Origin: Mobula hypostoma
Lineage: Eukaryota
Length of the DNA stretch: 64,000 nt
Direction: 5' to 3'
Assembly: GCF_963921235.1 (NCBI RefSeq)
Contig: NC_086097.1
Span: 29,204,001-29,268,000, forward strand
Part shown: in pieces, positions 1 to 64,000 of the stretch
How positions within the stretch are numbered: position 1 is the stretch's first letter
Layout of the letters: each line of letters opens with the position of its first letter
Position numbers and translations under genes: made by a program
The notes under the pieces: generated by a model
Told to the model about the DNA's origin: nothing
The model's database searches: none
What the model saw: only the letters and a program-made list of their open reading frames with translations

Positions 1-267
1 AGTACACCACAGGACCTTTGGACTGCAAGCCAATTTCTTTTGACCTCGACTGTTTCTTTCCCAGTCAGACCATAATTATTGTAATAATTATTCTTTCCAT
101 CACTTAAGTCAACGGGGAAGCAATTAGCAACCAGATTGCTGTTCTGAACTGATGCTTGCCAGGTTAGACTTGACATCCCGTTAATGGTCAGGACGGTTCA
201 CGGTCAGTCTGCTCACAGCTTCCCTGGGCATGGGGCTTGTCAGGACTCGGACGTTAAACACAGGACG

Positions 268-640
268 TTCTGCAGATGCTGGACATCCAGAGTAACACAC
301 ACACACACACGGCAGGTGAGGCAGCATCAACGGAGGGGAATAAACAGTCGATGTTTCAGTTCATCAGGACTGGAAAGGAAGGGGGACGGAACCAGAATAA
401 GAAGATGGGAGAGGGGAAGAAGTACAGACTGGAAGGTGACAGGTGAGACCAGGTGAGGGGGAAAGTGGGTGGGTGGGAAAGGCAAAGGGCTGCGGAAGAA
501 GGAATATAATAGGAGAGGAGAGTGGGCCATGGGAAAAAGGGAAGGAGGAGGAGCAGCCGAGGGTAGCGATTGGCAGGCAAGGAGAAGAGAAGGGGTAAGA
601 GCAAAACTGGGAATGGGAAAAGGGGAGAAGGGAGGGTCTG
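268..640 (-). mobile_element. Penelope-like element (PLE) 3' terminal repeat fragment
   Basis: Reverse complement matches the 3' region of the GIY-YIG-bearing copy at 31100-31470 (pyrimidine-rich tract, cagtcCTGATGA..GAAAC, gatgctgcct.acctgc, ccagcatctgcaga). Confidence 0.75.
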
Positions 641-924
641 AAGTTTCAGGGAGTCAGAGGAGATCCTGCCTCTGCTGATACCAGGGGACAGGCAGTTCAG
701 GAGGGTGGATCAGCCCGTTTAGGGGGACCAGGGTTTCCGGAGCTCTCTTCCCAACAAGCTGTGGTTCCGCGGTCAATTGGAAAGGGTTAGGATGAAGCGG
801 CAAAAAGACTGATATGCACCAGTGACGTTAAGAGTTGCGGATTAAGAGGGGTGTGACTAGATACGGATTGCTACATCTTATTGGTAGAAAAACTGGTGGA
901 ACAGAATGGGATAAGATCAAAGGA

Positions 925-1490
925 CTATAAGAGGGGAATAGAATCAAGCCATTTATCCCATCGAGTCTGTTCCTCCATTCCATCACGGCTGATTTATTAA
1001 CCCTCTCAACCCCATTCTCCTGCCTTCTCCCTGTAACCTTTAATGCCTTTACTAATCAGAGAACTATCAACCTCCACTTTAAATATACCCAATGACCTGG
1101 CCTCCATAGTCACCCGTGGCAAAGAATTCCAGAGATTCATCTGCGCTTTGGTGAGAGAAATTCTTTCTCATCTCTGTTCTATTCTGAGGCCGTGCCCTCT
1201 GATCTTGGACTCTCCCACGATAGGAAACATCCTCCCTACATCCACTCTACCTTTCAATATTCAGTGGACTTCAGTGAGATCCCCTCTCGTTCTGCTGAAC
1301 AGTGAGCACAGGCCCAGAGCCATCAAAAGCTCCCCAAACATTAACCCTTTCATTCCCAGGATCATTCTCGTGTACCTCCTCTGGACCCCGTCTAATGCCA
1401 GCACATTCTTTATTAGATCAGGGATCCAAAACTGCTCATGATACTCCAAGTACGGTCTGGCCAATGCCTTATAAAGCCTCAGCATTACTT
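925..1490 (-). mobile_element. CR1/HER1-type LINE 3' fragment
   Basis: Minus-strand peptide VMLRLYKALARPYLEY..FW matches the ORF2 C-terminus of the full-length copy; typical 3' UTR follows. Confidence 0.85.
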
Positions 1491-1496
1491 GTTCAT

Positions 1497-1960
1497 TATA
1501 CAGTGCACTGAGGTAGAACAAGGTAAAGCAATAACGACGCGGAATATAGTGTAACAGCAACAGAGAAAGCACAGTGCAGGCAGACACTGAGGTGCAAGAC
1601 CATGACGAGGTAGAGTAGATTGTGAGGTCAGGAGCGTCGTCTCATTGTAGAAGAGGTCCACTGCAGTGTCAGCAGGGTAGAAGCTGCCCCTGACCCTGGT
1701 AGCTGCAAGAAGATGACATGGCCCCGATGGTGGTTGTCTGATGACGGACGTTGCCTTGTTAAGGCAGTGCCTCCTGTAGATACTCCCGATGGTGAGGAAG
1801 GGGATGTGCCGATAATGTCCAGGGCAGAGTCCGCTACTCTGTGCACCCTTACACCCTGTGCGGTGGACAGTGATGAGACCGGACGGGACACTTTCACCAG
1901 TACTTCTGTGGAAGTTTGTCAGAGTGTTCAGTGGCAAACTGCACCTCCTTACCCTCCTAA
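1497..1960 (-). mobile_element. Rex1/Babar-type LINE 3' fragment, degraded
   Basis: Remnant TLTNFHRSTGES.. and GSFYP motifs, plus a 3' UTR shared with other copies in the window. Confidence 0.65.
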
Positions 1961-1968
1961 GAGTCGGG

Positions 1969-2117
1969 GTGTGGGTGGAAACCGGAGCACCCAGAGGAAA
2001 CCCACACAGTCATGGGGAGAGCATCCTGACCCCACACAGGCATCAGCCGAGGTCAGGATCGAACCCGGGTCACGGGAGACGAGAGGGAGTGGCTGTACCT
2101 GCTACACCACTGTGCCA
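1969..2117 (-). mobile_element. tRNA-derived SINE (HE1/V-SINE-like)
   Basis: Minus strand reads ggcacagtggtgtagcaggt..gggttcgatcc (A and B boxes), then gggtttcctctgggtgctccggtttcc (V-domain-like core). Many similar copies occur across the window. Confidence 0.75.
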
Positions 2118-2681
2118 GCCCTTTCAGCTCTTTGTCCTTCTGTTGCCTTATCCTGTCTTCGTCACATCTTGTCATCCTTCTTGTCAGCTCTGCGTGAATG
2201 TTTACCCCCTTGGACCCCCTTCTCCCGGAGACTGGTTTGCCTATGCATGGTTGCTTCCAGCCTCTCCTTTTCCCTCCACATCTGGCGATTCCCGTTGGAA
2301 TTTTAGATTTCAGCAGTTTAGCAGTTGTTGGCAGTTTGTTCTGATTCAGCAGTTCATCAGTCTCTGTGCTGGGCTGCGAGCGTCACCGCCTTTCAGACGT
2401 CTCCATATGCAGCAAGACCAAGATGATCACCTGCCACCATTCCTTTCATCCTTCTCAAAAGCGGAGAAACACACAAAAAAAGCAGAAATTAGGAGCAGGG
2501 TTGCCCTCTTCATTGTCTGCCTGCGCTGCACTTTCTCTGCGACCGTAACACTTTATTCTGCACTCTGTGATTGTTGTGCCATGTACCACCTCAATGTGAA
2601 ATAACCTGTAGCTGGTACATTTTATTCTGCACGACTATTGCCTTACCTTGTTCTACTCAATGTGATGAAACAATCTGTATG

Positions 2682-3576
2682 CTGTGAGGAGGATGCTAAG
2701 AGGATGCAGGGTGACTTGGATAGGTTGGGTGAGTGGGCAAATTCATGGCAGATGCTATTTAATGTGGATAAATGTGAGGTTATCCACTTTGGTGGCAAGA
2801 ACAGGAAAACAGATTATTATCTGAATGGTGGCCGATTAGGAAAAAGGGGAGGTGCAACGAGACCTGGGTGTCATTGTACACCAGTCATTGAAAGTGGGCA
2901 TGCAGGTACAGCAGGCGGTGAAAAAGGCAAATGGTATGCTGGCATTTATAGCAAGAGGATTCGAGTACAGGAGCAGGGAGGTACTACTGCAGTTGTACAA
3001 GGCCTTGGTGAGACCACACCTGGAGTATTGCGTGCAGTTTTGGTCTCCTAATCTGAGGAAAGACATTCTTGCCATAGAGGGAGTACAAAGAAGGTTCACC
3101 AGATTGATTCCTGGGATGGCAGGACTTTCATATGATGAAAGACTGGATCGACTAGGCTCATACTCGCTGGAATTTAGAAGATTGAGGGGGGATCTTATTG
3201 AAACGTATAAAATTCTAAAGGGATTGGACAGGCTAGATGCAGGAAGATTGTTCCCGATGTTGGGGAAGTCAAGAACGAGGGGTCACGGTTTAAGGATAAA
3301 GGGGAAGCCTTTTAGGACCGATATGAGGAAAAACTTCTTCACACAGAGAGTGGTGAATCTGTGGAATTCTCTGATACAGGAAACAGTTGAGGCCAGTTCA
3401 TTGGCTATATTTAAGAGGGAGTTAGATATGACCCTTGTGGCTAAAGGGATCAGGGGTATGGAGGGAAGGCGGTACAGGGTTCTGAGTTGGATGATCAGCC
3501 ATGATCATACTGAATGACGGTGCAGGCTCGAAGGGCTGAATGGCCTACTCCTGCACCTATTTTCTATGTTTCTATG
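2682..3576 (+). mobile_element. Young 5'-truncated CR1 LINE with (TTTCTATG)n tail
   Basis: ORF2 C-terminal peptides (2638-3051 and 2852-3517, separated by a frameshift); tail at 3561-3576; tgtatg at 2676-2681 and 3575-3580 as probable TSD; very similar to 54912-55803. Confidence 0.93.
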
Positions 3577-3809
3577 TATGGACAAGCTTTTCCCTGTAAC
3601 TCTGTACATGACAACAAAAAACCAGTTTACCAATTTACCAACTGCGCAATTCGCTCCTGAAAGTCAGTCACCTTCTCTCCATACCCTTTAGTCTTCTGAC
3701 ATCAAGGAATCTATCCACCTCCTTCTTAAATACATTTACAGTTTTATAACCTGGAACAGTACAACACTGGGATGGGCCCTTCACCCCACAGTGTGCTGAA
3801 CATGAGTTG

Positions 3810-4342
3810 GGGTATTGTCACCTCATTATAGGAAAGATGTGGAAGCTTTAGAGAGAGTGCAGCAGAGGTTTACCAGGATGCTGCCTGGGTTAGAGAGCAT
3901 GCTTTATGAGGATAGGTCGAGCCAGTTTGGGATTTTCTCTCTTTGGAGCAAAGGAGGATGAGAGGTGACTTGATAGAGGTGTACAAGATGATAAGAGGCA
4001 CTGATCAAGTGGACAGTTAGAGACTTTTCCCTGGGATGGAAATGGCTAATATGAGCAGGCATAATTTTAAGGTGATTGGAGGAAAGTCCAGGGGACTGGG
4101 ATGTCAGAGATAAGTTCTCTACATAGGGAGACGAGGGTGTGTAGAAAGCACTGCCAGGGTTAGTGACGGTGACAGGTGCATTAAGGACATTTAGGAGACT
4201 CTTAGGTAGGCACATGCGTGAAAGAAAAATAGAGGGCTATGTGGGAGGGAAGGGTTAGATTGCACTTGGAGTAGGTTCAATGGTCAGCACAACATTGTGG
4301 GCCAAAGGGCCTGCACTGTGCTGTAGTGTTCTTTGTTCTATG
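3810..4342 (+). mobile_element. Older CR1-like LINE 3' fragment
   Basis: Degenerate ALERVQQRFTRMLPG and RMRGDLIEVYKM coding remnant, followed by a tgttct/ttctatg-type tail. Confidence 0.8.
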
Positions 4343-5249
4343 ATGCCGAATTAAACTAAATCTCTTCTGCCTGCACGTGATCCATATCCTCTATTTCATG
4401 CACATTCATGTCTAACAACCTCTTCAGCACCACTTTTGAATCTTCTTCCACCACTAGCCCTGGCAGCCCATTTCAGAGACCTACCAGAAGAACTGCTACA
4501 CAATCTCCTTTAAACTTCCCCTTTGTCATTTCTAATTCATGTCCTCTAGTATATGACATTCCTACCCTGGAAAAAAGATTCTGATTGTCACCTCTTGTAA
4601 TTTTATAAACCTTCCGCCCCAGTGAGCCCGCGCTGCCCAATTACACCCATGTGACGCATTAACCTACTAACCCGTACGTCTTTGGAATGTGGGAGGAAAC
4701 CAGAGCACCTGGCGGAAACCCACACCGAGACAGGACCAACATACAAATTTCTTGCAGACTGCAGTGGAACTGAATTCAGGTCATTGGTGCTATAATAACA
4801 TGACGCTAACTGCTTTGTTACAGTATCACCCAGTATTATACCTCACGTGCTCTAATCTGCTCCTCTGTACCTTTTCCAAAGCCTTTAGATATTTACTGTA
4901 AAGAAGGACCAGAATTGGACACAATACTCCAAGTACGTCAGCAGCATTGGATTTCTACAGTGCTACAAGCAGGCCTTTTGGCGCATATTGACCAAGTTGT
5001 CGAACTGAGCTGATAGCATTTGACCAATACCACTGGAAACCTTTCCTGCCCAAATGCCTCCTAAATGTTGTAATTGTACCTGCCTCAGTCACTTTCTCCG
5101 GCAGCTCGTTCCACACACCCACCGCCCTCTGTGGGAAAAGGTTGCGCATCAACATCCTTTCAAATTTTCCCCCGTTCACGCTCATCCCATGTCTTTAAAT
5201 CTTAGACTCCCCTGATTGTATTCTGCATATGGAAATGTCCTGAGCTTCA

Positions 5250-5705
5250 TGGGAATGAAAGGGTTAACGAGTGAGGAGCATTTGATGTCTCTGGGCCTGT
5301 ACTCGCTGAATTTAGAAGAATGGTTGGGGGAGGTGGGGATCTCATTGAAACTGACTGAATATTGAAAGAGCAGGAAAGAGTGGCTATTTCCTTTAGCGGG
5401 GTAGTCTAGGACTAGAGGGCACAGACTCAGAATTGAAGGATGTCCCTTTACAGCAGAGATGAGGAGGGATTTCCTCAGTCAGAGAGTGGTGAATCTGTGG
5501 AATTCATCATCACAGCTAACTGTGGAGGCCAAATCATTGAGTATATTTAAAGCGGAGGTTGATAGGTTCTTGGTTAGTCAGGGTGTTAAAGGTTACAGGG
5601 AGAAGGCAGGAGAATGAGGTTGAGAGGGATAATAAATTAGCCATGATGGAATGACCAGACTCGGTGGGCCAAATGGCCTAATTCTGTTCCTATGTCTTAT
5701 GGTCT
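5250..5705 (+). mobile_element. CR1 LINE 3' fragment
   Basis: RVVNLWNS remnant; 3' UTR aatggcctaattctg..cctatgtcttatggtct. Confidence 0.85.
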
Positions 5706-6504
5706 TTTTCTGTCCACAATGGAGGCTGGTTTCTGTGAGGTGCCTGCCTCTCCTTCGCACAGTCCCACTCGGAGAGGAGAAGAGGCCGTTGACGGTGACT
5801 GAAGTGGGACCACGGTGCACTAGACAGACAGCCCCTGTGGAATACGTGGTAGGAAAGTCCAAGTAACGGGACAGCCAAAAAGCAAGTGAATCAAGAAACC
5901 TCTTAGCCTCAGAGCTCACTCTTCCTGTGCAACGCTGACTGGCTCAGGCAAGAATTCTCTGTGACTAATTAACTTAATGCCCTGCACAGAAAACCTGCTT
6001 GCCTGAGCCTCATGGACTATTCAGCTGATGTAAATGGATAGATTTATATATATGTGGAGAAAAGGAGGAGAAAGTTCTGAGCTGGATTTAGGTTAATTTC
6101 CTTCCAATTAGACGAAGGAACGATTTATGCTTTCAGGTCCTCAAATCCATCCTGTTCCATTTATTAAATCAACGATGAAATCCCCAAAACTCTGTTACGA
6201 ATTCTCTTCCTGCGTATACAGTTTCAGTATCTACACAAGAGTTTGACATGCAAACCCTATTAATTTATCAGGGCCAGCTCAGAATCAAATGTGGACTTTT
6301 CTCTCTCGGCAAACAGCTGCTTCGAGGAGAGGCACTTTCCCAGCTTGGGGGTAGGGGTGGGGGCAGGGGGACCCTGAATGGATCAGTGTGCTGTCTGCAG
6401 CAGCCAGGGCAGGCCACTGACTGATGCCTGGGACCTGCCGTCAGCGTGGGTTTCAGTGCCTCCAAGCCTGCGTTTCTGCAGCACCTTTGACAAACTGATA
6501 ATCA

Positions 6505-6856
6505 TGTAGCAAAGTGTATGGTCGTGCATTTTGGTGGAAGGAATAGATTATTTTCTAAACGGGGAGCAAATTCATCAGGGGTGCAAAGGGGCTTGAGAAT
6601 CCTTATGCAGGATTCCCTAAAAGGTTAACTTTTAACTTGCAGGTAGGGAAGCCAAATGTAATGTTAGCATTCATTTTGAGAGGACTAGAATATAAAAGCA
6701 AGGCTGTAATGCTGAGGCTTTATAAGGCATTGGTCAGACCGCACTTGAGAGTATCGCGAGCGGTTTTGGGCCCCTTATCTAAGAAAGGATGTGCTGGTAT
6801 CAGAGAGGGTCTGGGGAAGTTCACGAGAATGATCCCGGGAGTGAAAGGGTTAATGA
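6505..6856 (+). mobile_element. CR1 ORF2 internal fragment
   Basis: MLAFILRGLEYKSKAVMLRLYKALVRPHL. Confidence 0.8.
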
Positions 6857-7015
6857 GTGGAGGGGCCACTGCAGAGGATCATAAAAAAGCTGCAGAAAGT
6901 AGCAAACTCAGCCAGCTCCCTCATGGGCAATAACCTCCCCAAGATCGAGGACATCTTCAGAAGATGATACCTCAAAAAGGCAGCATCCATCACCAACGAC
7001 CCCAGAACATGCCGC

Positions 7016-8672
7016 GAAGACGCACGCTCAGAAACAGGAAGGTGAAGACACACGTTCAGGAACAGGAACGTGGAGATGCACACTCAGGAAGAGGAACGTG
7101 ACTACACACACTCAGGAACGGGAACACGATTACACACACTCAGGAACAGGAACACGATTACACACACTCAGGAACAGGAACGTGATTACACACACTCAGG
7201 AACGGGAACGTGAAGACGCACACTCAGGAACAGGAACATGATTACACACACTCAGGAACGGGAACGTGAAGACACACACTCAGGAACAGGAACGTGAAGA
7301 CGCACACTCAGGAACAGGAACATGATTACACACACTCAGGAACGGGAACGTGAAGACACACACTCAGGAACAGGAACGTGAAGACGCACACTCAGGAACA
7401 GGAACATGATTACACACACTCAGGAACGGGAACGTGAAGACACACACTCAGGAACAGGAACGTGAAGACGCACACTCAGGAACAGGAACGTGATTACACA
7501 CACTCATGAATGGGAATCTGAAGACGCACACTCAGCTACGGGAACTTCAAGACGCACGCTCAGGAACAGGAATGTGACTACACACGCTCAGGAACGGGAA
7601 CGCGAAGACACACGCTCAGTGACGGGAATGTGATTACACACACTCAGGAACAGGAACACGATTACACACACTCAGGAACAGGAACGTGAAGACACTCACT
7701 CAGTAACGGGAACGTGATTACACACACTCAGGAACGGGAATGTGATTACACACACTCAGGAACAGGAATGTGATTACACACATGCAGGAACAGGAACATG
7801 ATTACACACACCCAGGAACTGGAATGTTAAGATGCACACTGAGGAACAGGAACATGAAGACACACACTCAGGAATGGGAACGCGATTACACACACTCAGG
7901 AACAGGAATGTGATTACGCACACTCAGGAACAGGAATGTGATTACACACACTCAGGAACGGGAACGTGATTATGCACACTCAGGAAGGGGAACGCGATTA
8001 CACACAGTCAGGAACAGGAATGTGATTACACACACTCAGGAATGAGAGCATGATTACGCACAATCAGGAGCAGGAACGTGAAGATGCACACTCAGGAACA
8101 GGAACGCAAAGATGCACACTCAGGTATGAGAACGTGAAGATGCACACTCAGGAACGGGAACATGAAGACACACACTCAGTGACGGGAATGTGATTACACA
8201 CACTCAAGAACAGGAACATGATTACACACACTCAGGAACAGGAACGTGAAGACACACACTCAGTAACGGGAATGTGATTACACACACTCAGGAACAGGAA
8301 CGTGATTACACACACTCAGGAACAGGAATGTGATTACACACATGCAGGAACAGGAACGTGATTACACACACCCAGGAACTGGAATGTGAAGATGCACACT
8401 GAGGAACAGGAACATGAAGACACACACTCAGGAGCGAGAACGCGAAGACACACACTCAGGAACAGGAACGTGAAGATGCACACTCAGGAATGGGAACGCG
8501 ATTACACACACTCAGGAACAGGAACATGATTACACACACTCAGGACAGGAACATGATTACACACACTCAGGAACAGGAATGCGATTACACACACTCAGGA
8601 ACGGGAACGCGAAGATACACACTTAGGAACTGGAACGTGAAGACACGAACGGGAACGTGAAGACACACTCAG
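7016..8672. repeat. 28-bp minisatellite, about 59 units by length
   Basis: Unit cacacactcaggaac(a/g)ggaacgtg(atta/aaga) repeats continuously; Rex1-type 3' sequence flanks both sides. Confidence 0.97.
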
Positions 8673-9044
8673 AGCTTCAGGGACAGCTTTCCCTCTCACC
8701 ATCTGAGTTCTGAATGCATGAGGATCCCATCGAACATAAACAAAGAAATCTATAGCACATTACCGGCCCTTCGGCCCACAATGTTGTGCCAACCATGTAA
8801 CCTACTCTAGAAACTGCCTTGAATTTCCCTACTGCAGGGCCCTCTATTTTTATAAGCTCCAATTACCTAAGAAACTGTTGTATCCACTTCCACCACCATT
8901 GCTGGCAGTGCATTCCACGCACTCACCACTCTCTGTGTGAAAAACTTACCCCTGACATACCCATGTCAGGGTTTACCATGTAGACCACCTCACTATTTTC
9001 CCTATCTTTTGCACAGCTGATTTAGTTTAATTCAGTTGTTAATG

Positions 9045-10745
9045 TATATATTTGTCATTGTTATGTATAGTTTTTATTATTCTACATTGCACTGTGCTGC
9101 TGTAAAACAACAAATATCACAACATACGCCGGTGATACTAAACCTGATTCTGATTCTGATTCTGACGTGTGCGGAGCATTTGCTGGCTCTAGGCTTGTAC
9201 TCACTGGAGTTTAGCAGAATGGGGATGTTGGATCTCATTGAAACTTATCCAATACTCAAAAGCCTAAACGGAGTGGAAATGGAGAAGGTGTTTTTTATTG
9301 TGGGGAAGTCTAAAACCAGAGGACACCCCCTCAAAATAGAGGGACATACCTTTAGAACAGAGATAAGGAGGAATTTCTTTAGCCAGAGGGTGGTGAATCT
9401 GTGGAATTCATTGCCACAGATGGCTGTGGAGGCCAAGTCATTGGGTACATTTAAAATGGAGCTTGATGGCTTCTTGATTAGTAAGGTCATAAATGGTTCT
9501 GGGGAGAAGGCAGCAGAATAGGGTTGAGAGGGAGAATAAATCAGCCATGACGGAATGGCAGAGCAAACTCGATGATCTGTATGGCCTAATTCTGCTCCTA
9601 TGTGTCATGATCCTAAACTCCACACTCAAAGTACTTCCACAGCACAAGATACATTTCTGTTAGTGTTCATACAGATCAAACCATCACACAGTGCATTGAG
9701 GTCGTACAAGGTAAAATAAAGTGCAAAAGTTACTGAAAAAGTACGTTGCAGGTAAACAATAAAGTGCAAATTCATAATGAGGTGGATTGCGAGGCCAAGA
9801 TTCCATCTTATTGTATAAGAGGTCATTCTAGAATCTGATAACAGTGGGATAGACGCTGTCTTAAAGTCTGTGGCACATGCTTTCAGGCTTTTGTTTCTTC
9901 TGTACAATGGGAGAGGGCAGAAGGGAGGAGGGAGGAGAAATGTGTCTTGTGCTGTGGAAATACTTTGGGAATGTGGAATTTACGACGGTGAAACATAGGA
10001 GCAGAATCAGGCTATTCGGCCCATTGAGTGTGCTCTGACATTTTATCATGGATGTATTATTACCCCTCTCAACACCATCCTCATGCCTTCTCCCCATGAC
10101 TAATCAAGAACCCATCAAACTCCATTTTAAATATACCCAATGACTTGGCCTCCACAGCCATCTGTGGATCTGTGGAATGCTCTGCCTCAGAGGGTAGTGG
10201 AGGCCAATTCTCTGGATGCTTTCAAGAAAGTTAGAGCTCTTAATGATAGCGGAGTGAAGGGATATGGGGAGAAGGCAGGAACGGGGTACTGATTGTGGAT
10301 GATCAGCCATGATCACAGTGAATGGTGGTGCTGGCTCGAAGGGCTGAATGGCCTACTCCTGCACCTATTGTTTATTGTCTGTGGCAATGAATTCCTCAGA
10401 TTCATCATCCTCTGGTTAAAGAAATTCCTCCTTATCTCTGTTCTAAAGGTATGTCCCTCTATTCTGAGGGGTGTCCTCTGTCTTAGACCTCCCCACTATA
10501 GAAAACATCTTCTCCATTTCCACTCTGTTTAGGTCTTTCAGTATTGAATAAGTTTCAATGAGTTCCCCCTCATTCTGCTAAACTCCAGTGAGTACAAGCC
10601 CAGAGCCAGCAAATGCTCCGCACACGTCAGAATCAGAATCAGGTTTAGTATCACTGGCATATCTCGTGAAGTTTGTTGTTTTTGCAGCAGCACAGTGCAA
10701 TACGTAATAATTAAAAAACTGTAAATTATGATCAAAATATATATG
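9045..10745. repeat. Diverged inverted duplication (arms about 9045-9658 and 9936-10745)
   Basis: Both arms carry the same Rex-tail/CR1 junction (tctgacgtgtgcggagcatttgctggctct) and the same non-TE segment (aaagta.ttccacagcacaaga.acatttc) in opposite orientation. Confidence 0.88.
10168..10377 (+). mobile_element. Short young CR1 3' end with (CTATTGT)n-type tail and 7-bp TSD
   Basis: tctgtgg at 10161-10167 and 10378-10384; same subfamily as 51617-52029. Confidence 0.9.
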
Positions 10746-13145
10746 CAAGACAAGCTTTTCGCTGTATCTTGGTGCATGTGACAATAATAAACCAATAGCA
10801 ATATCAGCCCTGCCAAAGGGTTTTGGCCCGAAACGTCGACTGTACTTTTTTCCATAGAGGCTGCCTGGCCTGCTGAGTTCCTCCAGCATTTTGTGTGTGT
10901 TGCTCCAATACCAGTACCACCAGGCACAAGGGCAGCTTCTACCCTGCTGTGACAGGACTTTTGAACAGCCCCCTGGTACTTTCACCTCACAATCTAACTC
11001 GTTATGTGCTTGCACCTTATTGTCTGCCTGCCTGCACTTTCTCTAACTGTTACACTTTATCCCGCATTCTGTCATTGTTTTACCTTGTTCGACCTCAGTG
11101 CGCCGTTGTCATGATTTGATCTGTATGAACAAAATGAGCTCAGCAAGTGAGGCAGCATCGATGGAGGGGAGTAAACAGTTCAAAGTTTCACGTGATATTA
11201 ATAAATCGTTACCGATCCCAGCAGTGAAATACCTTGCTTTGCATCAACAGCCCAGTCTGAGGATGTGCTGGAGGGCAACCTGTAAGGTCACCACGTCTCT
11301 GGTGCCAACATAGCACGCCCACAACTTACTAACCCTGACCCATATGTCTTTGGAATGTCTCTGGAACCAAGGAGCCCACGCGGTCACAGGGGAAGGTACA
11401 AATTCCTTACAGACAGCGGAGGGGATGGAAACAGATGGTAGGGATTGAAACAAAGCGGTAAAGCTTTGCGCTAGCTGCTACACTACCATGCAATGGTCTG
11501 TCTGCTTATGCAAACAAAAGTTCTTCAATATCTAACTACATATGAATTGGCTTTAGTATTCTTGACACAGTGAAAGTCTTGTACAGCTCGCACAGATCAA
11601 GTCACTGCACAGTGCATTGAATTAGTACAAGGTAAAAGGACAGCCGAATGCAGAATAAAGTGTAACAGCTACAGAGAAAGTGCCATGCAGGTAGAGAGTA
11701 AGGTGCAAAGCCATGATGAGATAGACTGTGAGGTCAGGAGTTCATTTTATTGTACTAGGGAACCATTCCGTAGTCTTATAACTGGGAGACAGAAGCTGTC
11801 CTTGTGACTGTGGTATGTGCTTTCAGGCTTTTGTGTCTTCTACTTGATGGGAGAGGGGAGAAGAGAGATTGTCCAGAATGCAGTAAAGATTTATAAGGAT
11901 GTTGCTAGAACTCAAGGGATTGAGTTATAAGACCTTATATTCCTTGAAGTGTAGGAGGCCGAGAGGTAATCTTACAGAGATGTATAAAATCATGAGGGGG
12001 AAAAAGGCTGTCGACTGTTCTCAGTCTTTTCCCCAGGGCTGGGGAATCAAGATCTACAGGGTGTAGGTTTAAACAGAGAGAGGAATGAATTAATCGGACC
12101 TTGAAGAGCAATATTTCTTTTCATACACAAAGGGCTGCCAGAGGCAGCTGAGGCAGGTATAACAACAACTCTGCAAAGACAGTTGGACAGGTACATAGAT
12201 TGGACAAGTTTAGAAGGTTATGAGCCGAGTCATAGAGCACTGCAACACAGAAACAGTCCCTTCAGCCCATCAAGTCCATGTCAAGCTATTTATCTGCCTA
12301 GTCCCATCAATATGCACCTGGACCATAGCCCTCCATATCTCTCCCATCCATGTACCTATCCAAATTTCTCTTAAATGTTGAAATCGAGCCCGTATCCAGC
12401 ACTTCCACTGACAGCTCATTTCACACTGTACCTTCTGAATGAAGAAATTCCCCCTCATGTTCCCCTTAAACATTTCACCTTTCACCCTTAACCTATGATC
12501 TCTGGTTGTAGTCTCACCCAACCTCAGTGGAAAAAGCCTGTTTGCATTTACCCGATCTATACTCCTCATAATTTGGTATACTTTGATCTCCCCTCATTTG
12601 TTTATGCCCTAGGGAGTAAGACCAGCTTTGATAGGACGAGGGAAGTTGGACGAGCTTTGATGGGGTATCTTGGTTAGCATGGACCATTTGGGCTGAAGGG
12701 CCTGTTTCTGTGCTTTGTGATTGTACAACTCTACATTCTGTCATTGCTTCTCCTTTGTGCTATCTCAGCACACTGTTGTAATGAGGTCACCTGTAAGGAT
12801 GGCATTTAAAACACAGTTTTATTTCACTGTAGCTCAGTACATGACTATAATAAACCAATTTACCAACTTACCAAGTTAGAAACTTACAAAGTCAATGGTT
12901 TATCCATCGCCTTTTGGCCCTTCCCTCCACCTCCTTATAGTGGCTACCTCCCCTCTAAACTTCAGTCCAGATGAAGAGCCTTAACCAGAAATGTTGACTG
13001 TCCATTCCCTCCACAGATGCTGCCCGACCCATTGAATTCCTCCAGCTTTAAATGAATCTTCCTCTAGTTGGCAAAATTGAACCAACTGTCTGGCACAGAG
13101 ATTGGTTGTACCACTTACAATTAGTGTCTCAGACCACAAGACATA

Positions 13146-13471
13146 CGAGGGGTGATTGATAAGTTTGTGGCCTAAGGTAGAAGGAGTCAATTTTAGAAAA
13201 CCTAGCACACTTATTTTTCAACATAGTCCCCTCCCACATTTACACACTGAGTCCAGCGGTCGTGGAGCATACGGATCTTGGACCTCCAGACCAGAAAGCA
13301 TCCACAGCAGGGGTGATAGATAAGTTTGTAGCCTAAGGTAGACGGAGATGAGTTATACAGCTCTCGTTATATGCGCATGCAGGTCAACTCTTTGAGTGAT
13401 TGTGCAGAAAGTTTGAAGTTAATAACTCATCTCCTTCTACCGTAGGCCACGAGCTTATCAATCTCCCCTCG
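13146..13471. mobile_element. Mariner-type MITE with 41-bp TIRs
   Basis: TA|cgaggggtgattgataagtttgtggcctaaggtagaaggag at 13146-13186 and its near-perfect inverse at 13431-13471; interrupts a CR1 3' tail. Confidence 0.88.
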
Positions 13472-13860
13472 TCGAGCAGAATGAGGCCACTTGGTCCATT
13501 AAACCTGCTTTGCTCTGCCATTCCATCATGGCTGATTTATTTTCCCTCTCAACCCCACTCTCTTGCCTTCTCTCTGCAACTTTTCACACTCTTACTAATC
13601 ACAAACCTATCAACCTCCGCTTTAAATAGACCCAATGACTTGGCCTCCACAGCCGCCTGTGGCAATGATTTCTGCCCTCTGACCGAAGGGATCTCTCCTC
13701 TAAAGGGACGACCCTCTATTCTGAGGCTGTGCCCTCTGCTAGACTCTAGGGTGGGGGTGCTGCAGTCTGGAGCAGCTGAAGAGGTGCACAAGGGTCCCAA
13801 TGTGTCGGGCAACATCTGTGGCAGGAAATGAGTCAGAATCGGAATCCCAGCAACACCCAC

Positions 13861-14017
13861 AGGAACTCAGCAGGCCAGGCAACATCAAGGAAAAGAGTGC
13901 AGTCAACGTTTCGAGCTGAAACCCTTCGGCAGGACAGGGTCTCGGCCTGGGATGTCAACTGTACTCATCTCCATAGACACTGCCTGGCCTGCCGAGTTCC
14001 TCCAGCATTTTGTGTGT
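13861..14017. mobile_element. Inverted pair of PLE terminal-repeat fragments
   Basis: 13861-13925 is the diverged reverse complement of 13936-14001, with a 10-nt spacer. Confidence 0.75.
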
Positions 14018-15360
14018 TATTCTGCAGAATCTCATGTATGGTGGCAGCAGTACAATGTAAGACGTAAAGATGACTGTAAGATACGATAAGTAAATAGTGC
14101 AGCAGAGGAATGGTGAGGTAGTGTTCGTTGGTTCATGGACCATTCAGAAATCTGATGGCAGAAGGGAAAAAGCTGGTCCTAAGTTGTTGAGTGTGGGCCT
14201 TCAGGCTCCTGTACCTCCTCGCTGATGGAAGTAATGAGGGAGGGCATGCCCTGGATGGAGAGAGTCCTTAATGATGAATGCCCCCTTCTTGAGGGACTGC
14301 CTTTTGAAGATGTCCTCAGTGGCAGGGAGAGTTCAGCCTGTGATGGAGCTGGCTGAGTTTACTACCCTCTGCATCCACTTGCTGTCCTGTAGATTGGAGG
14401 CAGTGAGGCAACCTGTCAGAATTGACAGTCGATGTTTCAGGTTGACTCCGGATCAACGGGTCCATATGGACGGTCTGTATCTGACCTGGGCTGTACCTGG
14501 TGTGGAATACAGCTGGCCCAGGGTGCATCTGCCACTGAACTGATCTCAGTTCATCATGAGCCCCCCAGGCAGTTCTATACATAGCTTCGGACAGTCAAAC
14601 ACTTCCCTGTACAATACTCCCCCTGCCCCCACATATCTGTACTCGAGCGAGGCATTAAATCATTCAATACCATCTGCATTGGCATTCCCATGTAGCTATG
14701 AATCTCAACAGATTTATGCAGAGCAGAAAATTCCAGGAAATATCTAACACAGTATTGGGTGACACACAGTGAGGTGTTAACTCAGCTTTACAACCCACAA
14801 GGGTAGGACCAGGAAACTGCTGGCCAGATGATTCAGACCAGACACTTTCAGCTGCTCCAGCTAGGGCCCATGGGCTCGTTCCCTCACCTCTGAAGCCCGA
14901 CGGGGGTCGCTCAGCAGACTGGTACAGCAACCGCTCCGCCCGTGACCGCAAGAAATGGCAGCGAGTTGAGGACACAGCTCAGCCTATCACGGAAAGCAGC
15001 CTCCCCTATTCGCAATGAGTACGTCCCTGTCGACATTTCTCGCTGCCTCAGTAAAGCAGCCAGAATAATCAAAGGTTCCACTCACCACAGACGTTCTCTC
15101 TTCTCCCCCCTCCCATCAGACAGAAGACACAAAAGCCTGAAAGCACGTAACACTAGGCTCAAAGGCAGCTTCTATCCCATCGTTATAGGTCTATGGAACC
15201 CTTGTACAATAAGATGGACTCTTACCTCACAATCCAGCTCCTTATGATCTTGTACCTTATTATCTACCTGCACAACAGCTTCCCTGTAAGTGTAACACTC
15301 TATTCTGCACTCTGTTCTTGTTTTACCTTGTTCTACCTCAAAGCACCATCGTAATGGATT

Positions 15361-15637
15361 CACAACATGCTGGAGCAACTCAGCAGGTCAGGCAGCATCC
15401 GTGGAAACGATCAGTCAACGTTTCGGGCCGGAACCCTTCGTCAGGACTGAAGAGGGAAGGGGCAATTCTCCAACTTCCAGTAATTGCCCCTTCCCTCTTC
15501 AGTCCTGACAAAGGGTTCTGGCCCGAAACGTTAAACTGATTGTTTCCATGGATGCTGTCCGAACTGCTGAGTTCCTCCAGCGTGTTGTGAGTGTTGCTTT
15601 GACCCCAGCATCTGCAGAGTATATTGCGTTTACGATT
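15361..15637. mobile_element. PLE-derived foldback insertion with 10-bp TSD
   Basis: Arms 15360-15467 and 15482-15590 with a 14-nt loop; gtaatggatt at 15351-15360 and 15638-15647. Confidence 0.9.
15411..15450 (-). ncRNA. Minimal type I hammerhead ribozyme motif with intact core
   Basis: Minus strand tcagtc-CTGACGA-A-GGGT-TCCG-GCCC-GAAAC-GTT-gactga: 6-bp stem I, CUGANGA and GAAA boxes, stem II, GUH triplet. Stem III has no loop. Activity is not shown. Confidence 0.7.
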
Positions 15638-15728
15638 GTAATGGATTAATCTGTATGGACTGCAAGCAGGATGTTCACAGTTCCTCGGTGCACGTTGCAA
15701 TAATGAAACAGTTAGTGAGTTTGCCAAG

Positions 15729-16012
15729 CAGCACGGTGGCTGAGTGAGTAGAGCCACTGTCTCATGGTGCCAGAGACCAGGGTTCAACCCTCACCCTCAG
15801 CGCGTCGGCATGGAGTTTGCATGTGCAGGCTTCCCCCAGTGCCGCGATTTCCTCCCGCATCCCAACCATGTGCGGGCAGGTCAGTGGCTGCTATAAATGA
15901 TCAGAATCCGGGAGGTGTGCTTGGGAATGTGGGGAGGATACAATGAAATGGGATTCGGGTAAGAATGGCTAATTGTCAGCACGGATTCGACAGCTGAAGA
16001 GCCTGTTTCCAA
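15729..16012 (+). mobile_element. tRNA-derived SINE (HE1/V-SINE-like)
   Basis: A box tggctgagtga, B box ggttcaaccc, V-like core tttcctcccgcatccca, CR1-like 3' end. Confidence 0.75.
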
Positions 16013-16713
16013 GCTAAGCCACTAAGGTCCATCATTAGGCAATGCTGATGGGCCTTCACTTTCAAATCTATAGAACAGTGGCTGAAACTAATAACAACTA
16101 GTGATGGGAAGCATTCCTGTAGAGACATGAGTTCAATTCCTTCTAAAGAGTCCAAGAATCCATCAGACATAGGAACAGAATTAGCCATTAGATCATGGAT
16201 AACTTATTAATCCTCTCAAACCCATTCTGCTGGCTTCCCTCTGTAACCTTTGAAGCCCTTACAAATCAAGAATCTATCAGCCTCCACTTTAAACATACCC
16301 AATGACTTGGCTCCACGGTTCTCTGTAGTGGCAATGAATTCCATAGGTTCACCACCCTCTTGCTGAAGAAATTCCTCTTCATCGCTGTAAAGGGATGTCC
16401 TTCTGTTCTGAGAGCGTGCCCTCTGGTCCCAGACTGTCCACCATCAGAACATCTTCTTTATGTCCCCCTCTGTCCAGGGCTGAGAACAAGGAAAATAATT
16501 TGGCAAATGCAGGGGTTTGGTCTTCAAAGTTAAAAAAATAAAATCAAATTAAATTTATTATCAAAGTATATGTCACCATATACTCTCTCGGGATTAATTT
16601 TCTTGCAGGCATTTCCAGGAAAATAAAGAAATACAATAGAATTTATGAAAAGCTATACATGAACAAAGACTGACAAACAATCAATGTACAAAAGAAAACA
16701 AATTTGCAAATAA

Positions 16714-18678
16714 AATCAGAATCAGAATCAGGTTTATTATCACCGACATGTGACGTGAGATTTGTTAATTTAGCAGCAGCAGTTCAATGCAATACATAAT
16801 CTAGCAGAGAGAAAAAAAATAATAATAGTAAATAAACAAGTAAATCAATTACATATATTGAATAGATTTAAAAAGTACAAAAAACAGAAATACCGTATAT
16901 TTGAAAAAATGAGGTAGGATCCAAAGCTGCAATGTCCATTTAGGAATCGGATGGCAGAGGGGAAGAAGCTGTTCCTGAATTGCTGAGTGTGTGCCTTCAG
17001 GCTTCTGTATCTCCTACCTGATGGTAACAGTGAGAAAAGGGCATGCCCTGGGTGCTGGAGGTCCTTAATAATGGACGCTGCCTTTCTGAGACACCGCTCC
17101 CTAAAGATGTCCTGGGTACTTTGTAGGCTGGTACCCAAGATGGAGCTGACTAGATTTATGACCTTTTATAGCTCCTTACTGTCCTATGCAGTAGCCCCTC
17201 CATACCAGACAGTGATGCAGCCTGTCAGAATGCTCTCCACGATACAACTATAGAAGTTTTTGAGTGTATTTGTTGACATGCCAAATCTCTTCAAACTCCT
17301 AATAAAGTATAGCCACTGTTTTGTCTTCTTTATAACTACGTCGATATGATGGGACCAGATTAGATCCTCAGAGATCCTGACACCCAGGAACTTAAAACTG
17401 CTCACTCTCTCCTCTTCTGATCCCTCTATGAGGATTGGTATGTGCTCCTTCGCCTTACCCTTCCTGAAGTCCACAATCAGCTCTTTCACCTTACTGACAT
17501 TGAGTGCCAGGTTGTTGCTGTGGCACCACTCCACTAGTTGGCATATCTCACTCCTGTACCCACTCTCGTCACCAGCTGAGATCCTACCAACAATGGTTGT
17601 ATCGTCAGCAAATTTATAGATGGTATTTGAGCTATGCCTAGCCACACAGTCATGTGTATGTAGAGAGTAGAACAGTGGGCTAAGCACACACCCCTGAGGT
17701 GCGCCAGTGTTGATCGTCAGCAGGGAGGATATGTCATCACCAATCTGCACAGATTGTGGTCTTCCGGTTAGGAAGTCGAAGATCCAATTACAGAGGGAGA
17801 TACAGAGGCCCAGGTTCTGCAACTTCTCAATCAGGATTGTGGGAATGATGGTATTAAATGCTGAGTTATAATCGATGAACAGCATCCTGACGTAGGTGTT
17901 TGTGTTGTCTAGGTGGTCTAAAGCTGTGTGGAGAGCCATGGAGATTGCGTCTGCCGTTGACCTATTGTGGCGATAACAAGTTGCAATGGGTCCAGGTCCT
18001 TGCTGAGGCAGGAGTTCAGTCTAGTCATGACCAACCTCTCAAAGCATTTCATCACTGTCGATGTGAGTGCTACTGGGCAATAGTCATTAAGGCAGCCCAC
18101 GTTATTCTTCTTAGGCACTGGTATAATTGTTGCCTTTTTGAAGCAAGTAGAAACTTCCGCCTTAGCAGTGGGAAGTTGAAAATGTCCTTGAATACTCCTG
18201 CCAGTTGGTTGACACAGGTCTTCAGAGCCTTACCAGGTACTCCATTGGGACCTTCCGCTTTGCGAGGATTCACTCTCTTTAAAGACAGTCTAACATCGGC
18301 CTCTGAGACAGAGATCACAGGGTCATCAGGTGCAGCAGGGATCTTCACAGCTGTAGTTGTGTTCTGCCTTTCAAAGCAGGCATAGAAGGCATTGAGTTCT
18401 TCTGGTAGTGAAACATCGCTGCTATTCATGCTATTGGGTTTTGCTTTGTAGGAAGTAATGTCTTGCAAACCCTGTCAGAGTTGCTTTGCATCTGATGTCA
18501 CCCTTGAAATAGCCCTCCGCAAATCATACCTGATTTTCTGGTACAGGCCTGGGTCGCCAGATTTGAATGTCACAGATCTAGCCTTCAGAAGACCACGTAC
18601 CTACTGGTTCATCCATGGCTTTTGGTTTGGGAATGTACAGTAAGTCTCTGCAAGCACACACTCATCCACAGAAGTTTT
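16714..18678 (-). mobile_element. Rex1/Babar-type LINE, 5'-truncated, frameshifted RT, (ATTCTG)n tail
   Basis: [44 protein letters not shown] and KFADDTT motifs; tail at 16714-16731. Confidence 0.92.
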
Positions 18679-18832
18679 AAATCCCTGAATAATGATACTG
18701 AGAACATGAATTGTAGAGTTCTTGAACGTGAGCCGGTAGGTTGTGGAATCAGTTCAGAGTTGTGATGAGTGAGGGTATTCATGCTGGTACAGGTGCCTGG
18801 TGGTTGTAGAGTGATAACTGACAGTTTTAAGG

Positions 18833-19240
18833 TACTGGGCCTATATGCACTGGAGTTCAGAAGAATGAGGAGGGGGTGGGGGAGTCTCATTGAAACCTAT
18901 TGAATATTGAAAGGCCTAGATAGAGTGGATGTGATGTTTCCTATAGTGGGTGAGTCTAGGACCAGAGGACACTGTCCCTATAGAACAGAGATGAGGAGCA
19001 ATTTCTTTAGCCAGATTGTGGTGAATCTGTGGAATTCATTACCACAGACAGCCAAGTCATTGGATATATTTAAAGTGGAGGTTGATATGTTATTGATTAG
19101 TAAGGGTGTCAAAGGTTCTGGGGAGAAGACAGGACAATGGGGTTGAGAGGGATAATTAATCAGCCATGATCGAATGGCAGAGTAGACTTGATGGGCCAAA
19201 TGGCCTAATTTTGCTCCTATATCTTATGGTTTTATGGTCT
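18833..19240 (+). mobile_element. CR1 LINE 3' fragment
   Basis: KGLDRVDV.FPIVGESRTRGH and VVNLWNSLPQ; tatggt tail. Confidence 0.85.
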
Positions 19241-21816
19241 GTTCCTATCCATGTATCTATCTATCAGTGTACGTCTTCATCTACCTAGGCAGCCAGATCT
19301 GCACAGTGCTAATTATTCTGCAATCTTAAAGAACCTGCTTAAATTAGTGGAGTTAGGGGAAGCTCGAGAAGATTGAGATGCATCAAGTATTCCCTTTGTT
19401 CTGCATGTGATCTGAAGCTGTTCCATTACCTAATGTGTAATGAGCTTTCTCTCACACTAAAGCACAGAAGTCTCATTCTTTTCCTCAGCATCCTCTTAAG
19501 TCCCCTGAGGCCACCTGGGTTGGAGGAAAAGATCACAGTCTGCCTTCCAGCTCCCCTCTGCCAACTTGGAGAGGGGCCATTCAGCCATAATCCCGGCCTG
19601 GGTCAGAAAGCTGCTCAGCATCCCAGATAATTAATTGGACAATGAACGTATTAAAGAGAAGCTGCTGTAAGCCAACAGCAGGCTCCTTTGTTCAGGTAAC
19701 CTCTGCTTAATGGTTGGAGAGTTTGGGGGAGGGGTGAAGGTGGCTGATGGAGTGAGGGCGGATGAGGAGATTGGTGCCGCAGAGGAGGTGTGGAAGGAGA
19801 CGGTTGCTCTCACCTGTGCGAATCAATTGGAGCCTTATTTTAAATTTAAAAATTATTCTCAGCTAAAGCTACCCAAGGAACAATAAAGGAATTGAAATCA
19901 TTCTATGATAAAATTGTGTTTTTTTTTAATGATGTGATTTTGACTTCTAAAGTGCACTATAAATCTCATCCAGTCAGAGCCTTGGAAGGTGTTCCAAGCC
20001 CGTTAACCACTGTGCAGAGGGTTGTAGAGTCAGTCAGCTCCAGCACTGGCACACCGTCCCCACCATCGAGAACACCTTCAAAAGGCAATGCTTTAAGAAG
20101 GTGGTACCCACCATTAAGTACTCTCATCATCCTGGACATGTCCTCTTCTCATTATGACCATCAAGGAGGAAGTACAGGAGCCTGAAGACACGCTTTCAAC
20201 ATTTTAAGGCCAGCTTCTTCCCCTCCGACATCAGATTTCTGAATGGACCATAATTCTATGAACACCACTTCAATATTCTCATCTTTTCTTCTATTACTTA
20301 TTTATTCTCTATATATTCTTATTTGTAATCTATAGGAATTTTTATGTATTGCAATGTGTTGCTGCTGCAAAACAACACATTTCACAATGTGGGTCAGGGC
20401 AGTCTTTCATTGACTCTGTTTTATTGATTTGTTTGAGTACACCCACAAGAAAATAAATCTCAGTGTAGTATATGGTGACATAGATATACTTTGATTATAA
20501 AATTCACTTGAAACTTTGATAATAAACCTGATTTTGATTGTGTGTTACCGAACTCCACACAGACAACATTGAGGGCGGGTATCGAACCTTGGTGACCGGA
20601 GACGTGGGGCAGCGGCTCTGCATGATGTGACACCATGTCACCCTGAGCTGCTGGAATATAGAGAGTCCCCAGCCCTCCAAAATCGTCACTCAGACTGCTG
20701 ACGTTTAACCTTGGCGGCATGGCTCTGAAGAGCATCTGGCAGGAGAATCGTTTAAACAAAAACTGAGAATTCTATCGTTCACTTTCTTTGGAAGCTTTTA
20801 TTTGCTAACTTTTTAAAGCTCTGGAAATAGAACAAAAAGGTTGCTTGAGAATAAAAGGCTCTTCCAGTTGTAACAAACGCAAAAAGCAACGGGGGAACTC
20901 AGCTGGTCAGGCAGCATCCATGGAGGGAAATAGACAATTAACTGGAAACATATCGTATCTATTAACTATCTGTATATTTACAATGCTTAGAGAAACAGTA
21001 CAGTAACAGACCCTCACCACCCGACGAGCCCACACAGCCCAATTACATCCATGTGACGATTTAACCTGCTAACCCACGTCTTTGTATTCCATTGTCTTGT
21101 TTTATTTTTCTGTAACTGCCTGCAAGAAAATGAATCACAAGGTTGATAATAAATTTTACCTTGAACTTGACTCTGAAACAGTCAAGTGGGACCAGCTTGG
21201 GTAGACATCTTGACAAGGAAACGGTTGTTTAATTTATTTCGATTTGTTTGGAGGTACCGTACAGCACGGTAACAGGCTCTTCTGGCCCAACAAGTCTGCA
21301 CTGCTCAGTTACATCCGTGTAACCAATTAACCCACTAATCCCCTTGGGTTTGGAATGGGGGAGGAACCCAGAGCGGTCATGGGAAAAACGTACAAACTCC
21401 TTACGGACAGAGGCGGAATTGAACCTGGGTCGCTGGCGTTGTAATCAAAGATCAAAGTGAATTTATATCAAAGGATGTATATGTACTACCCTGAGATTCA
21501 TCTGCTTGTGGGCAAACACAGGAGAACAGAGAAGTACAATAGAACTGAAGAAAAAATGCACACACAGACAGACAAACAACCAATATGCAGAAGACAAAAC
21601 AGTGCAAATGCAAATATACGTCTAGTAAATCAATAAATAATATTGATAACGAGTTGTAGAGCCCTTGTTAGTCGGTCCATGGGTTGCTCAGTACGTTAGA
21701 CTGGCTCCTATGCTGCCGTACTGAATGGACGTCCCTCCACAGAAGCTGCCTCATCGGCTGAATTCCTCCAGAGCTCTGGCTCTTGCTCCAGATTCCAGCG
21801 TCTGCAGTCTCCTGTG

Positions 21817-21923
21817 TCTCCACAGTCCAATTGTAATGCTGCTCTCCACAGTCCGATTGTAATGCTGCTCTCCACAGTCCGATTGTAATGCTGCTCTCCA
21901 CAGTCCGATTGTAATGCTGCTCT
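21817..21923. repeat. 26-bp tandem repeat, 4 copies
   Basis: ctccacagtccgattgtaatgctgct starts at 21818, 21844, 21870 and 21896. Confidence 0.95.
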
Positions 21924-22285
21924 TCAGCTGGCTGTGTGGGTTTAGGCCCTGTGGGATTGCCTGTGTTTCACTGACCAGTGTTGGGAGGGTAGGAGCTTGA
22001 GACATAGCAGCGGAATTAGGCCTCTCGGCCCATCCTGTCTGTTCCGACATTCAATCATGGCTGATTGATTACAAACATCCTGCTCAACCTCATTCTCCTG
22101 CCTTCTCCCCAAAATCTTTCATGCCCTTACTGATTAGAAACGTATCAACTTCTTCTTTAAGTACATCCAATGACTTAGCCTCCACAGACATCTGTGGCAA
22201 TTAATTCCACTGATTTCTCCTCACCTCTGTTCTAAAGGGATGTCCTTGTATTCTGAGGCTGTGCCCTCTGGTCCTAGACTTGTGC

Positions 22286-22567
22286 CAGGGTAGTGTAACG
22301 GTTAGCATGATGCTATTAAAGCTTAGGGCGACAGAGTTTGTAGTTCAGTTCCGGTGTCCTCTGTGAACAAGTTTGTATGTTCCTTCCGGTGTGCATGTGG
22401 ATTTCCTCCAGGCGCTCCAGTTTCCTCCCACAGTCCAATGACGTACCAGTTAGGAAGGTCAATTGGTCATTGTAATTTGTCCCGTGACTAATCTAGGGTT
22501 AAATCGGTGTGGTGCGGCTCATTGGTCTGGAAGGCCCCGTTCCACACTGTATCCTTAAATAAATAAA
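22286..22567 (+). mobile_element. tRNA-derived SINE with (TAAA)n tail
   Basis: tagtgtaacggttagc head, gttcagttcc B-box-like, V core tttcctccaggcgctccagtttcctcccacagtcc, taaataaataaa tail. Confidence 0.8.
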
Positions 22568-25500
22568 ACTCCACCACTAAAGAAATTCCTTCTCATCTCA
22601 TGGGATGTCCTTGTATTATAAAGCTGTGCCCTCTGCTCCTAGACTCTCCCACTATTTTCTTGTTTTTTTTCTTTTCTGGGTGTTAGCAACAAAGGAATTT
22701 GGGAGTGAAACTCTCCCTCCAGCAATAGATAAGCCCAGGGTCCTGTAAATCATAAAAGGAGTTTGCTCCTTAGAAAGTAATCAAATGCCCATCCCACCTT
22801 GCCCATCGATAACGTGGAATATTGACAGCACAGTAAAGTACAGGAAAGGCACTTCGGCCCATCATGTTGTGACAAACTCATTATTGGCATTTGTATTCAT
22901 TCATTATATGACATGCATGAAGTTAAAGAGAGGAGCTTGTCTTGCATACTGTTCACACAGATCAAATCGTTACACAGTGCATCGAGCTAGAATAAGGTAG
23001 AACAATAACAATGCAGAATGAAGTGTAACAGCTACAGAGAAAGCGCAGTACAGGTGAACGATATAAAGTGCAAGATCCAAGTGACTTTATCAATAAGATT
23101 CTAGAATTAAGGTGTCATAATCAAACCTGTAACACCCCTCATCCCTTCTACCTACTTCGGGTCCATATCCCTCCATTCTCCACATATTCACCTGACTGTC
23201 TAGGAGCCTCTTAAACGCTATCGTATTTGCTTCTCCCACCATCCCTGGCAGTGCATTCCAGACACCCACCATTCTGCAAGAAAAGCTTGCTTCACACATC
23301 CCCTTTGAAATGAACCCCCCCCCCACAATAAATGGATGCCTTCTGGTCTTGGACGTTTCAGCCCTGTATAAACTCTACTGGCTGTCTACGTGATGGTACC
23401 ACGGTTAGTGTAACGCTATTCCAGCGCCAGCTATTCCCGCCAATGTCCGTAAGGAGATTGTACATTCTCCCCATGACCGCGTAGATTTCCTCCAGGTGAT
23501 CTGGTTTCCTCCCACGGTGAGGGTTAATAAGTTGTGGGCATGCGCCCAAAGTGACACTTGCAGATTGCCCAGCACAAACCTCGCTGATTGATTTCGATGT
23601 ACAGTACGTGTGACAAAAGAAACTAATCAAATCTGCTGATAATTTTATAAACTTCTAACTGGTCTCTCGTTCAGCTTCTGCTGTTCCAGAGAAAACAACC
23701 CAAGTTTGTCCCACCTCTTATAACTCGTGCCCGTGTGAAAGGAGCTGTCTGCGGAAGTGGTGGGTGCTGGCTAGATTGCAACACCTAAGAGAAATTTGGA
23801 AAAGTAATGGATTGGAGGGGTATGGAGGACTATGGTCATGGTTCCCTCTGAACTTTGCGGGTGCACGGCCACGCACTAACTGAAATGCTCCTATGCACAT
23901 AGCCTCTGTTGCTGCGCAGCTGGAATTTTCTTTTATATAATGTTTTATTCAAGTTCCGCGCTGTTTTCAGGCCACGTAAAAATTTTCCACTCAGGGCAAT
24001 GGTTGCTCCGTGTAGCTGTAAAAAAAATTAGAGAACGTTGGCAGTGGTCCAGGTGCGTGTCGATGGAACTTGGCAGAATAATATTTTAGCATGGACTAGA
24101 TGGGCTGAGGGGCCTGTTTCTGTGCTATGGTGCACTGTTAATTCTAACTCAGGCAGCATCCTGGTATCTATGGAAGAGCGTGTCAATGCAGTATCCATAT
24201 TGACCTCCTTTGCCACTACAGTGGAAGACCGTATCCTCGATCTTTGGGATTGCCTCAGCTGAAGAAGCCAGAGAAGGAATATATTTTTAAAGAGTTTGAT
24301 TGATAATGCCTGCACTGCTCTGTCCCACTAGCATTCACAAGCCAGAAAGGGCCCTTATGGTTTCCTTACTCTGTGACATGTGTGAAACAATGAGGCTTCG
24401 GGATGGGGCAGTGGGGCGGTGGGGGGAGAGGGCAAAATTCTGTCAGTTCCCAACTCCTTATAAATAAATGCACACTCAGAGTTGGGATCCCAGGAGCACC
24501 ACGTCAGGGTTGGCAGCTTTTGTGAAGTGCGTGCTCCGCATCCTCAACTGCTGAATCAGAGCTGAGAATAAAGATTTTAAAGATTAGCTTTATTTGTCGC
24601 ATATATATTGAAACTTACGATCAACTGTGTAGTTTTACGTCAACAATTCGAATATGTGCTGGAGGCAGCCGGCAAGTGTTGCCATGTCCCTTGCACCAAC
24701 ACAGCATGCCCACAACTCACTAACCCTGACCTGCGGTCTTTGGACTGTGGGAGGAAACCGGAGCACCCGGAGGAAACTTATGCAGTCCAGGGAAGAAAAT
24801 TCAAACTCCTTACAGCGGCAGGATAAAGCGTTAATGGCATTTTCGTCACTGGCGAATAAAGCGTTAAAAGTAGCTGCTACATTATCATGATGCTCTTATG
24901 CTGCCGAAATGCCATTTCTGGAACTGTGCTGCCCTTCTGAATCAGAGCTGGCTCTTGCGTTTACCCGCACGATGGAGGGAAGGAGTGTGTTGCATATTGA
25001 GGCACACTCTCCTCCATCACTTGACACCTTGTTTGCCGGCGATCGGAACAACCCCAGTGAGCTGGGTGAGAGAGGCTACTTACCCCACTGTACAGGGACA
25101 GTAACACACTCTTGAACAACACCAAGGCCCTGTGAACAATTGGTACTCTGAATGAAGGTTTCCTAGCAACGGGGAGCAAGACTTAGAGAGGACATCTACC
25201 AGGATGCTGCTAGATTAGAGGTGTTAAGAGGCATAGATAGACTGGACAGCCAGAGTGGGTGGAAATGGCTAATATGGAGATGGAAGCCAAAGGGGTATCA
25301 GATGTCTGGAAGTTGAGGCCCAATGGCCGAAACTTGGAGACTGGAGGCTCGCCTTGGAGTTGGGAGACTATGTATGTTTGTGGGGGACAGGAGGGTGTGA
25401 AGGATGAACAGGGCTTGTTTTGCTGTTGTTGTTTTGTTGCTTGTTGTTGCCTGTGTTGTTCTGCTGAGCATTGTAGGCAGGCCATGTTGGCGCCGGAACG

Positions 25501-27039
25501 TGTGGCGAAACTTGCGGGCTGCCCCCAGCACAACCTTAGGTGAGTTGGTTGTTAACACAAAAGATGTATTTCCCTGTAAGTTTGATGTACATGTGATAAA
25601 TATTGTCTGTGCCAAAGTCCTAGGCACATAGACTGTACAGAGTTACAGTTTTGCACAGTACTGCAGTAATTTTATGTTTTGCACTGTACTGCTGCCGCAA
25701 AAGATACAAATGTCATGACATACGTGAGTGACAATAAACCTGATTCTGATTTGGGTCTCTATTGTGGACTGAGAATGGGAAGGGGGCAGGGAAAGGGGAA
25801 TCATAGTTGGGAAAAGGGGAAGGGAGAGCGGAGGGAATGGGATGCATCAGAGAGACATTCTGCAATGATCAATAACCCAATTGTTTGCAATCGAATGGCC
25901 TTACCTGGTGTCTCAGGGCTGAGTGTGTCTGCACCCACACCTGGCACTACTTCTCTACCACACCCCGCCCGTGGCACTCCACCCTCGCCATTCCCAACAT
26001 CCGTTGCTCTCGCCAGTTTACGAACCCGCTCTCCGCTCCACGTTGACAAATACAGTACTGTGCACAAGTCTGAGGTGTATATATTTGATTAAGAGTTCTG
26101 CACAGTACTATACATTTTAATCTGACTCTGAATCTAACTTTGAGACGTTTGGAGGAAAGTATAGGGGTGATGTCAGAAGTAGGTTTTGAACACCGAGAGT
26201 GTAGGTGCGTGGGATGTCCTGGCAGGGGTTGGTGGTAGAGGCAGATAGAACAGGGACATTTAAGAGACTCTTACATAGGCACATGGATGAAAGAACAACG
26301 GAGGCCGGTGTGGAATGGAATGGTTAGATTGATCTTGGAGTAAAAGAACAAAAAATATTACCTTTAAATTACTATGTCATGAAAGCCTGTGGACTTACTG
26401 GTAATTGGTTCATTATTGCCATATGCACTGAGATAGAAGGAAAAGCATTTTCTTTGTGTGCCATCCAGACGGATAATGGCGAATGGAACTAGTATTGGCA
26501 TGGACAATGGTTGACATGAACATTGTCTGTACTACGGCTGACATACCATTATACACACTGACACCACTGAAGTGCCTGTTTCATAGAACAGGAGCAGGGC
26601 CTTCAGCCCGTGATGTTGTACAGACATTGCAAACTAGTAATGAAGTGCCTAACTAAGCAGCCAATACAATGTTCAAATCCCTCTATTCTCTGCAGATCCA
26701 TGTGCCTATCTTAGAGCCTCTTAAAATCCCCTGTTGAATCTGCCTCCATCACCACCCCTGGCAGCGCATTCCTGGCCCCCACCATTCCCTGTGAAAAAGT
26801 AAATTTCTCCACACATCTCCTTAAATGCATGCCCGCTGGTATGGGAAAAATATACTGGCTGTCCGTCCTATCTGTGCTTTGCATAATGTTATGAATTTGA
26901 ATCCGTTCTCCCTGCAGCCTCCACTGCTCCAGAGAGTTTCTATGTTCTGCACCTTGGTGACTCCATTTCAAGATGATTACTTGGTAGATTAACCAACTAA
27001 CACTGCTGCAAGTATACCCAGAGATCACTTTGTTAAGTA

Positions 27040-27455
27040 CCTCCTGTACCTCTTATTATTTGAGTTACCGTCACCTTCCTGTCAGCTTGAACCAGTCTGG
27101 CCATTCTCCTCCGATCTCTCTCATTAACTAGGCGCTTTCGCTCAGGGAACTGGATGTTTTTCTTTGTTTTTCGCACCATTCTCTGTAAACTCTAAACTGA
27201 GACTGTTGTGCATGAAAATCCCAGGAGATCAGCAATTTTTGAGATACTCAAACTCCTCGCCCTCCGGCAGCAACAATCATTAAATGGTCAAAGTCTCTTA
27301 GATTACATTTATTCCCCATTCTGATGTTCAGTCTGAACAACAACTGAACCTCTTGACCATGTCTGCATGCTTTTATTCATTGAGTTGCTGCCACATGATG
27401 ATTGGCTGATTAGATATTGACACTAATGAGCAGATGTACTCCATAAATTGGCCAT
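27040..27455 (-). mobile_element. Tc1-like non-autonomous DNA transposon fragment
   Basis: Reverse complement of the 59201-59620 family; degenerate TIR near 27431-27453. Confidence 0.75.
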
Positions 27456-28152
27456 CGTACCTGTGCATATGTAAGTGGTTTAGATGCTCCAGTGCCCAGC
27501 ATCGCAAGAGTCCGCAGATGGTTGTAGCCTCGGCCAACTCCATCACGGGGCAACCCACTCCACCATCAAGAACATCTGCAAGAGATAGTTCCTCCGAGAG
27601 GCAGCATCCGCCAGTAAGAACCCTCATCAGCTGGGACATACCATCAGTGCGGAGATATAGGAGCTCGAAGGTCCACATTCAACATTTTCCCCTCCACCAC
27701 TGGAATTATCCATGAACCCATGGACACTAGCTCGCTATTCATCTTTTGCTCTACAGTGGATTCTGGTTAACTGGGCCATCGGTTAATTGGGGCAGCCGCT
27801 TATTTGGGACCACTCTTAAAGAACAAAAACTAACCGAGAAAATAGCTGGAATTCCCTTTGTTCATTTGGGATACTATGACTCTTTCTCAGTGGGTGACAA
27901 TCAGCACGAGAGAATATTCGTTGGTGACGAATACAAGGATTGAACAGAGCTTGGGTGCTAGTCAGCTTTTATCTTTACGGCATCAATCAGCGCAGGGCCA
28001 ATAAAAAGAAAGGAGCTGTAAACGAAGCAGCCAATGTTAGAGTTGTCCAGTTTTGGCTCAACAGGAATGGGCACACACAGCTGGAGGTTCTAAGTAAGTA
28101 AGAACTTTTCCAGTAAGTTTTTTTCTGTTAGTACATATCTAGTGCGCTAAGA

Positions 28153-28790
28153 ATGCATCCAGAGTTAGCGGTATGTTCCTTGTGTGAGATGTGGGGACTT
28201 TGGGAAACCTCCAGTCTCCCTGATAACTACGTCTGCACCAACTGCACTGAGTTGCAGCTCCAAACAGACCGTGTTAAGGAACTGGAGCTGCACATTGATG
28301 ACCCTTGACTCAGACAGGAAAATGAGGACAGGATAGATAGGGGCTACAGGCAGGTAGTCACCCCTAAGATGCAGGAGGCAGGTGCCTGGGTGAACGTCAG
28401 GAGAGGGAAAAGGAATAGGCAGTCAGTGCAGAATACTCCTGTGGTCATTCCCATCAATGATAAGTATACCACTTTGGATACTGTTGGGAGGATGACCTAC
28501 CAGGGAAAGCCACAGCGACCAGGTCTCTGGCGTTGGCTCTGTGGCTCAGAGGGGAAGGGGGAAGTAGAGGAATGAGGTAGTGATAGGGGATTCCATAACT
28601 AGAGGAGCAGAAAGGGAGCCTGTGGATGTGAAAGAGACACCCAGGTGGTATGTTGCCTCCCAGATGCCAGGGTCAGGGATGTCTTAGGTCGGGATCCACA
28701 GCATTCTAAATGGAGAAAGCGAACAACTGTAAGTTGTGGTACATATTGGCACCAACAACAGAGGTAGGATAATGGAGGAGGTCCTATATT
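28153..28790 (+). pseudogene. CR1 ORF1 (zinc finger, coiled coil, SGNH esterase) remnant
   Basis: MHPELAVCSLCEMWGLWETSSLPDNYVCTNCTELQL.., then GDS, VCCLPDARVRD and VHIGTN motifs with stops and frameshifts; homologous to 40201-41136. Confidence 0.88.
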
Positions 28791-29138
28791 CTGCATGGAG
28801 TAGTGTCAGAATCTAACAATAATTAAATATTGTTAGGTGAATGGCTTTTAATTTGGTCCAGTGGGATAATTTTTTCAGCTAGTGTCAAATCCTTTTGTCG
28901 CATCTTGTCAAGGGTCTGAAATTTTTAAAATTCAAAATAAGCAAACAAAATTATCAAAAACCATCGCTTTTTGATTTGGCACCCGTCGCCCCAGATGGAT
29001 AACATAGCATAAGCATTCATAAATGACGCTATTTAAAAACAGTTGGCTCTAAGCATAGTGCAGTGTCCAATGGCCACACAAGTGCACGTGACTGGCACTA
29101 GTTAGGAACTATTCAGCAGCAGTCCCCTGTCCCCATTA

Positions 29139-30480
29139 AGACCAGAAGACCATACACCTAGGAGCAGAATTATAACATTTGGCCCATCAAGTCTGCTCCA
29201 TCATCCCATTCTCCTACCTTCTCTCCGTAACCTTTGACACCCTGATTCATCAAGAACCTATCAACCTCCACCTTAAGTATACCCAATGACTTGGCCTGCA
29301 CAGACGTTTGTAGCAAAGAATTCCACAGAATCACCACCCTCTAGACCAAGTGATTTTTCCTTGTCTCTGTTCTAAAGGGACATCCCTCAATTCTGAGGCT
29401 GTGCCTTCTGGTCCAAACCCCCCCCCCCCTCTATAGGAAACATCTGCTCTATCCAGACCTTTCAATATTTGATAGGTTTCATTGAGATCCACCCATCATC
29501 CTTTGAAACTCCAGTGAGTACAGGCCCAGAGGCATCAAATGCTGCTCATATGATAAGGCTTTAATTCCTGGAATCATTCTCGTAAACTTCCTCTGGATTC
29601 TCTCCAGTGCTAGCTCATCCTTTCTTTTAGATAAGGGTTCAAAACTGCACACAACATTTCAAATGTGGTCTGACTAATACCTTATAAAGCCTCAGCATTA
29701 CATCCTTGCTTTTATATTCTAGTTCTCTTGAAATGACTGCATTTGCATTTGACCTTTAGGGAATCCAGCACGATGACTCCCAAGTCCCTCTGACTCTGAT
29801 TTTTGAAGCTTTTCCCTGTTTACAAAGTAGTAAATGCCTTTATTTCTTCTGCCAAAGTGCATGATTATGCACTTCCCTACATTAAATTCCATCTGCCTCT
29901 TCTTCGCCCATTCCCCCAATCTGTCAAATTCTTTCTCCAGCCTCAGTATTTCCTCAACACAACCTGCCCTTCCACCTACCTTCATATCGTCCACAGACTT
30001 GGACACAAAGTGTTCAGTTCTGATATTCAAATCACTGATATTCAACATGAAAAGAATCGGTCCCAACACCGACCCCTGTAGAACACCACTAGTCACTGGC
30101 AGCCAACAAGAGAAGGCCACCTTTATTCCACTCTTTGCCTCCTGCCAATCAGCCATTCTTCTATCCATTCGACAACCATGGGCTGTTAGTTTATTGTTGA
30201 AAATTCAAATAAACACCATCCAGTGACTCTCCCTTGCTTATTCTACCTGTTATTTCCTCACAGAAATGCACCAAGCAAGATTCCCCCTTTAGAAAACCAT
30301 GCTGACTTTGGCCTGTTTTATCATGGGCCCCCAAATACCCTGAAACCTCGATAATAGACTTCAAAATCTTCCCAACCACTGAAGTTAGGCTAACAGGCCT
30401 ATAATTTCCTTTCTTCTGCCTCCCTCTCTTCTTAAAGAGTGGAGCGACTTTTGAAATTTTCCAGTTCTCTTCCTCCACCA
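29139..30480 (-). mobile_element. CR1 LINE ORF2/3' portion, degraded, with internal deletion
   Basis: GNYRPVSLTSVVGK, QHGFLKG and GVLQGSVLGP motifs; agacca tail near 29139. Confidence 0.9.
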
Positions 30481-30489
30481 TTGATGGTA

Positions 30490-31475
30490 TCTTCAAAGGC
30501 ATTTCCTCCATTTCCCAGACAGGCACTCTCACCCCATCTTCCTGCCACTTTAACGGTGATGGAGTTCCTCTTGTCTTTACCTACCACCCCATCCAATACG
30601 TCATACTTCACAACTTCCACCATCTCCTACCACCTAACCTCCCCACCTCTCCACTCCCTCCGTGATTCCCTTGTCCATTCATCCCGCCTCACTGATCTTC
30701 CTCCCGGCACTTGCCCCTGCAAGCAGCCAATGTACTACACTTGCCCATTCACCTCCATCCTCGCCTCCATTCAGGGCCCCAAGCAGTCCTTTCAGGTGAG
30801 GCAACACTTCACCTGTGAATCTGCTGGGGTTGTCTATTGTATCTGGTGCTCCTGATGCAGCCTCCTCTACATTGGTGAGACCCATCACAAATTGGGGTCC
30901 GCTTTGTTGAACACCTCTGCTCCATCTACCAAAAGCAGAACTTTCTGTTGGCCAAACATTTTAATTTGAATTTCCATTCCTGTTCCAATATATCAGTCCA
31001 TGGCCTCCTCTTACCCAGGTGAGGCCACCCTCAGAGTGGAGGATCGACACCTTGTATTCCATCTGAGTAGCCTCCAACCTGATATTGATTTCTCCTTCCA
31101 GTAAAAAAAATCCCCCTTCTTCCATTCCCCACTTTGGCCTCTTAATTCTTCTCTCTGCCTATCACCTCCACCTGGGTCCCCTCCTCCTTCCCTTTCTCCC
31201 ATGGTCCACTCTCCTCTCCCATCAAATTCCTTCTCCTCCAGCCCTTTACCTTTCCCACCCACTTCGCTTCACCTATCACCTTCTAGCTAGCCTCCTTCCC
31301 TTCTTCCCATCTTTTTTATTTTGGCATCTTCCCCCTTCCTTTCCAGCCCTGAAGAAGGGTCTCGGCCCCGACTGTTGATTCATTTCCATAGGTGCTGCCT
31401 GACCTGCTGAGTTCCTCCAGCATTTTGTCTGTGTTGCCTTGGATTTCCAGCATCTACAGAATCTCTTGTGTCTAT
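30490..31475 (+). mobile_element. Penelope-like element 3' part with GIY-YIG endonuclease remnant
   Basis: CPC..CPF..FQVRQHFTCESAGVVYCIWCS*CSLLYIGET, followed by a terminal repeat with a deleted hammerhead motif. Confidence 0.88.
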
Positions 31476-32194
31476 TATTTGCACTAGGTATACGTACTGA
31501 TTTTATTCACTTACAGTCAATCAAAAAAACACGACAACAGCATGCATTGGATAAATTTCTCCATCGATAACTATAAGGGACTAATACTATTTTATAATGC
31601 TGTAGTAGTATTGGTAGTGTTTTAATTTGTTCTGTATTTCAGTTAAGTGCATAATTTGTTACTCAGTTAAATTTAGTTTGTCTCTTATACCTATTTAACT
31701 ATTTCTACGAAACTTTGGCTAACTGGGGCAGCAGTTTAATTAGGCCAAAGTGTTCTGGTCCCGATGTGTCCCAATTAACTGGAATCCACGGTATTTTGTT
31801 ATTTTTGTAGCTGATAGTAATTTTTGTCTTGCACTGTGCTGCTGCCGCAAAACAACAAATTTCATGACTTATGTCGGTGATAATAAACCTGAAGCTGATT
31901 GTGATTACAATGACGGCCAGCTGGTTGGTAATGAGCACGAGGGGAGACACACACCCAACAACTGCACGGTAAATAAACAGAAATGCACATGTTGCAATTA
32001 TCCCCGCCAAGGTTTAATGGCACTGGATTGATTTTAATCTGTTTATTTCTCTGACTCGTAATGCTTCCTGATCCTTGACCTTGCCCTGCTCACAGCAGAG
32101 AGCACATGGTGCTCCGAGCACAGGCTACCCAACTGAATCCGTAACCCTTCCCATGCCAGATGGGCTGCTGCATGCACACGCACAGTCAGAGAGA

Positions 32195-32196
<2 letters not shown>

Positions 32197-32232
<36 letters not shown>
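32197..32232. repeat. (CA)18 microsatellite in a CA-rich tract
   Basis: Direct read. Confidence 0.95.
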
Positions 32233-32234
<2 letters not shown>

Positions 32235-32964
32235 ATATACGCAGGTACACATTGCTCACACAGATACACATTGTGCACGCGCACACATGTACACACACAC
32301 ACACACACCTATCAACCCCCACTTTAAATAATCCAGACCTCTGCTTTAAATGTCCCATTGCTCCCGACCTCAAGGAAGGCTAGACTCAGGATTTTAACCC
32401 CAATCGATACGATGTTCGGAGTAACGTTTAAAACGACAACCAATCTGTGCACAGAGAGATCCCAAAGCAAAGTAGGGCAGAAGGTGATGCATCAAATCCC
32501 ACTCAAGGACTGTGACTGACGCTCCCCGTGTGGGAGTGGGGGAGTTCCACACCGCCCGAGGTTTTTGTCTCAACCTTACTCCACATCTGCTGCCTGGGTG
32601 CTGGTGAAAGACCCCCGAAGAGTTCATAGAACATAGAGCATAGAACAGTACAGCACAGAATGGGTCCTTCAGCCAGCGATGTTGTGCTGACCAAGATAAA
32701 CCTATTCCACAATTAATGGAACCCTTCCCGCTTTCACAGCCTATCACCTTCCATTTTCCTGACATCCATTGCCTATCCAGGAGTCACTCGGATGTCCCCA
32801 GTGTACCTGCCTCTACCAGCACCACTGGCAGTGCATTCCAAGCTCCCATCACCCTCTGTGTAAACAGCATACCTCTGAACTTTCCTTCACTGACCTGAAA
32901 TGGACGTCCTCTGGTATTAGCCATGGCTGCCCTAGGAGGAAGGTACTGGCTGTCCACTCTGACG

Positions 32965-35900
32965 TTGGAACAGAATTAGTCCATTCGACTCATCGAGACT
33001 GCTCTGACATTTCATCATGGCTGATCCATTTCCCTCTCAATCCCATTCCCCTGCCTTCGTCCCATAACCCTTCACGCCCGAACTTATCAAGAAGCTATCA
33101 ACCTCTGCCGTAAATACACTCAATGACTTGGCCTCCACAGCTGCAAGTGGCAATGAATTCTGCAGATTCACCACCCTCTGGCTAAAGAAATTTCTCCACA
33201 TCTCCGTTCTAAATGGACATCCCTCTATTCTGAGCTTGTGCCCTCTGGTCCTAGACTCCCCCACTATAGGAAACATCCTCTCCACAGCCACTCTATCCAG
33301 GCCTTTCAGCATTCAATAAGTTTCAGTGAGATAACCCGTCATTCTTCTAAATGCTAGTGACTACAGGCACAGAGCCATCAAACGCCCCTCATATGACAAG
33401 CCTTTCATTCTCAGAATCAATTCTGTGAACCTCCTTTGAACCTTCTCCAATGTCAGCACATTCTTTTTTTAGATAAGGGGCACAAAACTGCTCACAATAC
33501 TCTAAGTAAGGTCTCATCACTGCATTATAAAGCCTCAGTGTTACATTCTTGTCTTTATATTCTAGTCCTCTTGAAATGAATGCTAACATTGCATTTGCAT
33601 TTCTCAACACTGACTCAACCTGCAAGTTAGCCTTCAGGGAATCTGCATGGGAACTCCCAAGTCCCTTTGCACCTCCGATTTTAAAATTTTCTCCCACTTA
33701 GAAAATAGTCTACACCCTTATTCCTTCTACCAAAGTGCATGACCATACACTTCCCAGCACTGTATTCCATGTGACACTTCTTTGCCCATTCCCCTAATCT
33801 GTCCAAGTCTTTCTGCAGCCTCTCTGCTTCCTCAATACCATCTGCCCCTCCACCTATCTTTGTGTGGTCCACAAATTTGGCTACAAAGCCATTAATTCCA
33901 TTATCCAAATCACTGACATACTACGTAACAAGAAGCAGTCCCAACACCTGTGGAACAGCGCTAATCACAAGCAGCCAGTCAGAAACGTCTCCCTTTATTC
34001 CCACTCTTTGCTGTCCGCCAATGAGTCAGTGCTTTGTCCATGCTAATATCTTTCCTGTAATAACATGGGCTGCTATTTTCATAAGCAGCCTCATGTACTG
34101 CTGGCTCCTTGTCAAATGCCTTCAGAAAATCCAAGTACACAACATTCACCAATTCTCCTTTGTCTATCCAGTTTGTTATTTCCTCAAAGAATTCCAACAG
34201 ATTCGTCAGGGAAGATTTTCCTTCAGGAAATCATGCTGACTTTGGCTTATTTTATTATGTGCCTCCAAGTACCCTGAAACCTCATCCCTAACAATCAGCT
34301 CCAATGTCTTCCCAACCACTGAGGTCAGGTTAACTGGCCTATAATTTCCTTTCTTCTGCCTCCCTCCCTTCTTGAGGAGCAGAGTGATATTTGCAATTTT
34401 CCAGTCCTCCAGAGCCATGCCAGAATCTAGTGGTTCTTGAAAGATCATTAGTAATGCCTCCACAGTCTCATCAGCTGCATCTTTCAGAACACAGGTAGAT
34501 AGTCCATCTGATCCAAGTGACTTGTCTACTTTTAGAACTTTCAGCTTCCCAAGCACTTTCTCCTTAGTAATAGCAACTTGCTTCTGCCCCCTGACACTCT
34601 CAAACTTTCGACACACTATTAATGTCTTCCACAGTGAAGACTGAAAGCAAAATTTTATACAGTTTGTCTGCCATTTTCTTGTCTCCCATTACTATAAATC
34701 CAGTGTCATTTTCCAGCGGTTCTATATCTGCTCTCACCTCTTTTTTACTTTTTATATATCTGAAAAAGCCTTTACTATCCTCTTTGATATTATTGGCTAG
34801 CTTACCTTCATCTTCTCTCTCCTTATGGCTTTTTATGATGCCTTCTGTTGTTTTTTAAAAGCTTCCCAATTCTCTAATTTCCCACTGATTTTTGCTCTAT
34901 TATATGAGCTCTCTTTTGCTTTTATATTGGCTTTGACTTCCCTTGTCAGCCACAGTTATGTCATCCTGTCTTTAGAATATTTATTCTTCTTTGGGATGTA
35001 TCTACCCTGTACCTTTCACATTTCTGCCAAAAACCAGCCATTGTTGCTCCAATCAACGTTAGCCAAATCCTCTCTCATGCCTCTGTAATCCCCTTCACTC
35101 CACTGTAATACTGATACATCTGACTTTAACTTCTCCCTCTCAAATTGCAGGGTGAATTCTATCATATTATGATCACCGCTTCCTTAGAGTTCCTTTACCT
35201 TAAGCTCCCTCATCAAATCCGGTTCATTACACAACACCCAATCCAGAATAGCTGGCCCCCTAGTAGGCTCAACCACAAGTTGCTCTAAAAATCCATATTG
35301 TTGAAGTTCTACAAATTCTCTCTCTTGGGATCCAAAATCAGCACCAACCAGATTTCCCAATCTACCTGCATATTGAAGTCCCTCATGACTGTCATAACAT
35401 TGCCCTTTTGACATGCATTTTGTATCTCCCATTGTAATTGTACTGTTCAGAGGCCTGTATGTAACTCCCATCAGGGGCTTTTTACTCTGGCAGTTCCTTA
35501 ACTCAATCAACAACAACTCCACATCTTCTGATCTTATGTCACCTCTTTCTCAGGATTTGATTTCATTTCTTACCAAAAGAGCCATGACACCCTCTCTTCC
35601 TACCTGCCTGTCCTTTCGATATAATGTCTATACTCAGACGTTAAGCTCCCAACCATAATGTTCTTTCAGCCACGACTCCGTGATGCCTACGATGTCATAC
35701 CTGCCAATCTCTAACACACTATAAGACCATTGATCTTATTTCATATACTGTGTGCATTCAAATATAACATCTTCAGTCCTGTATTCATCACCCTTTTTGA
35801 TCTTGTTCTCCTGTTACTCTGCAACTCATTCCATTGACTGCAATTTTGCTTGTTCCTGACAGTTCCACGATACACCTGCCTCTGCTTGTATATCAACTAA

Positions 35901-36047
35901 CTGCTCTATCTCTCAGTTTCTGATCCTCCTGCCAAATTAGTTTAAAACCTCCTCAACAGTTCCTACAAACCTGTCCGCAAGGATATCAGTCCCCCTTGGG
36001 TTCAGATGTAATGCATCTCTTTTGTACAGGTCACACCTTCCCCAGAT
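32965..36047 (-). mobile_element. Older CR1 LINE: whole degraded ORF2 plus ORF1 3' end
   Basis: Ordered EN and RT fragments (35184-35522, 34206-34616, 33979-34197, 33681-33908, 33389-33697, 33037-33312), colinear with the 37-41 kb copy. Confidence 0.93.
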
Positions 36048-36139
36048 CATTTACCTTATTCTGTAAATCAAGTGGATTTTATCATGTTAGTTCTTATGGA
36101 TAGAGTAACTACTGTGTTACCTACATTACTTTTCATGGC

Positions 36140-36545
36140 TATGGACCTGTACTGCTGGAGTTTAGAAGTATGAGGGGGGATCTCATTGAAACCTATCGAA
36201 TATTGAAAGGCCGTGATAGAGTGGATATGGAACGGATGCATCCAATAGTAGGGGACCAGCAGGCACAGCCTCAGAATACAAGGATATCCCTTTTGATCAG
36301 AGTTGAGGAGGAATTTCCAAAGCCAGAGGTTTGTGCATCTGAGGAATTCATTGCCACATATGGCTGTGGAGGCCAAGTCATTGGATATATTTAAAAGCAG
36401 AGGTTTTTAAAGTTCTTGATTGGTAACGGCCTTAAAAATATGGAGAGAAGACAGGGAAATGAGGTTGAGAGAGATAATAAATCGGCCATGATGGAATGGT
36501 GAACCAGGTGTGATGGGCCAAATTGCCTTACGGTGTTATGATCTC
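36140..36545 (+). mobile_element. CR1 LINE 3' fragment
   Basis: MRGDLIETYRILKG motif and 3' UTR. Confidence 0.8.
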
Positions 36546-37213
36546 ATTACATCATAGACTGCAGATCAGAGGCTTTGAGAAGGATTGGATAAGGTCAGAG
36601 ATGTTGGGGCAGTTCAGGGGCACTGGAAAGGATTGGATGAGGTCATGAAAGTCCGTGTCATTGAACTGAGGACACTTCTTCAAAAAAAGTTGGTAACAAG
36701 GAAAATAATTTGGGAAATGCGGGGGATGGGCTTTCAAAGTGAAAGTAAGTCAAGGTGAATTTATTATGAAAGTGCATATATGTCATTATATACTAACTTG
36801 AGATTCATTTTCTTTCAGGCATTACAGGAAAAAATAAAATACAAAAGAATTTATGAAAAATTATTCATAAACAAAGACTGACAAACAACCACGTGCAAAA
36901 GAAGACAAATTGTGCAAAGAAAAAAAGTTACTGAGAAGATGAGTTAGAGAGTCCTTGAAAGTGAGCCTGTTGGTTGAAGAATGTGTTCAGTGTTGGGGTG
37001 AGTGAAGTTACCCATACTGGCTCAGGAACTTGATGCTTAAAGGGTAATAACTGTTCCTGAACTTGCTGGTGTGGGAACAAAGGCTCCTGCACCTCCTATC
37101 TAGTGGTGGTAGACCATAAGACCATAAGACCATAAGCCAAAGGAGCAAAAGTTGGCCATTCGGCCCATCGAGTCTGCTCTGCCATTTTACCATGAGCTGA
37201 TCCATTCTCCCAT

Positions 37214-40030
37214 TTAGTCCCACTCCCCCACCTTCTCACCATAACCTTTGATGCCCTGGCTTCTCAGATACCTATCAATCTCTGCCTTAAATACACCCAA
37301 TGACTTGGCCTCCACTGCTGCCCGTGGCAACAAATTCCATAGATTCACCACCCTCTGACTAAAAAAATTTCTTCGCATTTCTGTTCTGAATGGGCGCCCT
37401 TCAATCCTTAAGTCCTGCCCTCTCGTACTAGACTCCCCCATCATGGGAAACAACTTTGCCACATCCACTCTGTCCATGCCTTTCAACATTTGAAATGTTT
37501 CTATAAGGTCTCCCCTCGTTCTTCTAAACTCCCAGGAATACAGACCAAGAGTGGACAAACGTTCCTCATATGTTAACCCTCTCATTCCCAGAATCATTCT
37601 AGTGAATCTTCTCTGTACCCTCTCCAACGTCAGCACATCCTTTCTTAAATAAGGAGACCAAAACTGCCCACAGTACTCCAAGTGAGGTCTCACCAGCGCC
37701 TTATAGAGCCTCAACATCACATCCCTGCTCCTATACTCTACTCCTCTAGAAATGAATGCCAGCATTGCATTCGCCTTCTTCACTACTGACTCAACCTGGA
37801 GGTTAACCTTAAGGGTATCCTGTACGAGGACTCCCAAGTCCCATTGCATCTCAGAAGTTTGAATTCTTTCTCCATTTTAATAATAGTCTGTCCGTTTATT
37901 ACTTCTGCCAAAGCGCATAACCATACACTTTCCAACATTGTATTTCATTTGCCACTTCTTTGCCCATTCTTCCAATCTATCCAAGTCTCTCTGCAGACTC
38001 TCCATTTCCTCAGCACTACCGGCCCCTCCATCTATCTTTGTATCGTCAGCAAACTTAGCCACAAAGCCATCTATTCCATAATCCAAATCGTTGATGTACA
38101 ATGTAAAAAGAAGCGGCCCCAACACTGATCCCTGTGGAACACCACTGGTAACCAGCAGCCAACCAGAATAGGATCCCTTTATTCCCACTCTCTGTTTCCT
38201 GCCAATCAGCCAACGCTCTATACACGTATGTAACTTTCCCGTAATTCCATGGGCTCTTATCTTGTTAAGTAGTCTCATGTGTGGCACCTTGTCAAAGGCC
38301 TTCTGAAAATCCAAATATACAACATCCACTGCATCTCCCTTGTCTAGCCTACTGGTAATTTCCTCAAAAAATTGTAATAGGTTTGTCAGGCAGGATTTTC
38401 CTTTAAGGAATCCATGCTGAGTTCTGCCTATCTTGTCATATGCCTCCAGGTACTCTGTAACCTCATCCTTGACCATCGACTCCAACAACTTCCCAACCAC
38501 CAACGTCAAGCTAACAGGTCTATAATTTCCATTTTGCTTCCTTGCTCCCTTCTTAAATAGCAGAGTGACATTTGCAATCTTCCAGTCCTCCGGAACCATA
38601 CCAGAATCTATCGACTTCTGAAAGATCATCGCTAATGCCTCCGCAATCTCCACAGCTACTTCCTTCAGAAAACGTGGGTGCATTCCATCTGGTCCGGGAG
38701 ATTTATCTACCTTTGGACTATTCAGCTTCCTGAGTACTTTCTCTGTCGTAATTGTGACTGCGCACACTTCTCTTCCCTGCCACCCTTGAGTGTCCGGTAT
38801 ACTGCTGATGTCTTCCTCAGTGAAGACTGATGCAAAATACTCATTCAGTTCCTCTGCCATCTCCTTATCTCCCATTACAATTTCTCCAGCATCATTTTCT
38901 ATCGGTCCCATATCTACTGTCATCTGTCTTTTACTCTTTATATACTTGAAAAAGCTTTTAGTATCCTCTTTGATATTATTTGCTAGCTTCCTTTCATAGT
39001 TAATCTTTTCCCTCTTAATGACCTTCTTAGTTTCCTTTTGTAAGGTTTTGAAAACTTCCTAATCCTCTGTCTTCCCACTAATTTTTGCTTCCTCGTATGC
39101 CCTCTCCTTTGCTTTAACTTTGGCTTTGACTTCTCTTGTCAAATACGGTTGCATCCTTTTCCCATTCGAAAATTTCTTCTTTTTTGGAATATACCTGTCT
39201 TGCACCTTCCTCACTTCTCGCATAAACTCCAGCCACTGCTGCTCTGCCATCTTTCCCGCCAATGTCCCTTTCCAGTCAACTTTAGCCAGTTCCTCTCTCA
39301 TGGCACTGTAATTTCCTTTACTCCACTGAAATACCGACACATCAGATTTCAGCTTCTCTTTTTCAAATTTCACAGTGAACTCAATCATGTTATGATCACT
39401 GCCTCCTAAGGGTTCCTTCACCTCAATCTCTCTAATCACCCACGGTTCATTACACAATACCCAATCCAGTACAGCCGATCCCCTAGTGGGCTCAACAACA
39501 AGCTGTTCTAAAAAGCCATCTCACAGACATTCTACAAATTCTCTCTCTTGAGATCCAGTGCCAATTTGATTTTCCCAATCCACTCGCATGTTAAAATCCC
39601 CCACAATTATCATAACACTGCCCTTCTGACAAGCCTTTTCTATTTCCTGTTGTAATTTGTAGTCCACATCACTGCAGCTGTTTGGAGGCCTATAAATAAC
39701 TGCCATCAGGGTCCTTTTACCCCTGCTATTTCTTAGCTCAACCCATAAAGATTCTGCACCTTCCGATCCTATATCACCTCTTTCTAATGATTTAATATCA
39801 TTTCTTACCAATAAAGCCACGCCTCCCCCTCTGCCTACCTTCCTATCCTTCCAATACACCGTGTATCCTTGGATGTTCAGCTACCAGAGACATGCATCCT
39901 TTAGCCATGTCTCGGTGATGGCCACAATATCATACCTGCCAATCTGTAGCTGTACGACAAGATCATCCACTTTATTCCTTATGCTGCATGCATTTAAGTA
40001 TAACACCTTAAGACCAGTATTTGGTACTTT
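37214..40030 (-). pseudogene. CR1 ORF2 (APE endonuclease + reverse transcriptase) with four in-frame stops
   Basis: LYLNA.SI, ITETWL, GDFN, SDH, YLDFQKAFD, GVPQGSVLGP and FADD all lie in one frame; stops at 39881, 39521, 39059 and 37877. Confidence 0.93.
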
Positions 40031-40200
40031 TCACTTTGATTTCGCTGCAACTTTATTGCACTGCAACTCATCCCAGTGGCTACAAATTTGCCCCATCACC
40101 TGCCTGTCTTTCCTGACATCTTTACTGCTCACTATCTTAGATTTGTTTCTAATTTCCTCTTCCTCCGCTCTATCATTCCAGTTCCCATCCCCCTGCCAAA

Positions 40201-41136
40201 TTAGTTTAAACCCTCCCTAACAGCTCTATTAAACTTTTCTGCCAGGATATTGGTCCCCTTCGAGTTCAGGTGTAACCTGTCCTTTTCAAACAGGTCATAC
40301 TTCTCCCAGAAGAGATCCCAATTATCCAAGAATCTGAAGCCCTGCCCCCTACACCAGTCTCTCAGGCACACATTCATCTGCCTGATCCTATTATTCTTGC
40401 CCTCGCTAGCACGTGGCACAGGTAGCAATCCTGAGATTACTACCCTGGAGGTCCTGCTTCTCAGCTTCCTTCCTAACTCCCAGTAATCTTTCTTCAGGAC
40501 CTCCTCCTTTGTCCTATCTATGTCATTGGTACCAACATGTACCAAGACAACTGGCTGATCATCCTCCCCCTTCAGAATATTCTGGACCCGATCCGAGACA
40601 TCCCGTAACCTGGCACCTGGGAGGCAACACACCATGCAGGTATCTCTATCAGGCTCACAGAATCTCCTGTCCGTTCCCCTGACTATGGAATCCCCTACGA
40701 CTACCGCATTTCTCTTCTCCCTTCTTCCCTCCTGCACAACAGCACCAGGCTCAGTGCCAGAGACCCGGTCACCGTGGGCGTCCCCAGTCAGGTCATCCCC
40801 CTCAACAGCATCCAGAACAAGATATTTGTTGCTGAGGGGGACAGCCACAGGGGTGCTCTCCACTATCCGGGCATTTCCCTTCCCTCTCTTGACAGTGACC
40901 CAGTTTTCTGACCCCTGTAGCCTAGGGATGACTACCTCCATGTAGCTCCCGTCTATCACCTCTTCACTTTCCCTGATAAGCAGTAGGTCATCGAGCTGCA
41001 GCTCCAGATCCCTAACACGGTCTCTGAGGAACTGTATCTCGGTGCACCTGGCGCAGATGTGGCCATCAGGGAGGCTGGAGGTCTCCCAAGATTTCCACAT
41101 CTGACACCCTGAACAAAGCACTAACCCTGCAGGCAT
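40201..41136 (-). CDS. CR1 ORF1p, 311 aa: Cys/His zinc finger, coiled coil, SGNH/GDSL esterase-like domain
   Basis: Uninterrupted ATG-to-TAA ORF with CSGC..HICARC, VVGDS, PGA, HVGTND and DRLHLN blocks. Confidence 0.93.
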   Translation of the reverse strand: MPAGLVLCSGCQMWKSWETSSLPDGHICARCTEIQFLRDRVRDLELQLDDLLLIRESEEVIDGSYMEVVIPRLQGSENWVTVKRGKGNARIVESTPVAVPLSNKYLVLDAVEGDDLTGDAHGDRVSGTEPGAVVQEGRREKRNAVVVGDSIVRGTDRRFCEPDRDTCMVCCLPGARLRDVSDRVQNILKGEDDQPVVLVHVGTNDIDRTKEEVLKKDYWELGRKLRSRTSRVVISGLLPVPRASEGKNNRIRQMNVCLRDWCRGQGFRFLDNWDLFWEKYDLFEKDRLHLNSKGTNILAEKFNRAVREGLN

Positions 41137-42324
41137 GCTATCTAATTCTACAGGAATGAAACAGGAAAAATAAGTCTACTCACCCACTTACCTCACCAAA
41201 CAGACAAACTTTAAACCGTTAGCTCGTACCGTTAGCTGTGAGAGCCCTGCTGTTCCTGTCTGTCCGGGCCGATTCGTGAAAGTGGGGGGGGAGAAAAAAA
41301 GAGTTGGCGCTTCGCTCTTGCCTCTTCTCGTTTACCGCTGAAGCCCGTTGAAGCCAAAGCCCTACACTCTGCTACCACTCACACCGCTGCCCGCTCCAAC
41401 CGCTGCCCGCTGTATAGGGTGGTCTCCTTTTTAAACTCTCCGCGCTGTCCTGTTACGTCATGTGCCTGTGCAGTCTCATCCTTCTTGCACTTGAAGAAGT
41501 TTTTAAAAAACTGCCTTCCTTCAGAATTCAGCTCCCATGACGCTCTGTAGTCCCCATCCAAAAGACAGCCATTGGTAGCAACCTGCCTTTTCAAACTCTC
41601 CGCGCTGTCCTGTTACGTCACGCGCCTGCGCAGTCTTGTCCTTCTTGCACTCGAAGAAGTTTTTTAAAAAGCTGCCTTCCTTGAGAAGCAAGGAGAGAGC
41701 ATGGTGTCCTTGATGATGGATGTTGGTTTCTTGGGGCAGCACTCCATGTAAATGTGCCCAGTGATGGGGAGGGCTTTGCCTGTGATGGACTGGGCTGTAT
41801 CAACCACTTTCTGTCACCTTTTCCATTCCTGGCCGTTGGTGTTTCCATACCAATCTGTGATGCAACCAGTCAGGATACTCTCCACTGTGCACCTATAGAA
41901 GTTTGTCAAAGTTTCTGTTGACATGCTGATTCTATGCAAACCTCTGAGAGAGTAGAGGCTCCATTTGGCATTGGGGGATGGAAAAACTTACTCAATTCCA
42001 GAAGATTGGGCCTGATGAAGATTAAATAATGGAGTTTTGATTTAATTGAAGAATATAAATATCTCAAACCACAAGTTCTTGAGTTCAATGGCTTAATGGC
42101 TGTCATCTACATGCACAGATTATATTTCCACTCTGTTGCTTGCTCATAATCATCTATAATTTTTTTTGTATTACATATTATGGTTTCAATAAAAAAAGAA
42201 AATGAAGTTAATGACAAATGAAAGCTAAGTCCAACTTCGCCCCAACTGTATTCCAAGAGGTTATCTGAATGTCAGAATGGAATTGATTTATTAAAGGGTT
42301 ACAGCATCTCTTTGTGATTCCGTC

Positions 42325-43991
42325 CATCTACTGAAATGACCAGGTACTGTGTCTTACCATGGCCGATGTGAGGAGAACCCTATGCAGGGTCAACCCATGG
42401 AAGGCTGCTGGACCAGACAGTATTCCTGGCAGAGTGCTTAGAGGATGTGCAGACCAGCTAACAGAGATTCTCACTGACATCTTCAACATCTCCCTGAGCA
42501 GTGCCGTCATTCCTACGTGCTTCAAGACCGCCACCATTGTCCCCATGCCGAAGAAGTCTTCAGTCTCCTGCCTCAACGACTACTGTCCCATTGCACTCAC
42601 ATCCATCATCATGAAGTGTTTCTGGAGGCTCGTCATGAGGCACATCAAGACCCTGCTGCCCCCCTCACTGGAACCTCAACCATCCCAACCGTTCAACAGA
42701 CGACGCCATTGCCATCACCCTCCACCTGGCCCTAACCCACCTGGACAAAAAAGACACTTGTGTTCGAATGCAGTTCATAGACTTCAGTTCAGCATTCAAC
42801 ACAATCATTCCTCAGAAACTGATTGGAAAGCTGAGCCTACTGGGCCTGAACACCTCCCTCTGCAACTGGATCCTAGACTTCCTGACTGGGAGACCTCAGT
42901 CAGTCTGGATTGGAAGCAGCATCTCCAACACCATCACACTGAGCACGGGGCCCCCCAGGGCTGTGTGCTCAGTCCACTGCTGTTCATCTGCTGACCTGAC
43001 CCACGACTGTGCTGCAACACACAGCTCGAACCACATCATCAAATTCGCCGATGACACGACCGTGGTGGGTCTCATCAGCAAGAACGATGAGTCAGCATAC
43101 AGAGAGGAAGTGCAGCAGCTAACAGACTGGTGCAGAGCCAACAATCTGTCTCTGAATGTGAACAAAACAAAAGAGATGGTTGTTGACTTCAGGAGGACAC
43201 AGAGCGACCACTCTCCGCTGAACATCAACGACTCCTCCGTAGAGATCGTTAAAAGCACCAAATTTCTTGGTGTTCACCTGGCAGAGAATCTCACCCGGTC
43301 CCTCAACACCAGCTCCATAGCAAAGAAAGCCCAGCAGCGTCTCTACTTTCTGTGAAGGCTGAGCAAAGTCCATCTCCCACCCCCCATCCTCACCACATTC
43401 TACAGAGGTTGTATTGAGAGCATCCTGAGCAGCTGCATCACTGCCTGGTTTGGAAATTGCACCATCTCAGATCTCAAGACCCTGCAGCGAATAGTGAGGT
43501 CAGCTGAGAAGATCATCGGGGTCTCTCCTCCTGCCATTACAGACATTTACACCACATGCTGCATCTGCAAAGCAAACAGCATTATGAAGAACCACACTCA
43601 CCCCTCATACAAACTCTTCTCCCTTCTGCCATCTGGCAAAAGGCACCGTAGTATTCGGGCTGTCACGACCAGACTATGTAACAGTTTCTTCCCCCAAGCC
43701 ATCAGACTCCTCAATACCCAGAGCCTGGACTGATGCCAACCTACTGCCCTCTACTGCCTATTGTCTTGTTTATTATTTATTGTAATGCCTGCACTGTTTT
43801 GTGCACTTTATGCAGTCCTGGGTAGGTCTGTAGTCTAGTGTAGTTTTTGTGTTGTTTTACGTAGTTCAGTGTAGTTTTTGTATTGTTTCATGTAGCTCCA
43901 TGGTCCTGGGAAATGTTGTCTCGTTTTTACTGTGTACTGTACCAGCAGTTACGGTCGAAATGACAATAAAAAGTGACTTGACTTGACTTGA
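42325..43991 (+). mobile_element. Rex1/Babar-type LINE, 5'-truncated, (GACTT)n tail
   Basis: [27 protein letters not shown] and KFADDTT with frameshifts; aataaa followed by gacttgacttgacttg. Confidence 0.92.
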
Positions 43992-45828
43992 AATGGGGGT
44001 CAAACATCCCAGCAGGGCCAAAGGATTCCTACCCTGGCCATTGTGACTTGTGCCTGGCTAAATTCAGATGTACTTTCTCTGGAGTGTCAGAGGCTGAGGA
44101 GAGACCTGACAGAGGTTTATGTAATTATGTTGGCTGGGTAGACAAACTCTTTTCCCCCCGGGTAGACATTCAAATGCTAGAGAGCATAGCTTGAAGGTAA
44201 GAGGAGGACATTTCAAGGAGGTGTGCAGGGCAAGTTTTTTTGAACACAGAGAGTGGAGGGTGCCTGGACCAGGCTGCTGGTGGTGGTGGTGGAAGCAGAT
44301 ATGATAGTGGTGCTCACGGGACTCTGGGGTAGACACATAGAAACAATCGCAGAAAGTGGGTGATGCTTGAAAGTAGTTACCAGGGAGGTAGTGGAATTGG
44401 GCAGTTTGGTGGAGTTATACCGCATGGAAAGGGGCCCTCCATTCCAACTTGTCCATACAGGTCAAATGCTCATCCAAGCCATTCTCTTTTGCCTATGTCT
44501 GACCTACCCTTTCATTCCCTGTTCCTGTCCAAGTGCCTCTTCAATGCTGCTGGAAGTCTGGCCTTGACTTCAGTGCACATCACCGCTTAATGACATTGTC
44601 ACCGAGCCTCAGGATTAGGGCAGCTTGTTATCAAACACTGGAGGAATCTGGTACTGCCGTGTTAAGCAGATATTCTTCAGCGGAACTTGAAGAAAGCCTG
44701 ATGAATCTTTTTTCCCATTTCACTCCTTCCCATCACCAAAGATTGAAGATTAAACAGCAAACAGTGAAGGGTGAGTGATGGTGAGGCGAGCCTGGGGGAT
44801 GACGATGCAGGTGGAGTTCTGATGCCTGTACATCTGGCCCAAGAGTGAGATTGGGTTGCTCTAGGCGCCAAGGTGATTTGAAGGGCTTGAGAGTGGCTTC
44901 GGGCTGGGTGACAAAATCTGGGCCCAAAGCGAGTCGTTGGGCAGCATGGTCTAGGCCTGGAGCCTTTTTGCAGCAGCGGTGCCTGGGTCCAAGTGCGAGG
45001 TACCATGTGCTTTTTGACAATTTAGACGCTGGCGCAGATCGGAGGCGAGAGCTGATTTTGCTCGCTCTTCGCAATCTTCACCCCTCTCTCCAGGGCGTGG
45101 AGCCTTTCGCTGCTCTTTTGTAGGGTCAGTCTAAAGGCTGGCTCAGAAAGACTGAAAAGAGAGTGTTGGTCAGGACGAGAGTGAATTTCGCTTGTTCTCC
45201 ATGATGGTCTTCTTCACGGTGCTGAGGCTGTGAAGACTACCCTGGCTGCTGTGCTCCATGCCCGCTAATATGATGAACTGATAAGTGAGGCTTTGGGCCT
45301 ACTCTGGGCTGCTCCAGGGTTCGGATCTGAGGACTCAGTTTTGGTTCAGAATGTTGTTTGCTTCAATTGTCTGCATGATATTTTTTTTCTTTGTTGGTCT
45401 TTCATCTTTATTTTTATTCTTTTATTTCTTTAATTTGGATTATTTTGGGTTTCCTGCTTTGAGCCTACCTGTGAGCAAGCAAATCTCAAGGCTGTATAAT
45501 TTATACATTCTTTGATAATAAATGTACTTGAATTGAATTGAATTAAACATTAGCTTTATTTGTCACATGTACGTTGAAACATTAATACATACAGTGAAAT
45601 GCATCGTTTTCATCAATGATCAAGGATGTGTTGGGGGCAGCCAGCAAGTGTCACAATACTTGCAACATAGCATGCCCACAACTCACGAACCCTATCCCAT
45701 ACATCGTTGAAGTATGCGAGGCCAGTGGAGCACCCAGAGGAAATCCACGCAGTCACTGGGAAACTGTACAAACTCCTTATAGACAGCAGCTGGAATTGAA
45801 CCTCAATTTTACAACGGGCACGGTAAAC

Positions 45829-46258
45829 TTCCTCCCAGAGGACCAGAACATTGTTGTGGTTTGGAGGCTTGCGTGCCTCACTGGCCCAGAGAGTTATGCT
45901 GGCTGGAGTCAGGCCCTTCTGCTTTGGCTCTTGGTTGGGTCACCCATGCCAAACAGGTCAAAGGGCAGAGGCCAGACTTAGAGTGGTCCACCAGTCCTCC
46001 AGGTTCAGGGGTTCAGCTTGGGGCTAACAACCCTGACCGGTAAAACAAAATTGTTATGGAAACAACAAAATGAAGAATCCTTCTACATCTGTGTACAATG
46101 GTATTCCTGAGTCTCCACCCGGGACTTGCATGACTGACAGTAAACCAAGAGGAAGCTGTTGATACATTGAAGGAAGCTGTAAACACCACCTGAGTTGGAG
46201 GACCTCCATTGTTGCCCTAAGCCCCAGCGACCTGACGGGCAAAGGAAGAAGAAGAAGA
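45829..46258 (+). mobile_element. Non-autonomous RTE-clade derivative (5' UTR fused to 3' end), (GAA)n tail
   Basis: Head resembles the BovB/RTE 5' UTR as I recall it (gtggt..ggcttgcgtgcctca..gggtcaccca..ggtca..gtggtccac); gaagaagaagaaga tail; gtaaac at 45823-45828 and 46261-46266. Confidence 0.6.
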
Positions 46259-48723
46259 TTGTAAACATAGAACAGCGGAGCACATTACAGGCCCTTTGGC
46301 CCGTGACATTGTGTCAACCTTTTAACCAACTTTAATATCAATCTAACCCTTCCCTTCCACACCATCCTCCCTTTTCTCATCATCCATGAGCCTATCTAAG
46401 AGTTTCTTAAATGTCTCTAATGTAAGTGCCTCCACCACCACTGGCAGGGCGTTCCACTTATCTCAGTGTAAATAACGTTCATACCCCCACCCCATACTTT
46501 CCTCCAATCACATTAAAATTATGCCTCCTTACATTAGCCATTTCTCCCCAGGAAACTGCCTCTGGTTATCCACTCGATATATGCCGCTTGTCATATTGTG
46601 CACCTCTGTCAAGTTACCTCTCATCCTCCTTCACTCCAAAGAGAAAAGCCCTAGCTCACACAATCTATTCTCATAAGACATGCTCTCTAATTCCAGGTAA
46701 ATCTCCTCTGCACCCTCTCTAAAGCTCCCACATCCTTCCTATTCTGATGTGTGCTTTTAGGGACAATCCACCACTTGGTTGGTGTCAGGAATCACACAGT
46801 GCTGCTCTTTGCCCTACGCTGTGGCTAGCTGGGTCCCCCTTCGCATACTCCTGCCACTCTCCAGCTCATTCTCACCTACTTCACGTCAGCTGGTCTTACC
46901 TCTCCGCTCAGTTACAACCATTCTGGTCTTGCTTCCATGTGAAAGCCTTGTCAGTCCCCTGGACTGTCATTACCTGGGCGTTAGTTTTCAAGGCAATCTC
47001 CGCTCCTCCCACCTCTCGCCAAGCGGCCTTCTAGATAGACACGTGAATGTGAAGGGAAGTGAGGGCTATGGATGAAACACAGGAGGAGGACATTGACATC
47101 AAGATCAGTGTAGCATTGTGAGCTGAATAGTATGCCCAGTACTGTACTGTTCTATGTTCTGTGTTCTAATATGCAGCATATGGCAGGAGACGGATCATGT
47201 GCAGGCAGAAGGGATTGGTTTAATTTGGCATTATGGGCAGCACAGATATGATGGGCTGAAGGGCTTATTCCTGAGGTGTACCGTTCCATATTCAATGAAA
47301 AGTTTAACCTTCAGCTGAGGGCAATACCACTTCACTGTTTATGGGGCTTTGCTGCTTGTCAAATGCCCTGCATTAAAGCAAGATGAAAGATTAACTTTAT
47401 TTGTCTTATCAATAACAGGAGAAAATCTGCAGATGCTGGAAACCCAAAGCAACACACATAAAATGCTGGAGGAACTCAGCAGGCCAGGCAGTAAACAGTT
47501 GACGTTTTGGGCCGAGACACTTCTTACATACATTGAAACAGACATTGAAATTCGTCGTTTGCATTGAGCAACACAGTCTGAGAGTGAAGCTGGGGGGGCA
47601 AGTGTCATCACATATTCCAGTGTCATCATAACATGGCCATAACTCACTAACCCTAACCCATACAGAACGTCTCTGCAATCTCCACGCAGTCACGGGGAGA
47701 TTGTACAAGCTCCTTTCACACAGCAGCAGAAACTGAACGCCCGTCGGTGATTGCTGCCACTGTAACCACTACTTCACTCCACATGGGTTTCCTTCTTGTA
47801 GAGCACTTGCTAAACTTGTGAAGTGCAGTGATCAATATCCCCTTTTGTTTTCTTCCCACACATAACCAGGACACTGCGGGGATTTTACAACTGATGTTAT
47901 TTGTTGCTTTGGCAAGACCGTACTCTCTGATGTTCTCCAGGGGCCTTGAGAAGCTGGACTTGCTGCTCACATTCAAAGGCACAGAGAGCTAACTGTCTGT
48001 GGAGTCAGAGTCCTTGTGGGGAGGAGGGCCAGCGGGGGGTGTTGGCGGCCGTCTCCCACTTCATTTTCCACTTTGGTCACAGAGCCCTTAACGACTAAAG
48101 CAATTTTGGAAACCAACACTTTTATAACTCGAGTATTACCAGAGCCAATCTTTTCACAGCAGACCCCTGCAGAGAGAGTCATGGTCATGTCTGAGGAGTC
48201 AGTCTTGGATGAGCTTCCAAAAGTTTTCCTGCTTTTGTTAGCGTCACGGAGCTACACAGTAGGGGACTGAGGGCAGCGCAGTGACGTCGGGGTTAGTGTA
48301 ACGCTAATGCAGTGCCAGTGGCCTAGGTCCAATTCCTCTGCACCGCCATGGATACCAGCCTCCCCAGAAAGCGATGTCTCAGAAAGGCAGCATCCATCAT
48401 TAAGGGCCCTCATTATCCAGTACTTGCCCTCCTCTTATTATTACCGTCAGAGGAGAGGTACAGGAGCCTGAAGGTGCACATTCACCATTTTAGCAACAGC
48501 TTCTTACCCTCTGTTTCTGGCTTTCAAAACAGACCATGAACCCATGAACACTACCTCGCTATTTCTGCTCTTCTTTTTGGACTAGTTATTCATTGTATTA
48601 CATATATTTCTTATAGTCATTTATAGTATATTTTATAGGTTGCCCTATACTGCTGCTGGAAAAAATACTAATTCTACAGCACAGTCTGAGTTTTACATTC
48701 TCCCCATGACTGTGTGGGTTTCT

Positions 48724-49685
48724 ATAAGACATAAGATATAGGAGCAGAATTAGGCCATTCAGCCCATCAAGTCTGCTCTGCCATTTCATCGTGACTGATC
48801 CATTCCCTTCACAACCCCATTCTCCTGCCTTCTCGCCGTAACCTTTCATGCTTTGACTAATCAAAACGTATCAACCTCCGCTTTCAGTACACCCAATGAT
48901 TTGGCCTTGACAGCCACCTGTGGTAACAAATTGCACAGATAGAAAGAAATTTCTCCTCATCGCGGTTCTAAAGTGATATCCTTCTTTTCAGAGGCTGTGC
49001 CTTCTGGTCCTAGACTACCCCACCATAGGAAACATGGTCTCTGCATCCACTTTATCTAGACCCTTCAACATTTGATAGGTTTTAATGAGAACCCCCTCTC
49101 ATTTTTTTCTAATTCCAGCGAGTAAAGGCCCAGAGCCAACAATTGTTCCTCATCCGACAAGCCTTTCATTCCTGAAATCATTCTCGTGAACCTCCTCTGA
49201 ACTCTCTCCAATATCAGTACATCCTTTCCTAAATAAGGGGCTCAAAGCTGCTTACAGTACTCCAAGTGAGGCCTCACTAGTGCCTTATAAAGCCCCAGCA
49301 TTACATCCTTGTTTTTATATTCTAGTCCTCTCAAAATGAATGATAACTTTGTATTTTCCTTCCTCACCACTGATTCAACCTACAAATTAACCTTTAGGGA
49401 ATTCTGCATGAGGACTCCCAAGTCCCTTTGCACCTTGGATTTTTGAATCTTCTCTCCATTTAGAAAATAGTCTATGCTTTTATTCCTTCTGCCAAAGTGC
49501 ACTTCCTGATTCTGTATTCCATCTGCCACTTCTTTTCCCATTCCCCCAATCTGTCCAGGTCCTTCTGCAGACTCCCTGCTTCCTCGACACCACCTGTCCC
49601 TCCACCTATCATCGCCTCATCTGCAAGCTTGGCCACAAAGCTTTCAATTCCGTCATCCAAATCATTAACACACAATGAAAAAAGA
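48724..49685 (-). mobile_element. CR1 LINE 3' fragment
   Basis: NDLDDGIESFVAKLAD and LQKDLDRLGEW; ataagacataagatat tail. Confidence 0.88.
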
Positions 49686-49734
49686 AGAACATAAGAAGAC
49701 ATATAATGTTTCCTCCAAGTGCTCCGGTTTAGGT

Positions 49735-50292
49735 TAGATTAAATTCATCTTTATTGTCATTGTGCCGAGTACAGATACAAAGCTAATGAAATGCAGTCAG
49801 CATCTGACCAGAAATGCAAAGAATAGTGTTATTTACAGAATAACTGTGAATAAAAAGTAAGTGCTACAGCACACAAATATAAAAGTACTGAGACAGTACA
49901 ATATGGATGCAATATTGCTTAGCGCTGTGATGTGAGGTTCAGCAGCGTCACAGCCTCAGGGAAGAAGCTCTTCCTGTGCCTGCTGGTGCGGGAGCGGAGG
50001 CTCCTGTAGCGTCTACCAGATGGGAGGAGAGTAAAAAGTCTATGGTTAGGGTGAGATGCATCCTTGATAAGGCTTTTCGCCCTGCCCAGGCAGCGTTTAT
50101 GGTAGATGTTCTCAATGGTGGGCAATTGGGTGGTGATAATCCGCTGGGCAGTTTTCACCACACACTGGAGTGCTTTGCAGTCTGACACGGGACAATTGCC
50201 ATACCACACTGAGATGCAGTTGGTGAGTATGCTCTCAATGGTACAGCGGTAAAAGTCTGTCAGTATCCTGGGACAGAGGTGAGCTTTCTTCC
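49735..50292 (-). mobile_element. Rex1/Babar-type LINE 3' end
   Basis: FYRCTIESILTNCISVWYGNC..LLPSGRRYRS..SFFPEAV. Confidence 0.88.
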
Positions 50293-51616
50293 CAAATACC
50301 AAAATATACATGTTAGTGAGTTAATTGGTCACATGAGTGTAAACGGGCAGTACGAGTTCATTGGGCAGAAGGGCCTGTTACTGTAATGTATCTTTAAACA
50401 AGATAAAATAAATGAAACAAGCTCTTCCCCCCAATGTATCCTTGTTGAGATGTCTGTCCAAGCTGGTCCCACTCACCTGTTTCAAAATCAAAGATCGAAG
50501 TTCAACTTATTATCAAAGTACATATATGTCACCATATACTACCCTGAGATTCATTTACCCAATAACGTCAATGACCATAATGGAATCCAGGAAAGACTGC
50601 ACCAACAGGGCGGACAACCAGCGAGCAAACGACAACAAACTGTGCAAATACAAAAAAGAAGAAAAAAATAATGCTAAATAAGTAAACAATAAATATTGAG
50701 ACCATGAGATGTAGGGTCCTTATAGGTTCTGGAGTCAGTTCAGAGTTGAGGTAAGTGAAGTTACCCTCGCCGGTTCAGGAGCCTGGTGGCTGAGGGGTTA
50801 ACAACTGTTGCTGAAGCTGGTGATGTAGTGGTGCAGTAGCAAGGAAAGAGGACACCCTGGATGGAGGGGCCACAGATAATCACTACTGCTTTCCTGTGAC
50901 AGCACTTCATGTAAATGTTCTGAGTGGAGGGGAAGGCTTTTCTGTGATGGACTGAGCTGTGTCCACCATTCTCCTTCCCGCTCCTGGCCAGTACTGTTTC
51001 CATCAGGGTGATATCAGGCGTATGGATTATATCCCTCTGAATCTTTCCTATCCATTTACCATGTCAGACTATTTCTTAAACATTATACCTGTAACCACCT
51101 CTTCACTTCCTCACTCCATATACCCACCACTCTGTGTGTGAAGAACACGTCTGTCCCTCAGGTCCCTTTCAAATGCATCACTTCTGACAGTGAACCAAGG
51201 CCTCACGGCTGCGGTGGAGTGGCAGCCTGCACTTTTATGTCGACACCTCTCGTGTGTAAATCGCTGCATCAGTTAGTGGCCCTGCTCTCACTTCCAGCAA
51301 CCCCAGGACATCTTCCCCCTTCCTTCCCAGTCCCAGAGAAGGGTCTCGGCCCAAAACGCCGACTGTTTACTCTTTTTCATAGATGTTGCCTGGCCCGCTG
51401 AGTTCCTCCAGCGTTTTGTGTGTATTACTTCTATCCCACTGTTATCAGACTCTTAAGTGAACCTTTTGCCTGATAAGCTGGACTCTTGGCCTCACAATCT
51501 GCATCGTTATAGAGGTGTACATGATGATAAGAGGCATAGATCAACTGGACAGCCAGATACATTTTCCCAGGGCAGAAATGGCTAGTAGGAGGGAGCATAA
51601 CTTTAAGGTGATTGGA

Positions 51617-52029
51617 GACAATAGACAATAGGTGCAGGAGTCCACCATTCCGCCCCTCGAGCCAGCACCGCCTTTCACTGTGATCATGGCTGATCATCCA
51701 CAATCAGTACCCTGTTCCTGCCTTCTCCCCATATCCCTTGACTCCACTATCTTTAAGAGCTCTATCTAACTCTTTCTTGAAAGCATCCAGCAAATTGGCT
51801 TCCACGGCCTTCTGAGGCAGAGCATTCCACAGATCCACAACTCTCTGGGTGAAAAAGTTTTTCCTCAACTCCGTTCTAAATGGCCTACCCCTTATTCTTA
51901 AACTGTGGCCTCTGGTTCTGGACTCCCCCAACATCGGGAACATGTTTCCTGCCTCTAGCGTGTCCAATCCCTTAATAATCTTATGTGTTTCAACTAGATC
52001 CCCTCTCAGCCTTCTAAATTCCAGTGTAT
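51617..52029 (-). mobile_element. Young CR1 3' end with (CTATTGT)n tail, inserted in an older LINE fragment
   Basis: Open ORF2 end LEFRRLRGDLVET..GEKAGTGY; tail acaatagacaatag. Confidence 0.92.
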
Positions 52030-52329
52030 AGGGGGGCATGTCAGACGTAGGTTTTTTATAAACAGAGTGGTGGGTGTGAGGAGTAGCCTACTGTGGGTAA
52101 TGATAGAGGCAGATACATTAGAGATAATTAAGGAACTCTTAGATGAGAACAACGGAGGGCTACGTAAGAGGGAAGGGTTAGAGTGATCTTAGTCTAAGTC
52201 AAAGGGTTGGCACAAGATCGTGAGCTAAAAGCCCTTGATATCTTCCTCTGATCAGAGGGAGGAGAAGAGATAGGAGGTCTTGTTTCTCTGAGGCAGCAAG
52301 AAGTACAGATGGAGGGGAGGGAGGGGAGC

Positions 52330-52900
52330 AGCACAATGGGTCGGGCAGCATCTGTGGAGGGAAATGGAAAGTTGACGTTTCGGTCGAGACCCTTCATCAT
52401 AACTGGAAAGGAAGAGGACAGAAACCAGAGAACATGGAGGTCCCGCCTTTTGTGGTGGACTGAGCAAAGGTGCCCAACGAAGCAGTCTCCCAATCCACGT
52501 TGGAGAAGAGTAATGGATACAGTAGATGACCCCGACAGACTCACAGGTGAAGTGTTGCCTCACCGAGAAGGACTGTTGGGGCCCTGAATGGTAGTGAGGG
52601 AGGAGGTGAATGGGCAGGCGTTACACTTGTCCCACTTGCAGGGTTAAGTGCCAGGAGGGAGAAGAGTAGAGAGAGGTGAGTGGACGAGGGAGAGTGTGAT
52701 TGCTGTGGAAAGCTGTAAGTATGGGGTCGGGGTGGGGGGGGAGAGAGATGTGTTCAGTGGTAGGATCCCATTGAAGATGGCAGAAGTTAGGGAGAATTAC
52801 ATTCTAGATGCAGAGGCTTGTGGGGTGGTAGGTGAGGACAAGGGGAACTCTATCCCTTCTATGGCGGCAAGAAGATGGGATGAGAGCAGATGTCCCAAGA
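52330..52900 (-). mobile_element. PLE fragment (GIY-YIG remnant plus terminal repeat), internally deleted
   Basis: RQHFTCESVGVIYCI; hammerhead-like motif at 52370-52405. Confidence 0.8.
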
Positions 52901-53190
52901 TGATACTAAAGGATCTCACGATGGCTAACCATTTCAATTCCACTTTCCATTTCCATTCTGACACGTTGGTCCACTGCCTCCTCTACTGTCATGATGCGAA
53001 AGCACTTAAGCTGGCGGAGCAACACTTCATAATCTGGGTAGCTTCTAACATGATGCAGTAAATATCAGTTTCTTCAGCCTCCAGTAATTTCCCCTAACCC
53101 TCCTTCTCTCATTTTCCATTCCTCATTCTGATTCACCTTTCACCCCTTCTCTTCTCCTTACCTGCCAAACATGTTTGTTTGGTGCCCCCC

Positions 53191-53784
53191 TCCTTCCCGT
53201 TCTCCCGTGGTTCACTGTTCTCTCCTGTCAATTCCTTCCCATTCTCCCGTGGTCCACTGTTCTCTCCTGTCAGTTCCTTCCTGTTCTCCCGTGGTCCACT
53301 GTTCTCTCCTATCAATTCCTTCCTGTTCTCCCGTGGTCCACTGTTCTCTCCTATCAATTCCTTCCCGTTCTCCCATGGTCCACTGTTCTCTCCTATCAAT
53401 TCCTTCCCGTTCTCCCGTGGTCCACTGTTCTCTCCTGTCAATTCCTTCCCATTCTCCCGTGGTCCACTGTTCTCTCCTATCAATTCCTTCCCGTTCTCCC
53501 GTGGTCCACTGTTCTCTCCTATCAATTCCTTCCTGTTCTCCCGTGGTCCACTGTTCTCTCCTATCAATTCCTTCCCATTCTCCCGTGGTCCACTGTTCTC
53601 TCCTATCAATTCCTTCCTGTTCTCCCGTGGTCCACTGTTCTCTCCTGTCAATTCCTTCCCGTTCTCCCGTGGTCCACTGTTCTCTCCTATCAATTCCTTC
53701 CTGTTCTCCCGTGGTCCACTGTTCTCTCCTGTCAATTCCTTCCCGTTCTCCCGTGGTCCACTGTTCTCTCCTGTCAATTCCTTC
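53191..53784. repeat. 42-bp minisatellite, 14 copies
   Basis: Unit tccttcccgttctcccgtggtccactgttctctcctatcaat; it explains the four repetitive ORFs at 53133-53948. Confidence 0.97.
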
Positions 53785-54109
53785 TTCTTCAGCCCTTTAC
53801 CTCTTCCACCTATCACCCCCCGGTTTCTCACTTCACCCCCCCCAACCACTCACATTCCCCCTCACCTGACTTCACCCGTCACGTGACAGCTTGTACTCCT
53901 CCCCATCCTCCAGCCTTCTTATCCTGGCTTCCTTCCCCTTCCTGTTGAAGAATTTTGACCCAAAATGTCGACTGTTTATTGCCGCCTGAGCTAGAGTTCC
54001 TGCAGCATTTTATTTATTTATTGAGATGCCGTGTGGAATAGGCCCCTCTGGCCCTTTGAACCACGCTGTTCTGCAATCCCCCAAGCTAATTCTAGCCCAA
54101 TCACAGGAC

Positions 54110-56492
54110 CTTAGGCTACAAACAATACAAACACCCATGTCAAGGTGCTGTTCATCGACTATAGATCAGCATTTAACACCATCATTCTCACAATCCTGAT
54201 TGATAAGTTACAGAACCTGGGCCTCTGTACCTCCCTCTGCAATTGGATCCTCAACTTCCTAACTGGAAGACCACAATCTGTGTGGATTGGTGATAATATC
54301 TCCTCCTCGTTGATGATAACACTGGTACACCTCAAGGGTGTGTGCTTAGCCCACTGCTCTACTTTCTCTATACCCATGACTGTCTGGCTCAAATACCATC
54401 TATAAATTTGCTGATGATACAACCATTGTTGGTAGAATCTCAGATGGAGACGAAAGGGCGTACAGGAGCGAAATATGCCAACTAGTGGAATGGTGTCACA
54501 GCAACAACCTGGCACTCAACGTCAGTAAGACGAAAGAGCTGATTGTGAACTTCAGGAAGGGTAAGACGAAGGAGCACATACATGGATAGGGGAGAACCAG
54601 TGGATGTGGTATATTTGGATTTTCAGAAGGCTTTTGACAAGGTCCCACACAGGAAATTAGTGTGCAAACTTAAAGCACACGGTATTGGGGGTAAGGTATT
54701 GGTGTGGGTGGAGAATTGGTTAGCAGACAGGAAGCAAAGAGTGGGAATAAACGGGACCTTTTCAGAATGGCAGGCAGTGACTAGTGGGGTACCGCAAGGC
54801 TCAGTGCTGGGACCCCAGTTGTTTACAATATATATTAATGACTTGGATGAGGGAATTAAATGCAGCATCTCCAAGTTTGTGGATGACACGAAGCTGGGCA
54901 GCAGTGTTAGCAGTGAGGAGGATGCTAAGAGGATGCAGGGTGACTTGGATAGGTTGGGTGAGTGGGCAAACTCATGGCAGATGCAATTTAATGTGGATAA
55001 ATGTGAAGTTATCCACTTTGGTGGCAAAAATAGGAAAACAGATTATTATCTGAATGGTGGCCGATTAGGAAAAGGGGAGGTGCAACAAGACCTGGGTGTC
55101 ATTATACACCAGTCATTGAAAGTGGGCATGCAGGTACAGGAGGCGGTGAAAAAGGAGAATGGTATGCTAGCATTTATAGCGAGAGGATTTGAGTACAGGA
55201 GCAGGGAGGTACTACTGCAGTTGTACAAGGCCTTGGTGAGACCACACCTGGAGTATTGTGTACAGTTTTGGTCCCCTAATCTGAGGAAAGACATCTTTGC
55301 CATAGAGGGAGTACAAAGAAGGTTCACCAGATTGATTCCTGGGATGGCAGGACTTTCATATGAAGAAAGACTGGATGAACTGGGCTTGTACTCGTTGGAA
55401 TTTAGAAGATTGAGGGGGGATCTGATTGAAACGTATAAGATCCTAAAGGGATTGGACAGGCTAGATGCAGGAAGATTGTTCCCGATGTTGGGGAAGTCCA
55501 GAACGAGGGGTCACAGTTTGAGGATAGAGGGGAAGCCTTTTAGGACCGAGATTAGGAAAAACTTCTTCACACAGAGAGTGGTGAATCTGTGGAATTCTCT
55601 GCCACAGCAAACTGTTGAGGCCAGTTCATTGGCTATGTTTAAGAGGGAGTTAGATATGGCCCTTGTGGCTACAGGGGTCAGGGGGTATGGAGGGAAGGCT
55701 GGGGCGGGGTTCTGAGTTGGATGATCAGCCATGATCATAATAAATGGCAGTGCAGGCTCGAAGGGCCGAATGGCCTACTCCTGCACCTATTTTCTATGTT
55801 TCTATACCAATCCTCAGAGAGGGATCAGAAGTGGAGAGAGTGAGCAGTTTCAAGTTCCTGGGTGTCAAGATCTCTGAGGACCTAACCTGGTCCTAACATA
55901 TTGTGCAGCTATAAAGAAGGCAAGACAGTGACAATATTTCATTAGGAATTTGAAGAGATTTGGTATGTAACACTCAAAAACTTCTATAGATGTACCATGG
56001 AGAGCATTCTGACATGGTATGGGGGGGTGGAGGGGGTGGCTACTGCACAGGACCGAAAGAAGCTGCAGAGGGTCATTAAGTTTAGCCAGCTCCATCTTGG
56101 GTACTAGCCTACAAAGTACCCAGCATACCTTCAAGGAGCAGTGTCTCAGAAAGGCAGCGTCCATTATTAAGGACCTCCAGCACCCAGAGCATGCCCTTTC
56201 CTCACTGTTACCATTAGGAAGGAGATACAGAAGCCTGAAGGCACACACTCAGTGATTCAGGAACAGCTTCTTTCCCTCTGCCATCCGATTCCTAAATGGA
56301 CATTGAACCCGTGAACACTACCTCACTTTTTTGATATATGCTTTTTCTGTTTTGCATGATCTTTAATCTATTCAATATACGTATACTGTAATTTATTTAT
56401 TTGTTTCTCTTCTATATTAGGTATTGCATTGAACTGCTGCTACTAATTTTCATGACACATGCCAGTGATAGTAAATCTGATTCTGATTCTGA
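54110..56492 (+). mobile_element. Rex1/Babar-type LINE (same subfamily as 16714-18678) split by CR1
   Basis: [12 protein letters not shown] and KFADDTT; EHI|PIL rejoins across the insert; tctgattctgattctga tail. Confidence 0.9.
54582..55803 (+). mobile_element. Young 5'-truncated CR1 LINE with a 377-aa open partial RT (54582-55715)
   Basis: YLDFQKAFD, GVPQGSVLGP, FVDD; tttctatgtttct tail; atac TSD at 54578-54581 and 55804-55807. Confidence 0.95.
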
Positions 56493-56653
56493 CAACTTAC
56501 AATGACCAATTAACCTTTGGACTGTGGGAGGAAACCCACACAGTCATAGGGAGAGCATACAGACTTCTTACAGGCAGCAGTGGGGTTTGAATCCTGGTCG
56601 CTGGTAATGTAAGCCACTGTGCTAACCACAACACTACTGTGCTGCCCAAGCGC

Positions 56654-56655
<2 letters not shown>

Positions 56656-56691
<36 letters not shown>
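56656..56691. repeat. (GT)18 microsatellite
   Basis: Direct read; sits where other PLE ends in the window have a short gtgtgtgt. Confidence 0.95.
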
Positions 56692-56692
<1 letters not shown>

Positions 56693-57230
56693 GCTCAAGA
56701 TTTCCAGCATCTGCAGAGTGTCTGGCATTTGTAACAGACAAGACCGTTATTCAATCACAGGGTCATGAGATGGCCCAGAAATTGCTTAAGGCATGTTGTG
56801 CTGAATATGACATTCCCTTAGAAACTCCACGATTGAATTACAGCCCTGTAACACATTCGGGGCTGTGTGTCATTCTATATTTATTCAATGATCCTAAAGG
56901 CAGTAAATCGAGAATTATACATTTCCAGAGTACCAAAACCATCTGGCAGTAGGAATCCCGCTGATAAAAATCGACTCAGGCCAACCAGAGAAAGAAACAG
57001 CGATCATTTGAGTGTGGAGACAGAGACTCTGTGCTCAGCCACAGTCTGACTCACTTTCTGGACTTGAGGACCCGAGTTATAGGGAGAGGTGCTGAGGAGA
57101 ATGAGAGGAGATTTGAGAGAGGTATGCAAAATTATGTAGGGTATAGAGTTAATGGAAGCAGGTTTTCTCCTGTCATGTTGGATTAGACAGTATATTAATG
57201 TTATATTGAGGGCTTTAACAGACTTATTTC

Positions 57231-57800
57231 ATTGTGGTTGGCATCCATCTGTCTCGAAGCACAATGGACGATGGTGATCATCATCACAAGCCTGGGCGGA
57301 AGGTATGGAGATCCTGAGATGCCCAGTTGTCAAGACCACCAGTGTAATCCAAAGGAAAGCTTATGAAGCAATATGCCTGGCACCAGCTTGGCTGCAGGAG
57401 CTGCTGGAAGGATGTTCAATGACGTGCAGCCACCTCAGGGGCTCCACTGCGGATTTGCCGTCTGGGTTTACTCCTGTAGCCTTCGTCTCTCCCGAGGCTG
57501 CTCAAAGCAGTGAGGCTACTTACCCATAGCTGGGGATCTGGTCTATGAGCACCAGGGTGTGTCCACACACCAGTGAGCCTGCATACTACGTGAGCAGGGG
57601 CCAAACCTCCTCCCCGTCCTCTATGATTCAGCCTGAGTCCGAAAGGAATTCAATTTGCGTGTGTCGCCAGCGAGGAGGCACTGCATGAGGATTCCTGTTG
57701 GAGAGGCTGTTACTGGCAGGGAGAGGCTTGCACACTCAGCTCTCCTTTTCGCGAGACTGCTAACCAGTGGTGGAAGCTGAAAGTGAGTAACAAGCATTAC
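57231..57800 (-). mobile_element. Probable non-autonomous RTE-clade element
   Basis: Minus strand ends ccattgtgcttcgagacagatggatgccaaccacaa, like RTE 3' ends with (CAA)n tails; the GC-rich non-coding body resembles an RTE 5' UTR. Recognised from memory. Confidence 0.5.
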
Positions 57801-59200
57801 CCACTACAGTACCACGCTATATGTGTCACAACAGCCATTTTGACACCATTTACTTCACTAAAGTGATGGATTTAATATATCTTCTTCCACTGAGGTTGGG
57901 TGAAACTAAAGCCATATGTTCTAGTTTGTACGTTCTCCTCTGACTGCTCCTCTTTCCTCCCACAGTCCAAAGATGTACCGGTTGGTAGGTCCATGGGGCT
58001 GGAAGGGCCTGTTCAGCATAGTATCCCTAAGTAAACAAACAAGCAAACAGACAAATAAATAAATCAATAGAGGTCATAGGTTAAAGGGAGTAAGGTGAAA
58101 CATTGAAGCAGATTCTGAAGGGTAACGACTCAGGAGGAAGTGTTGATGCAGGTTTGACTGTGACATTTGGGCAAGCAGATGGATGGAAGGAGTGCGGAGG
58201 CCTATGGTTTAAGTGTGGATCGATGGGATTAGGCAGGGTAACAGCTCAGTACAGACCAGATGGGATGAAGGGCATGTTTCTGCACTGAAGTGCTCCATAA
58301 CTCTATGACTCTAAGTATACACCAGGATGGGGGGGACACTGCTCCAGGGGTGTAGAAATTATCCAGGAAAATAACACTCACTCCTGAGGCGTCCAATGCA
58401 AAAGCTGCTGGTTAGTCAAGGGCTTTTGAAGTAGTTTCATCGCGCACCTTTGCTTGTCCATCAACACTTCCCCAAAGGTGCATGCCCCACAGATAACTCA
58501 TGGAGTCAATGAGCTGCACAGTACAGAAACCCACTGTGCCCACAGTGACCCTTCTGCCCATCTTTACTAATCGTACTTGCCCGCATTTGGACCATATGCT
58601 CTCTGCCTTGTCTATTTAGGTGCCTGTTAAACAGAGAGATTGCATCCAATTCCACCACCTCCACTGGCAGCAGCTTCCCACACATCAACCACTTCTCTGT
58701 GCAAATACTTTCAGATTCAGATTTACTTATCAGAAAGGACAGTGAAATGTGTCAGTTGCATTAACAACCAACACAGCCAAGGGTGTGCTGGGGGCAGTGC
58801 CAACACAGATGTTCAGCAGAACAACACAAAACAGCAACAACAACAGATCAAAACAAGATCACAACAGCGAAACAAGCCCCTTTACCACTCAACCCCTCAC
58901 ACAGGCAAGCCTCCTACCCCAGAACCTACCCTTTGACCTCAAGCTAAGTCATTGGGTATATTTAAAGCAGAGGTGTTTGATTAGTAAGGATATCAACGGT
59001 AGCAGGGAGAAAGCAGGAGAATGGAGTTAAGAGGGATAATAAATCAGCCATGATGGAATGGCAGAGCAGACTGTATGGGCTGAATGGCCTAATTCTGCTC
59101 TTATGTCTTTTGGTCTTATGGTCCCCTTTAAAACTCCTTCTTCTCAACTTAAACTTATACCTGTTTTTGGCTACCCAACCATTCTGACGATCTACCCTGC

Positions 59201-59745
59201 CACTCAGTGGCCACTTTATTAGATACACCTGTACACCTGCTCATTAACACAAATATCTAATCAGGCAATCATGTGGTAGTAACTCAATGCATAAAAGCAT
59301 GCAGATGTGGTCAAGAGGCTCAGGCATTGCTCAGACCAAACACCAGAATGGGGAAGAAATGTGATCTACGTGACCGTTCGTACAATAATTGTTGGTGCCA
59401 GATGGGGTGGTTTGAGTATCTCAGAAACTGCTGATCTCCTGGGATTTTCATGGACAATAGTCTCTAGAGTTTACAGAGAATGGTGCAAGGAACAAAAGAA
59501 CATCGAGTGAGCAACAGTTCTGCGGGCAAAATTGCCTTGATAATGAGAGAGGTCAGAGGTGAATGGCCAGACCAACTCAAGCTGACAGGAGGGCGACAGT
59601 AACTCAAATGACCATGTGCTTCAACAGTAGTGGGCAGAAGATCATCTCTGAATGCACAACACATCAAACTTTGAAGTGGACGAGATACAGCGGCAGAAAG
59701 CCATGAACACATACCCAGTGCCCACTTTATTGGGCACCTCCTGAC
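59201..59745 (+). mobile_element. Tc1-like non-autonomous element with transposase N-terminal remnant
   Basis: TIR cactcagtggccactttattaga; MGKKCDL..IVGARWGGLSISETADLLGFS..VSRVYREW (HTH region). Confidence 0.82.
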
Positions 59746-59934
59746 CAAAGTCCTCCGAACTAGGCAAAATGCAGATGAATCTCCCCAGCACAACCCCATC
59801 ACTCCTACGATGTGGCGAAAGAACTTCATGCAGTCTTGCAGGTGGAGTCTAACCTGAGCTGTGACATTCCATCTCAGCTTTTATACTCCACAGAGGTGGA
59901 TTGGGAGAGTCACCACGCAGCCTGACAGCCTCTA

Positions 59935-60410
59935 GGTCACCTGAGCCTACAGTCATTACTGCAGACTTAAGATCAGTCTTCTGTAGAGTGGACCTTCAGA
60001 AAGTAACTGGTCTGGATGATGTCCCTGGCTGTGACCTTAGATCCTGTCCAGATCAGCTCGTGGGATTATTTGCAGACATTTTTAGTGCCTCCCTGCTTCA
60101 TGCTATGGTTCCCTCCTGCTTTAGGCCACCATCTGCCCAGTAGCCAAGAAAAACAAGATAATGTGCCTTAATGACGCCAGTCCAGTGGCTCCCACATCTA
60201 CTGCTATCAAGAGCTTCAAGGAACTCCAGACTTCCAAAGAACCTCTATTGTCTCTGATTTCCCTACCACTGAAACAGGTCTATAGCAGACACCATCTCCC
60301 TGGCCCCACAGTCATCTTTGGAGCATCTGGACAGTGAAGACACTTATTCATTGACTCCATCTTCTACACTATAATTCCAAGCAAGCTGAACTCTAAGCTC
60401 CATGATCTGT
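59935..60410 (+). mobile_element. Highly degraded Rex1-type RT fragment
   Basis: KVTGLDDVPGCDLRSCPDQLVGLFADIF, homologous to KAAGPD..CADQL..DIFN. Confidence 0.75.
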
Positions 60411-60619
60411 TATCAGATTCTTGAATTGACTTGACATACACTAAAAAAGAATTTTCGACCCTATCGTGGCCCTTATACTTTACCCGCACTGCCCGTTCTC
60501 TGTAATTGTGACATGATATCCCACATTCTGGTTTCTTTTTACGACCTCAATGTACTAGTATGGAACGATCGGCCTGGATGGCACCAAACAAAAGCTTTTC
60601 ACTGATGTCAATAAGATTG

Positions 60620-61060
60620 GAAGTCTGTAGAAAGGATGTTGCTTGTATTTTGAAGACCTGGAAGGTGAATAGTTAGGACTTTGTTCTCTGGAGTGCAGGT
60701 GATTGAAGAGAAATTTGAAAGAGGTATAGAATTGTGAGGGATATAGATAGGGTAAATGCAAGCAGGCTTTCTCCACCGAGGATGGGTGAGACTAGAACTA
60801 GAGATGATGGGTTAAACATGGAAGGTGAAATGTTTAAGGGGAACATGAGGGGGATTTCATCACTCAGGGGATGGCGCAAGTGTGGAATGAGCTTCAGTTG
60901 GTAATGACGGACGTGGCTTTGATAGGGAAATTTAGGGAAAGTTTGAATAAGTACTTGGATGGGAGGGTGTATGGTGGGTTATGTCCCAGATAGATAGGAA
61001 GAGGCAGATGATCAGGCCACCATGGACGAGATGTTTCTGTGCTGTAGTGATCTGTGACTC
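60620..61060 (+). mobile_element. Old CR1-like LINE 3' fragment
   Basis: Same family as 12230-12600 (gggtaaatgcaa.caggcttt, tttaaggggaacatgagggg). Confidence 0.75.
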
Positions 61061-61989
61061 CATGATCTATCTTATGATCTTTCTCAGTACATGTGACAAC
61101 CGATATCAAGTGTTCAAGAATGCTCCCTACTCTGCATTCCTCCATAGTTCATCAGAAGAAGAGTTGCAGAAGAAACATTGGAAGGTTTTCACAGACAGGC
61201 AGGGCACAGTCAAAATCTTCATGCACCCAAGGAATAGTCCTCTTTATGTTTCACTTTAGACCGGAAGAATGATATTCAGTGCTGAGACATACAGTGCTAC
61301 AGGAGTGAACACACAGACACCCCAGTGTATTGTTGTCTGCTCAGGAAATTTTATTGTAGTGAATTTTGGAAACATCAACAGGTGCTGACATTTTGGGGGT
61401 TTAGTTTGTACATCTGAATATGCATTTATGTCTGATAACTTACAGTGTGTGTCAAGTCCACAGGTTTGTTGTATCAGTGTTGGAATGGGTTTGGAAAGGC
61501 TTTGATGCAAAATTAAAGATTTATTAGTGATTGTTACAGAGAAAGAGGCAATATATCCTTGCAATTGGAGTTGGAATTGGAAGAGGTTTATCAACCAGAA
61601 CTTTTCTCTTTGGAGTGAAGGAGGATGACAGGCGATTTTATCGAGGTGTACAAGTTGATAAGAGGCATAGAGAGAGTGGACAACCAGTGAATTTTTCCCA
61701 GGGCAGAAATGGGTAATATGAGGGAACATAATTTTAAGGTGATTGGAGGGAGGGGCGTGGGGGGACGTCAGAAGTAGGTTTTTTTCACACAGAGAATGGA
61801 GTACGTGGAACACCCTGTCAGTGTGGTGCTAAAGGCAGATACATTAGGGGCATTTAAGAGACACATGGATGATTGAAAACTCGAGGGCAAGGTGGGAGGG
61901 AAGGGTTAGGTGGTACTAGACAGAATAATGGCCTGGCATGGAGTAGATAGGCTGAGGACTGTTTCTGTCGTGCTCTGTGCCTCTATAGC

Positions 61990-62980
61990 AATGTTATAGT
62001 AAGAGATGTCAAAATATTACAGCAAGTGGTTTAATATTTCAATATTACTGTGCTAGTTATTGTATAACAAAATGTTACAGAGAATTAGTGCATTGATATT
62101 ACACTGAAAGATTTAATATATCAATAGTAATTTAATACATGTGCCGTGAGAGATTTGGCATATCGTTACAGTGAGAGATTTAATATGTCAAGTTTACTGT
62201 CAGAGGTGAAGTAATCAATGTTGCAATCAGAAATTTACTGCCCTAACATTAGAGTGAGTATTAACACATTAATATTATAGTAGTTTAGTGATTCAATGTT
62301 GCAGTAAGAGCTTTAAACTATCAGAATTCTACAGTGAGTGATTTAATATACCAATGTTACAGCATGAGATATTGCATATTAGAACATCACAGTGAGAGAT
62401 TTAATATGTCACTATTACAGGTGTGAGGTGTGTTATAATGTTACAGTGAGACATGTGATGTATCAATGCTACAGTGAGAGATTCCTTATATTAAGAAGAA
62501 AGAAAGATTAGCTTTATTTGTCACACGCACATCGAACATCAAATCATACAGTGAACTGCATCATTTGCGTCAGTGACCAGCAGAGTTGGAGGATGTGCTG
62601 GGGGCAGCCCCCAGGTGTGGCCATGATTCTGGCGCCAACATAGCATGCCCACGACTCACTAACCCCTACTTCTTTGGAGTGTGGGAGAAAACGTGAGCAG
62701 CCAGAAGAAACCCACATGGTCACGGGGACAACATACAAGCTCCTTGCAGACAGCAGTGGCAATTGAACCCAGATTGCTGATTGCTGGTGCTGTAAACTGT
62801 TGCGATAAGCACTACGTTACCGGGATTACGAATATTAGAATCAAACAGTCAGATAATTTATATATCAAGGGTACAGACAGAGATTTAGTGTATCACAGTA
62901 TTGCAGTCAGAGATTTAACTCTTTGATATTACAGTGAGCAATTTAATATATCAATGTTACAACGACATACTTAATGTATC
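61990..62980. repeat. Degenerate AT-rich tandem repeat of about 28 bp, interrupted by a SINE (about 62495-62820)
   Basis: Recurrent variants of aatgttacagtgagagatttaatatatc on both sides of the SINE. Confidence 0.8.
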
Positions 62981-63641
62981 TCCAAAACTCTGAAGTGATT
63001 CTAAGACCTACAGATTCACTGTCAGACTCCTCATAACTCACGCGCTCAGTATTATTTATTTATTTTTTATTTGCGACTTTTGTCTTTGTTGGCATATTGG
63101 TTGTTTGTCAGTCTTTGCTCATGTATGGTTCTTCGTAGAATCTGTTGGATTTCTTTATTTTTCCTGTAAGTTCCTGATATGCTATGTAGGACTAGATGTT
63201 ACTATCCCTTCTTTGTGCTCCTGAGACGTGCTGCCTGGACTCTGTGGGGTGGCCAAGTGAGAGGTGGCATCTCCTGGATTACCAAGAGGGCTCCCTCTTT
63301 CCTCAGTGTTTCGCTGATAGGCCCACGACACCTCCGGAGGGTTCGGCAGTGAATCCTGGCGTCCCGGGCTCACCCCCCAGATGCCTTTCACTCACCTGGG
63401 GGCCCAGATGGAATCCTTTCCCTTCACCCAGAGCCAGTGACTACCCTCTTCAGCAGCTCTGGAGAGGGCTTTGACTGCTTGTTGGTGTGTCTTCCCTCAC
63501 ACTCCCGACTCCCGGAGTAGCCTTGATGTTGATGTGGCTACAAATCCTCTGCGGCCTACTTCGACCGGTCGGACCCTTGCCTTCCAGCCTCATTGTTGCA
63601 CATTGGCTGCAAGCTCAGCTTACCTCAGCTTCTTGCACTCG

Positions 63642-64000
63642 TAGGCCTCCTCCACTGGGCCTCCTCCACTAGGCCTCCTCCACTGCATCCTCCACTGGGC
63701 CTCCTCCACTGCATCCTCCACTGGGCCTCCTCCACTAGGCCTGCTCCACTGGGCCTCCTCCACTGTCCTCCACTGGGCCTCCTCCACTGGGCATCCTCCA
63801 CTAGGCCTCCTCCACTGGGCCTCCTCCACTAGGCCTCCTCCACTGGGCCTCCTCCACTGGGCCTCCTCCACTACATCCTCCACTGCATCCTCCACTGGAC
63901 CTCCTCCACTAGGCCTCCTCCACTGGGCCTCCTCCACTAGGCCTCCTCCACTAGGCCTCCTCCACTGCATCCTCCACTAGGCCTCCTCCACTGCATCCTC
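63642..64000. repeat. 14/12-bp GC-rich minisatellite running off the window end
   Basis: Units ggcctcctccact(g/a) and gcatcctccact. Confidence 0.96.

What the first reader, a model, noticed from the sequence alone, without database searches (positions are those of the whole stretch)
15351..15647. TSD-flanked foldback element carrying an intact hammerhead ribozyme core
Seen: a 277-bp insertion with a 10-bp TSD (gtaatggatt), forming a stem of about 108 bp with a 14-nt loop. The minus strand of the left arm reads tcagtc CTGACGA A GGGT TCCG GCCC GAAAC GTT gactga. The right arm carries the same motif with G8>A (CTGACAA). Established: Penelope-like elements carry minimal type I hammerheads in their terminal repeats and often integrate with an inverted partial repeat; an extra base between A9 and G10.1 is tolerated in some natural hammerheads. 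Inference: stem III has no loop (A-C-G-U palindrome), so cleavage would need a dimer. The foldback would instead trap the motif in dsRNA, giving either self-silencing or a small mobile ribozyme unit.
Basis: partly seen in the sequence, partly recalled or inferred. Interest (0 to 1): 0.7.

Follow-up and report, generated by a model that had tools for sequence, protein, structure and literature searches.

The report
Miniature head-to-head Penelope retroelement insertion
This small DNA hairpin is an old, dead leftover of a Penelope-like jumping gene in a ray genome: two truncated tail ends sit back to back, a pattern already described, and the ribozyme motif they carry is locked inside the hairpin.

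Summary
In detail: 10-bp duplication, 277-bp insert, ~108-bp stem, 14-nt loop, an intact minimal type I hammerhead core on the left arm and G8>A on the right. (1) A 44-47-bp tail lies on the right arm only. (2) The loop is the last codons and stop of the Penelope ORF, joined to the terminal repeat across a ~220-bp 3'-UTR deletion; both arms share that junction and turn at an AATT palindrome. (3) The target is a LINE 3' end. The parent is a very abundant RT + GIY-YIG (Neptune-type) Penelope-like element of a ray. Inverted 5'-truncated repeat, one-sided tail and 8-10-bp TSD are the published insertion form. Other head-to-head copies, in the window and in public contigs, have different junctions, so a mobile fold-back unit is not supported, though not excluded. 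The arms are about 10% diverged, mostly by CpG decay, and a second organism shares the insertion. The hammerheads lie on opposite strands and cannot dimerise in cis; forcing the fold costs 57 kcal/mol. Verdict: a new member of a known kind, a dead relic. The shared deletion junction is a modest clue to how the second arm is made.

The parts
15351..15360 (.). Left target-site duplication (10 bp exact; possibly 13 bp from 15348 with one substitution)
   Evidence: paralogous LINE ends carry the site once
15361..15467 (-). Left arm: inverted, 5'-truncated, tail-less copy of the Penelope terminal repeat, 3' end pointing left
15411..15450 (-). Minimal type I hammerhead, core intact (C3-A9 at 15444-15438, GAAA at 15424-15421); predicted cut after GUU between 15417 and 15416
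   Evidence: numbering from established hammerhead consensus
15464..15467 (.). AATT palindrome at the inversion junction, shared by both arms (second copy 15482-15485)
15466..15483 (+). Last codons and stop of the Penelope ORF (F-S-N-F-Q-stop), including the 14-nt loop 15468-15481
   Evidence: related proteins end FSNFR; best non-self match is the ORF end near 53064-53095
15482..15590 (+). Right arm: sense copy of the terminal repeat; 21 bp from stop to hammerhead core against 244 bp in the copy at 31.1 kb
15499..15539 (+). Degenerate hammerhead: G8>A at 15510 and disrupted helix I
15591..15637 (+). One-sided Penelope tail (47 bp, or 44 bp if the TSD is 13 bp)
   Evidence: same tail in copies at 31.4 and 47.4 kb
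15638..15647 (.). Right target-site duplication
15095..15350 (+). Target, left part: 3' end of an older dispersed LINE-type repeat (family name L2/Rex1-like is recalled, not tested)
   Evidence: 13 non-self hits in the window
15648..15714 (+). Target, right part: continuation of the same LINE 3' end
   Evidence: weak hits; the copy at 9719-9665 reads across the site without the insert

Best explanation
A single, old integration product of an endonuclease-bearing (Neptune-type) Penelope-like retrotransposon, in its shortest form. The element's GIY-YIG nuclease made staggered nicks 10-13 bp apart in an AT-rich spot of a LINE 3' end (inferred). Reverse transcription began at the tail, copied the terminal repeat through an uncleaved hammerhead, crossed most of the 3' UTR at a TGCCCC microhomology, and stopped about 20 nt into the ORF end (sequence shown, order inferred). 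The second arm arose either by the cDNA end folding back at AATT and copying itself (about 50%), or by a second priming event on the other nick using an already UTR-deleted template with AATT:AATT annealing (about 35%), or by later rearrangement (about 15%). The hammerheads are passengers: on either strand the sense motif is transcribed after its own complement, so it is trapped. The locus has since decayed by CpG mutation.
For: Homology of the arms to 12 other places in the window, one of which follows a GIY-YIG-type ORF remnant at 30450-31105. That remnant's relatives are ray proteins (7 hits among 61 candidates); GIY-YIG in 5 of 7 below the curated cut-off; RT plus GIY-YIG in 4 of 5 further relatives scanned. 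The loop equals the ORF end. Published anatomy matches point by point: inverted 5'-truncated pLTR, optional 31-bp tail on one side, 8-10-bp TSDs, palindromes at the junction, head-to-head most common (PMC3846280; PMC8557442); paired min-HHRs on opposite strands 100-700 bp apart (PMC4209133). In vitro a PLE protein cuts and extends both strands, prefers ATT, starts at two sites one tail apart and uses uncleaved RNA (PMC11167929). Different junctions elsewhere: 13861-14001, 52330-53990, and 9 of 12 listed junction rows in public contigs. 6 of 10 arm mismatches are CpG transitions, p = 0.0006. A contig of organism B bridges tail and right flank with 12 differences in 395.
Against: Summed depth at 15483 is about 26 times the flank in run X2 (174.5 vs 6.6), which leaves room for a small same-junction or short-UTR family (depth is not a copy number). 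No empty orthologous site appeared in the 15 of 568 joints listed. The 4-bp snap-back hairpin is unstable by itself (+1.2 kcal/mol). The tail is longer than the 30-40 bp quoted. The clade was assigned by motif, not by a tree.
Confidence: 0.85

Rival explanations
1. The template was a short non-autonomous Penelope derivative (ORF stop, 21-bp UTR, hammerhead, tail) that exists as its own small family; this locus is one dual-primed insertion of it. This overlaps with the best explanation and changes only the source template.
For: Both arms share the deletion junction. Depth at 15483 is 174.5, 1086 and 175 in runs X2, X5, X9, some 20-30 times their flank contigs. Non-autonomous pLTR derivatives are reported (bioRxiv 2026.07.22.740005; PMC8557442).
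Against: The 28-bp junction occurs once in the window at up to 3 mismatches. The listed loose end at 15464 is the long UTR in 91 (X2) and 209 (X5) contigs. The depth at 15483 may come from ordinary ORF-end contigs or alignment overhang.
Confidence: 0.3
2. A longer head-to-head insertion later collapsed: cruciform or break repair deleted the centre and re-copied the inner part of one arm from the other.
For: The inner 51 bp differ at 2 sites against 9 in the outer 57 (p = 0.056). Microhomology deletions in Penelope copies are reported (PMC3846280).
Against: The gradient is not significant. Both inner mismatches are CpG transitions, so the inner stem is also old.
Confidence: 0.12
3. The fold-back is itself a mobile, ribozyme-bearing unit (MITE-like or retrozyme-like), or a maintained hairpin source of silencing RNAs.
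For: Clean TSD, very stable hairpin, one intact core; it is the only one of 14 aligned segments with both core boxes and helix II in place. Penelope copies yield antisense small RNAs in a rotifer (PMC3846280).
Against: The ends are asymmetric by the tail; other junctions differ; 10% arm decay is CpG-driven with no sign of pair maintenance; the hammerhead cannot fold in the hairpin; neither end nor the turn maps to the cleavage site.
Confidence: 0.07
4. Assembly artefact (fold-back chimera).
For: No listed contig spans the whole element.
Against: The arms differ at 11 places, a TSD is present, and the right junction is seen in contigs of two organisms.
Confidence: 0.01

Closest known systems
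Inverted-pLTR insertions of EN+ Penelope-like elements, e.g. Pen2a_Av of Adineta vaga (PMC3846280, passages read; scheme in PMC8557442, passages read)
   Same: Head-to-head inverted 5'-truncated repeat, tail on one side only, 8-10-bp TSD, palindrome at the junction
   Different: No ORF body left; whole insert 277 bp; tail 44-47 bp; 3' UTR deleted with the junction shared by both arms
Minimal type I hammerheads of metazoan PLE pLTRs (PMC4209133, parts 1-2 of 4 read)
   Same: No loop 3, palindromic 15.2-16.2, extra base between A9 and G10.1, G10.1-C11.1 pair; pairs on opposite strands 100-700 bp apart already noted in Schistosoma
   Different: Helix II 4 bp and helix I 6 bp (canonical sizes, not 7-8 and 4-5); GUU triplet; cartilaginous fish not named in the parts read
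PAc (Poseidon of Anolis carolinensis) in vitro system (PMC11167929, parts 1-2 of 4 read)
   Same: ATT/AAT-rich target, tail as distance between two RT starts, hammerhead left uncleaved in the inserted copy
   Different: PAc is Poseidon clade without the zinc linker, and its hammerhead overlaps the ORF start; here the parent's start codon was not located
Non-LTR retrozymes (bioRxiv 10.64898/2026.07.22.740005, parts 1-3 of 5 read)
   Same: Non-coding, pLTR-derived, type I hammerhead
   Different: Retrozymes are direct tandem repeats able to dimerise in cis; this is an inverted pair

Membership tests
EN+ Penelope-like element insertion | Sequence belongs to the terminal repeat of an element coding RT plus C-terminal GIY-YIG | tested here: met
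EN+ Penelope-like element insertion | Inverted 5'-truncated copy adjoining the 5' end (head-to-head) | tested here: met
   against PMC8557442
EN+ Penelope-like element insertion | 30-40-bp tail at one end only | tested here: met
   one-sided, 44-47 bp, slightly longer than quoted
EN+ Penelope-like element insertion | Short TSD of variable length | tested here: met
   10 bp exact; paralogous target read across once
Neptune clade | CX2-5CxxC zinc linker between RT and EN | tested here: met
   present in 10 of 10 related proteins checked; Nematis shares it
Neptune clade | RT phylogeny groups with named Neptune elements | not tested
Minimal type I hammerhead (left arm) | CUGANGA and GAAA cores, G10.1-C11.1, extra base after A9, palindromic 15.2-16.2, helices I and II | tested here: met
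   against PMC4209133; GUU is listed as a cleavable NUH site in PMC3138052
Minimal type I hammerhead (right arm) | Catalytic G8 and helix I | tested here: not met
   G8>A and helix-I disruption
Minimal type I hammerhead | Self-cleavage as a dimer | not testable with these tools
   needs an assay; nearest-neighbour energies favour other folds (active dimer -23.1 vs best cofold -34.7 kcal/mol), but omit tertiary contacts and protein help
Non-LTR retrozyme | Two or more direct tandem units, each with a hammerhead | tested here: not met
   units are inverted; no tandem repeat at the locus
Non-LTR retrozyme | Circular RNA intermediate | not testable with these tools
   contigs only
MITE / fold-back DNA transposon | Terminal inverted repeats flush with the TSD | tested here: not met
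   47 unpaired bp at the right end; feature list recalled
MITE / fold-back DNA transposon | Many copies with the same internal junction and different TSDs | tested here: inconclusive
   1 copy in the window; contigs show other junctions, but depth at 15483 is above single copy

The most novel reading that the evidence does not exclude
A UTR-deleted miniature Penelope derivative forms its own small family whose hairpin form is re-mobilised as a unit by the parent's RT/endonuclease and, when read through, gives a 108-bp double-stranded RNA that feeds small-RNA silencing of one of the most abundant repeats of ray genomes.
Probability: 0.07. Interest if true: 0.55.

Novelty: new member of a known kind. 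Interest (0 to 1): 0.2.

Why it matters
As a single locus it matters little: the insertion form and the ribozyme motif are both published. Its one useful property is mechanistic. How Penelope elements make their inverted arm is open (PMC3846280 favours self-priming; PMC11167929 shows both strands extended in vitro). Insertions in which both arms share a private template deletion separate the two models: if the junction is unique in the genome, the second arm must have been copied from the first cDNA. Ray genomes appear to hold very many such insertions, so the test could be run at scale.

Tried and rejected
Whole genome not held. Rfam at gathering threshold: 0 matches. Degenerate arm patterns found 0 stretches in viral contigs and metagenome contigs. 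Pfam on four decayed window ORFs: 0 families. No RNA holder was listed; run X18 is RNA only by guess and has no depth at 15483, which says nothing about expression. No empty orthologous site among the listed joints (15 of 568 shown). TSD scans for six other copies gave no convincing duplication. A hand-placed check of bases after 3' ends for an ATT preference was inconclusive. The 52.1-54.3 kb region gave no self-inverted hit at E < 0.001; its head-to-head layout rests on strand orientation of hits. Literature searches for a description in cartilaginous fish gave nothing on topic by title and abstract start (4 papers; 3 papers), nor did twin priming with Penelope (1 unrelated paper); subscription papers and Repbase are not covered. 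Lunse et al. on PLE hammerhead dimers was seen only as a reference entry. Supplements of PMC4209133 and the bioRxiv preprint were not read and may list shark or ray motifs. Look-ups of earlier findings by sequence, words, near and relatives returned nothing.

Full report
Observation. A 10-bp direct repeat at 15351-15360 and 15638-15647 encloses 277 bp. Arms at 15360/1-15467 and 15482-15590 close a 14-nt loop and differ by 10 substitutions and 1 indel in 108 columns. The RNA fold is -196 kcal/mol, z = -23. The minus strand of 15450-15411 has a perfect 6-bp helix I, CUGACGA, one extra A, a 4-bp helix II and GAAAC-GUU. A strict descriptor hit only this site in the window and 0 of 400 simulated strands.

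Family. The arms match 12 other places in the window and two more through a longer copy. The copy at 30450-31475 carries a decayed ORF directly upstream. Read with X at its stop, it found 7 proteins among 61 candidates, all named Hypanus sabinus or Mobula hypostoma by their sources, so the host is probably a myliobatiform ray; I did not identify it further. Five of these 7 match GIY-YIG at E 0.0005-0.002, below Pfam's cut-off. Of 5 further relatives scanned, 4 have both RT and GIY-YIG matches. All 10 proteins checked have the CX2-5CxxC linker that marks Neptune and Nematis elements (PMC8557442, passages). Neptune is my assignment by motif and host group; no tree was built.

The loop. Five of 155 proteins held end in or near an FSNFR-like motif, and 15466-15483 reads F-S-N-F-Q-stop. 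The best non-self match to 15464-15491 in the window is the ORF end of another copy near 53064-53095. Stop to hammerhead core is 21 bp here and 244 bp at 31.1 kb. In public contigs the listed loose end at 15464 continues into a different, long-UTR sequence (91 contigs in X2, 209 in X5, agreement about 0.8). So most of the 3' UTR was lost between two TGCCCC-like words (inference), both arms carry the bases of that junction, and the turn sits on the palindrome AATT.

Target and age. The insert splits the 3' end of an older dispersed repeat. The paralogue at 9719-9665 matches the left flank and then the right flank with the duplicated word present once. One paralogue has T where the left flank has C, so the TSD may be 13 bp starting with ATT (inference). 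Six of 10 arm mismatches are CpG transitions (p = 0.0006). A contig of organism B holds 32 bp of tail plus the right flank, with 12 differences in 395 bp, so the insertion predates that split. Run X2 confirms the right junction with 0 differences but may be the source sample. No listed contig spans the left junction or the loop.

Mobile unit or recurring product. The window holds a second fold-back at 13861-14001, 70% self-complementary with another centre, and a 1.7-kb outward-facing pair at 52330-53990. In one search, 40,739 contigs of run X2 were laid on 15000-16000. Of 15 joints listed (568 in all), 9 jump from left arm to right arm, and 9 of 12 listed junction rows (172 in all) do so with differing inserted letters; sides are short and likeness was set to 85, so these are hints. 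Summed depth in X2 is 2.25 million at 15374-15407, 174.5 at 15483 and 6.6 on the unique flank. Depth is not a copy number, but the contrast says this centre is rare in a huge family. It also leaves room for a few tens of similar junctions, which I could not resolve without a genome. The 28-bp junction is unique in the window.

The ribozyme. The left motif has every feature listed for PLE minimal hammerheads (PMC4209133, parts 1-2 of 4). That paper found no cleavage for a monomer, low cleavage for dimers, and pairs on opposite strands 100-700 bp apart. GUU is a permitted triplet (PMC3138052, passages); several other window copies have GTC. In the hairpin, helix I has pairing probability near 1e-39 and forcing the fold costs 57 kcal/mol. 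In a head-to-head layout each sense motif is transcribed after its complement, and a transcript stopped at the motif's end already folds as the hairpin. The two motifs are on opposite strands, so no dimer forms in cis. Even the isolated 40-mer prefers a rod that pairs core bases (-14.8 vs -12.4 kcal/mol). Both arms run about 50 nt past the cut site, so the template was uncleaved there, as reported for PAc (PMC11167929, parts 1-2 of 4).

Mechanism. Shown: anatomy, parent family, ORF-end loop, shared junction, decay. From the literature: inverted pLTR with one-sided tail and 8-10-bp TSD is the typical Penelope structure, and junction palindromes were read as self-priming (PMC3846280, passages); PAc nicks at ATT, extends both strands and starts at two sites one tail apart. 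Inferred: nicking, priming at the tail, a jump or prior deletion across the UTR, arrest 20 nt later, and formation of the second arm. Snap-back explains the shared junction without a special master, but the 4-bp hairpin is unstable alone (+1.2 kcal/mol) and the stop at the tail boundary needs nuclease resolution. Dual priming explains the tail offset directly but needs two UTR-deleted templates. The inner stem is better conserved than the outer (2 of 51 vs 9 of 57, p = 0.056), a weak hint of later re-copying. One loose end: the 11-mer spanning the right junction recurs just after the tail of the copy at 21.7 kb, so a few bases of the right TSD may also match the element's RNA.

Earlier notes of this scan on the same genome report short two-armed Penelope insertions turning at short inverted matches and other head-to-head pairs. 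They are unchecked AI notes and are not counted as support.

Verdict. Real, correctly spotted, and of a described kind: a miniature, dead head-to-head Penelope insertion with a passenger hammerhead. Interest 0.2. The shared deletion junction is the one detail worth a genome-wide follow-up.

Noticed in passing
window 13855-14030: Second, more decayed head-to-head Penelope fold-back (70% self-complementary) with a different centre; no clear TSD.
   Followed up: partly
window 52330-53990: Outward-facing pair of Penelope fragments: the minus strand matches residues 234-392 of P0005, the plus strand residues 390-435, then ORF end, UTR and a decayed hammerhead. The split at the same residue resembles an L1-type twin-priming inversion (recalled). 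A 42-bp tandem array of 14 copies (53191-53784) has expanded inside the UTR.
   Followed up: partly
window 30450-31475: 5'-truncated Penelope copy with zinc linker, GIY-YIG remnant, 244-bp UTR, broken hammerhead and full tail; used as the in-window reference.
   Followed up: yes
window 21817-21923: A 26-bp tandem array (4 copies) starts at the tail end of a Penelope fragment and contains the same 11-mer that spans the right junction of the focal element.
   Followed up: partly
window 20880-20930 and 21730-21830: Two outward-facing repeat ends 800 bp apart (79% alike); may be another head-to-head insertion or two separate ones.
   Followed up: no
window 7023-8640: 28-bp tandem array of about 58 copies.
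   Followed up: no
window 63642-64000: 14-bp tandem array of about 26 copies with higher-order periods, running to the window end.
   Followed up: no
window 15730-15870: tRNA-like SINE head just right of the element (family resemblance recalled, not tested).
   Followed up: no
window 37214-41175 (minus): Long LINE remnant with a 324-aa ORF1-like frame and broken RT frames (CR1-like by recall).
   Followed up: no
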